Shown: positions 1 to 48,758 of the stretch, one piece after another
How the letters are laid out: the number at the start of each line of letters is the position of its first letter
Numbering within the stretch: the stretch's first letter is position 1
Assembly (NCBI GenBank): GCA_937923735.1
Contig: CALDUJ010000069.1
Span: 1 to 48,758 of the forward strand
Direction: 5' to 3'
DNA: 48,758 nt
DNA from: an uncultured Flavobacteriaceae bacterium
GTDB lineage: Bacteria; Bacteroidota; Bacteroidia; Flavobacteriales; Flavobacteriaceae
Made by a program: the position numbers and the translations under genes
The notes under the pieces: generated by a model
Told to the model about the DNA's origin: nothing
What the model saw: the letters and a program-made list of their open reading frames with translations, nothing else
Database searches by the model: none

Positions 1-1491
1 ATTAAATGTCGCAATGCCATTAGTAAACCCTTCAATGAAAAAGCCTTGTCCAGAAGCAATTATCCCGGTTGGAGGTGTCCCTCCTGTTACGGCAGCCACA
101 CCACCAGTTCCAGGATTAAAAGAAGCATAATCATCAACAGAAAAATTAAGATTATCTGGACCTGGGTTTGCTCCTAATGGAACAGAGTTATGAGTCCATA
201 AATAAATAGTCCCATCTAAAATTGCTGTATTTGCTGGATCTGTTAAAAAGGTGGTTGCATTTAATCCAGAGGGATAAGGATTACCTAAAAGATTCCAATT
301 GGGATCTCCAGGAGCTGCACTAACTGTTACAGCAGTTGTAATAACACCTGTGTTGAACTCTCCATCGAAATTATACGTTTGTGTTTGGGGGTAAGCCATA
401 GCATTGCTTTGAGCAAATGCAGCATACCCTCTACCTGGAATCATTGCTCCGGATGCTACTGCCCAATCATCAGAGTTGTCATCAAAACCAAAAGGTGCAA
501 CCAAGTCTTCAAAGTTAGCAGCATCATACTCAAATATTCTATTGGCAGGAACTAAATCCATACCACTTCCTACTTCTCCAATTATTTCGTTTACAAAAGG
601 TGAACTCCAATAGGTATAACTGAAATATGCTTGTAAAGGTGTTGTTGTCTTTTGCACACTACCAACACCTGTTCCTGCCAGAATTACTGCAGAAGCATCA
701 TTAATTTGTACTAAGTTGGCTTCTGAAGCTACAATGATATCCGCATTATTTATTGTTATGTCATTAGTGACTTGAACATAATCAGTCCCGTTAATATTTA
801 AATCAGCATTTATTGTAAGGCTACAGGCTTCAAAACTTCCTCCATTTACTGCTGTATCGTAAGGAGCATCAATAACAACTCCATAAGTATTGTCAGGTAA
901 GGCTGGTATCCATGTGCCATTCCATGTAGTAATTAAAGAGCAGTCTGGTGTTACAGATCCATTAAATGTAAAATCGTTTATGCTATACGTTCCTGCAGCA
1001 GAACTTGCCCCCCACGCATATACTCTAAATGTTATTGGGGCATTTATATCTTGATAAGCTATAGCTGTTAAATCTATTGTAGTTCCATTAATTAGAGGGA
1101 CTCCAATATTACCTGTAAAGCCATCTAAACTAGACCTTAACAAGATATTTGTTGGTCCAGTACCGGAAGCCTGTCCAGTATACACAAAGCTTACAAAATC
1201 GATTTCGTAACCTAGATTGGGAGTAATAGTGAACTCAAAATATGCTGTATTATCAAAAGCTATAGTATTCCACCCTCTAGCATTATATCTATTGAGGCCT
1301 GCGTTACCTAGTATTCCAGCTCCTCTTCCAATACCACTAGCTGTAATATTAGCATCAACACCTTGTCCTGTTACAAATGGATTAGCTAAGCTTGGATTAG
1401 GATCAGTTATGGGGTTATTGAATATTGATTGTCCAAAACAGAAACTACTTAATAATAAAACAAAATATAATATGTAGTATTTCTTTTTCAT
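1..1491 (-). CDS. Secreted cell-surface protein, N-terminal 497 aa. The 3' end lies beyond the left window edge, and the gene is absent from the supplied ORF track because no stop codon is in the window.
   Basis: My own reverse-strand translation from ATG (1491-1489) gives MKKKYYILYFVLLLSSFCFGQSIFNNPITDPN..., a signal peptide, and stays open in frame to position 1. It shares a conserved module (YWSSP, LxGNPYPSxL, GTIxLW, GQGFF) with the protein at 33296-37435. Confidence 0.8.
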   Translation of the reverse strand, partial: MKKKYYILYFVLLLSSFCFGQSIFNNPITDPNPSLANPFVTGQGVDANITASGIGRGAGILGNAGLNRYNARGWNTIAFDNTAYFEFTITPNLGYEIDFVSFVYTGQASGTGPTNILLRSSLDGFTGNIGVPLINGTTIDLTAIAYQDINAPITFRVYAWGASSAAGTYSINDFTFNGSVTPDCSLITTWNGTWIPALPDNTYGVVIDAPYDTAVNGGSFEACSLTINADLNINGTDYVQVTNDITINNADIIVASEANLVQINDASAVILAGTGVGSVQKTTTPLQAYFSYTYWSSPFVNEIIGEVGSGMDLVPANRIFEYDAANFEDLVAPFGFDDNSDDWAVASGAMIPGRGYAAFAQSNAMAYPQTQTYNFDGEFNTGVITTAVTVSAAPGDPNWNLLGNPYPSGLNATTFLTDPANTAILDGTIYLWTHNSVPLGANPGPDNLNFSVDDYASFNPGTGGVAAVTGGTPPTGIIASGQGFFIEGFTNGIATFN

Positions 1492-1531
1492 AATTTGGGA
1501 TTATATTTAATACTTATATCTATCTTCCCTT

Positions 1532-2008
1532 TTGTTGAACACTTCTAAAACATATTCTCTAGACGAAGCCAGAAAAAAACTGGAATATTATTGTTCGTAT
1601 CAAGAACGTTGTCATAAAGAAGTTGAACAAAAGTTAAGAAGCATGAAAATGATTCCTGAAGCAAGAAACATTATCATCCTCCATCTATTGGAAAACAACT
1701 ATCTAAATGAAGAACGTTTCGCCAAAACATTTACAAGAGGTAAATTCAAAATCAAGAAATGGGGACGTCGCCGATTAATCTTAGAATTAAGAAAAAAAGG
1801 CATAAGTAAAGTTAATATAAATCTGGCGCTTAAGGAAATAGAAGACGCTGAGTATATCGAGGTTTTTAATGAATTGAGCGAAAAAAAGGCAAAATCGCTA
1901 CGGGAAAATAGTAAATTAAAGAAAAAGAGGAAGTTACAGGATTATTTACTATATCGAGGCTGGGAGACTCATTTGGTGTATGATAGGGTGAATGAATTAA
2001 TAAAATAA
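1532..2008 (+). CDS. recX: RecX family regulatory protein (TTG start)
   Basis: 158 aa. The pattern LEYYCSYQERCHKEVEQKL ... LLENNYLNEERFA ... KWGRRRLILELRKKGI is the typical three-repeat RecX pattern. Confidence 0.8.
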   Translation: MLNTSKTYSLDEARKKLEYYCSYQERCHKEVEQKLRSMKMIPEARNIIILHLLENNYLNEERFAKTFTRGKFKIKKWGRRRLILELRKKGISKVNINLALKEIEDAEYIEVFNELSEKKAKSLRENSKLKKKRKLQDYLLYRGWETHLVYDRVNELIK

Positions 2009-2020
2009 TAAAAAATTATA

Positions 2021-2629
2021 ATGAGAATAATCCTATCATTAGTGCTTAGCATTTGTCTAATCACTTCATGCAAAGAAAAAGTTAATGAAAAGAAAGAAAT
2101 TGCAAAAAAAGAAACCAAAAAATCAGTAGAAACTCAAGAATTCTGGAATCACTTAAAAAAGCTTTGCGGCAAATCTTTTGAAGGCATTTTAGAGCTTCCT
2201 GAAAACGATGAACAATTTGGCGGTAAAAAACTCGTCATGCATGTGCGTTCTTGTAATGATAGCATTATAAAGATTCCTTTCTTCGTTGGTGATGATAAAT
2301 CAAGAACATGGGTATTAAAATTAAAAGACAATCGCATCTCTTTAAAGCACGACCATAGACATGAAGATGGGTCGGAAGACGAGATTACGCAATATGGAGG
2401 CGTCACCACGAACTCTGGACAGTCTTCCTTGCAGGTTTTTTCGGCCGATGAAGGCACTAAAAAAATGATTCCTGCAGCGTCATCAAATACCTGGTGGATA
2501 ACTTTAGATAACAAACAATTTACCTATAACTTAAGACGACTGGGAACGCCTCGGGTATTTAGAGTGACTTTTGATTTGACTAAAACTATCGAAAATCCAG
2601 AAGCTCCCTGGGGTTGGAAGGATAATTAA
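2021..2629 (+). CDS. Hypothetical lipoprotein
   Basis: 202 aa. N-terminus MRIILSLVLSICLITSC has a signal peptide and lipobox Cys. No family recognised. Confidence 0.65.
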   Translation: MRIILSLVLSICLITSCKEKVNEKKEIAKKETKKSVETQEFWNHLKKLCGKSFEGILELPENDEQFGGKKLVMHVRSCNDSIIKIPFFVGDDKSRTWVLKLKDNRISLKHDHRHEDGSEDEITQYGGVTTNSGQSSLQVFSADEGTKKMIPAASSNTWWITLDNKQFTYNLRRLGTPRVFRVTFDLTKTIENPEAPWGWKDN

Positions 2630-3492
2630 ATATTTACTTTACGATTTGTTCTTACAATAGCTTGCTCATTTTTCCAATCTATCCATTTTTGACCTTTAAT
2701 GCGACGCATCAGATTATCGTAATTACGCATGATAAATACATTATAAATGGCCTTTCCCAGATGTTTAGGGTTTCTCGCGATGGCTCTCAAACTCATTGAA
2801 AAACCAGACGTAATATAACGCATATAGTGCCAATAACCTTCGGGCATGTATAGCACATTACCATGCTCCAAGTTTGTGATATATCCTTTTGCATTTTTAA
2901 GTGCTGGCCATTTTTTAAAATCCGGATTATTAAAATCAATGTCTTCTCGAACAATTAACGAATGAGGAATTTTGTACAGATACTTGTTCTGCTTTTGGTC
3001 AAATAGAATACACTGTTTCTTGCCTTCGAAATGAAAATGAAAAATATTCGCCAAATCTATGTCATAGTGCATAAATGTGTGCGAGTCCGTCCCTCCAAAA
3101 AATAGCATTGGTAAACCTTTCATGAGTCGTAATCCAAAATCAGGGAATGTAAAATCCTTTTGGAGCTGTGGTACTTCCTTTAAAATATTCCAAAGAAAAA
3201 TTCTGAATTTAGTTGGTTCTCGCTTCAATAAATCAACATACTCGCTCATCTTCATCTTGGCATGTGGTTCGTTAAAACCATCTTTATAGTCAACTGGACG
3301 GTCATCGTAAAGTGGTACAATTTTATCTCCAGCGACTTCTTTCATATAGTCCAAATTCCATTTAGTATAGGCGGGCCAATCATTAACAAACTCTTCAATA
3401 ACAACTGGTTTTTGTGGTTTGAAGTAGTTTTTAATGAAATCTTCTTTGGTAATGGTTTTTACCCTTGGTATGTCTTGAAGGTTCAGTTTCAA
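2626..3492 (-). CDS. Cupin-like / JmjC-domain protein (putative Fe(II)/2-oxoglutarate oxygenase)
   Basis: 288 aa. It has an HxD...H facial triad candidate (MHYD at about residues 141-144, WHY at about residue 222) and the N-terminal WPAxxKW motif typical of bacterial JmjC/cupin-8 proteins. Confidence 0.75.
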   Translation of the reverse strand: MKLNLQDIPRVKTITKEDFIKNYFKPQKPVVIEEFVNDWPAYTKWNLDYMKEVAGDKIVPLYDDRPVDYKDGFNEPHAKMKMSEYVDLLKREPTKFRIFLWNILKEVPQLQKDFTFPDFGLRLMKGLPMLFFGGTDSHTFMHYDIDLANIFHFHFEGKKQCILFDQKQNKYLYKIPHSLIVREDIDFNNPDFKKWPALKNAKGYITNLEHGNVLYMPEGYWHYMRYITSGFSMSLRAIARNPKHLGKAIYNVFIMRNYDNLMRRIKGQKWIDWKNEQAIVRTNRKVNI

Positions 3493-3542
3493 ATCTATAT
3501 ACTTTACACAAGTAAATTTAATAAAACGTTACAAAATCAAGT

Positions 3543-5360
3543 TTATTTAAAAGCATACTTTAATCCAAACAACACATTCCCTTTTGGCATTGGTACAAAT
3601 CCTGTCTCAATAAAATCTGCGTTAAAGATGTTATTTGCAATTACCGATGCCTCAAAATCTTTAATATCCCAAATAATACTTGCATCCCATACATTATAAC
3701 TCAATCCTGCAGTACGCTCAGCATGCTTGTAAACAATACTTTGAGTTACATTTTTTAGAAATTGAGATTGGTAAGTTAGTGCAAAATGATGCTTTAATGA
3801 ATTAATCGAGTACCTCGAAAAATTGAGATTTAAGTCCTTAACCTCATCTTCAATAAACGTATACGACCCTCTTATCTGTTGATTAAAGCTATTCATTTCA
3901 AAATTATAAGATCCGCTAGCCTCAAAACCTTTGCTATTAACATCTCTAATGTTTGTTGCTTGAAATAAATCATCTTCATTTTCCTTTACATAGTCTATTA
4001 TCTTATCTGAGTCTCTATTAAAAAAAGCTAAGTTTGCGTTGAATCCATTATTAGCATATTTTAAACCTAACTCTTGAGCAAATGCTTCCTCTGGCTCTAA
4101 ATCAGGATTCCCAAGAGTTGCAGGGTCACTGTAAAACAAATCGGTATATGTCGGGATTCTGTAAGTATACCCAACGTTTCCATAAAGCTTTAAGTTATTG
4201 TTTACTTTATATCCAATATCCAATCCGGGGAACGCGTGAAACTTAAAATCCGAAAAATAATTAACTGCTATACCTGGCGTAATATCCAACTTATCGTCTG
4301 CTAATTTAAAACGATGCTCGACAAAAAGATTGGTCATAAATCGGTCTCTTTGTCCTAAATTATTACTCGAAATACCAACTTTCGCTACATCAATTCCAAA
4401 TCCAGTAATGCCGGCATTAGAAGTATATGAAGCATTAACATCAAACCCAACTTTATTGGTTATATGAAAGTTTCTATAAAAATCAGGGTCTTCACGACGT
4501 AGCAAAAACATATCCTGATTTCTTCTCCAATATACTTGCGGCTTGATGGTAAGGTTCCCTTTCCTTAATTTAGACTGAAAACTCAACAAACTTCCTTGTG
4601 TTTCTTCATACTCGAAGAATGTAGGATTTGTGGTGTAGAAGTTTTGCGCCCCAAACTTTCTATCAGAAAAAGAGGCAATCATCTTTATAGGTGTCTTGTT
4701 CTTATTGAACGTGCTTTTTATAAAGTAATTCTTATTATCATAATCACTATTCAGTCGATGTCCGTCAGAAGTATTTTGTGAAAAATGAACAATATGAGAG
4801 GCTCTAGCATATTCAGCCCCAACAGTTACTGCTGCATTTTGTTGTCCATAAGAACCGCCCTGTATCTCCCCTGTAATTAAGTTGTCCATGGCTTTCTTGG
4901 TTACAATATTAATAGCACCAGTAAATGCGTTCTGTCCGAAGACTCTTGCCGCTGGTCCTTTAATAATTTCAATACGTTCAATAACTTCTATTGGCAAGGC
5001 TAAATTCATAGTATGATGCCCAGTTTGTGCATCTTCAACTTTTATCCCATCTATAAGCAATAGTGTTTGATCAAAACTCCCTCCACGAATATAGAGGTCA
5101 GCTTGCATGCCGTTAGTACCACGCTGTCTTATGTCCACACCAGCAAACTGCTGCAATAATCCTGCAACACTAGTAGCAGCACTTTGCTTAATGTCTTCGG
5201 AAGAAATAACAGTTATAGTTCGAGAGTTTTCTGAAAAAGGAAGGTCAATTCTACTAGATGTAATAACTACGGAATCCAGTGTTTGTTGTACTTGCTGGTC
5301 TTGTGCAAAAGACACTGAAAATATTGCTATAAAAAACAGTGCAACTATTGATTTGTTCAT
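3543..5360 (-). CDS. TonB-dependent receptor (small, BtuB/siderophore-size class)
   Basis: 605 aa. Signal peptide, TonB-box-like DSVVITSS, plug motifs (IRGGSFDQTLLLIDGIKV, IEIIKGPAARVFGQNAFTGAINIVTKK) and a beta-barrel-like C-terminus. Confidence 0.9.
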   Translation of the reverse strand: MNKSIVALFFIAIFSVSFAQDQQVQQTLDSVVITSSRIDLPFSENSRTITVISSEDIKQSAATSVAGLLQQFAGVDIRQRGTNGMQADLYIRGGSFDQTLLLIDGIKVEDAQTGHHTMNLALPIEVIERIEIIKGPAARVFGQNAFTGAINIVTKKAMDNLITGEIQGGSYGQQNAAVTVGAEYARASHIVHFSQNTSDGHRLNSDYDNKNYFIKSTFNKNKTPIKMIASFSDRKFGAQNFYTTNPTFFEYEETQGSLLSFQSKLRKGNLTIKPQVYWRRNQDMFLLRREDPDFYRNFHITNKVGFDVNASYTSNAGITGFGIDVAKVGISSNNLGQRDRFMTNLFVEHRFKLADDKLDITPGIAVNYFSDFKFHAFPGLDIGYKVNNNLKLYGNVGYTYRIPTYTDLFYSDPATLGNPDLEPEEAFAQELGLKYANNGFNANLAFFNRDSDKIIDYVKENEDDLFQATNIRDVNSKGFEASGSYNFEMNSFNQQIRGSYTFIEDEVKDLNLNFSRYSINSLKHHFALTYQSQFLKNVTQSIVYKHAERTAGLSYNVWDASIIWDIKDFEASVIANNIFNADFIETGFVPMPKGNVLFGLKYAFK

Positions 5361-5388
5361 TATTTTTTGATTGTTTAGTATAAGCCGT

Positions 5389-5396
5389 CAAAAATA
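5389..5396 (-). promoter_or_regulatory. Candidate Bacteroidota -7 promoter box TATTTTTG for the TonB-dependent receptor gene
   Basis: The reverse complement of caaaaata matches TAnnTTTG exactly. It lies 29 nt upstream of the ATG at 5360. Confidence 0.4.
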
Positions 5397-5573
5397 AATA
5401 AACCCATTTATTTGGCAAGTTTATGGTTGTTAATATTGTCTTTCTTGTTTAGTGATTATCTTAGTGGGAAAATAATCATACAAATGAAATGAGCCATAAC
5501 TATTCTTTGTACCCACCGAAATGTTTAATGGCGAATTACATCTGACTGGTAAAAAACAATAAAATTTAAACAG

Positions 5574-7385
5574 ATGAAAAACATCTTTCTTCTCTTAGCA
5601 TTTGTTTCAATCTTAAGCTGCAATGCTTCAAAAACTGAAAGTTCCGTTGCACATAATAAAACCAAGGCAAACTTCATTTCATCCGTATATGAAATTTCTT
5701 TTGAGAATGCTGTGCATCATGAAGCTGAAATACATGCAAAATTCAACAATCTTAAAACTGACGAAGTAGAATTTAGAATGAGTAGAACATCTCCTGGGCG
5801 CTACGCTTTACATGAATTTATGAAGAACGTTTATGCTGTTAAAGTAACCGATGGTAAAGGAAATGAATTAAAGACAACACGTCCTGACCCCTATTCCTGG
5901 AAAGTAAACGGACATGATGGTACTTTAAAAGTAAGTTACACACTGTTTGCCAATCGCGGCGGTGGCACCTATGCTCAAATAGACGAAACCCATGCGCATC
6001 TTAATATCCCCGCAACCTTTATATATGTTCCTAGTTTAGCGAATGACGGTATAAAGGTGACATTCAATACCCGAAATGACCTGAACTGGAAAATAGCTAC
6101 ACAACTAAAATCTATAGGAAACAATACATATTATGCCAAGAATCTTCAGTATTTTATGGATAGTCCGACGGAGATCAGTAACCACAGTATTCGTTCTTTC
6201 GATGTAAAAGGACAATCCATAAATTTTGTATTACACCATAATGGCACAGAAGCTGAATTAGACCAATACTTCGAGAAAGTAAAGAAAGTTGTCTTGCAAC
6301 AAGAAGCTATTTACGGCGAGCTTCCAAAATACGATTATGGAGCATACACTTTCTTGGCATGTTATATTCCTAATGCTTCAGGAGATGGTATGGAACATCG
6401 TAACTCAACTATCTTAACAAGTACACGAAGTTTAGCAAATGGCGGTTTAGAGCGCAATTTAGGAACCGTTTCGCATGAGTTTTTTCATTGTTGGAATGTA
6501 GAGCGCATAAGACCACAATCTTTGGAACCTTTTGATTTCGAAGAAGCTAATATGAGTGGCGAACTTTGGTTTGCTGAAGGTTTTACGAGTTATTATGATG
6601 ACTTGACTATTTGTAGAGCAGGACTGACAAGTCAAGAAGATTACATTAAAAATTTAACAGGTACTTTTAACTATGTATGGAATTCGCCAGGAAGGCAATT
6701 CTTCAATCCAATCGAAATGAGCTACCAAGCACCTTTTGTGGATGCTGCCCGTTCGGTAGACCCAGTAAACAGAACTAATACCTTTATTTCTTACTATTCC
6801 TATGGAAGTGCTTTAGCATTGGCTCTCGATTTATCATTAAGAGAAAAAGGCTTAAATCTTGACGACTATATGAAATTGGTATGGAATGCCTTCGGCAAGA
6901 ATGAAGCACCTTATACAGTTACAGACTTACACAAAACCTTAAACACTTATGCTGGAAAAACCTTTGGAGATGATTTCTTTAATAATTACATCTACAAAAG
7001 CGGTATGCCAGACATGAAACATTTATTTAGCACGGTTGGTGTTTCCTTGATTCAACCAAAAGATAAAATCCGCTTTGGTGCTACGGTAAGAGATGGCGTT
7101 TTAGGGAGCGTTACTATGGGAACTTCTGCTTATAATGCTGGGCTTGAAAGTGGCGACAAACTAATACAAATTGGAGAGTATCTTGTAAGCAAAGAGTTAG
7201 ACATAAATGCGATTCTGAATAAGTATGCCATTGGAGATAAAGCTAAAGTAATATATGAGCGTTATGGAAGTAAGAAGGAAACAATAATTAAGTTTTTAGC
7301 AAATAATGCGTATACAATTTCATTAGACAAGAACTCTGATGCTAAGAAGAATGAAAGAGACGCTTGGTTGAGTTCTAAATATTAG
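5574..7385 (+). CDS. M61 family glycyl aminopeptidase with C-terminal PDZ domain
   Basis: 603 aa. Signal peptide, HEFFHCWNVERIRP zinc motif characteristic of M61, and a PDZ-like GLESGDKLIQIGEY near the C-terminus. Confidence 0.85.
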   Translation: MKNIFLLLAFVSILSCNASKTESSVAHNKTKANFISSVYEISFENAVHHEAEIHAKFNNLKTDEVEFRMSRTSPGRYALHEFMKNVYAVKVTDGKGNELKTTRPDPYSWKVNGHDGTLKVSYTLFANRGGGTYAQIDETHAHLNIPATFIYVPSLANDGIKVTFNTRNDLNWKIATQLKSIGNNTYYAKNLQYFMDSPTEISNHSIRSFDVKGQSINFVLHHNGTEAELDQYFEKVKKVVLQQEAIYGELPKYDYGAYTFLACYIPNASGDGMEHRNSTILTSTRSLANGGLERNLGTVSHEFFHCWNVERIRPQSLEPFDFEEANMSGELWFAEGFTSYYDDLTICRAGLTSQEDYIKNLTGTFNYVWNSPGRQFFNPIEMSYQAPFVDAARSVDPVNRTNTFISYYSYGSALALALDLSLREKGLNLDDYMKLVWNAFGKNEAPYTVTDLHKTLNTYAGKTFGDDFFNNYIYKSGMPDMKHLFSTVGVSLIQPKDKIRFGATVRDGVLGSVTMGTSAYNAGLESGDKLIQIGEYLVSKELDINAILNKYAIGDKAKVIYERYGSKKETIIKFLANNAYTISLDKNSDAKKNERDAWLSSKY

Positions 7386-7390
7386 AATAA

Positions 7391-7423
7391 TATTGTTTTT
7401 CAGTATTAAATTATTGTTTTTCA
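7391..7423 (+). repeat. Two identical 12-nt direct repeats TATTGTTTTTCA (7391-7402 and 7412-7423, 21-nt period). An inverted partial copy AAACAATAA lies at 7450-7458.
   Basis: Read directly from the intergenic sequence between the M61 peptidase stop and the first DUF2975 gene. Confidence 0.6.
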
Positions 7424-7433
7424 ATAATTTTTA

Positions 7434-7441
7434 TATATTTG
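7434..7441 (+). promoter_or_regulatory. Candidate -7 promoter box TATATTTG for the DUF2975/HTH/umuCD cluster
   Basis: Exact match to TAnnTTTG, 28 nt upstream of the ATG at 7469. ATTG ends 17 nt upstream at 7416 and is a possible -33 element. Confidence 0.45.
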
Positions 7442-7468
7442 TTATCGTTAAACAATAATATTATAATT

Positions 7469-7975
7469 ATGAAATCTGCAAAAACATTACATTCTATACT
7501 TAGTATAATAATCTATTTAATTTTACTAGTAATCGCCGTTGGTATTATTATGCTTGTTTTATTTTTAACTGGTATTCTGGACACATCAACCATTTTTAAT
7601 GATATTACTGAATACCTAAAAGACCCTAGTCTTTATGTTTTCATGGGGTTGATTCTCATTGTTTATGGCATATTTGTCTACGGACTATGTCAATTGCGCG
7701 CGGCGGCTAAGGGGTTTATTTCTCACCAGTTCTATGATATAAATCATTTGAAAAATTTATCAATTGCAGGAAAATGCTTTGTACTAACTGGCACATTTGC
7801 ATGGTTGTTTGATGGTTTAAGCTCTATTTATTTTCAGAGCAAGTTTAGCTTGTCCATGAATGATAAAACCTTCATGTATTTATTTATAATAGCAATTGGG
7901 TTATTTATAATGATTATTGGTCAAGCGTTAAACGATGCTAGACAACTAAAAGAGGAAAACGAATTAACTATTTGA
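7469..7975 (+). CDS. DUF2975-type small multi-pass membrane protein, paralog 1
   Basis: 168 aa from the ATG at 7469; the track start at 7439 would sit on top of the -7 box. About 4 hydrophobic helices and a C-terminal ...LKEENELTI. It is followed in the cluster by a YozG-like HTH, the usual DUF2975 partner. Confidence 0.75.
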   Translation: MKSAKTLHSILSIIIYLILLVIAVGIIMLVLFLTGILDTSTIFNDITEYLKDPSLYVFMGLILIVYGIFVYGLCQLRAAAKGFISHQFYDINHLKNLSIAGKCFVLTGTFAWLFDGLSSIYFQSKFSLSMNDKTFMYLFIIAIGLFIMIIGQALNDARQLKEENELTI

Positions 7976-7976
7976 T

Positions 7977-8474
7977 ATGAAAAAACTAAAAATTATAATA
8001 TATATACTATTTGGTGCTTTACTTATTGGACTGCTTGTAAACTCTATAATCTCTATTTCAGGATTACTCTTTGAGAATGATATATTGAATGTTGGTCATT
8101 TTACAGAAAAGGATGTACCATTTTACTTAAAAATTATTGCCATATTAAAATTAGTAACACTCCTTCTATTTTGTGTTGGTATATATTACCTAATAAAAAT
8201 TCTGAAAATGTTTACTCAAGGACTTTATTTTTCGAATAGTTTGGAAGAATTATTTAGACAATCTGGCAGGTATTTAATCTTATCAGGAAGTTTAGGTTTT
8301 TTATTAAATCTTACACCATTTATTATTCAAGATTTTAAATATATAATGTACTTAAACTTCGATTCAAAAAGCTTATACATTGCTCTAACAATCATTGGGT
8401 TATTTTTTTATGCCTTTAGCAGAATAATCAATCAAGGAAATTTTTTAAAACAAGAAAACGAACTAACTATTTAA
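7977..8474 (+). CDS. DUF2975-type small multi-pass membrane protein, paralog 2
   Basis: 165 aa with the same architecture and a C-terminal ...LKQENELTI. It starts 1 nt after the previous stop. Confidence 0.75.
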   Translation: MKKLKIIIYILFGALLIGLLVNSIISISGLLFENDILNVGHFTEKDVPFYLKIIAILKLVTLLLFCVGIYYLIKILKMFTQGLYFSNSLEELFRQSGRYLILSGSLGFLLNLTPFIIQDFKYIMYLNFDSKSLYIALTIIGLFFYAFSRIINQGNFLKQENELTI

Positions 8475-8476
8475 TA

Positions 8477-8983
8477 ATGAAGACCAGTATCAAAACATTC
8501 AGGGTTATCTTATTAGTATTTATATGCTTTTATTCTATGGCTGTTGTATATTTTGCCTTTGCTGCATTTTCAGGGCAATACTTCACTCCAGAAAAACTAT
8601 ATAGAACATCCTTTTTTGGGGATTTAATTAAGCCCAATTTTTACGCTTATTATGTATTTAACCTTTTAACTGATATATTTCTGATTTACTCATTATTACA
8701 GCTACTAAAAATAACTGACTTTTTTAAAGAGCAGAATTACTTTACTCCAAAAATTATCAGGCTTTTAAAATCTTCTGGCAGAAATTTTATCGCTACTGCC
8801 CTTATCGGTGTTTTGGGCACAATACTATATAACTATATGTTCACAGAGCATCCTTTAGAGCGTATGTTTATGCCCTTTATTCATCATTTTATGATACTGA
8901 TTCTAGGGCTAGGAATCCTAGTCATAGAAGAAATCCAGAAAAGAGCATTACATATTAAATCTGAAAACGACCTAACAATCTAA
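8477..8983 (+). CDS. DUF2975-type small multi-pass membrane protein, paralog 3
   Basis: 168 aa with the same architecture and a C-terminal ...IKSENDLTI. It starts 2 nt after the previous stop. Confidence 0.75.
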   Translation: MKTSIKTFRVILLVFICFYSMAVVYFAFAAFSGQYFTPEKLYRTSFFGDLIKPNFYAYYVFNLLTDIFLIYSLLQLLKITDFFKEQNYFTPKIIRLLKSSGRNFIATALIGVLGTILYNYMFTEHPLERMFMPFIHHFMILILGLGILVIEEIQKRALHIKSENDLTI

Positions 8984-8985
8984 GC

Positions 8986-9192
8986 ATGGCGATAATCGTA
9001 AATTTAGATGTCATGCTCGCCAAGCGAAAAATGAAAAGCAAAGAGCTTGCAGAAATCATTGGCATTACAACGGCTAATCTTTCTATACTTAAATCCGGAA
9101 AGGCAAAGGCTATCCGTTTCTCTACTTTAGAAGCCATTTGTAAAGCTTTGGATTGCCAACCAAGTGATATTTTGGAGTACGTTGAAGACTAA
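8986..9192 (+). CDS. Small Cro/CI-type (XRE, YozG-like) helix-turn-helix transcriptional regulator
   Basis: 68 aa. MAIIVNLDVMLAKRKMKSKELAEIIGITTANLSILKSGKAKAIRFSTLEAICKALDCQPSDIL is the characteristic YozG-family sequence. It starts 2 nt after the DUF2975 paralog 3 stop. Confidence 0.85.
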   Translation: MAIIVNLDVMLAKRKMKSKELAEIIGITTANLSILKSGKAKAIRFSTLEAICKALDCQPSDILEYVED

Positions 9193-9213
9193 AATCTCGT
9201 ATCTTTATCGTCT

Positions 9214-10473
9214 ATGTATGCCTTAGTAGACTGTAATAATTTTTATGCCTCCTGCGAGCGGGTTTTTAACCCAAATTTGCGCAACAAACCCTTAGTTATT
9301 CTATCTAACAATGATGGTTGCGTCATTTCCAGAAGTGATGAAGTAAAAGCAATGAAAGACTTACCAATGGCAGCTCCAGCTTTTAAATGGGAGCCCTTTT
9401 TTAAAGAACGAAATATTACGGTGCTCTCATCCAACTACCCGTTATATGGTGATATGAGCAGCCGCGTTATGAGAATTTTAGAGCAGTTTACACCGGATGT
9501 AGAAGTATACAGTATTGATGAAGCGTTCCTGCAATTTAAAGGCATGGACCATTATGATTTTAATGACTACGGTGAGCAAATTCGGCATCGCATATTAAAA
9601 TGGACAGGATTACCAGTTTGTGTTGGCATTGCTCCAACCAAGGCATTGAGCAAAGTCGCCAATAAAATTGCTCGAAAATTTCCAGAAAAAACCAAAGGCG
9701 TATATGTTATTGATTCTGAAGTATCTCGGCTAAAAGCACTTAAATGGACCAAGATTGAAAGTGTTTGGGGCATTGGTTATGGGCTTCAAAAACGACTAAA
9801 AGCTAAAGGTTGCAAGACCGCTTACGATTTTACACAACTCCCAGACGATTGGGTACGTAAAACAATGTCGATTACCGCATGGAAACTCAAAAAAGATTTA
9901 GAAGGTATCTCAAAAATTGAACTGGACGAACCCACGACCAAACGTGCCATAGCAACAACTCGAAGCTTTGAACGCACATATTCGGATATTAATAACATAA
10001 AAGAACGTATTTCTACATTCGCCACAAGTTGTGCAGAAAAATTACGTAAACAAAACTCTAGTTGCCATATGATTATGGTTATTTTGAGTAGTAACAGACA
10101 TAAGAAAGATGCCGAACAGCATCGCGCAAAAGCTATGGTAAGTTTATCTTATCCAACAGATTCGTCTTTGATTATAAGCAACGAAGCGGTAAAAGCTGTT
10201 GAAACTATTTTCAAATCAGGTATCAATTATAAACGTGCTGGCGTGATTGTTATGGGATTAGTGCCTACGTACAATCATCAGTTAGATATGTTTCAAAAAG
10301 AAAACCCAAAGCATAAGCCTTTAATGTCTGCTATTGATGGGCTGAATAAAAAATATAAGGACTATAAGATTAAGCTAGGCAACCAAGATCTTAAACGTAC
10401 CTGGAAAATGAAACAGGAGCGTCTGTCTCCAAAATACACAACGAATATTAATGATGTTATTAAGGTGAAGTAA
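9214..10473 (+). CDS. umuC: Y-family DNA polymerase, UmuC-like (DNA polymerase V catalytic subunit)
   Basis: 419 aa. Motifs DCNNFYASCE, SIDEAF, IAPTKALSKVAN and VWGIG are typical of UmuC/ImpB. Confidence 0.9.
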   Translation: MYALVDCNNFYASCERVFNPNLRNKPLVILSNNDGCVISRSDEVKAMKDLPMAAPAFKWEPFFKERNITVLSSNYPLYGDMSSRVMRILEQFTPDVEVYSIDEAFLQFKGMDHYDFNDYGEQIRHRILKWTGLPVCVGIAPTKALSKVANKIARKFPEKTKGVYVIDSEVSRLKALKWTKIESVWGIGYGLQKRLKAKGCKTAYDFTQLPDDWVRKTMSITAWKLKKDLEGISKIELDEPTTKRAIATTRSFERTYSDINNIKERISTFATSCAEKLRKQNSSCHMIMVILSSNRHKKDAEQHRAKAMVSLSYPTDSSLIISNEAVKAVETIFKSGINYKRAGVIVMGLVPTYNHQLDMFQKENPKHKPLMSAIDGLNKKYKDYKIKLGNQDLKRTWKMKQERLSPKYTTNINDVIKVK

Positions 10474-10868
10474 TGAGTAAATCATCTGGAATATTATTTT
10501 TTAACAGTGGGATTTCCGCTGGATTTCCATCTCCCGCAGAGGATTTTAAAGAAGAACGCTTGTCTTTAGATGATGAGTTAATTAAAAACAAAGAAGCCAC
10601 TTTTTTTGCTCGTGTTAGTGGACAATCCATGACTGGCGCTGGATTAGACGATAACGATTTGTTGATTATAGATAGAAGTCTTGAGCCTGAGAATAATAAA
10701 ATAGCTGTTTGTTTTATTGATGGAGAATTTACAGTAAAGCGATTGAAAGTTGAAAACAACTGCATTTGGTTATTACCCGAAAACCCAAAATATAAGGCTA
10801 TAAAAGTGACAGAAGACAATGAATTAGTAATTTGGGGAATTGTTACTACTGTCATCAAAAAAGTATAA
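10473..10868 (+). CDS. umuD: UmuD-like S24 peptidase (LexA-type autoprotease domain, no HTH)
   Basis: 131 aa. SAGFPSPAEDF aligns with E. coli UmuD QCGFPSPA, giving an Ala-Gly cleavage site. It has the Ser nucleophile in SGQSM and the Lys in GEFTVKRL. The ATG overlaps the umuC stop by 1 nt (TAATG). Confidence 0.85.
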   Translation: MSKSSGILFFNSGISAGFPSPAEDFKEERLSLDDELIKNKEATFFARVSGQSMTGAGLDDNDLLIIDRSLEPENNKIAVCFIDGEFTVKRLKVENNCIWLLPENPKYKAIKVTEDNELVIWGIVTTVIKKV

Positions 10869-10928
10869 TCTTTTAGACATCTCATCAATAAATTCTTCTT
10901 AAATTTAATGCTTATCAAATCCTCATTA

Positions 10929-13900
10929 ATGACTAAGAAGCTTTTTGTCGTTTTATCATTATTTGCACTATACTTCAACTGCTCCGAAGAAAAGAAAGAG
11001 ACGCCAAAATCCGGAGAGTCAAAAATCCTTTTTACTAAAATACCGAGTACTCAATCTTCTATAAATTTTGCGAATACAATTGAGGAACGTTTAGATTTTA
11101 ATTTCCTAAATTATTCCTATATCTATAACGGCGGTGGTGTTGCCATAGGAGATATTAATAATGATGGATTGGAAGATATTTATTTTACCTCCAATCAAAA
11201 TTCTAATAAATTATATTTAAATAAAGGTGATTTCAAGTTCAAGGATATTACCGAAACTGCCAATGTAAAAGATGACAATGGCTGGTCTACAGGTGTCACC
11301 ATGGTCGACATTAATAATGATGGTTGGTTGGATATTTATGTATGTAAATCTGGCGAATTAAAGAATCCGGAACTAAGGCGAAACAAGCTTTTTATAAATC
11401 AAAAAAATAATACATTTAAAGAAGAGGCTAATAAATATGGCCTGAATCAGCAAGGATTCTCTACACAAGCCTACTTTTTTGATTACGATAACGACAACGA
11501 TTTAGACATGTATCTTGTTAATCATCGTGCGGATTTTAGGAACAATACTAAAATAAGTTTCGAAATACAACGACAATTTACACAAGAAGACACCGATCAT
11601 TTATTCAGAAATGATAATGGAAAATTTACTGATGTAACTAGTCAGTCAGGTACTGTAAACAAAGCATGGGGGCTGAGTGCTTCCATCGGAGATTTCAATA
11701 ATGATGGTTGGTCCGACATCTACGTAGCCAACGATTTTTTGGAGCCCGATTTATTATACATAAACAACAAAAACGGCACATTTACTAATAAGATTCTCGA
11801 TTATTTTAAACACATCTCTTTTAATAGTATGGGTTCTGACTTTGCCGATATTAATAATGACATGCTTCCAGACCTTATTGTTTTGGATATGATGGCTGAA
11901 GACCGCATTCGTGGAAAGGAGAACATGGCAACCATGAGCACTGAAAACTTCAACCAGATTGTAAATGTTGGATATCATCATCAGTATATGTCCAATATGC
12001 TTCAAAAAAATAATGGCAATGCCACTTTTAGTGAGATTGGACAACTCTCAGGAATAGCAAAAACAGATTGGAGTTGGGCGCCACTCATCGCAGATTTTAA
12101 TAATGACGGTTACAATGATGTATTTGTAACCAATGGCATAAAGCATGACCTATCCAATCAAGATTTTAGAAATAATGTAAGGCAACTAACGGCCAATAAA
12201 AAACAAATGACATTAGAGCAAGCTATTAACATGATGCCGTCAGCAAAGTTGAGCAACTATATGTTTACCAATAATTCTGACTATATTTTTAAAAATTCTA
12301 CAAAGAAGTTTGAGTTAGATGAAAAGATAAACTCCAATGGTGCTGCCTACGCAGATTTAGATAATGATGGCGATTTAGACCTTGTAGTAAATAATCAATC
12401 TGATAAAGCATCTATTTACAAAAATAATTCTGAAGCCAATTATCTGAGAGTCTCACTCCAAGGTCCAAAAAACAACTTAAAAAGTATTGGAGCAAAAGTA
12501 GAAGTTTATGCTAATGGGGATCAGCAAATAAAAGAAGTATATCCAAGCAGAGGATTCCAGTCATCAGTTAGTTATGTATTGAATTTTGGATTAGGTAACG
12601 CCGAAAAAATAGATAGCCTCAAGGTGACTTGGAATACCACTAAAGAGCAAAGATTGACTAATATTGATACAAATAAGCATCTTAAATTATCTTATGCTGA
12701 TGCCATAAATAAAGTAGCTAAAAAATCAGATTCAGATTCTAATTTTAAACCAATAAATCCATCAACGATTGGCATAAACTATAAACACAAAGCGGTAGAT
12801 TTTAACGATTACGACATCCAATTGCTATTACCTCAAAAACAATCAACTATTGATAATGCGCTCGCAGTCGCAGATGTAAACAATGATGGTTTAGATGATT
12901 TTTTTGTTGGAAATACATCGGGGCAAAGTGCTGTACTTTATATCCAAAATACCACTGGAAAATTCAGCCTTTCCAATGAAGTACTCTTCCAGAGAGATAA
13001 AAAATTCAATGATAACAACGCCCTCTTTTTTGATGCAGATGGTGATAAAGATTTGGATTTATTTGTTGCCTCAGGAAACTATAGTCAGCCCGAGAACAGT
13101 CCTCTATTGCAAGACCGATTGTATATAAATGATGGCAAGGGGAACTTTTCAAAAAGCAATAAACTCCCAAAAATGCTAACTATTACAAAAGCCATTGCTG
13201 CAAATGATTTTGATAATGATGGCGACCAAGACTTGTTTATTGGTGGACGTGTAATTCCTAGCATGTATCCTAATGCGCCAGAATCATATTTACTTGAAAA
13301 CAGAAACGGAAAATTCTTCAACATTACAGAAAACAAAGGAAAAGAACTCAAGAATATTGGCTTAGTTAATGATGCTATTTTTTCTGATTATGACAAGGAT
13401 GGAGATGAAGATTTGATTGTCGTAGGCGAATGGATGTCTGTTTCAATTTTTAATAATAATGAAGATGTATTCTCTAAAGTTGAATCCGGTTTCGATGATT
13501 TAAAAGGTTGGTTTCAATCTATTAAAGCTATAGATTTAGATAATGATGGCGACGAGGATTATCTTGTTGGAAACATGGGTGAGAACAATAAATTTCATCC
13601 TTCAAAAGAAAAACCACTTCATATTTACGCCAATCATTTTGACGATAACGACAGTTATGATATTGCTTTAAGTAAGGAATATCAAGGGGAATTATTTCCT
13701 GTAAGAGGGAAAGAATGTTCCTCTGAGCAAACTCCTTTCTTAAATGAAAAATTTGGCACCTATAAAGGTTTTGCCGCATCTAACATTGTAGATGTTTACG
13801 GTGAAGAAAATATTGCAAATGCCCTACATTTAGAGGTAACTACCTTCAGTTCTTACTACATTAAAAATAATGGTAATGGTAATCTTGAAACGGTTAAGTT

Positions 13901-14198
13901 GCCCAATATTGCTCAATTTGGACCAACATTAGATTTTGAGATTTTAGATGTAAATAATGATGGCCAAAATGAAGTTCTTGGTGTTGGAACTATTTATGAT
14001 GCAGAAGTGGAAACTATACGATATGATGCTTCTAAAGGTTATATTTTGAATTATAACAACGGATTCTCAGTAATTAAAAATATAAATTTCTTGCTTAACA
14101 AAGAGTCAAAAACCATTGAGAAAATAACCATAAAAGGCACACCTCATCTTATTGTTATGAATGCCAATGGCAGCCTCTCGATTTTCATGAGTAATTGA
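10929..14198 (+). CDS. VCBS/FG-GAP repeat lipoprotein with ASPIC/UnbV domain (CRTAC1-like family)
   Basis: 1089 aa from the ATG at 10929 (MTKKLFVVLSLFALYFNC, lipobox). It has many DINNDGxxDIY FG-GAP/VCBS calcium-binding repeats. The central YLRVSLQGPKNNLKSIGAKVEVY...GFQSS...LNFGLG matches the UnbV_ASPIC pattern. Confidence 0.85.
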   Translation: MTKKLFVVLSLFALYFNCSEEKKETPKSGESKILFTKIPSTQSSINFANTIEERLDFNFLNYSYIYNGGGVAIGDINNDGLEDIYFTSNQNSNKLYLNKGDFKFKDITETANVKDDNGWSTGVTMVDINNDGWLDIYVCKSGELKNPELRRNKLFINQKNNTFKEEANKYGLNQQGFSTQAYFFDYDNDNDLDMYLVNHRADFRNNTKISFEIQRQFTQEDTDHLFRNDNGKFTDVTSQSGTVNKAWGLSASIGDFNNDGWSDIYVANDFLEPDLLYINNKNGTFTNKILDYFKHISFNSMGSDFADINNDMLPDLIVLDMMAEDRIRGKENMATMSTENFNQIVNVGYHHQYMSNMLQKNNGNATFSEIGQLSGIAKTDWSWAPLIADFNNDGYNDVFVTNGIKHDLSNQDFRNNVRQLTANKKQMTLEQAINMMPSAKLSNYMFTNNSDYIFKNSTKKFELDEKINSNGAAYADLDNDGDLDLVVNNQSDKASIYKNNSEANYLRVSLQGPKNNLKSIGAKVEVYANGDQQIKEVYPSRGFQSSVSYVLNFGLGNAEKIDSLKVTWNTTKEQRLTNIDTNKHLKLSYADAINKVAKKSDSDSNFKPINPSTIGINYKHKAVDFNDYDIQLLLPQKQSTIDNALAVADVNNDGLDDFFVGNTSGQSAVLYIQNTTGKFSLSNEVLFQRDKKFNDNNALFFDADGDKDLDLFVASGNYSQPENSPLLQDRLYINDGKGNFSKSNKLPKMLTITKAIAANDFDNDGDQDLFIGGRVIPSMYPNAPESYLLENRNGKFFNITENKGKELKNIGLVNDAIFSDYDKDGDEDLIVVGEWMSVSIFNNNEDVFSKVESGFDDLKGWFQSIKAIDLDNDGDEDYLVGNMGENNKFHPSKEKPLHIYANHFDDNDSYDIALSKEYQGELFPVRGKECSSEQTPFLNEKFGTYKGFAASNIVDVYGEENIANALHLEVTTFSSYYIKNNGNGNLETVKLPNIAQFGPTLDFEILDVNNDGQNEVLGVGTIYDAEVETIRYDASKGYILNYNNGFSVIKNINFLLNKESKTIEKITIKGTPHLIVMNANGSLSIFMSN

Positions 14199-14273
14199 TT
14201 TTTATAAAGAATTAATAACTGCTAATTATCTTTAAAAAGTATACCTTTAAACTAACTCTTTATTATCTCTTAT

Positions 14274-16085
14274 ATGATTGATTTATCATCGTTAGATTTT
14301 TTTCTCATTATTCTATTTTTTGCCATTACTCTTTTTATAGGCATCTATGTTTCCAAAAAATCAGGAAAAAGTTCTGCTGAATACTTTTTATCAGGAAGAA
14401 ATATGCCATGGTGGCTCTTAGGTATTTCGATGGTAGCGACAACTTTTTCGACAGACACACCTAATTTTGTAACGGATATTGTTCGAAAAGACGGTGTCTC
14501 CTCCAATTGGATGTGGTGGGCATTTTTGATTACTGGTTTATTGACCGTTTTTGTATATGCTAAGCTATGGCGAAAATCTCAAGTCAATACGGATATAGAA
14601 TTCTACGAGCTGCGATATGGAGGATCTCCTGGAAGATTTTTGCGTGGATTTAGAGCCGTATATTTAGGCTTATTATTCAATGTATTTGCAATGGCCGGTG
14701 TTACATTGGCAGCCATTAAGATTGGTAGCATTATGCTTGGTTTACAACCTTGGGAAACTATCGTTTATGCTGGGACAATTACTGTCTTTTTTAGCGCCTT
14801 AGGTGGTTTTAAAGGTGTCGTTTATACCGATTTTATCTTGTTTTTTACGGCTATGGCTGGTGCTATTGGCGCTGCCTATTACTTAGTTAATATTCCAGAA
14901 GTTGGTGGATTGACTAACATGCTAGAGCATGCAAATGTGGTCGACAAGCTCTCAATTTTACCAGATTTTAGCAATACTGAGGCTTTAATTACTTTACTAG
15001 TAATCCCTCTTGCAGTACAGTGGTGGAGTACATGGTTTCCGGGAGCAGAACCTGGTGGTGGTGGTTATATTGCACAGCGTATGTTAGCTGCTAAAGATGA
15101 AAATCATGCTATTGGAGCAACCTTATTTTTCAACATTATGCATTATGCTTTACGTCCTTGGCCTTGGATTATTGTTGCTCTTGCATCACTTGTCGTATTT
15201 CCAGACATAGCTAGTATTCAAGAGGCTTTTCCGAATGTTCCTGAAGATAAATTAGGACATGACTTGGCCTATTCAGCGATGCTCACTAAACTACCACATG
15301 GTCTACTAGGTTTGGTTCTTGCTTCGCTTGTTGCTGCTTATATGAGCACTATTTCAACACATTTAAATTGGGGGGCGTCCTACATCGTTAATGATTTCTA
15401 CAAACAGCAAATAAATAAGACAGCTAGTGAAAAAACACTTGTAACGGTTGGTAGGATAACAACTGTGGTTTTAATGTTGCTAAGTGCTTTATTTGCTTTA
15501 TACCTCAAGAACGCTCAAGAGCTCTTTAACATCATTATCATGTTTGGAGCTGGAACAGGTTTAATTTTTATTTTAAGGTGGTTTTGGTGGCGTATTAATG
15601 CTTGGACAGAGATTTCCGCGATGATTGCCTCAGGCGTCTTATCGTTATTAATAAAGTTTACTAGTTTGGGAGATATTCTGTTTGGAGATTCTGGTATCAT
15701 GCCTAATTGGGCTCAAATTCCATTTGTTGTCATTGTTACTACTATTATTTGGCTAATAGTTACCTACATCTCAAAACCTGAAAGTAGTGAAGTATTGCAG
15801 AGTTTTTACAAACGCACTCAACCCGGAGGGCCGGGATGGTCCAAGGTGATTTCCGAAGCAGCTCAAGATAACAAAGATATTGTTGATTCCACTGAAGGTT
15901 GGAGCGTTCCTTCTGGAATAGTAGCAATGTTACTTGGGTGTGTCTTAATTTATAGTATCATGTTTGCAACAGGTTATTGGATTTATGGCAAAAACACTTT
16001 AGCGCTTTCCTTAACTGCTTCTGCTATAATAAGCAGTTATCTTTTAATAAGAACTTGGAAGAAAATAAGAGCTAAAATTTTATAA
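14274..16085 (+). CDS. Sodium:solute symporter family (SSF) transporter
   Basis: 603 aa with about 13-14 hydrophobic helices and the typical SSF N-terminus (AEYFLSGRNMPWW, GISMVATTFSTDTP). Confidence 0.88.
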   Translation: MIDLSSLDFFLIILFFAITLFIGIYVSKKSGKSSAEYFLSGRNMPWWLLGISMVATTFSTDTPNFVTDIVRKDGVSSNWMWWAFLITGLLTVFVYAKLWRKSQVNTDIEFYELRYGGSPGRFLRGFRAVYLGLLFNVFAMAGVTLAAIKIGSIMLGLQPWETIVYAGTITVFFSALGGFKGVVYTDFILFFTAMAGAIGAAYYLVNIPEVGGLTNMLEHANVVDKLSILPDFSNTEALITLLVIPLAVQWWSTWFPGAEPGGGGYIAQRMLAAKDENHAIGATLFFNIMHYALRPWPWIIVALASLVVFPDIASIQEAFPNVPEDKLGHDLAYSAMLTKLPHGLLGLVLASLVAAYMSTISTHLNWGASYIVNDFYKQQINKTASEKTLVTVGRITTVVLMLLSALFALYLKNAQELFNIIIMFGAGTGLIFILRWFWWRINAWTEISAMIASGVLSLLIKFTSLGDILFGDSGIMPNWAQIPFVVIVTTIIWLIVTYISKPESSEVLQSFYKRTQPGGPGWSKVISEAAQDNKDIVDSTEGWSVPSGIVAMLLGCVLIYSIMFATGYWIYGKNTLALSLTASAIISSYLLIRTWKKIRAKIL

Positions 16086-17066
16086 ATGACAACTAAAAAG
16101 GTTCGTTGGGGTGTTATAGGATGTGGTAATGTTACTGAAGTAAAAAGTGTACCTGCTTATCAACAAATCGATGGATTTGAAGTTATTTCCGTGATGAGAA
16201 GGGATTTAGATTTAGCAGAAGATTATGCTAAACGTCACAAGATAAAAAGCTTCTCGAATAAAGCAGAAGATTTAATTTATAGTCCAGATATTGATGCGAT
16301 TTACATTGCTACACCACCAGATACGCATCATCATTATGCGCTAGAAGTTGCTAAAGCTGGTAAAATTTGTTGTATTGAAAAACCAATGGCTCCTAGCTAC
16401 AATGAATGCTTAGAAATCTTAGAAGCATTCAATAAAAAGAACATCTCATTATTTGTAGCTTATTACAGACGCTCTTTACCAAGGTTTGAAAAAGTGAAAT
16501 CTTTACTTGATAATGAAACCACTGGAACTATAAGACATATAAACTGGCAATTTCATAAGCCTGCTAACGATATAGATATATCTCAAAAATATAACTGGAG
16601 AACAGACAAAAAAATAGCTTACGGAGGTTATTATGATGACCTTGCTAGTCACGGTTTGGATTTATTTACACATCTATTAGGAGACATAAAAAATGTTTCA
16701 GGTATAAGCTCAAACCAACAAGGGTTTTACTCTGCTATGGACGCAATTACTGGTAATTGGATTCATGAAAATGGCATCACTGGTTCTGGATATTGGAATT
16801 TTGGTGCTTTTGAAAGAAAAGATGAAGTTGAAATTATAGGAAGTAAGGGCAAAATAGCATTTTCAGTTTTTAATGAAGCTCCTATCCGAATAATTACTTC
16901 AACTAAACAGGAAAGTATTGTTATTGAGAATCCGAAACATATACAATATTACCATGTTGAAAACATGAAAAATGCTCTTCAAAATAATACGAAGCATCCT
17001 TCAACTGGAAAAACAGCTACGCATACAGCTTGGGTAATGGATAAAATGCTTGGTAAGATTCAATAA
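16086..17066 (+). CDS. Gfo/Idh/MocA family NAD(P)-dependent oxidoreductase
   Basis: 326 aa. Rossmann N-terminus VRWGVIGCGNV and an EKP motif (CCIEKPMA). The ATG directly abuts the symporter stop (TAAATG). Confidence 0.85.
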   Translation: MTTKKVRWGVIGCGNVTEVKSVPAYQQIDGFEVISVMRRDLDLAEDYAKRHKIKSFSNKAEDLIYSPDIDAIYIATPPDTHHHYALEVAKAGKICCIEKPMAPSYNECLEILEAFNKKNISLFVAYYRRSLPRFEKVKSLLDNETTGTIRHINWQFHKPANDIDISQKYNWRTDKKIAYGGYYDDLASHGLDLFTHLLGDIKNVSGISSNQQGFYSAMDAITGNWIHENGITGSGYWNFGAFERKDEVEIIGSKGKIAFSVFNEAPIRIITSTKQESIVIENPKHIQYYHVENMKNALQNNTKHPSTGKTATHTAWVMDKMLGKIQ

Positions 17067-17068
17067 AA

Positions 17069-17092
17069 AACGCCAAGTTTTCACTTGGCGTT
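17069..17092. terminator. Intrinsic terminator hairpin between convergent genes. It is strongest for atpDC (minus strand) and usable in both directions.
   Basis: AACGCCAAGT-tttc-ACTTGGCGTT forms a 10-bp stem. It is flanked by an A-run at 17065-17068 on the plus strand, which is the T-run for the minus strand, and by TTATATCTT on the plus side. Confidence 0.7.
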
Positions 17093-17114
17093 ATATCTTA
17101 AAATAATTGTTCTT

Positions 17115-17393
17115 TTAATCAGCTAAGACAATCACTTTATTATCTTTCATTTCAATAGTGCCAGAATTAATCTTTAGCCACATACCGCCTTTATCCCCTT
17201 TAGTAAATTTATCTTCGACCTCTTCTTCTAGAGTGATATCGCCAAATATTTTAACATGCCCATCTTTTAAAAGAGAGACTATTGGAGCGTGGTTGTTAAG
17301 CATTTCAAATTCACCATTAACCCCAGGAACAGCTATACTGTTTACATCTCCTTTAAATAATGTTGCTTCTGGTGAAACGATTTCTAAATACAT
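17115..17393 (-). CDS. atpC: F0F1 ATP synthase epsilon subunit (short form, beta-sandwich domain only)
   Basis: 92 aa. LEIVSPEATLFKGDVNSIAVPGVNGEFEMLNNHAPIVSLL is the typical epsilon N-domain. It lies immediately downstream of atpD. Confidence 0.9.
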   Translation of the reverse strand: MYLEIVSPEATLFKGDVNSIAVPGVNGEFEMLNNHAPIVSLLKDGHVKIFGDITLEEEVEDKFTKGDKGGMWLKINSGTIEMKDNKVIVLAD

Positions 17394-17394
17394 A

Positions 17395-17485
17395 GTAAAA
17401 CTTGTTTTACTACCCTGAATTTATTTCAGGGTCATTTTAATGTTTATTCAAGATTAATATAAAGATGCTGAAACAAGTTCAGCAT
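17395..17485 (-). promoter_or_regulatory. Three consecutive stem-loops in the atpD-atpC intergenic spacer
   Basis: GTAAAAC-tt-GTTTTAC (17395-17410), ACCCTGAA-tttat-TTCAGGGT (17412-17432) and ATGCTGAA-acaag-TTCAGCAT (17465-17485). Confidence 0.55.
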
Positions 17486-17494
17486 TGGCTTCGG

Positions 17495-19006
<1,512 letters not shown>

Positions 19007-19120
19007 TTATTTATTTAATGTTTTGCAAAATTTTGAAATGAAAAAACCTTCGTTTTTTCGCGCTGCAAAGATATGTTTTTTACTTTAATCTCGCATTTAT
19101 TTTTTTAAGGTTTTTACATA

Positions 19121-19151
19121 AAAAAAACGCCCTCATTGTGAAGGCGTTTTT
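19121..19151 (-). terminator. Rho-independent terminator of the TBDR/SGNH lipoprotein operon
   Basis: The minus strand reads AAAAACGCC-loop-GGCGTTTTTTT. It starts 20 nt downstream of the stop at 19172. Confidence 0.7.
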
Positions 19152-19171
19152 ATGAAGTATTTTAAACTTGA

Positions 19172-20758
19172 TTACTGCAGCGTTGCTGGGTAATTTGTTG
19201 GTAAAGTACCCGCTTCTGGAGTGGCTCCGGCAGCAATAAAGTTCGAACCAAAAGCAGCATCAATTGCTACTAAAAACTCTCTTGCCATCAAACCATAACC
19301 TCTTGCTGTTAAATGTACGCCATCAAGACTTACCAAACCACCAAATACTAAATCTGTTGTCATGGAATAATCATCGAAGGGATATCCAGTAGTAGCAGCT
19401 TGCTCTAAAACAGCTCTTAAATCTGCAACAGCGACATTAGGGTTTCCATCCGCTACTGATTGAATAGTTGCGTTGAAAGCAGCGGTAGCAGTCGCTATAG
19501 CTTCTTGTTCTTCTGGCGTTAAAACCCACTTATCGGCTAAAGGTATAGCAACACCATTAACAGTTGCTGGATTTCCAGGAACAGCTTCGGTTCCAATAAA
19601 AGAAGAACTAGGTAGAACTAACAAATCTTCAGCCGTTGCTTGTCTCATACTAACAAGTCCAGCATTGATTGCAGTTAAATCTGTTAAATCCTCATCCATT
19701 ATCACTACTGCATTATTTGTTCCTGCCGCAAAGGTTATTTTTCTACGTGCTATTTCAGCTGTAGCAATTTCTGCTGAGGTCATATCACCAGTAGGTGGGA
19801 AGAAAAATCCAAGTTGAGCTGGGTTAGCTAAAAGAAATGCTAAAGTAGCATCTAGCCCTCCATTATAAGCACCATAAGCACTAGCACTATTTAAGAACCC
19901 TGCAGTAGCAGCATCCAATGGCACTGGATTATGTGGTACAGTCGTAAAGTGAGATAAACTTGTTATATCCGGCACCGTTGTAACTACGCCTTTTGCGCCT
20001 CCTTGTGTAAGAGCTGCAACCATTCCCGAAAATGCTTGCGCAAACACATTAGGATCTGTAATATCGCTACCTCCATACGTAGCTGGGTCAAAGTTTCCAG
20101 CTTGGTCAACTCCTGTTCCACCCGATAAAGCATAGCCTAATACATCATTACCTCCTATTTCTGAAAGCGTAAAAAATGTTGGTGCCTGAGCTAAAGCATC
20201 TTGAAGTACTGTAGTATTTGGACTTGATGCCATTCTAGCAAAATATGGATTGGCAGCTCCAACAGGAACTCCTGCTAAGTTACCATAACCCGGCGCTAAT
20301 ATGTGAAAACTTTTTGCTCCAGGAACTCCCATATTATTAAAAGACCCTGATAGTGTTGCTGTCACTTCTGTCGTTGGTGCTGCTGGCAAACTTGCTGGCC
20401 CAGCCCCATTAAAAAATAATCTAGGCCCTTGTATAACATTTCCAGCGAAAAGCAAACCTCCAATATTATCATTCATCAATGGCTGTGTAAAACTTCCACC
20501 TCCTGCATTAGCGAATTGTTGCGCTAATTGGTTTGGAAATGAATTTTCTTGAGCTGCTACAAAAAGAGCATTGTCTGTAAATCCAGCAGTAAATGAAGCT
20601 CCAATAGCTACATAATTTGAGAAATCGGCAGAACCAGCTGTTAGTACAGGAAGGGCTTCTGCCTCTTCAATAGGATTTAAATCAACATCTTCAATGTCGT
20701 TACATGCCGTAAATCCTATAAGGATAGTAGACAATAGTATATATTTTATATTTTTCAT
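19172..20758 (-). CDS. SGNH/GDSL-family hydrolase lipoprotein
   Basis: 528 aa from the ATG at 20758 (MKNIKYILLSTILIGFTAC, lipobox). SGNH block I IGASFTAGF (Ser retained), block II MGVPGA, block III IGGNDV and block V DGVH are present. The start lies 10 nt after the TBDR stop. Confidence 0.8.
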   Translation of the reverse strand: MKNIKYILLSTILIGFTACNDIEDVDLNPIEEAEALPVLTAGSADFSNYVAIGASFTAGFTDNALFVAAQENSFPNQLAQQFANAGGGSFTQPLMNDNIGGLLFAGNVIQGPRLFFNGAGPASLPAAPTTEVTATLSGSFNNMGVPGAKSFHILAPGYGNLAGVPVGAANPYFARMASSPNTTVLQDALAQAPTFFTLSEIGGNDVLGYALSGGTGVDQAGNFDPATYGGSDITDPNVFAQAFSGMVAALTQGGAKGVVTTVPDITSLSHFTTVPHNPVPLDAATAGFLNSASAYGAYNGGLDATLAFLLANPAQLGFFFPPTGDMTSAEIATAEIARRKITFAAGTNNAVVIMDEDLTDLTAINAGLVSMRQATAEDLLVLPSSSFIGTEAVPGNPATVNGVAIPLADKWVLTPEEQEAIATATAAFNATIQSVADGNPNVAVADLRAVLEQAATTGYPFDDYSMTTDLVFGGLVSLDGVHLTARGYGLMAREFLVAIDAAFGSNFIAAGATPEAGTLPTNYPATLQ

Positions 20759-20768
20759 TTTAGTGATT

Positions 20769-23630
20769 TTATAAATTATTAATTGTAATAGATGCATAAT
20801 ACATAGATCCTATATTACCTGTTCCAAAGGCAGTAAAGTATTCTTTTCCACCTAGGTTTGTTCCACCTACTTTAATAACTGATTTTAAACTCGGTATGGT
20901 ATAATTAATTTGTGCATCTACATTATGAAACTCTGGTACTACACCATTTCCAAAAGTTGCTTCCCAATAATAATCATCACTAAATCTGTAAGCGACATTA
21001 AATCCAAAGTTTTTAAATAATTCTGTATTACCAAAAGATGCTTTGAATTTATGCTCTGGTGTATTAAAATTAAGAGTTAAGTCTGGGTTTGATTCTCTGT
21101 CAAAGTCCAGTTTAGTGTAAGTGTAACTTCCTCCAAGATCAAAGTCTCCGAACACTTTCATATTTAATCCTAGAGAAGCTCCATAAGAATTAACATCTGC
21201 ATCTGAGTTCGTGTAAGTGCTATATGCCTGACTATCGCCATTTGCAAGGGCAGCAACAGATAATGAGCCATCTCCAACCGTTCCGTAGTAAGGAGATATT
21301 ACTACCTCTTGAGAGATAAAGTCTTTGTAGCTGTTATAATAAGCACTAAAATCTACAACTAACCTATCGATTTTTCCTCTATATCCTACTTCTGCTGAAG
21401 ACACTTGTTCTGGTTTTACAAGGCTTGGGTTAGCAACTTCTAAAAGAGCAGGATTTCCAGCTGCAGCAAAAGCTTGAACAGAAGAAAGAGAATAGGAATT
21501 AGTATATGCAACTCCACCTGTTTGAGTAATCGTTGCAGGCTGACCTAAACCAATCTGACCGTTACCACTAACATTAAAAGTTCTTACATATCTATCCAAA
21601 TTATCAGGAGCAGCACCTACTAATATAGCGCGACCAGCATCTAATCCAATAAATAAATCCTGTGTTGTCGGATTTCTGAAACCTGTTTGAACTGATGCTC
21701 TAATATTATGATTTCTGTTAACTGTTAAACCTGCAGATATTCTTGGCGATACAAAACCGTCAAAAAATTCTGATTTATCGTAACGCGCAGAACCTGTTAA
21801 TTTTAGGCCCATATCATCACTCAACTCAAAATCTTTTTGGATTTGGGTATATACCCCATATTCAGAATAATCAATTGGTCCATCTATATCAGTGTAAATG
21901 GTTCCTGAAGAATTCAAACTGTATTGTCTATAAGAACCACCTACTTGTATGTCAGCAAAATCTACTAAGTGGCTAAAATTATAATTTCCATCTGCATGAT
22001 AATATTTAGATGCATCTTGAAATTTAGACCCCGTAGATAAATCAGGATCATTTATACTTCTATTAAATGCAGCTTCAAACCCTGGCGAACCAGGTAAATA
22101 ACGAACAACTCCATCAGTTTCAATTGGATTTCCATTAGTGTCTAAAATAGGTAATCCAGCAGCATTAACATCATAAACCTCTTCTGCAACGTTCCTAGCA
22201 TGAGCATGTGCTTGCGCATCTGTTGCCCCTCCTAGTGTAGCCAAAGCATAGGTTCCAGCGTATTCACCAAACCAAGTATTATCATCTTTCCATGCTCTAT
22301 TGATATTAATTCCAGTAAAAACCATGTCGTAGGAATCTCCTGCTTTATCAGCAACTACATAACCTCTTAAGAAGAAATTATCGTTTCTAATTTCTAATTT
22401 ATGTTGTTGTTGAAAGAAGCCATCAATATTGTATCTGTTGGTACCTTGGTAAATTGTAGAACCGGTACCAACTTTCCCGACATAAGAAAGCTCTAGACTA
22501 TTGTCTTCTATTGGACGAAAATACAATCCCCAATCGGCCTTGATACTTTCAGCATTATAGTCTGTAAGATCGCCTTCATTATATCCTGTTCTACTAACTG
22601 CTACCGAAGGCACTAATGCACTTGCTCCGGCTGGTAAAAGACCCAAGCCTTCTAGCGTTACAGCAACGCCATTTAAATCTGTAGAAACTTCATCTCCATA
22701 CACATTTAAACCGTTATAGTTTAAATTATTCGCTCTGGTTCCTCCTGGAGTATCAGTATCCGCTACACTGTTTGCTGCCCAGTCGGTTCCTTTTAGCCAA
22801 CCAAAATTAACTTTAGCTGCGAATTTGTCATTGAATTTATGTGCCATTCGAACGCCTACATCAAAATAACTGTTGTCACCAGCCGCTTCTTGCGAAGTAA
22901 CCCCTTGTTTATATGAAGCACTGATGCCTTGATGATCAAATGGGTTTTTACTTCGCATGAATAAAATACCATTAAAAGCATTTGCTCCATATAGTGCTGA
23001 AGACGCACCAGGCAAAAGCTCTACACTTTGAACATCAGTTTCTATCATACCCACCAAATTCCCTATCGGGAAATTTAATGCTGGCGTTGAATTATCCATC
23101 CCATCTACTAGTTGCATGAAACGTGTGTTCGCAAATGTTGCAAAACCACGTGTGTTTATGGATTTAAATGTTAAACTGTTTGTATTGACATCTACACCTT
23201 TCAAGTCTTCAAGCCCGCCATAGAAATCTGCAGACGCTGTGTTTTTTATTTCCTTAAGACCAAATCTTTCAATGGTCACTGGAGATTCAAAAACGCGTTC
23301 AGGTGTTCTGGAAGCCGAAATAACTATTTCGTCTAATTCCGTTCCTTCCTTTAATGTAATCGTAATTGACTGGCTACTTGAAGTAACTTGCACATCAGCT
23401 GATTCGTAACCTACACTACTTGCAGCGAGCGTAAATGGCAGAGGCTGATCTGCTGTTAAGGTAAACCCGCCATCGAAGTCGGTAATTGTACCTGTAGAAG
23501 TACCTGAAACTATAACATTAGCTCCAGGAATAGGCACGCCATTATCGTCCACGACTGTACCTGTGACCGTTGTTTGAGCAAAAATTAGGGAACTCGCAAA
23601 CAACATGAAAATTGAAAGGATTGTTTTCAT
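20769..23630 (-). CDS. TonB-dependent receptor with N-terminal carboxypeptidase-regulatory-like domain
   Basis: 953 aa. Signal peptide, TVTGTVVDDNGVPIPGANVIV...TDFDGGF (CarboxypepD_reg), plug domain (IERFGLKEI, VNTRGF, FMQLVDGMDN) and a long beta-barrel region. Confidence 0.9.
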   Translation of the reverse strand: MKTILSIFMLFASSLIFAQTTVTGTVVDDNGVPIPGANVIVSGTSTGTITDFDGGFTLTADQPLPFTLAASSVGYESADVQVTSSSQSITITLKEGTELDEIVISASRTPERVFESPVTIERFGLKEIKNTASADFYGGLEDLKGVDVNTNSLTFKSINTRGFATFANTRFMQLVDGMDNSTPALNFPIGNLVGMIETDVQSVELLPGASSALYGANAFNGILFMRSKNPFDHQGISASYKQGVTSQEAAGDNSYFDVGVRMAHKFNDKFAAKVNFGWLKGTDWAANSVADTDTPGGTRANNLNYNGLNVYGDEVSTDLNGVAVTLEGLGLLPAGASALVPSVAVSRTGYNEGDLTDYNAESIKADWGLYFRPIEDNSLELSYVGKVGTGSTIYQGTNRYNIDGFFQQQHKLEIRNDNFFLRGYVVADKAGDSYDMVFTGININRAWKDDNTWFGEYAGTYALATLGGATDAQAHAHARNVAEEVYDVNAAGLPILDTNGNPIETDGVVRYLPGSPGFEAAFNRSINDPDLSTGSKFQDASKYYHADGNYNFSHLVDFADIQVGGSYRQYSLNSSGTIYTDIDGPIDYSEYGVYTQIQKDFELSDDMGLKLTGSARYDKSEFFDGFVSPRISAGLTVNRNHNIRASVQTGFRNPTTQDLFIGLDAGRAILVGAAPDNLDRYVRTFNVSGNGQIGLGQPATITQTGGVAYTNSYSLSSVQAFAAAGNPALLEVANPSLVKPEQVSSAEVGYRGKIDRLVVDFSAYYNSYKDFISQEVVISPYYGTVGDGSLSVAALANGDSQAYSTYTNSDADVNSYGASLGLNMKVFGDFDLGGSYTYTKLDFDRESNPDLTLNFNTPEHKFKASFGNTELFKNFGFNVAYRFSDDYYWEATFGNGVVPEFHNVDAQINYTIPSLKSVIKVGGTNLGGKEYFTAFGTGNIGSMYYASITINNL

Positions 23631-23730
23631 CTTTTAGATTTAGTATTAATTGTTTCGAGCAATATACGTTTTTTCAATAAAATCTTTAAAAAATCCTACA
23701 ATAAATTATGCATGCATAGTATGTTTTAAC

Positions 23731-23764
23731 AAAAAAAGCTGCAAAATCAATTTGCAGCTTTTTC
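23731..23764 (-). terminator. Rho-independent terminator downstream of glmS
   Basis: AGCTGCAAA-atcaa-TTTGCAGCT forms a 9-bp stem at 23737-23759, with T-runs on both sides. It begins 33 nt after the glmS stop. Confidence 0.75.
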
Positions 23765-23791
23765 TAGTATCTAAATATTTATAATAGTCTA

Positions 23792-25639
23792 CTATTCTAC
23801 GGTAACTGATTTAGCCAAATTTCTTGGCTGATCTACGTTCTTCTCCAACATTACTGCTATATGATATGAGAGTAATTGAAGTGGTATGGTGGTTAATAGT
23901 GGCGTTAAGGCTTCTATAGTCTCTGGAACTTCGATAACATGATCAGCTAATTCTTTAACACTAGTATCTCCTTCGGTTACAATTCCTATGATTTTTCCCT
24001 TACGAGATTTTATTTCTTGAATGTTACTAACAACCTTTTCGTAGTGTCCTTTTTTAGTCGCAATTACAACAACAGGCATTTGCTCATCGATTAACGCAAT
24101 AGGACCATGTTTCATTTCTGCTGCGGGATAACCTTCAGCGTGAATATATGAGATTTCCTTTAGTTTTAAAGCACCTTCTAAAGCAACTGGAAAATTAAAT
24201 CCTCTTCCTAAATACAGACAATTACTTGCATTTTTATAAATATTCGCAATCATCTTAACATGGTTATCTGAACTTAATGCTTTTTCAACTTTTGACGGAA
24301 TGCTCTCTAGTTCGAATAAGTATTTTCTATAATCTGAGCTAGAAATTGTTCCTTTTGCTCTGGCTAATCTGAGCGCCATTAAAGTCAATACTGTTATCTG
24401 AGTGGTAAACGCTTTGGTAGAAGCAACACCAATTTCCGGTCCTGCATGGGTGTATGCGCCTGCATCCGTTTCTCTAGCAATAGAGGATCCTACTACGTTA
24501 CATACGCCAAATACAAAGGCTCCTTTAGATTTTGCCATCTTTATAGCTGCCAGAGTATCCGCAGTTTCTCCAGATTGAGAAATTGCGATTAAAACATCAT
24601 TCTCAGTAATTACTGGATTTCTATATCTAAACTCTGAAGCATATTCAACCTCAACCGGTATCCTTGCTAAATCCTCAAAAATATACTCAGCAACTAAACC
24701 TGCATGCCAAGAGGTACCACAGGCAACAACTATGATGCGATTGGCATTTAAGAATTTTTTCATGTTGTCTTCGACACCTGCCATTTTTATAATAGCTTCA
24801 TCAGTAAGCAATCTTCCTCTAAAAGTATCCATAATAGCTCTAGGCTGCTCGTAGATTTCCTTTAACATGAAATGCTCATAACCACCTTTTTCAATCTCTT
24901 CTAGATTTAATTGCAATTCTTGAACATAAGGCGCTACTAAGGAATCATCATGGATTTTTCTGATTTTTACTCCCTTGTGCCTACGTACTATCGCCATTTC
25001 TTCATCTTCAAGATAGATGGCATTATTGGTGAATTCTATAAAAGGCGATGCATCACTGGCGATAAAGAATTCATCTTCTCCAATCCCAATGGCCAGAGGG
25101 CTTCCTAATCGTGCTACAACGATTTCATCTGGTTTATTTTTATCGAATACTGCAATTGCATAAGCTCCAATTACTTGATTTAATGCTATTTGAACCGCTT
25201 TACCAAGTTTAACGTTCTCCTTATTCTTAACATCTTCAATAAGATTAATCAGAACCTCTGTATCTGTGTCTGATTTAAAGGTGTATCCTCTTTTGGTAAG
25301 CTCTTTTTTTAAGGCCTCATAATTTTCAATAATTCCATTGTGAATTATTACTAACTCTCCAGAATTAGAATAATGAGGGTGAGAATTTACATCATTAGGA
25401 ACTCCATGGGTAGCCCAGCGTGTATGACCTATGCCGAGACTTCCGTTTGTGGAAATTTCACTTTCCACTCGCACTTCTAAATCGGCAACTTTTCCTTTGG
25501 TTTTAGATAATTTAATGTCATTGCCATCGTATAATGCGATTCCGGCGCTGTCGTAACCCCTGTACTCTAGTCTTTTAAGACCTTTAACAATAATAGGGTA
25601 TGCTTCTCTATGCCCTAAGTATCCAACTATTCCACACAT
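23792..25639 (-). CDS. glmS: Glutamine--fructose-6-phosphate aminotransferase (isomerizing)
   Basis: 615 aa. MCGIVGY N-terminal nucleophile Cys, two SIS domains and a C-terminal ...NLAKSVTVE. Confidence 0.98.
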   Translation of the reverse strand: MCGIVGYLGHREAYPIIVKGLKRLEYRGYDSAGIALYDGNDIKLSKTKGKVADLEVRVESEISTNGSLGIGHTRWATHGVPNDVNSHPHYSNSGELVIIHNGIIENYEALKKELTKRGYTFKSDTDTEVLINLIEDVKNKENVKLGKAVQIALNQVIGAYAIAVFDKNKPDEIVVARLGSPLAIGIGEDEFFIASDASPFIEFTNNAIYLEDEEMAIVRRHKGVKIRKIHDDSLVAPYVQELQLNLEEIEKGGYEHFMLKEIYEQPRAIMDTFRGRLLTDEAIIKMAGVEDNMKKFLNANRIIVVACGTSWHAGLVAEYIFEDLARIPVEVEYASEFRYRNPVITENDVLIAISQSGETADTLAAIKMAKSKGAFVFGVCNVVGSSIARETDAGAYTHAGPEIGVASTKAFTTQITVLTLMALRLARAKGTISSSDYRKYLFELESIPSKVEKALSSDNHVKMIANIYKNASNCLYLGRGFNFPVALEGALKLKEISYIHAEGYPAAEMKHGPIALIDEQMPVVVIATKKGHYEKVVSNIQEIKSRKGKIIGIVTEGDTSVKELADHVIEVPETIEALTPLLTTIPLQLLSYHIAVMLEKNVDQPRNLAKSVTVE

Positions 25640-25680
25640 ATGTATTAACTATTTAAGATGTTAAAATAATAAAATCGCTA

Positions 25681-27420
25681 TTAATCATCTAAACAATTTC
25701 CGTCAACATCAATATTTTCGCAACAATCCCCATCATCATTTTTTACCACACACGGCTCTGTATAAAAAATCTCCAACTCTACTTTTTTATCTTCATCCGC
25801 TGTATTGCTACCAAACAATACAGTTCCTCTGGGGGTAATTAATGAACTTAATGGTAATTTGTCTAATATATTTGATTCTTCTGTAAGAATATCGTATTGA
25901 TTATTCCCGTTTTCCAGATTTATATTTCCTGCTACTGCTAATCCAAATTTTACATTAGTTGAATCTCTTAATAACAGGTTATTAATATGCTCTGTAACTC
26001 TAATTTTATACTTAATTCCCTTACCAGGTTCATCGTCTATAGAATTATCCTCTCTTCTTAATCTACCCGAGTGTATTATTACAGAGGAAGCAGGATTATT
26101 GTTTCCAGTTGGGTCTAAGAAATAATCTATCAAGGCCGATTTATTATCAAGGTCGTAAATATATAGCCTCTCTGGTTCGTCTGCCATGTAAGGACTTACC
26201 GCATTTTGATCTACGTAAAAAACCAAACTAGCTTCATTAACTAAGCGTTTGGATTTCACAAAATTTCCATCAGAATCTGTTTCTACAAATGTTTCTTTAA
26301 AGGCCATAAATTCTGCAGACTCTCCATTTTCATCCCCATTAAAAAGGTTAATTTTTGCTGTCGATCCTTCAGCGCCTTTTAAGTAAAGTTTTTCATCACC
26401 ATTTACAGCATCTCCATCAACTAAAGGTATTGTGTAATTATTATCGAACAAATTAAATCGATTTCCTGAAAACCTGATAGTATAAGATGCAGTTACTCTA
26501 CTCGCAACACCATTAGCATCTTCAATACCATCTCTTGTATAATATATTGTGATGTTTGCATTGGTTGAAGTGAAATTCAATAACATCATAGTGCCTTCGT
26601 CTCCAGTAATTGGTTCAGCCTTTATGTACATCCCTCTAAAGTAATCTTGAAAATTTGGCTGATTACTTAACTCTATTCCTCCTTGCTTGTCTATAATAGC
26701 TTGTCTCCAATAAGTAGTATCTAGAGGAACTCTAAAAGCTGGAACATCTAATCTTAAGGTGTCTTGTGTTCCATCTTCATCAGGTTCATCTAAAATCACA
26801 ATTGGATCAGAGCTAGGTTTAAATCCGTCAGGAAAATCCTCATTTGGAAACTCGAACAAAACATCTCCTTCAACTTCTGCTAAGTTTATAAAACCAGTTT
26901 CTGAAGTAGCTCCATTAGAGTAGTATTGCTGACTCTCTTCGAACTCTGTTTCAGGGTCAAAATTTCTTAAAAAGTAGTTATTTCTATAACCAGTAACTTT
27001 CATGTAAGAAGAACCAAAAATAGAATCTAACTCATATTGGAAGTTACCATTATCATCGAGTTCAGCCAACTGTGTATTAAAATAAGGAATTGTCATCACC
27101 ACAGAATCCATGGCGATATTTTCTCCAAAAGTTGGATCCGCTGTTTGCAACACCATTTGAGAAATAAAACTAGCATTTGTAGTACCATAAACTGGGTCAT
27201 TATATATCCCTAAGTAATTTAGAGGTAATGCATCAGTTCTTACAGGATCCACTTTTTTATTAAACGCAATAACGGGATATTTTACACTATCTGTTTTAAA
27301 ATTGGTACCACCAATAACCTCAGTACCAATATTAGAGAAATCTTTTTCGCAAGAAACAGAAGCGATAATTATAAGTAGCAAAACTGCTAGATTTCTTAGG
27401 GCTGTATTCATCTTTTTCAT
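25681..27420 (-). CDS. DUF4270-like lipoprotein
   Basis: 579 aa. Signal peptide and lipobox (LLLIIIASVSC). The position between the GT5-like gene and glmS matches the synteny I recall for DUF4270 in Bacteroidota. It has a Cys/Asp-rich C-terminal tail. Confidence 0.65.
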   Translation of the reverse strand: MKKMNTALRNLAVLLLIIIASVSCEKDFSNIGTEVIGGTNFKTDSVKYPVIAFNKKVDPVRTDALPLNYLGIYNDPVYGTTNASFISQMVLQTADPTFGENIAMDSVVMTIPYFNTQLAELDDNGNFQYELDSIFGSSYMKVTGYRNNYFLRNFDPETEFEESQQYYSNGATSETGFINLAEVEGDVLFEFPNEDFPDGFKPSSDPIVILDEPDEDGTQDTLRLDVPAFRVPLDTTYWRQAIIDKQGGIELSNQPNFQDYFRGMYIKAEPITGDEGTMMLLNFTSTNANITIYYTRDGIEDANGVASRVTASYTIRFSGNRFNLFDNNYTIPLVDGDAVNGDEKLYLKGAEGSTAKINLFNGDENGESAEFMAFKETFVETDSDGNFVKSKRLVNEASLVFYVDQNAVSPYMADEPERLYIYDLDNKSALIDYFLDPTGNNNPASSVIIHSGRLRREDNSIDDEPGKGIKYKIRVTEHINNLLLRDSTNVKFGLAVAGNINLENGNNQYDILTEESNILDKLPLSSLITPRGTVLFGSNTADEDKKVELEIFYTEPCVVKNDDGDCCENIDVDGNCLDD

Positions 27421-27443
27421 TAATTCTTCTTTTAAACCTTTAA

Positions 27444-28253
27444 TTAGCTTAAAACGCTGTTGTTATAGAATTCAGTATATGGTTCAGCAAACTCTTCTGG
27501 TGTTTTGTAATCTAGCACTGGTTTTCCAGACACTTTTAAATGTTCTTTTATTTCTTGAGGTAATTCTTGAGAACCTTCAATGATAGCATCTGAATGATTT
27601 ATTGCAACCTTCATTATATTGTTATAAGATGGATCTTTAAGTACATTGATTGTATCTTCATCAATGTTATCGAACTTAATCTTATCAAACATTCCTTTGT
27701 TTAATGACCCGTCAAAGCTTTGTTCATAAACCGAAGTCACAACTTTACTATCTGAGAATAAAGGCTCGTCTTTATAATACTCTTTTAAGTAGAGTGGTAA
27801 TAAAGAAGCCAACCAACCATGAACATGTATGATGTCTGGTCCCCAATTTAATTTCTTCACAGTTTCTATTACGCCTTTGGCAAAGAATATAGCACGTTCA
27901 TCATTGTCAGGAAATAGTTTACCGTCTTCGTCTGTTAATGTTGCTTTACGCTTAAAATAATCTTCGTTATCTATAAAGTAAACCTGGATTCTTTCTTTGG
28001 GTATTGAAGCTACCTTTATAATAAGGGGCATATCCAAGTCGTTTATCACCAAATTTATTCCTGAAAGCCTTATCACTTCGTGTAGTTGATGTCTTCTTTC
28101 ATTTATATTTCCATAACGTGGCATGAAAATTCTAATTTGTCCTCCCTGCTGATTTACCATCCTAGGAACCTCGAAAGACATTGAAGATATCTCGGTTTCT
28201 GGCAAATAAGGCACTACTTCTGATGAGACATATAATATTCTCTTATCCTTCAT
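27444..28253 (-). CDS. Short glycogen/starch-synthase-like protein (GT5 N-terminal half only)
   Basis: 269 aa from the ATG at 28253 (MKDKRILYVSSEVVPYLPE...). It resembles the GlgA N-terminal domain (HVHGWLASL) but has only about half the length of GlgA. Confidence 0.75.
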   Translation of the reverse strand: MKDKRILYVSSEVVPYLPETEISSMSFEVPRMVNQQGGQIRIFMPRYGNINERRHQLHEVIRLSGINLVINDLDMPLIIKVASIPKERIQVYFIDNEDYFKRKATLTDEDGKLFPDNDERAIFFAKGVIETVKKLNWGPDIIHVHGWLASLLPLYLKEYYKDEPLFSDSKVVTSVYEQSFDGSLNKGMFDKIKFDNIDEDTINVLKDPSYNNIMKVAINHSDAIIEGSQELPQEIKEHLKVSGKPVLDYKTPEEFAEPYTEFYNNSVLS

Positions 28254-28292
28254 AAAATTAGCTTCTGTTGAAAATTCAAAATAAAAAACACG

Positions 28293-28300
28293 CAAAAGTA
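28293..28300 (-). promoter_or_regulatory. Candidate -7 box TACTTTTG for the GT5-like/DUF4270/glmS transcription unit
   Basis: Exact TAnnTTTG on the minus strand, 40 nt upstream of the ATG at 28253. Confidence 0.4.
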
Positions 28301-28331
28301 CAAAAATTTATGCAGATTGCCTTTAATATAT

Positions 28332-28339
28332 TAAGTTTG
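28332..28339 (+). promoter_or_regulatory. Candidate -7 box TAAGTTTG for panCD
   Basis: Exact TAnnTTTG, ending 23 nt upstream of the GTG start at 28363. Confidence 0.4.
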
Positions 28340-28362
28340 CACGCTGTTAATTTTTTACTAAA

Positions 28363-29214
28363 GTGACTGTTCACAAACACAAAAAAGACCTTGAGAAAAC
28401 TGTTCTGGAATTAAAGAGCAAAAATATCTCGATTGGATTAGTGCCGACTATGGGTGCTTTGCATTTAGGACATATTTCTTTGGTGAGACAAGCTTTAGAT
28501 AAAAACGATGTCGTTATAGTCAGCATTTTTGTAAATCCAACGCAATTCGATAATAAAAAAGATCTTGAAAATTATCCTCGCACTTTAAATCAGGATATTG
28601 AGCTTTTAAAAACCGCTTCAAAAGAAAAAATAATAGTTTTTGCTCCAACAGCTAAAGACATATATAACTCTAACATACAAGCAACCGATTTTAGCTTTGA
28701 TGGCCTAGAGTATGAGATGGAAGGTAAGTTTCGTGACGGGCATTTTGATGGCGTTGGCACCATTGTGAAGCGATTATTGGAAATTGCTAGACCTGATAAC
28801 GCCTATTTTGGAAAAAAAGATTTTCAACAATTACAAATAATAAAAAAGCTTGTTGAAAAGCACAAAATTCCTGTCAACATAATAGGTTGTGAGATTGAGC
28901 GAGATGCGGACGGACTGGCAAAAAGTTCGAGAAATATGCGCCTTAAACCGGAATATAGAGAAGCAGCTCCCTTTATTTATAAAACACTTAAATCTGCCAA
29001 GGTGAAATTTGGCACAAAAAGTGCTAATGAAGTAGTAAAATGGGTGACTAAACAATTTGCTAAACATCCTATTCTAAAACTAGAATATTTTATAATTGCA
29101 AATGCTCAAAACCTTAAACCTGTAAAACGAAAATCAAATAATAAATCCTACCGTGCGTTTATAGCTGTTTATGCTGATGATATTAGATTAATAGACAATA
29201 TCGCACTTAATTAA
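28363..29214 (+). CDS. panC: Pantoate--beta-alanine ligase (GTG start)
   Basis: 283 aa. [12 protein letters not shown] and FGKKDFQQL motifs. Confidence 0.93.
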
Positions 29215-29227
29215 TTACCTTTGCCCT

Positions 29228-29578
29228 ATGCAAATTCAAGTTGTAAAATCTAAGATTCATCGCGTTAAAGTCACGGGTGCTGACCTAAACTATATTGGAA
29301 GTATAACCATTGATGAAGACCTCATGGAAGCTGCCAATATCATTCAAGGCGAAAAAGTGCAAATCGTCAATAATGATAATGGAGAGCGACTAGAAACCTA
29401 TTGTATTCCTGGCCCACGAAATAGTGGAGAAATCACTTTAAATGGAGCTGCAGCAAGGAAAGTATCAGTTGGTGATACACTTATCTTGATTACTTACGCA
29501 TTTATGAATATCGAAGAGGCTAAGACTTTCAAGCCTTCATTGGTATTCCCGGACGAAGCAACAAACCTCCTAAAATAG
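29228..29578 (+). CDS. panD: Aspartate 1-decarboxylase
   Basis: 116 aa. [23 protein letters not shown] includes the Gly-Ser self-processing site. Confidence 0.95.
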
Positions 29579-29582
29579 AAGA

Positions 29583-30554
29583 GTGAATATTACTCTAAAA
29601 AAAACACTTTCTCTAGGCATTCCGCTTTTGTTAGCTGTTCTTTTTGGTTGGTATATGTTCTCGAAAATTCCGATATCCGAAATTACCCCTTATTTTAAAA
29701 GTGCTAATTATAGTTGGATTTTTCTTGGTGTCTTTTTTGGACTTCTCAGTCATTTGTCAAGAGCATATCGTTGGCGTTTTCAATTAGAACCTATGGGTTA
29801 TAATATAAAACTCCCTAACAGCATAATGGCAGTCTTCATAACATACTTAACAAATTATGGTATACCTAGATCTGGGGAGGTTTTAAGAGCAGCCTTACTT
29901 ACCAATTATGAAGGCGTCCCTTTTGAAAAAGGCTTTGGAACAATAATAGCAGAACGTGTAGCAGATATGGTTGTAATGCTAGGAATAATAGCTATCACCC
30001 TAATTCTTCAATTTGATTTCATATTAGAACTTCTGCAAAATACTTTTGAGCCTGCTAAGCTAACATTATACTTCGGAATTTTGGCTCTTGTTCTAATTAG
30101 TTTGTTCTTGTTTATTAAAAAAAGTAAATCAAAAATTGCTCTAAAAATTAAAGACTTTTTAAAAGGGTTACTGGAAGGAATACTGAGCATTTTTAAAATG
30201 AAGAAAAAATGGGCCTTTATATTTCACACACTATTTATTTGGTTTATGTACGTGTTAATGTTTTATGTAACCACCTTTGCAATAGAAGACTTGGAAGGTA
30301 TTTCAATTGGCGCTGTACTTATAGCATTTATTGCTGCTAGCTTTACAATTGCCGCAACAAATGGAGGTGTTTTTTTCTATCCAGCAGCAGTTTTAGGGGC
30401 TTTATTACTTTTTGGATTACCTGAAAATCCTAGCTATGCTTTTGGATGGATTATATGGACATCACAAACTATATTGATATTAATTTTCGGTGTTTTATCA
30501 TTTATATTTTTACCTATTTACAATCGAAAAAAATCCCGCAATGTGCTGGATTAG
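29583..30554 (+). CDS. UPF0104 / lysylphosphatidylglycerol-synthase-TM-region (flippase-like) membrane protein (GTG start)
   Basis: 323 aa with about 8 hydrophobic helices and the RAYRWRF / IPRSGEVLRA pattern typical of the family. Confidence 0.7.
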   Translation: MNITLKKTLSLGIPLLLAVLFGWYMFSKIPISEITPYFKSANYSWIFLGVFFGLLSHLSRAYRWRFQLEPMGYNIKLPNSIMAVFITYLTNYGIPRSGEVLRAALLTNYEGVPFEKGFGTIIAERVADMVVMLGIIAITLILQFDFILELLQNTFEPAKLTLYFGILALVLISLFLFIKKSKSKIALKIKDFLKGLLEGILSIFKMKKKWAFIFHTLFIWFMYVLMFYVTTFAIEDLEGISIGAVLIAFIAASFTIAATNGGVFFYPAAVLGALLLFGLPENPSYAFGWIIWTSQTILILIFGVLSFIFLPIYNRKKSRNVLD

Positions 30555-30631
30555 TTCAACTAAGCCTTTATATTAAACAAGTTTCACTAATATTTTTTTA
30601 TCTTGGCAACAAATTACTTAATACCCTAACA

Positions 30632-31780
30632 ATGAAAAACCTACTGTATTTTACCCTATTCTTCCTGTCAACTCAGTTTGTAAATGCGCAGACTCAATAT
30701 GAAGAATTTCCTTCTGTTAAGCTCGAACAGAAACGACAAATTAAGATTCAATTACCTCGTAACTACGAAAAAAATACAGAAAAAACCTATCCGCTTTTTA
30801 TAGTACTTGATGGCGATTATATGTTTGAAGCAGTAGCAGGTAATGTAGATTATTATTCTTACTGGGAAGATATGCCTGAAGCGATTGTAGTTGGCATCAA
30901 CCAAGCTGACACTAGGATGGACGATAGTTTATATTCAGATCAAAATTTCCTTCCTGTAGAATCTGGAGCAGATTTCTTCGAATTTATAGGCATGGAACTC
31001 ATACCTTACTTAAACGAAGCTCACAGAACAGCTGACTTTAGAGTTATTGTAGGCCATGGAGAAACCGCAAATTTTTTAAATTACTATTTATTCAAGGATA
31101 ACCCTTTATTTCATTCTTACATTGCTATTAGTCCAGATTTAGCTCCAGAAATGGAAACTAGAATCACTGAGAGGTTGCTTCAATTTGAAACTCAAAAATT
31201 TTATTATTTAGCAACTTCGGATAATGACTTAAGAAATGTTAAAAAAGGGGTTGATGTTCTCAATACTAATTTAGCATCAATAGACAATCCAAAACTTCAA
31301 TACGGCTTTGATAATTTTGAAGGCCCTTCCCATTATTCTGTTGTAGCGCACGCTATTCCTAAAGCGTTAGAAAGTATTTTTTATGTATTTCAACCCATAA
31401 GCAAAAAAGAATACAAAGAGAAAATCTTGACTTATGAAGGCTCTCCTGTTGATTACCTCACTGAAAAATACAGCATGATTAACGACCTATTCGGGCTTAA
31501 AAAGAAAATATTAATCAACGATTTTAAAGCAATACAGGCTGCTATTGATAAAAAAGCAACGCCTGAGTACTTACAAGATTTAGGTAAATTAGCACGTGAT
31601 CATTATCCAGAAACTTTGCTTGGTAATTACTATATAGCCCGCTATTTTGAAGAAATGGGAGAACCAAAAAAAGCTTATAAAACTTATAAATCTGCTTACA
31701 TTCTTGATGAAATAGCTGGTATTACCAAAGACTTAATGTTAGAAAAAGCAGACGAACTTAAAGCCGATTTTGGATTTTAA
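30632..31780 (+). CDS. Esterase-fold (alpha/beta hydrolase, PF00756-like) secreted protein with a helical TPR-like C-terminal region
   Basis: 382 aa from the ATG at 30632 (MKNLLYFTLFFLSTQFVNAQ, signal peptide). YPLFIVLDGDY and VGHGETANF...ISPDL resemble the putative-esterase family layout. Confidence 0.7.
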   Translation: MKNLLYFTLFFLSTQFVNAQTQYEEFPSVKLEQKRQIKIQLPRNYEKNTEKTYPLFIVLDGDYMFEAVAGNVDYYSYWEDMPEAIVVGINQADTRMDDSLYSDQNFLPVESGADFFEFIGMELIPYLNEAHRTADFRVIVGHGETANFLNYYLFKDNPLFHSYIAISPDLAPEMETRITERLLQFETQKFYYLATSDNDLRNVKKGVDVLNTNLASIDNPKLQYGFDNFEGPSHYSVVAHAIPKALESIFYVFQPISKKEYKEKILTYEGSPVDYLTEKYSMINDLFGLKKKILINDFKAIQAAIDKKATPEYLQDLGKLARDHYPETLLGNYYIARYFEEMGEPKKAYKTYKSAYILDEIAGITKDLMLEKADELKADFGF

Positions 31781-33139
31781 ATGGCTAAAGTAAAAACCAC
31801 TTTTTTTTGTCAGAATTGCGGAAGCCAATATGCTAAATGGCAAGGCCAATGTAATGCCTGTAAAGAGTGGAATACTATTGCTGAAGAAATCCTTCAGAAA
31901 TCAGAAAAAAAAGATTATAAACTAGATTCTGGGAAATCTAATCGCGTAGCAAAACCCCTTACAATAAATCAAATAGATAGCAGTAAAGAAACACGCATAA
32001 AATTAAACGATGATGAGTTTAATCGTGTTCTTGGAGGTGGATTAGTTGGTGGATCTATAGTACTTCTTGGCGGGGAACCAGGGATTGGGAAAAGCACGCT
32101 TTTACTCCAAATGGCATTGAATGTAAATCAAAAAGTGCTTTACGTCTCTGGAGAAGAAAGTCAGAAACAAATAAAAATGCGTGCGGAACGCATCAATCCA
32201 GATAATCAGAGCTGTTATATACTGACAGAAACCAAAACACAAAATATCTTTAAACAGATACAAGATGTGCTTCCAGATATTGTAATAATAGACTCTATCC
32301 AAACGCTTCACAGCGATTATATAGAGTCTTCGGCAGGTAGTATTTCTCAAATAAAAGAATGCACTACTGAACTTATAAAATTTGCTAAAGAAACCTCAAT
32401 TCCAGTATTCTTAATAGGACATATAACTAAAGATGGTACTATTGCTGGGCCTAAAATATTAGAGCATATGGTAGATACTGTGCTTCAATTTGAAGGCGAC
32501 AGGAATCATGTTTTCAGAATACTTCGCGCTCATAAAAATCGATTCGGTAGCACTAATGAATTAGGTATCTACGAAATGCAAGGCTCTGGGCTTAGAGAAG
32601 TTACAAATCCATCAGAATTATTGATTTCAAAAAAAGACGAAGACCTAAGTGGTAATGCTATAGCGGCTACTTTAGAAGGCTTAAGACCTTTAATGATAGA
32701 GGTGCAAGCATTGGTAAGTACAGCAGTATATGGAACTCCCCAACGTAGCGCAACAGGATTCAATGCTAAGAGACTAAATATGCTACTAGCGGTTCTAGAA
32801 AAACGTGCTGGTTTCAAACTTGCTGCTAAAGATGTATTTATAAATATCACTGGTGGCATTACTATTGATGACCCCGCAATAGATTTAGCAGTGGTAGCAG
32901 CAATTTTATCTTCTAACGATGATGTTTCACTACCAAAAGACTACTGCTTTGCTGCAGAGGTAGGGCTTTCAGGCGAAATTCGCCCAGTAACGCGCATAGA
33001 CCAACGAATATCGGAAGCAGAAAAACTCGGTTTTTCAAGTATTTTTGTGTCAAAACATAACAAAATAGCACTTAAAGACAGTAATATTAAAATAAAATTA
33101 GTTTCTAAAATAGAAGACATATCAAGCTTACTACTCTAG
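31781..33139 (+). CDS. radA: DNA repair protein RadA
   Basis: 452 aa. Zinc finger CQNCGSQYAKWQGQCNACKEW, Walker A GEPGIGKST, KNRFG motif and a Lon-like C-domain. Confidence 0.96.
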   Translation: MAKVKTTFFCQNCGSQYAKWQGQCNACKEWNTIAEEILQKSEKKDYKLDSGKSNRVAKPLTINQIDSSKETRIKLNDDEFNRVLGGGLVGGSIVLLGGEPGIGKSTLLLQMALNVNQKVLYVSGEESQKQIKMRAERINPDNQSCYILTETKTQNIFKQIQDVLPDIVIIDSIQTLHSDYIESSAGSISQIKECTTELIKFAKETSIPVFLIGHITKDGTIAGPKILEHMVDTVLQFEGDRNHVFRILRAHKNRFGSTNELGIYEMQGSGLREVTNPSELLISKKDEDLSGNAIAATLEGLRPLMIEVQALVSTAVYGTPQRSATGFNAKRLNMLLAVLEKRAGFKLAAKDVFINITGGITIDDPAIDLAVVAAILSSNDDVSLPKDYCFAAEVGLSGEIRPVTRIDQRISEAEKLGFSSIFVSKHNKIALKDSNIKIKLVSKIEDISSLLL

Positions 33140-33295
33140 AATCTCTATCTACACGCCACATATTATAGGATTTTTATGCATTTTATCGAATTTTAACATA
33201 TATTAGCCGAAAATATAAGGTTCTGATAAAACCTTTACCATATTTTTACTGTAGATAATTTGTCCCCCAAACGCAGATTATTTAAAATAATAGAC

Positions 33296-36200
33296 ATGAA
33301 CAATCTAAAACCTACTTTAGCATTACTGCTTACTGTTCTCGTAATCCAATTTGGTTACACACAATCTGCATCCCCTGGAGATGTGGAAAATGATTTAGTG
33401 ATGTGGCTCAAAGCCAATGATGGCATTACTTTATCAGGAGCCGAAGTCACCGCATGGGACGACCAATCTAAAAACAACTCTTTTACAGCCTTAAAAGAAA
33501 ATCTAGCTGGCTTTTCTGGACCAGAATTCTTAGCGGAAGAATTAAATTTCAATCCTACTCTACGATTTGATGGCACTGATTATTTGGCTATTGACTATAC
33601 TGACAATAAGGCAAGAGATTTAAATATTGACCCATCAGCTGGAGACAAAATGACCATCTTTAGTGTATTTACATTAGCAGATGCAGATTCTAAAGGAACT
33701 ATAATTAGTAAAGGCACAGAAAGTTCTCGTAATTACCAAGTATGGCTTGGAGAGTTTGATCGTGTAATGCATTATACTCTAGGAAGAGACACTAATCTTG
33801 GAGATGAAGGTCATCATTGGGGAGATGGTTTGCTAGACGCGCGCTACGAAGCAAAAATATCTAGAGGAGTTGTAGATGGCGTTATAACCTCTTACATAAA
33901 CTCAAGGCAAGATACATTTGCTCGAAATGATGGCATTGGTAATGGCAACACCAACATGGATATCCTTGTAGGAGCTCGAAGAAATTTTAACAATAATGAT
34001 GTTGGTTTTCTGCTTAAAGGAGATTTAGCTGAATTGATAATATACAACGAAGCACTTACTTCAGCAGAAATAAATAGAGTAGAGTCCTATTTAGCAATAA
34101 AATATGGCATTACTCTAGGATATAATGATAGTCAAGCATACACAGGCACAAGTGATAACTACTATGCATCAGATGGCTCAGTTATTTGGAATGGAACAAC
34201 TAATGCTGGTTGGGGATTCAATGTTTTTGGGGTTGCTAGAGATGACGATTCAGATTTAATACAATTAAAATCTAGAAGTGCTAATGTGCAAAGAAACACG
34301 GCAACATCTCCTCCAACAATTTTCGATGCAATCTTAACTATAGAAAGCGAATCCGGAGCTATAGAGAATGACAAAAGTTATTTATTAGTAGGTCATAACG
34401 GGGGTGATATTTCATTACAATCCGCTTCAGTACCTACAAGAGCTACTGATTTATTGAATAGGCTATGGGTTGCAAGAGAAGGTGCAAATGACGTCGGCAA
34501 TGTAACCCTCACTTTCAACCTAAGCCAATATACTGGTTCTACAATAAGCAATCCTAAAAATTTAGATCTTTTTGTCGCTGATAATACAGCAATGACTAAT
34601 TATACAAATTATCAAGGAACCTATAATGCTGGAACTGGTGAATTAACATTTACTGGTATAAACCTAAAAGATGCAGAGTATTTAACACTTGGAACACCAG
34701 TTGTTATAGCAGGCTCTAACAGATTAGAGTTTGATGGTGTCGACGATTATATTACTGGTATTAATGAATCTTTATCACTATTCAATCAGAGCAATACAAA
34801 TGGAATAACCATTATGGGCTGGATTAAAAGTGATTCTGATGTATCAGATACTACCACAAAATTCGTTTTTGGAGAAAGAGATGCTATCGAATTATTCATT
34901 ACAGATGAAGATATTAGAGCCTATATTCATACTGTTTCTTCTACAGGCAGTAACTCTACGAATGACGTATACAGAACAACAACTGGAATAGAACGAGGGA
35001 TATGGAGACATGTTGGTATTACAGTCGATTTTGTTAATAATGAAGCTTCATTACTTTTAGATGGCGAATGGGTTTTTATAACTAATCTTATAGATGCTGT
35101 GAGATTTCAGAGTGAAGACACAACCGTAGAGGAAACTTTCAGAATGGGTAATGACCCCTCTTTATTAGCTTCTCAGTACTTCCAAGGAGATATTGATGAA
35201 TTAAGGATTTTTGATAGAATAGTTTCTGAAGAAGATATAAAGGAAATGATGTATCAAGAAATAGAGAATAATGGCGGTAATATTAGAGGGTCAATATTAC
35301 CAAACAATATAAGTAATTATAATTGGAGCGATTTAGCAAGTTATCAGCCAATGTCTAACATTAGAGGTAACATGCTTTATAATGAATCATCAGCTAGATA
35401 CGATTCTAAACTCAACTTTATAGATAACATCCAGCCGCAAACGGCACCATTACCTTACACTACCATTCAGGATGGTGATTGGAGCGATAAAAATACATGG
35501 ACACATGGAGATATGTGGTTTATTCCAGGAGATGAAGTATCCGAAGCTGCCACCTTTGGCAATGATGAGCGTGTGCATTGGGGTATTTATCACATAAGAA
35601 ACAATATCACTCTAACCACATCTATGTCTGAAACTGCTTTACCAAGAGCAACAGAAGGTATCGAGGCCTTGGGATTAATTATCGATGAGGAAGATGCTTT
35701 AAACAATCCTATTTCTTTTACAATAGGTGATGGTTCAGAAGATTTTCAAGTCAATGTTTCAAGATATTTTGAACTTAACGGGGCTTTAGATTTAACTGGA
35801 GATTCTCAGTTAATACAGGGCAGTAACAGTAATCTTGTGACTTCAGCTAACGGAAAAATATTAAGACGTCAGGAAGGAAACAGTGATGTTTATTGGTATA
35901 ACTATTGGAGTTCTCCAGTAGGTAGTCTTAGTACGACCACATTAACTAATAATAACGGAACTAGCAATAACACTAATAACACTACCTTCAATTTAGCAAT
36001 GCTAAAAGATGGTACTGGTACCGCCATGGAATTTACTTCTAATTGGGATGAAGTTGGTAAAATAAGTAATAGGTGGTTATATAGCTTCCAGAACGGACAA
36101 GATTATTACGGATGGAGCGCTCTAACTCCCTCTAGCAGTCTAGTACCCGGCGTAGGATATACACAAAAAGGAACAGGTATGGCTAATGCGGATGGACTAC

Positions 36201-37435
36201 AAGAGTATATCTTTGAAGGCAAACCAAACAACGGAACCATATTAGTTGCTGCTGATGATGTAGATGGAGATACTACCACAGAAAGTGATGATGGTTCAAG
36301 AACTACTACATTAATAGGCAACCCATATCCTTCGGCTTTAGATGCAAGACAATTTATAATTGATAACTCGGGCACTATTAATGGTACCATTCTTTTGTGG
36401 GAGCAATGGGCTGGGAACTCACACATATTAGCAGAGTACCAAGGTGGGTATGGATACATTAATACCATGGCAACAGCAAGAGCCTATCAATATCAAGGGG
36501 TAGAAATTGCAGATCCTGTAGACCCAATGGCAAGAGGTATTAAAACGCCTAGATTTAATATTCCAGTCGGTCAAGGGTTCTTTGTAGAAGTAATTAGTGA
36601 TAGTGGTAATATTGAGTTTAATAACGGGCAGCGAATATTCATAAAGGAATCTGACGCCGATGGTAATAATAGTCCAAATAGCGGTTCAGTCTTTTCTAGA
36701 AGTGCAAATAATCATGACATCCAAGATGGGGAAGCTGAAGAAGAAAACCCCTATCAATTAATCCGAATGGAATTCAAGACTTCTGGAGGAGCTTCAAGAC
36801 GATTTGTACTTGGCTTTAGTGAAACTGCAACTGATGGGTTTGATTATGGATTAGATGGAGGTTACGTTAATGACCTTCCAGAAGACGATATGGGTAGTAT
36901 ATTAAACAACAAGCAATATGTCATCCAAGCATTTGCCCCTATTACACCAGAAAAAGAGATAGACCTTACCATAAATGTTTCTGGAGATTATAACTACAGT
37001 CTAGAAGCAGTTGAATTCAGTAATCTTGATGAAAACCAAGAAGTTTATCTAAGAGATAACTTGACAAATACGTATTTCAATCTAAGAAATGGTAATGCTT
37101 ACGAATTTACATCTGCTCCTGGTCAATTTAATGACAGATTTTATATCGTATTTAAGAATAGTCAAACGCTTTCAAACGAGGATATCTTATTAGAAAATAC
37201 ACTTATATACATGAATAATCTTGAAGAAAAGCTATTCATTAAAGGTCTTAATCAAGATGCTAAAAGCATAACCTTAACAAACATGTTAGGACAGAATCTA
37301 AAATCCATGGTAGATGTTTCAAACAATACTATGGAAAACGGAATTATCATTCATAATCTAAATTCTGGCATATATGTTGTTAATATAGAAACTGAAGGTA
37401 ACGACCAGTTATCTAAAAAAATTATTTTGGAGTAA
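33296..37435 (+). CDS. Large T9SS-sorted surface protein with two LamG/concanavalin-A-like domains and a conserved uncharacterised module
   Basis: 1379 aa from the ATG at 33296 (signal peptide MNNLKPTLALLLTVLVIQFGYTQS). LamG-type endings are GDLAELIIYNEALTSAEINRVESYLAIKYGI and FQGDIDELRIFDRIVSEEDI. The C-terminal about 80 aa (KLFIKGLN...GIYVVNIETEGNDQLSKKIILE) looks like a type A Por secretion sorting domain. Confidence 0.85.
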   Translation: MNNLKPTLALLLTVLVIQFGYTQSASPGDVENDLVMWLKANDGITLSGAEVTAWDDQSKNNSFTALKENLAGFSGPEFLAEELNFNPTLRFDGTDYLAIDYTDNKARDLNIDPSAGDKMTIFSVFTLADADSKGTIISKGTESSRNYQVWLGEFDRVMHYTLGRDTNLGDEGHHWGDGLLDARYEAKISRGVVDGVITSYINSRQDTFARNDGIGNGNTNMDILVGARRNFNNNDVGFLLKGDLAELIIYNEALTSAEINRVESYLAIKYGITLGYNDSQAYTGTSDNYYASDGSVIWNGTTNAGWGFNVFGVARDDDSDLIQLKSRSANVQRNTATSPPTIFDAILTIESESGAIENDKSYLLVGHNGGDISLQSASVPTRATDLLNRLWVAREGANDVGNVTLTFNLSQYTGSTISNPKNLDLFVADNTAMTNYTNYQGTYNAGTGELTFTGINLKDAEYLTLGTPVVIAGSNRLEFDGVDDYITGINESLSLFNQSNTNGITIMGWIKSDSDVSDTTTKFVFGERDAIELFITDEDIRAYIHTVSSTGSNSTNDVYRTTTGIERGIWRHVGITVDFVNNEASLLLDGEWVFITNLIDAVRFQSEDTTVEETFRMGNDPSLLASQYFQGDIDELRIFDRIVSEEDIKEMMYQEIENNGGNIRGSILPNNISNYNWSDLASYQPMSNIRGNMLYNESSARYDSKLNFIDNIQPQTAPLPYTTIQDGDWSDKNTWTHGDMWFIPGDEVSEAATFGNDERVHWGIYHIRNNITLTTSMSETALPRATEGIEALGLIIDEEDALNNPISFTIGDGSEDFQVNVSRYFELNGALDLTGDSQLIQGSNSNLVTSANGKILRRQEGNSDVYWYNYWSSPVGSLSTTTLTNNNGTSNNTNNTTFNLAMLKDGTGTAMEFTSNWDEVGKISNRWLYSFQNGQDYYGWSALTPSSSLVPGVGYTQKGTGMANADGLQEYIFEGKPNNGTILVAADDVDGDTTTESDDGSRTTTLIGNPYPSALDARQFIIDNSGTINGTILLWEQWAGNSHILAEYQGGYGYINTMATARAYQYQGVEIADPVDPMARGIKTPRFNIPVGQGFFVEVISDSGNIEFNNGQRIFIKESDADGNNSPNSGSVFSRSANNHDIQDGEAEEENPYQLIRMEFKTSGGASRRFVLGFSETATDGFDYGLDGGYVNDLPEDDMGSILNNKQYVIQAFAPITPEKEIDLTINVSGDYNYSLEAVEFSNLDENQEVYLRDNLTNTYFNLRNGNAYEFTSAPGQFNDRFYIVFKNSQTLSNEDILLENTLIYMNNLEEKLFIKGLNQDAKSITLTNMLGQNLKSMVDVSNNTMENGIIIHNLNSGIYVVNIETEGNDQLSKKIILE

Positions 37436-37521
37436 ATTGCTATTAATCCAAATGCTGAAATCCCTTGTCAGAAATGATGGGGGTTTTCTAATTTACACCA
37501 TTTCAATTCAGTTTTAATTAT

Positions 37522-37529
37522 TAATTTTG
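37522..37529 (+). promoter_or_regulatory. Candidate -7 box TAATTTTG for ileS
   Basis: Exact TAnnTTTG, 25 nt upstream of the ATG at 37554. It overlaps the alternative TTG start at 37527 given in the ORF track, which argues against that start. Confidence 0.4.
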
Positions 37530-37553
37530 CAACCTTATAAGAAACAAAATTCA

Positions 37554-40500
37554 ATGAGCAAGACATTCCCTGAATATAAAGGACTTGACTTACCAAAAGT
37601 AACTGAAGAGATACTTAATTATTGGCAAGACAATAATATCTTTGAAAAGAGTGTAACAACTCGCGAAGGGAAAGAACCATATGTGTTTTTTGAAGGACCT
37701 CCTTCTGCAAATGGACTTCCGGGAGTTCATCACGTTCTAGCTCGTGCTATAAAAGATATTTTTCCGCGTTACAAAACTATGAAAGGGTTTCAAGTAAAGC
37801 GTAAAGCTGGTTGGGACACTCATGGATTACCCATTGAATTAGGCGTAGAAAAAGAGCTTGGCATTACTAAAGAAGATATTGGTAAAACCATATCTGTCGA
37901 AGATTATAATGCAGCCTGTCGTAAAGCCGTAATGCGTTATACGGACATCTGGAATAACCTCACCCAAAAAATGGGGTATTGGGTAAATATGGATGACCCA
38001 TATATTACCTACGACCCAAAATACATGGAAAGTGTTTGGTGGTTACTAAAACAAATTTATGATAAGAGCCTGTTATATAAAGGCTATACCATCCAGCCCT
38101 ACTCGCCAAAAGCGGGAACTGGATTAAGTTCTCATGAGCTGAACCAACCAGGGACGTATCAAGATGTCACAGATACAACAGTGGTTGCTCAATTTAAAGC
38201 TAATGCTGAATCGTTACCTGATTTTTTGCAGGATGAAGGTGATATTTATTTCCTTGCTTGGACGACAACACCATGGACACTTCCAAGTAATACCGCATTA
38301 ACCGTCGGACCTAAAATTGATTATGTACTGGTAGAAACATACAATCAGTACACATTCCAGCCAATTAATGTGGTTTTAGCTAAGAAATTAGTCAACTATC
38401 AATTCTCTGGTAAGTTCAATAAAGTAGAAGAAAAATCTGAATTGCTTGAATATAAATCTGGTGACAAAAAGATTCCTTTCTATGTTGTAAAAGAATTTAA
38501 GGGGAAGGATTTAGTAGGTATTACCTACGAACAATTATTATCATATGTACTCCCAAATGACAATCCAGAAAATGCTTTTAGAGTCATTTCCGGAGACTTT
38601 GTAACAACTGAAGACGGTACTGGAATTGTACATACAGCACCAACTTTTGGAGCAGATGATGCCTTAGTCGCTAAACAAGCAAAGCCAGAAATACCACCAA
38701 TGCTGGTTAAAGATGACAACGGCAACTTAGTACCGTTAGTAGATTTACAAGGACGTTTTAGACCCGAGTTAGGCGAATTCGCTGGTAAGTATGTTAAAAA
38801 CGAATATTATAATGATGGTGAAGCTCCTGAACGTTCAATAGATGTTGAACTCGCCATCAAATTAAAAGAAGAAAACAAAGCCTTTAAGGTCGAAAAATAC
38901 AAGCACAGCTACCCTAACTGTTGGCGTACAGATAAACCAATTTTATACTACCCCTTAGATTCTTGGTTTATTAAAGTGACAGATGTTAAAGACAGAATGT
39001 TCCAGTTAAATGAAACAATTAACTGGAAACCAAAGAGTACTGGAGAAGGCCGATTTGGCAACTGGTTAGCAAATGCGAATGATTGGAATTTATCGCGTTC
39101 TCGTTATTGGGGAATCCCGTTACCAATTTGGAGAACAGATGATGGTAAAGAGGAAATTTGCATTGGTTCTGTTGAAGAATTAAAAGCCGAGATGGGAAAA
39201 GCAGTTTCGGCTGGTGTTTTAGCTAAAGACATATTTGCAGAATTTGAAGTCGGAAATAACTCAGATGAGAATTATGCAACTATCGACTTACATAAAAATA
39301 TCGTTGATGAAATCATATTAGTTTCTAAAAGTGGGCAACCAATGAAACGCGAAAGCGATTTGATTGATGTATGGTTCGATTCAGGCTCTATGCCTTACGC
39401 TCAATGGCATTACCCTTTTGAAAATAAGGATTTGATTGATGAGAATAAAGCATTCCCAGCAGATTTTATTGCAGAAGGTGTTGATCAAACACGAGGATGG
39501 TTTTATACACTTCACGCTATTGGGACAATGGTTTTCGATTCCGTTGCATATAAAAACGTCGTTTCTAACGGATTAGTTTTAGACAAGAACGGACAGAAAA
39601 TGTCTAAACGTTTAGGTAATGCAACTAATCCTTTTGAAACATTATCAACATATGGTGCAGATGCTACGCGTTGGTATATGATATCCAATGCAAACCCTTG
39701 GGACAACTTAAAGTTTGATTTAGATGGTATTGAAGAAGTAAAACGCAAGTTCTTTGGTACATTATATAATACCTATTCTTTCTTTCAATTATACACAAAT
39801 TTAGATGGATTTAGCTATTCCGAAATAGACATTCCATTAAATGAAAGACCAGAAATAGACCGTTGGATACTTTCTGAATTACATACATTAATTCAAAAAG
39901 TAGATGATTATTATGCTGAATACGAACCAACAAAAGCTGCAAGAGCAATTTCAGATTTTACTCAAGAATATTTGAGTAATTGGTATGTACGTTTAAGTAG
40001 AAGACGCTTCTGGAAAGGTGATTATCAAACAGATAAGATATCAGCTTACCAAACATTATATACTTGTATGATAACTATTGCCAAGTTAGGCGCACCAATT
40101 GCACCTTTCTTTATGGATAAATTATACTTGGATTTAAATTCAGTCACGAATAAAGAAGCTTTTGAAAGTGTTCACTTATCTGAATTTCCTAAATACGATT
40201 CTAGTTTTGTAGATAAAACGCTTGAGCGTAAAATGGAAAGTGCTCAGACAATATCGTCTTTAGTTCTATCGTTACGTGCTAAAGAGAAAATTAAGGTGAG
40301 ACAACCACTTCAGAAAATCATGATTCCAGTTGATAACAAACAGCAAAAAGAAGAAATCTTAGCTGTATCAAGTTTGATAAAACGTGAAGTAAATGTAAAA
40401 GAAGTAGAGCTGATGGAAGATGCGTCAGACATCATTGTAAAGCAAATCAAGCCTAATTTTAAAGTTTTAGGGCCACGTTTTGGTAAAGATATGAAGTTGA

Positions 40501-40958
40501 TTTCTGCTGAGATTCAGAAATTTAGTGCCAATGACATTAAAAATATCGAGCAAAACGGCAAAATTGATGTTAAAGTGAACGGAAAAAGTATTACATTGGA
40601 TTTATCTGAAGTTGAGATATCGTCTCAAGATATTGAAGGTTGGCTTGTTGCAAATGCTGACGGTTTTACGGTAGCATTAGATGTAACATTAACAGATGAA
40701 TTGAAACGTGAGGGTATTGCAAGAGAGCTGGTAAACAGAATTCAAAACCTCAGAAAAGATTCTGGGTTTGAAGTCACTGACAGAATTGACGTCCGACTAC
40801 AGAAAGATGAGAATATAGAAAAAGCAATAAAAAACAATTTAGAATACATAAAAACAGAAACACTAACCGCTGAATTAGAAATTATAGACCAAATGAATAA
40901 TGGTATAGAAATTGCTTTCGATGATGTAAATACCAAATTATTCATTACAAAACACTAA
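37554..40958 (+). CDS. ileS: Isoleucine--tRNA ligase (long, type 2 form)
   Basis: 1134 aa from the ATG at 37554. HIGH-type motif PPSANGLPGVHH, KMSKR motif (KMSKRLGN) and an editing-domain insert. Confidence 0.97.
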   Translation: MSKTFPEYKGLDLPKVTEEILNYWQDNNIFEKSVTTREGKEPYVFFEGPPSANGLPGVHHVLARAIKDIFPRYKTMKGFQVKRKAGWDTHGLPIELGVEKELGITKEDIGKTISVEDYNAACRKAVMRYTDIWNNLTQKMGYWVNMDDPYITYDPKYMESVWWLLKQIYDKSLLYKGYTIQPYSPKAGTGLSSHELNQPGTYQDVTDTTVVAQFKANAESLPDFLQDEGDIYFLAWTTTPWTLPSNTALTVGPKIDYVLVETYNQYTFQPINVVLAKKLVNYQFSGKFNKVEEKSELLEYKSGDKKIPFYVVKEFKGKDLVGITYEQLLSYVLPNDNPENAFRVISGDFVTTEDGTGIVHTAPTFGADDALVAKQAKPEIPPMLVKDDNGNLVPLVDLQGRFRPELGEFAGKYVKNEYYNDGEAPERSIDVELAIKLKEENKAFKVEKYKHSYPNCWRTDKPILYYPLDSWFIKVTDVKDRMFQLNETINWKPKSTGEGRFGNWLANANDWNLSRSRYWGIPLPIWRTDDGKEEICIGSVEELKAEMGKAVSAGVLAKDIFAEFEVGNNSDENYATIDLHKNIVDEIILVSKSGQPMKRESDLIDVWFDSGSMPYAQWHYPFENKDLIDENKAFPADFIAEGVDQTRGWFYTLHAIGTMVFDSVAYKNVVSNGLVLDKNGQKMSKRLGNATNPFETLSTYGADATRWYMISNANPWDNLKFDLDGIEEVKRKFFGTLYNTYSFFQLYTNLDGFSYSEIDIPLNERPEIDRWILSELHTLIQKVDDYYAEYEPTKAARAISDFTQEYLSNWYVRLSRRRFWKGDYQTDKISAYQTLYTCMITIAKLGAPIAPFFMDKLYLDLNSVTNKEAFESVHLSEFPKYDSSFVDKTLERKMESAQTISSLVLSLRAKEKIKVRQPLQKIMIPVDNKQQKEEILAVSSLIKREVNVKEVELMEDASDIIVKQIKPNFKVLGPRFGKDMKLISAEIQKFSANDIKNIEQNGKIDVKVNGKSITLDLSEVEISSQDIEGWLVANADGFTVALDVTLTDELKREGIARELVNRIQNLRKDSGFEVTDRIDVRLQKDENIEKAIKNNLEYIKTETLTAELEIIDQMNNGIEIAFDDVNTKLFITKH

Positions 40959-40962
40959 GTAT

Positions 40963-41346
40963 ATGGCTGCAGATACAAACGTAAGATATTCGGATAAGGA
41001 TTTAGCACATTTTAAAGCACTTATCCAAGAGAAAATAGATAAAGCACAACATGATTTGGAGCTTATTAAAAGCGCCTACATGAACGACCATAATAATGGC
41101 ACCGAAGATACCTCGCCTACTTTTAAGGCGTTTGATGAAGGTAGTGCCGTAATGAGCAAAGAGCGTAATGCACAGCTTGCCATCAGGCAAGAAAAATTTA
41201 TTCGTGATTTAAAAAGTGCACTAATACGTATAGAAAACAAGACTTACGGCGTTTGTCGTGTTACAGGAAAACTGATAAACAAAAAACGCTTAGAATTAGT
41301 ACCTCATGCTACCTTAAGCATAGAGGCGAAGAACATGCAGAAGTAA
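40963..41346 (+). CDS. DksA/TraR-family protein lacking the C4 zinc finger
   Basis: 127 aa. The C-terminal YGVCRVTGKLINKKRLELVPHATLSIEAK aligns with E. coli DksA [29 protein letters not shown], but only the first Cys is kept. Confidence 0.75.
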   Translation: MAADTNVRYSDKDLAHFKALIQEKIDKAQHDLELIKSAYMNDHNNGTEDTSPTFKAFDEGSAVMSKERNAQLAIRQEKFIRDLKSALIRIENKTYGVCRVTGKLINKKRLELVPHATLSIEAKNMQK

Positions 41347-41384
41347 TATGTTCCTGCGAAGGCAGGAATCTAAACCTTGAAATA

Positions 41385-41411
41385 ACGCTTCGTTTTTACG
41401 AGGCGTTTTTT
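41385..41411 (+). terminator. Intrinsic terminator-like hairpin plus T-run ending 10 nt before the lspA ATG
   Basis: ACGCTTCG-ttttta-CGAGGCGT forms 8 bp including one G-U pair, followed by TTTTTATTTTTATTT. A second hairpin TTCCTGC-gaag-GCAGGAA lies at 41351-41368. Confidence 0.6.
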
Positions 41412-41421
41412 ATTTTTATTT

Positions 41422-42051
41422 ATGTCACTAAAAAAATCAGCTTTATTAATCTTCATTGTTTTACTTATTGATCAAATAAGCAAAATATATGTAAAGACAC
41501 ATTTTGTTATTGAGGAAGATGTAGAGGTATTTAACTGGTTTAAAATATTATTCATAGAAAACCCAGGCATGGCTTGGGGCACAAAAATAAGTGACTTTGT
41601 TTCATTTATTTCTGATAATACTGCAAAAGTCATATTGACTATATTCAGAATTATAGCAGTCTTCTTTATAGGTTATTGGCTCAAAGATTCTATTAAAAGA
41701 AACGCTTCTAAAATATTAATAATTGGAGTTTCTCTAATATTTGCTGGTGCTCTTGGAAACATCATCGACTCCGTTTTTTATGGGGTATTATTTGGAGATA
41801 GTAGCGGAGCAATCGCCGAATTTCTGCCTAAAGAAGGTGGTTATTCAAAACTATTACAAGGTAAGGTAGTAGACATGCTTTACTTCCCTCTATGGAAAGG
41901 CTACTTACCCGAATGGTTACCTATTTGGGGAGGAAAGTATTTTACATTCTTTGACCCCGTTTTTAATATTGCGGATGTAGCTATTAGTACAGGTGTTGGG
42001 ATGCTTTTGGTTTTTAATAAAAAAGCGTTTAGAGATAATTATTACAAATGA
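41422..42051 (+). CDS. lspA: Lipoprotein signal peptidase (signal peptidase II)
   Basis: 209 aa. Motifs ENPGMAWG, GGALGNIIDS and FNIADVAIS. Confidence 0.9.
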   Translation: MSLKKSALLIFIVLLIDQISKIYVKTHFVIEEDVEVFNWFKILFIENPGMAWGTKISDFVSFISDNTAKVILTIFRIIAVFFIGYWLKDSIKRNASKILIIGVSLIFAGALGNIIDSVFYGVLFGDSSGAIAEFLPKEGGYSKLLQGKVVDMLYFPLWKGYLPEWLPIWGGKYFTFFDPVFNIADVAISTGVGMLLVFNKKAFRDNYYK

Positions 42052-42081
42052 AGAGGAAATAGAAATTTAAACTCATATAGG

Positions 42082-42897
42082 ATGAAAAATTACTTTTTTT
42101 TGATTACACTTTGCATCTATTGTTTTAATAGTCATGCTCAGAAAATAAATGTTAAAACTCATGATAAAAGTATTAAGAATGGCTACATAATATATGCTGA
42201 TAATAACGAACCTTGCCCTGTTTCAATAAAACTTGACCTGAATCTTAAAAATTTGAAATCGTCCAAAGGAAACAACAAGATATTTCTTCTTCCAGCTAAG
42301 ACAAAAAATGTTGAATTAACAATTTTGAAGTCGATTAAAAATGGTAAGTACAATTATAGCTACAAAACTAAATATAACTATGGAAATCACTTCCAAGATA
42401 CATACAATGCAGATTATGAATATAGCCTTCCATTTGAAAAAGGAAGTACAGAAAAGGTTTCTCAAGGTTATAATGGTAGCAGTACTCATCTAAACCAAAA
42501 TGCTTTAGATTTCGATATGAAAGATGGCACGAACATCTTAGCAGCAAGAGATGGCATAGTTATAAGAGTCATTGATCAAAACAAAAAATCTTGTCACAGT
42601 AAAGACTGTCAAAAATATAATAATTTCGTAACCATTTATCATGATGACGGCACGTTTGCAGAATATACCCATATTCAACAAGATGGTTCATTGGTTAAGA
42701 TTGGAGATAAAATTAAAGTGGGCGATATTATTGCAAAAAGTGGGGATGTTGGATGGTCTTCTGGTCCCCATTTACATTTTGTTGTTTATCTTCAACAGAT
42801 CGGAGGGTCAAAAACTCTTAAAACAAAATTCAAAGTTGGTGACGGGAGAAAATCAGAATACTTATTAGAAAAAAAATCATACAAAAAAGATTACTAA
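42082..42897 (+). CDS. M23 family metallopeptidase (secreted)
   Basis: 271 aa. Signal peptide, then LDFDMKDGTNILAARDGIV, YHDDGTFAEYTHI and GPHLHFVV, which are the HxxxD / HxH M23 signatures. Confidence 0.85.
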   Translation: MKNYFFLITLCIYCFNSHAQKINVKTHDKSIKNGYIIYADNNEPCPVSIKLDLNLKNLKSSKGNNKIFLLPAKTKNVELTILKSIKNGKYNYSYKTKYNYGNHFQDTYNADYEYSLPFEKGSTEKVSQGYNGSSTHLNQNALDFDMKDGTNILAARDGIVIRVIDQNKKSCHSKDCQKYNNFVTIYHDDGTFAEYTHIQQDGSLVKIGDKIKVGDIIAKSGDVGWSSGPHLHFVVYLQQIGGSKTLKTKFKVGDGRKSEYLLEKKSYKKDY

Positions 42898-43457
42898 AAC
42901 GAAATTAATTTTACCGGCGTCACACAATAATTCAACTTAACATCATCTGGATTTACATTAGTAATGAAATCTTCAGGTCCAAAAAAAGAAAGTCCGATTT
43001 TAATTACACTCTCTCTACATTCGGAAAGAAACCTATCGTAAAATCCCTTTCCATAGCCAACTCTATTACCGAGTGTGTCGTAGGCTAATAAAGGTACGAA
43101 AACAACATCTAATTTTTCTGAAGGAATTTCAATGCCACCTATAGGTTCTGGAATATTATAATCATTCTTTTTGATTCTTGTAGAATCCGTAAGTAAGAAA
43201 TGCTTCATACTCAGTGTCTCGAAATCACTTTTTGAAATCACAATATCCTTATCCTTTCCGGAAAGAATATTCAAAATGAATTCTGTATTTACCTCTCTTT
43301 GCTCTTCTATTGGGAGGAAAATATGATAGAAATTATAATTCCATATATCGAGTTTAAGAAGGTTGTTCGCGATGGCAATACTTTTGTCATCTACTTCTTC
43401 AGAAGACAGTTTTCTTCTTAGCCCTTTATACTTTTTGCGCAACTCGCTTTTTGTCAT
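42894..43457 (-). CDS. 5-formyltetrahydrofolate cyclo-ligase
   Basis: 187 aa. LRKKYKGLRRKLS N-terminus and the GNRVGYGKGFYDRFL motif. Confidence 0.85.
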   Translation of the reverse strand: MTKSELRKKYKGLRRKLSSEEVDDKSIAIANNLLKLDIWNYNFYHIFLPIEEQREVNTEFILNILSGKDKDIVISKSDFETLSMKHFLLTDSTRIKKNDYNIPEPIGGIEIPSEKLDVVFVPLLAYDTLGNRVGYGKGFYDRFLSECRESVIKIGLSFFGPEDFITNVNPDDVKLNYCVTPVKLISF

Positions 43458-43492
43458 TTAACAAATTTAGTTGATAAAACTGTTTAAAACTA

Positions 43493-43512
43493 AAAACAGA
43501 CTTGTCTGTTTT
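43493..43512. promoter_or_regulatory. Inverted repeat AAAACAGAC-tt-GTCTGTTTT (candidate TetR operator 1)
   Basis: 9-bp perfect arms read directly in the divergent intergenic region upstream of the TetR gene. Confidence 0.45.
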
Positions 43513-43519
43513 AATTGCC

Positions 43520-43549
43520 AATTCATTTTAACTTTGATTAAAATGAATT
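43520..43549. promoter_or_regulatory. Inverted repeat AATTCATTTTA-N8-TAAAATGAATT bracketing an exact -7 box TAACTTTG (43529-43536). Candidate TetR autoregulatory operator/promoter.
   Basis: 11-bp perfect arms. The -7 box overlaps the end of the left arm and most of the spacer. The TetR ATG is at 43553. Confidence 0.5.
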
Positions 43550-43552
43550 CTT

Positions 43553-44095
43553 ATGACTGTAAAAGAAAGACTTATAAACACTGCTTCCGATTTATTCTAC
43601 CAAAATGGCTACAACAACACAGGTATAAACGAAGTGATTGAAAAAGCTAAAGTAGCCAAAGCTAGCCTATATACGCACTTTAAAACCAAAGACGATTTAT
43701 GTATTGCCTATCTTGAGTATAAAGAAGACAAATTTTTAAACGCTTTAAAGGCCTCATTAAAAGGAAAGCCTGAAGGAAAGCTTCAAATATTAGGGTTGTT
43801 TGATCATCTTAGAGAAGTTTACCGCAAAGATGATTTTAGAGGAAATTGTAGCTCGAATATTCTTGCTGAAATTCCAAAAGGCAATAAAAAAATACGTGAA
43901 GAAGTTAGCCTGCACAAATCAAACCTTAAAAACTATATTACTGAATTAGTTAAAAAAAATTCAGATAATAAGCATCCTGAAAAACTCGCAAATAAATTGT
44001 TTTTATTGTTTGAAGGAGCACAAGCGCAAAGCTATGTAGAGCAGGATAGCTGGCCAATTAAAGAGGCTAAAGATATGGCTCTAAGTCTACTTTAA
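43553..44095 (+). CDS. TetR/AcrR family transcriptional regulator
   Basis: 180 aa with the N-terminal HTH pattern RLINTASDLFYQNGYNNTGINEVIEKAKVAKASLYTHFKTKDDL. Confidence 0.9.
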   Translation: MTVKERLINTASDLFYQNGYNNTGINEVIEKAKVAKASLYTHFKTKDDLCIAYLEYKEDKFLNALKASLKGKPEGKLQILGLFDHLREVYRKDDFRGNCSSNILAEIPKGNKKIREEVSLHKSNLKNYITELVKKNSDNKHPEKLANKLFLLFEGAQAQSYVEQDSWPIKEAKDMALSLL

Positions 44096-45069
44096 TCTTC
44101 ATCAAGCTTGGTGGAAATATGAAAAACTGCGTCGCCCTGATACACAATAGGCGCTTCGTTAACATTGATGATATACCCAGAATTTTCAGCCTTAACAAAA
44201 TGATTGAACTTCCCGTAAGGATCCGTAATATTCCCGAGAACATCTCCTTTTTTCACCTTAGCACTAATGGATACCGAAGATTTAAACATACCCGAATAAT
44301 TAGCTCTCAACCATTTACTTTCTTTAATGAAAACACATTTTTTCTTAGGTTTAGATACCTTAAATTTATTATTTAACATGCCTAGATGACTAAGAATACG
44401 TTTAGCTCCATTGACACCGCTATTAGTAACGTTCGAATCAAAACTAAAGGACTTCCCTCCTTCAAAAAGAAGCATAGGTACTCCTAATTTATAGCAGGTA
44501 TTTCTGAAGGATTTATTTAAGTTTTTCGAATATAAAACAAAAGGTGCTCCAAACGTAGTTGCAAGTTCATCCAGAACAACTTCCCCCTCAACAATGCGAA
44601 TTTGAGGTGCATTAAATCGGTCAGCACTACCAGTATGATAATCCAATATCAAATCCACATGCGGGACTATTTCCGTCATCAATTTATGTGCTACACGACT
44701 CGCTAAAGACCCCTTAGCGGATCCAGGGAAAACTCTGTTAAGGTCTCTTCCATCAGGGAACTCACGATTTAAGTGCAGAAACCCAAAAATATTAATCACT
44801 GGAATACTTATAATGGTGCCCTTTTTTGGTTTATTAATGCCTTTGGCAATAATCTGCCTGACTATTTCGATTCCATTAACCTCATCACCATGAATACCAG
44901 CAGTAATAAGTATAGTTGGGCCAGGCTTTTTTGAACGTTCGATAACAATAGGAACATCAACATTAGTAGTTGTATGCAATTTAGCAACACTAAAATTTAC
45001 TTCGCGACTTTCGCCGAGCTTTATCTTCTCTCCTAGTATCTCTAGAACTTCATTGTTCTTTACCGTCAT
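44092..45069 (-). CDS. Succinylglutamate desuccinylase/aspartoacylase (AstE/AspA, M14-like) family zinc hydrolase
   Basis: 325 aa from the ATG at 45069; the longer track ORF would overlap rimK by 148 nt. It has a GIHGDEVNG zinc motif, DYHTG and a C-terminal barrel-like domain. The ATG overlaps the rimK stop (ATGA). Confidence 0.85.
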
Positions 45070-45944
45070 CGCTTTCTGTTTCTTTCTATATAGGTTATAA
45101 TGTCTCCCGCTATATTTGCCGCTGTAGCCCCTTCTATACCTTCTAAGCCAGGCGTTGAGTTTACCTCCAATAACAATGGACCTCTGTCGGATTGCAACAT
45201 ATCCACACCACAAACACCTAACTTTAAGGCTCTCGATGCACGTAAAGCAACTTTCTTTTCATGGTCATTCAACTCATAATAATCTGCACTGCCTCCGCGA
45301 TGCAAATTTGAACGAAATTCTCCTTCTTTTCCTTGGCGTTTCATAGCGCCTACAACTTTGCCATCAACTACTAATGCTCGCAAATCTGCACCTTTAGCTT
45401 CAGCAATATATTCTTGGACAACAACTCTTGCCTGTAATCCATTGAAAGCTTCGAGCACCGATTCTGCTGCATTTTTTGTTTCGCATAATACAACGCCTAG
45501 ACCTTGTGTACCTTCCAATAATTTAATGATAACAGGTGTTCCTCCAACATGCTCAATCACTTCCTCTACATCTCGAGAATAATTTGTAAACACCGTTTTT
45601 GGCATACCAATACCCGCTTTACTTAAGCGTTGAAAACTTCTTAGTTTGTCGCGTGAACGAATGATAGCGTCTGAGGTCACCGTTGCAAAAACGTTCATCA
45701 TTTCAAATTGTCTTACAACAGCGCATCCGAAAAAAGTAACAGAGGCTCCTATTCTTGGAATTACAGCATCAACATAATCCAGATAACGGTCTTTGTAAAA
45801 AATGGTAGGTTTCTCGCTCTCGATAATCAAATCACATTTCAATGGATCAATAACTTCAACTCTATGATTACGCTTTTCTCCTTCTTCTACTAACCTTTGA
45901 GTAGAATAAAGATGCGCGTTTCTGGAAAGTATAACTATGTTCAT
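45066..45944 (-). CDS. rimK: RimK-type alpha-L-glutamate ligase (ATP-grasp)
   Basis: 292 aa, collinear by eye with E. coli RimK ([55 protein letters not shown]). Confidence 0.92.
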
Positions 45945-46029
45945 GTAATGGGAAAAACTAGTTGCAATATACTAAAAAAGCCCATGCTTTAGGTTTTATA
46001 GTTTCGGCTTAAATACTACCTTTACGTAG

Positions 46030-47823
46030 ATGAACACACCCGAGCTAGAGATACAACTAAAGACCTTACCAACCTCTCCTGGTGTATACCAATATTTTGA
46101 TGCTGATGGTAAAATTATTTATGTAGGTAAGGCCAAAAACCTAAAAAAGCGGGTGTCGTCTTATTTTACAAAAAACCATGAGTACGGCAAAACAAAAGTT
46201 CTTGTAAAGAAAATAGCATCCATAAAGCACATTGTTGTTCCTACAGAAACCGATGCTTTATTATTGGAAAATAACCTCATCAAAAAACACCAACCTCGTT
46301 ATAACGTATTATTGAAAGATGACAAATCCTATCCATGGATTTGTTTAAAAAAGGAACGTTTTCCAAGGATTTTCTCAACAAGAAGAGTCATAAAAGATGG
46401 CTCAGAATATTTCGGTCCTTACACAAGCATGAAGACGGTTTCAACACTGTTGGATTTAATAAAAGGTTTGTATCAGTTGCGCACATGTAATTACGATTTA
46501 TCTCAAGAAAAAATTGATGCTGGCAAATACAAAGTGTGTTTAGAATATCATCTAGGCAACTGTAAAGGCCCGTGCGAGGACTTGCAAACCGAAGATGATT
46601 ACCATGGAAATATCGTTGCAATTCGTGAGATACTTAAGGGTAATTTCAAAGAATCTCTACATAATTTCAAAAAGCAAATGAAGGCTTATGCGGCCGACAT
46701 GCATTTTGAAGATGCTCAGCGCATAAAAGAAAAAATTGAAGTCCTTGAAAACTATCAGGCAAAGTCTACCATCATAAATCCAAAGATTAGTAATGTAGAT
46801 GTATTCTCTATCGTTTCTGACGAAAGTTATGGTTATGTAAACTTTTTACAGATTTCATATGGCTCAATTATTCGGTCACATACTATGGAAATCAAAAAAA
46901 AATTGAGTGAAGGCAATGAACAATTATTACAGCTAGCTATTACTGACATCCGTCAACGTTTTAATTCCAATTCTAAAGAAGTATATGTTCCGTTTAAACT
47001 GGACTTAGGAGAGGATATAAAAGTTACAGTTCCACAATTAGGTGATAAGAAGCGTATAGTAGAGTTATCCGAACGAAACGCTAAATTTTATCGTTTAGAA
47101 CGTTTCAAGCAAGTGAAAATGACAGATCCTGACCGTCATGTCAATCGCATTATGGCGCAAATGAAATCTGATTTGAGACTCTCCGAAGAACCACGGCATA
47201 TCGAATGCTTTGACAACTCAAATATTCAAGGAACCCACCCAGTTGCAGCATGTGTGGTTTTTAAAAATGGAAAACCTAGTAAGAGAGATTATAGGCATTT
47301 CAATATAAAAACAGTTGAGGGACCTGATGATTTTGCTTCAATGGAAGAAGTAGTGTACCGTCGCTACAAAAGATTGCTTGACGAAAAACAGCCCTTACCT
47401 CAACTTATCATTATTGATGGTGGGAAAGGGCAATTATCATCTTCTCTAAAAAGTCTTGACAAGCTTGAACTAAGGGGTAAAATAGCCATCATCGGAATTG
47501 CGAAACGTCTGGAAGAATTATTTTATCCAGATGATCCAATTCCACTATATTTAGATAAAAAAAGTGAAACACTAAAGATTATACAGCAATTACGTAACGA
47601 AGCGCATCGCTTCGGGATAGAACACCATCGTAATAGACGCAGCAAAACTGCTTTAAATACAGAATTGGAAACCATTCCAGGTATTGGAGAAAAAACTGTT
47701 GTAGATCTCTTGAAACATTTTAAATCTGTAAAACGAATATCAACTGCGAAATTTGATGCTCTCAAAAGCGTTATAGGTACAGCAAAAGCGCATAAAATTT
47801 TTGATTATTATCACAATAAATGA
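46030..47823 (+). CDS. uvrC: Excinuclease ABC subunit C
   Basis: 597 aa. GIY-YIG N-terminus (PGVYQYFDADGKIIYVGKAKNLKKRV), UVR domain and C-terminal HhH (IPGIGEKTV). Confidence 0.95.
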   Translation: MNTPELEIQLKTLPTSPGVYQYFDADGKIIYVGKAKNLKKRVSSYFTKNHEYGKTKVLVKKIASIKHIVVPTETDALLLENNLIKKHQPRYNVLLKDDKSYPWICLKKERFPRIFSTRRVIKDGSEYFGPYTSMKTVSTLLDLIKGLYQLRTCNYDLSQEKIDAGKYKVCLEYHLGNCKGPCEDLQTEDDYHGNIVAIREILKGNFKESLHNFKKQMKAYAADMHFEDAQRIKEKIEVLENYQAKSTIINPKISNVDVFSIVSDESYGYVNFLQISYGSIIRSHTMEIKKKLSEGNEQLLQLAITDIRQRFNSNSKEVYVPFKLDLGEDIKVTVPQLGDKKRIVELSERNAKFYRLERFKQVKMTDPDRHVNRIMAQMKSDLRLSEEPRHIECFDNSNIQGTHPVAACVVFKNGKPSKRDYRHFNIKTVEGPDDFASMEEVVYRRYKRLLDEKQPLPQLIIIDGGKGQLSSSLKSLDKLELRGKIAIIGIAKRLEELFYPDDPIPLYLDKKSETLKIIQQLRNEAHRFGIEHHRNRRSKTALNTELETIPGIGEKTVVDLLKHFKSVKRISTAKFDALKSVIGTAKAHKIFDYYHNK

Positions 47824-48758
47824 ATAAAGCCCTAATTCTCATACTACTATGCATATGCTGTAATGTTTTTGCTCAAGAAAAGGAGCAGAAAGACATTAAG
47901 GTAGGTCTAGTCTTGAGCGGTGGTGGAGCAAAAGGCTTAGCCCATATTGGTGTGCTTAAAACAATCGATAGTCTCGGTATTAAAATAGACCATATTGCCG
48001 GCACAAGTATGGGGGCCATTATTGGGTCTTTATACGCCTCAGGCTACTCAGGTAAACAACTAGACTCTATTTTTAAAGAGCTGGATTTCGACAATGTAAT
48101 TAGTGATAATTTACCTCGCGAATCTAAAACATTCTACGAACGAGATAATTCAGAAAAGTATGCCTTAACACTACCGTTCGACAATTTTAAAGTCTCTTTA
48201 CCTTCAGCTATTTCCAGAGGACAAAACGTTTTTAACTTACTCACTAAATTAACATTACATGTAAGTGATATCGAAGATTTTAACAAGCTCCCAATTCCTT
48301 TTTTCTGCTTGGCGACTAATATAGAAACTGGGGAGCCTGTAATTTTAGATAGTGGCAATCTCCCTCAGACTATTGGAGCAAGTGGCGCATTTCCTTCACT
48401 ATTTCAGCCTGTAATTATTAATGACCAAATCTTAATCGATGGTGGTGTTACTAACAATTATCCTGTAGACGAGTTGAGAGCAAAAGGAATGGATGTAATT
48501 ATAGGAGTTGATGTACAAGATGGGTTGGCAAATCGCGATAATCTGAAATCAGCTCCAGAGATTTTGCTCCAGATAAATAATTATCGAACCATCAATGATA
48601 TGAAGATAAAATCCAAAAAAACGGATGTTTATATAAAGCCAGATATTGATGACTATAATGTTATTTCATTCGATTTCGGGAAACAAATCATAAAAAATGG
48701 TGAGCGAGCTGCTTTCGAAAAAATATTCTATTTACAGGACATTGCAAACAAACAAAAG
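47820..48758 (+). CDS. Patatin-like phospholipase, secreted, partial. It runs off the right window edge and is not in the ORF track.
   Basis: My own translation from the ATG at 47820 gives MNKALILILLLCICCNVFAQ (signal peptide), then GLVLSGGGAKGLAHIG (oxyanion hole), GTSMG (nucleophile elbow) and IDGGVTNNYPV (catalytic Asp). It is open to the end of the window. The ATG overlaps the uvrC stop (ATGA). Confidence 0.85.
   Translation, partial: MNKALILILLCICCNVFAQEKEQKDIKVGLVLSGGGAKGLAHIGVLKTIDSLGIKIDHIAGTSMGAIIGSLYASGYSGKQLDSIFKELDFDNVISDNLPRESKTFYERDNSEKYALTLPFDNFKVSLPSAISRGQNVFNLLTKLTLHVSDIEDFNKLPIPFFCLATNIETGEPVILDSGNLPQTIGASGAFPSLFQPVIINDQILIDGGVTNNYPVDELRAKGMDVIIGVDVQDGLANRDNLKSAPEILLQINNYRTINDMKIKSKKTDVYIKPDIDDYNVISFDFGKQIIKNGERAAFEKIFYLQDIANKQK

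Follow-up and report, generated by a model that had tools for sequence, protein, structure and literature searches.

The window, a stretch of 48,758 nt from an uncultured Flavobacteriaceae bacterium, carries a cluster of six + strand open reading frames together with the promoter-like and operator-like motifs listed below. The coordinates, strand and gap sizes given in the preliminary description were reproduced by an ORF check, and its family calls (three DUF2975 proteins, a YozG-like HTH, umuC and an umuD-like S24 peptidase) agreed with Pfam and NCBIfam. All three DUF2975 proteins, D1, D2 and D3, score above the Pfam PF11188 gathering cutoff of 27 bits.

7389..7407, + strand: auxiliary operator-like site AATATTGTTTTTCAGTATT, 3/14 mismatches to ATTATTG-N5-CAATAAT, 21 nt upstream of O1
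7410..7428, + strand: main putative operator O1, ATTATTG-TTTTT-CAATAAT, a perfect 9-nt inverted repeat
7434..7441, + strand: predicted -7 box TATATTTG (sigma-A type) for the DUF2975-HTH operon, exact TAnnTTTG
7441..7459, + strand: second putative operator O2, GTTATCG-TTAAA-CAATAAT, 2 mismatches, overlapping the predicted transcription start
7469..7975, + strand: DUF2975 membrane protein D1, 168 aa, PF11188 28.6 bits
7977..8474, + strand: DUF2975 membrane protein D2, 165 aa, PF11188 28.2 bits
8477..8983, + strand: DUF2975 membrane protein D3, 168 aa, PF11188 56.7 bits
8986..9192, + strand: YozG-like Cro/C1 HTH (HTH_26), presumed autorepressor, 68 aa, PF13443 7e-26
9200..9207, + strand: conserved -7-like box TATCTTTA of umuC, 6 nt before the ATG
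9214..10473, + strand: umuC, Y-family DNA polymerase, Pol V catalytic subunit, 419 aa, IMS + IMS_C + DUF4113
10473..10868, + strand: umuD, S24 autoproteolytic subunit, 131 aa, Peptidase_S24 4.6e-30

The intergenic gaps are 1, 2, 2 and 21 nt, and umuC and umuD overlap by 1 nt (TAATG). For D1 the ATG at 7469 is preferable as start codon, because the alternative TTG at 7439 precedes the predicted transcription start. A search of the + strand inside the cluster found no terminator-like hairpin, as had been noted earlier, and the HTH/umuC junction is likewise free of one (z = +1.25). However, such hairpins were not detectable 3' of umuD or 3' of the next gene either, and the region holds 6 terminator-like matches against a shuffle expectation of 5.1; hence the missing terminator gives no ground for choosing among models of transcription.

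The box TATATTTG is the sole exact TAnnTTTG on the + strand from 7300 to 10950, which agrees with the preliminary description, and transcription is predicted to start near 7446, so that the 5'UTR would measure about 23 nt; the -7 box spans positions -12 to -5 in F. psychrophilum (PMC9723704). O1 lies between the -33 TTG (7414-7416) and the -7 box, and together with the auxiliary site it forms a direct repeat of TATTGTTTTTCAnTA, present twice at a spacing of 21 nt. Within 1.07 Mb of related loci there are 98 operator matches with at most 2 mismatches, nearly all directly 5' of the first gene in a DUF2975-HTH unit, and an O1-type match in this position is present in almost all of the related loci, from Flavobacteriaceae to a human-gut metagenome contig. 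Among 44 distinct related promoter contexts a site is found at -21 in 30 and at +31 to +33 in 16, and the -7 box starts 24-26 nt after the start of O1 in 40. As judged from these contexts, the layout of three putative operators around a -7 box is conserved and recurs among the 44 loci. The 68-aa HTH protein most likely binds these three ATTATTG-N5-CAATAAT-type sites, and since they are spaced at intervals of two and three helical turns and enclose the -33 element, the -7 box and the transcription start, the operon would be autorepressed.

The pairing of DUF2975 with a small Cro/C1 HTH had been described as a widespread two-gene module, and this is upheld by the HTH-anchored loci and by a recent preprint (bioRxiv 10.64898/2026.09.15.751765). 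Where the sequence of an HTH-anchored locus reaches far enough upstream, there is usually an ORF that ends no more than 16 nt from the HTH start, 12 loci being without one; the DUF2975-to-HTH gap is mostly 1-3 nt in Flavobacteriaceae-type loci and reaches about 15 nt in more distant ones. The YoaS-YozG operons of Bacillota share with this cluster the domain pair, the tight gene coupling of 1-3 nt and an AT-rich upstream region with inverted repeats, a feature reported for them in the same preprint and one that fits autoregulation. In contrast to those operons, the membrane gene is present here in three diverged copies, a Bacteroidota -33/-7 promoter is surrounded by as many as three phased copies of a defined ATTATTG-N5-CAATAAT dyad, the HTH varies hardly at all across the whole family, and the unit adjoins umuCD.

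D1, D2 and D3 are only 25-29% identical to one another, and each belongs to a different subfamily that is common to other genera, which bears out the earlier view that the paralogs diverged long ago and are not a recent duplication. Hydropathy finds four transmembrane segments in D2 and in D3 and three above threshold in D1, and an AlphaFold2 model of D3 (pLDDT 79.9) has four long helices; on hydropathy, the positive-inside rule and this four-helix model, the proteins are probably N-in/C-in. Their bodies are hypervariable, yet they share an invariant C-terminus, ENELTI or ENDLTI. Among 71 distinct proteins whose ORF ends at most 16 nt 5' of an HTH gene, the six C-terminal positions are occupied by E in 67, N in 62, D/E in 68, L in 71, T in 66 and I/V in 71, so that the tail E-N-[DE]-L-T-[IV] is near-invariant and, given the predicted topology, cytoplasmic. 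The DUF2975 proteins may modulate the repressor through this tail, for instance by binding it or keeping it sequestered at the membrane, and several paralogs could feed different inputs to one repressor. A comparable arrangement is the E. coli Mlc repressor, which is sequestered at the membrane by its integral membrane partner PtsG. The likeness is that of a small soluble repressor encoded together with membrane proteins that have a conserved cytoplasmic segment and possibly control it; there is no homology, and the comparison would serve as a working model only.

The variability of the membrane genes suggests another reading, in which the DUF2975-HTH unit would be an accessory cassette with rapid turnover, for instance immunity-, exclusion- or defence-like, with its own repressor, which occupies a recombination-prone slot beside umuCD and is unrelated to DNA repair. 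Contiguous DUF2975 copies vary from 0 to 3 per locus, with four in one (L070), and the array of L140 contains an IS200/IS605 Y1 transposase. D2 is precisely missing from a sister strain (L141) with UmuC 99% identical, where the two segments flanking D2 show 94.6-98.0% nucleotide identity to the window and the junction falls in the conserved ends of the genes, which encode ENELTI. The D1 ortholog (in L140) and the D2 ortholog are 50% and 73% identical, against 89% for UmuC, and D3 has two homologs only in a word-based search of 5.8 billion clusters. However, the DUF2975 proteins have no match in PADLOC or PHROGs, the flanking genes are syntenic core genes, and the HTH is chromosomal, single-copy per locus and 94-99% identical across Flavobacteriaceae genera, which is a better fit to a vertically inherited housekeeping regulator than to a mobile element. 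The cassette reading is considered improbable.

The proteins encoded by the two downstream genes are of the Pol V kind. The best Y-family NCBIfam model for the umuC product is UmuC at 347 bits, although this is under the cutoff of 431 (best Pol IV model, 156), and it is 78-92% identical to its homologs, the named ones being from Flavobacteriaceae. The umuD translation shows an Ala-Gly cleavage site (ISA|GFPSP), the Ser in GQSM and the Lys in VKRL. As in E. coli umuDC, the polymerase is of the Y family and has a C-terminus of UmuC type (DUF4113), and its S24 partner has the cleavage site and Ser/Lys dyad. The cluster differs in that UmuC falls below the model cutoff, a search found no LexA box, the predicted promoter would be leaderless, and umuC precedes umuD, an order also seen in 33/34 related loci with both genes.

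The preliminary description had further matched the HTH and S24 genes on either side of umuC to the two halves of a LexA/CI repressor; on such a reading they would act together as a damage-cleavable regulator. The domain arithmetic is indeed that of LexA/CI (HTH plus S24 in one cluster), but the S24 protein reaches 167.5 bits with the NCBIfam UmuD model NF007621 (cutoff 110), whereas its 82.5 bits with the LexA model stay under the cutoff of 110.95, and it carries the UmuD-type cleavage site without a spare N-terminal domain. Likewise, UmuD stands beside UmuC in 34/35 loci, 29 of which are without the HTH, and dozens of loci without an S24 gene pair the HTH with DUF2975. By BLASTP the HTH shows no similarity to the N-terminal domain of a candidate repressor of the CI-like HTH-XRE type (L055 1198-1956). 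This comparative picture contradicts the split-repressor proposal, which is rejected as extremely improbable.

An element upstream of umuC escaped the preliminary description because it ends in A and not in G. The motif TAnnTTT[AG] ends 3-7 nt 5' of the umuC ATG in 29/43 distinct upstream regions, and 13 further regions have a variant shorter by one base, against a chance expectation of 0.008 per locus; some orthologous boxes (L004, L028) have the canonical terminal G. The distribution of the box spans Flavobacteriaceae and takes in loci with a divergent upstream neighbour or without the HTH gene, which points to a separate, nearly leaderless promoter. The HTH-to-umuC gaps of 20-69 nt contain the box in every case, and HTH-adjacent loci retain it despite divergence of the surrounding spacer. 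Transcription of umuC is predicted to start near 9212; 5.5% of F. psychrophilum mRNAs are leaderless (PMC9723704). The evidence for this putative promoter is conservation, and its -33 element is poor (TTG, 15-nt spacer).

The SOS regulon of the non-canonical Bacteroidetes LexA (CI-like S24 repressors) has umuDC among its core targets (Sanchez-Osuna et al. 2021, PMC8565304). [quoted passage not shown] In 12 relatives, mostly Flagellimonas/Allomuricauda/Muricauda, a LexA-type box CTATGTAATTTAG, a one-mismatch form of CTAA-N5-TTAG, starts 35-37 nt before the umuC ATG. It lies directly 5' of the -7 element, the position expected for an operator of that promoter.

Taken together, these features favour, with somewhat more confidence than doubt, the reading of the cluster as two head-to-tail transcription units within an apparently old Flavobacteriaceae syntenic block with a TonB-dependent receptor gene at one end and atpCD at the other. 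Unit 1 (7389-9192) would be an autorepressed YoaS/YozG-type operon of three translationally coupled four-helix DUF2975 proteins followed by the repressor, and unit 2 (9200-10868) would be umuC-umuD with its own sigma-A promoter and a nearly leaderless mRNA, umuD probably being translationally coupled to umuC via TAATG. Against two units it must be said that a 21-nt same-strand gap without a terminator is normally predicted as an operon junction, and that the putative umuC promoter has the poor -33 element and the A-ended box; the lack of a published SOS box upstream of umuC and the persistence of the direct HTH-umuC junction also count against it. With no terminator between them, transcription of unit 1 is likely to continue in part into unit 2; such read-through looks like a by-product of adjacency rather than a dedicated control circuit.

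The alternative is a single operon from 7434-7441, in which the YozG-like repressor, modulated by DUF2975, sets Pol V expression. If it were true, translesion synthesis would answer a membrane or envelope signal instead of, or besides, a LexA-type repressor. Beyond the common strand and the short hairpin-free junction, this model draws on gene order. The preliminary description's association of the module with umuC held in part, as the adjacency recurs in several genera and at least three flank contexts, but the order is not fixed. The order D(n)-HTH-umuC-umuD, with junctions of 20-69 nt, is present in the window and in L001, L029, L035/L046, L062/L136-139, L071, L140 and L141, which comprise several Flavobacteriaceae genera and three flank types. 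In other relatives umuCD lies upstream of D-HTH (L036, L037, L045), beyond an M61 peptidase gene (L053, L067) or on the opposite strand (L056, L061), or is absent (L038-L043), and D-HTH is absent in 29/35 species loci. Of 34 loci, 10 have an M61 peptidase gene 3' of the HTH and 8 have umuC there; 7 have some other gene, and in 9 the next gene is convergent or lacking. Retention of the HTH near umuC (6/35) is no more frequent than that of unrelated neighbours serving as a synteny control (TonB-receptor 6/35, atpCD 5/35, DUF2007 5/35). Furthermore, where the HTH is below 84% identity umuC is downstream in 0/42 loci, and the HTH operator is confined to the DUF2975 promoter in the loci compared and does not occur near umuC (PWM score in the window -14.5 bits against a maximum of 33), nor was a dyad found at 9140-9235. 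Together with the retained umuC box, these observations make the single operon rather unlikely.

A regulatory link from the DUF2975-HTH unit to umuCD is nevertheless a possibility raised by gene arrangement. The loci that also carry the HTH gene have no published SOS box upstream of umuC. On HTH-anchored metagenome contigs of at least 8 kb, UmuD (10/29) and UmuC (7/29) are the commonest labelled neighbours, although the TonB-receptor is as frequent as UmuC. HTH and umuCD are still together after loss of DUF2975 in L027, L047 and L048, and the direct HTH-umuC junction, seen in at least three flank contexts and this one DUF2975-less lineage, exceeds the prediction of simple inertia. In one further locus (L091) a different mutagenesis cassette, imuB-like plus dnaE2-like, adjoins the HTH gene, which also speaks for the single operon.

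The locus is a YoaS/YozG-type operon with predicted autoregulation and three diverged membrane paralogs, and it lies directly upstream of a umuC-umuD operon. Both the DUF2975-HTH module and the Pol V genes are of known kinds; what is new is the operator architecture, the invariant tail of the membrane proteins combined with cassette-like turnover, and an inferred leaderless umuC promoter. The features are as follows.

7389-7407, weaker copy of the operator
7410-7428, main operator (O1)
7434-7441, -7 box of the module
7441-7459, second operator (O2)
7469-7975, + strand, first DUF2975 membrane protein gene (D1)
7977-8474, + strand, second DUF2975 gene (D2)
8477-8983, + strand, third DUF2975 gene (D3)
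8986-9192, + strand, gene of the YozG-like HTH regulator
9200-9207, -7-like box of umuC
9214-10473, + strand, umuC
10473-10868, + strand, umuD

The preliminary description of six tightly packed + strand genes was exact in its positions, the first four gaps being 1, 2, 2 and 21 nt, while the last two genes overlap by 1 nt (TAATG). In Pfam, the three membrane proteins match DUF2975 (PF11188) just or well above the gathering score, and the 68-aa protein, encoded on the same strand 2 nt after D3, is HTH_26 (7e-26). The 419-aa protein contains IMS, IMS_C and DUF4113 domains; its top NCBIfam model is UmuC at 347 bits, yet below the curated cutoff of 431, and the Pol IV model scores 156. The 131-aa protein is a Peptidase_S24 that passes the UmuD model NF007621 (167.5 bits, cutoff 110) and stays below the cutoff of the LexA model, and its translation has the cleavage site ISA/GFPSP and the catalytic motifs GQSM and VKRL of the Ser/Lys dyad. 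The UmuC homologs are 78-92% identical, and the named ones belong to Flavobacteriaceae (Winogradskyella, Confluentibacter, Psychroserpens and others). Among the loci L001-L035, in which umuC stands at about 6001-7260 and umuD next to it, umuC precedes umuD in 33 of the 34 that have both genes, often with overlapping stop and start codons, an order opposite to that of E. coli umuDC; umuD comes first only in a Flavobacterium sp. (L030, 53% identity). In an uncultured Winogradskyella (L136 5757-5860), the two genes are separated by a spacer of 102 nt with two hairpin-forming repeats, TTCCTTT-GAAA-AAAGGAA and TTCCCCTTTTTCAAGGGAA, which are not found in the window, where umuC and umuD overlap.

As first described, there is no + strand terminator within the cluster. 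Terminator-like matches equal the shuffle expectation and none follows umuD or the next gene, so the absence is uninformative, since other gene ends show none either. A search for RNA structures at the junctions returned nothing, and no Rfam family matched in the entire window.

The control region of the module is well defined. A perfect dyad, ATTATTG-TTTTT-CAATAAT (O1; dyad 7408-7430), is placed between the stop codon of an M61 peptidase gene and the first DUF2975 gene, and between a -33 TTG and the -7 box TATATTTG, which was rightly noted as the only exact TAnnTTTG in the region. The weaker copy lies 21 nt upstream of the main dyad, and O2 (GTTATCG-TTAAA-CAATAAT) covers the predicted transcription start. 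A scan of 1.07 Mb of related loci with up to 2 mismatches gave 98 operator matches, nearly all directly 5' of the gene that opens a DUF2975-HTH unit; the contigs come from sources as different as marine Flavobacteriaceae and a human-gut metagenome. Across 44 distinct contexts, extra sites occur at -21 in 30 and at +31 to +33 in 16, and the -7 box begins 24-26 nt after O1 in 40. The layout is that of an autorepressed promoter, with repressor binding predicted from these sites, and it matches the inverted repeats reported upstream of YoaS-YozG operons in other phyla (2026 preprint, bioRxiv 10.64898/2026.09.15.751765). That preprint was the only literature found to name yozG and yoaS together, and DUF2975 turned up in just 4 papers. 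The window has the DUF2975 protein, the downstream HTH_26 and the AT-rich upstream region with inverted repeats that mark this type of module, and the DUF2975-then-HTH layout recurs in most HTH-anchored loci examined. Genera whose UmuC proteins are only 65-82% identical have HTH proteins that are 94-99% identical. A PDB sequence search with the HTH protein retrieved a single entry, 3tyr (E = 7e-5), whose name says no more than predicted transcriptional regulator.

The membrane proteins are far more variable. The description of D1-D3 as diverged paralogs holds, with pairwise identities of 25-29%, while all three end in ENELTI or ENDLTI. By hydropathy D2 and D3 have four transmembrane segments and D1 has three above threshold; the AlphaFold2 model of D3 has four helices (pLDDT 79.9), and from the topology prediction together with this model the tail is predicted to be cytoplasmic. 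Contiguous DUF2975 copies 5' of the HTH gene number 0 in 6 loci, 1 in 42, 2 in 19 and 3 in 4, and the triple array is thus unusual. In the close relative L140 the orthologs of D1 and D2 are 50% and 73% identical (UmuC 89%), and D3 has almost no detectable homologs. The sister strain L141 (UmuC 99%; DNA 94.6-98.0% over two flanking segments) precisely lacks D2, and the junction (window 7977-8474 against L141 4972-5005) falls within the roughly 30-nt ENELTI-coding ends common to neighbouring cassettes, which suggests that cassettes may be gained and lost through recombination between gene ends. An IS200/IS605-type Y1 transposase gene is also present in the L140 array (3257-3700), between the D1 and D2 orthologs.

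The constancy of the tail was assessed in a non-circular way, by taking every ORF that ends no more than 16 nt before an HTH gene. In the resulting 71 distinct proteins, the last six residues are E in 67, N in 62, D/E in 68, L in 71, T in 66 and I/V in 71. The tail is proposed to be the contact point with the repressor, with the variable bodies providing the inputs. Binding of the DUF2975 C-terminus by the PDZ domain of the M61 peptidase was dropped as a candidate, the peptidase being probably exported (a lipoprotein signal in its N-terminal sequence) and the tail being predicted cytoplasmic. Among the known anti-phage defence systems, no PADLOC model matched the DUF2975 proteins; the HTH gave only generic HTH matches there. 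PHROGs had nothing for the DUF2975 proteins, and a Foldseek search of the D3 model against PDB yielded nothing beyond four-helix membrane bundles of a generic kind (TARP, TolQ; best E = 0.29), so that none of the three resources offered a functional lead for these proteins. In three contigs with an HTH protein that shares 99% identity with the one of the window, a 68-aa ORF, which is not the HTH and has no Pfam match, stands between the operator/promoter and the first DUF2975 gene (L036 2761-2967, L038 3268-3474, L039 2703-2909); it may be a small membrane peptide or a remnant.

Co-transcription of all six genes from the promoter of the module, as initially proposed, requires that there be no internal promoter. 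An alignment of the sequence upstream of umuC, from the 35 species-level loci retrieved with UmuC and further contigs, has a single conserved block, TAyCTTTA/G, a few bases before the ATG. Of 43 distinct upstream regions, 29 have the form TAnnTTT[AG] with its end 3-7 nt short of the ATG, and 13 more have a one-base-shorter variant, against a chance expectation of 0.008 per locus. The box at 9200-9207 of the window is shared by loci in which umuC opens its own unit. It is not a relic of an operon junction, because loci with a divergent upstream gene and no HTH gene have it too; it is also retained in HTH-adjacent loci, though the short spacer around it differs among loci. In Flavobacterium psychrophilum, the sigma-A box lies at -12 to -5 and leaderless mRNAs make up 5.5% (PMC9723704). 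Applied to the window, this spacing places the predicted start near 9212, 2 nt ahead of the umuC ATG; umuC is not mentioned in the F. psychrophilum TSS supplements. Judging from conservation, umuC appears to be served by a nearly leaderless promoter of its own, and the conserved box would contradict a single six-gene operon.

Part of the family carries a candidate SOS operator at this promoter. The sequence CTATGTAATTTAG, one mismatch from the published non-canonical LexA box CTAA-N5-TTAG (PMC8565304), is conserved and starts 35-37 nt before the umuC ATG (listed for L013-L016, L019, L020, L022, L024, L026, L031 and L033). Such a one-mismatch box stands directly upstream of the umuC -7 element in twelve loci only, mostly of Flagellimonas/Allomuricauda/Muricauda, where the operator of the putative umuC promoter should be. 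The equivalent position in the window is the end of the HTH gene, and no dyad was found there. Neither GGA-N5-TCC nor CTAA-N5-TTAG (up to 1 mismatch) was found within 100 nt of umuC or in the intergenic region 7386-7468, and published Bacteroidota SOS boxes across the window are at or below chance counts, in a search by published consensuses that a divergent box of another kind would escape. An exact CTAA-N5-TTAG in the first DUF2975 gene of L062 and L136-139 was taken as coincidence, as it encodes a recurrent ILKSL N-terminal motif.

Direct control of umuC by the HTH protein was sought with a PWM of its operator, which scored -14.5 bits upstream of umuC in the window. Related loci were negative as well, save for a weak site in L007 and L009, where TTATTATTTTTTATCAGTA stands directly upstream of the umuC -7 box with 11-12 of a possible 33 bits. 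This match may be due to chance, since it is near the 99th percentile of the background; reverse-oriented genes separate umuC from the HTH gene in both loci.

It had also been suggested that the HTH and S24 genes flanking umuC are the two halves of a split LexA/CI repressor. This was rejected, as the two segregate independently across loci: UmuD goes with UmuC regardless of the HTH, and the HTH with DUF2975 regardless of the S24 gene. A related locus (L055 1198-1956) has a gene for a CI-like HTH-XRE candidate repressor, and BLASTP showed no similarity between the HTH and the N-terminal, DNA-binding part of that protein. The UmuD of the window is an ordinary UmuD.

Conservation of the HTH-umuC adjacency, the check proposed at the outset, gave a divided answer: the order is kept in several lineages and rearranged, interrupted or absent in many others. 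The order D(n)-HTH-umuC-umuD, n being the number of DUF2975 copies, occurs with junctions of 20-69 nt in the window, L001, L140, L141, uncultured Winogradskyella, Lutibacter-like contigs and others, within at least three kinds of flank, and HTH-umuCD is kept after DUF2975 loss in one lineage. The other arrangements are listed below.

Arrangements of the DUF2975-HTH module and umuCD in related loci
umuCD upstream of the module: L036, L037, L045
umuCD past an M61 peptidase gene: L053, L067
umuCD on the opposite strand: L056, L061
the two units parted by reverse genes: L007, L009
umuD alone, or umuC fragments: L054, L055, L060, L066
umuCD missing: L038-L043
module missing: 29 of 35 species loci

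Directly downstream of HTH genes of at least 84% identity (34 distinct loci) there is M61 in 10, umuC in 8, another gene in 7 and no or a convergent gene in 9, and umuC is the downstream gene in 0 of 42 loci with more distant HTHs. To see what synteny alone would give, the neighbours within 6 kb of umuC were counted in 35 loci, a small sample in which the counts ignore phylogeny: the HTH is found in 6, a TonB-receptor gene in 6, atpCD in 5 and DUF2007 in 5. The window sits in the same TonB-receptor-to-atpCD block. The simplest reading is that two self-sufficient units have been shuffled within an old syntenic neighbourhood, and nothing in the comparative evidence marks umuCD as a dedicated target of the module.

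The arrangement first observed is confirmed, and the interpretation given to it is partly supported. With nothing to halt transcription, read-through into umuCD from the promoter under repressor control is plausible, which leaves a small chance that the module partly governs the expression of Pol V in this locus. In its fuller form, this coupling would apply to those Flavobacteriaceae lineages that have the HTH gene next to umuC and lack a LexA-type box: once the DUF2975-HTH promoter is derepressed, transcription would read through into umuCD, and Pol V would track a membrane or envelope cue, relayed by the hypervariable DUF2975 proteins via the ENxLT[IV] tail, giving SOS-independent induced mutagenesis. 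We consider this rather unlikely. If true, an error-prone polymerase of abundant marine bacteria would answer to a signal other than DNA damage, and this would bear on the control of stress-induced mutagenesis outside the LexA paradigm. The best reading is that the units are independent. The locus is then ordinary synteny with three useful handles, namely a precise operator and promoter architecture for the DUF2975/YozG-type module, which is very widespread; an invariant tail, predicted to be cytoplasmic, that hints at a way for the membrane partner to signal to the repressor; and a conserved, apparently leaderless umuC promoter in Flavobacteriaceae, many of which have no published SOS box found upstream of umuCD.

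In some lineages Pol V seems to be in decay. An orphan umuD with no intact umuC lies beside the DUF2975-HTH unit in four marine contigs (L054 3976-4404, L055 2778-3215, L066 3888-4322 and L060 1240-1621), and umuC fragments are found on the opposite strand in L060. L091 (5208-9394 and 9466-10200) carries a different mutagenesis cassette, with genes for a 405-aa Y-family/ImuB-like and a 990-aa DnaE2-like protein, convergent to the HTH gene with zero bases between both gene ends, and just past the cassette a CI-like HTH-XRE gene, possibly encoding a non-canonical LexA and similar to the CI-like gene of L055.
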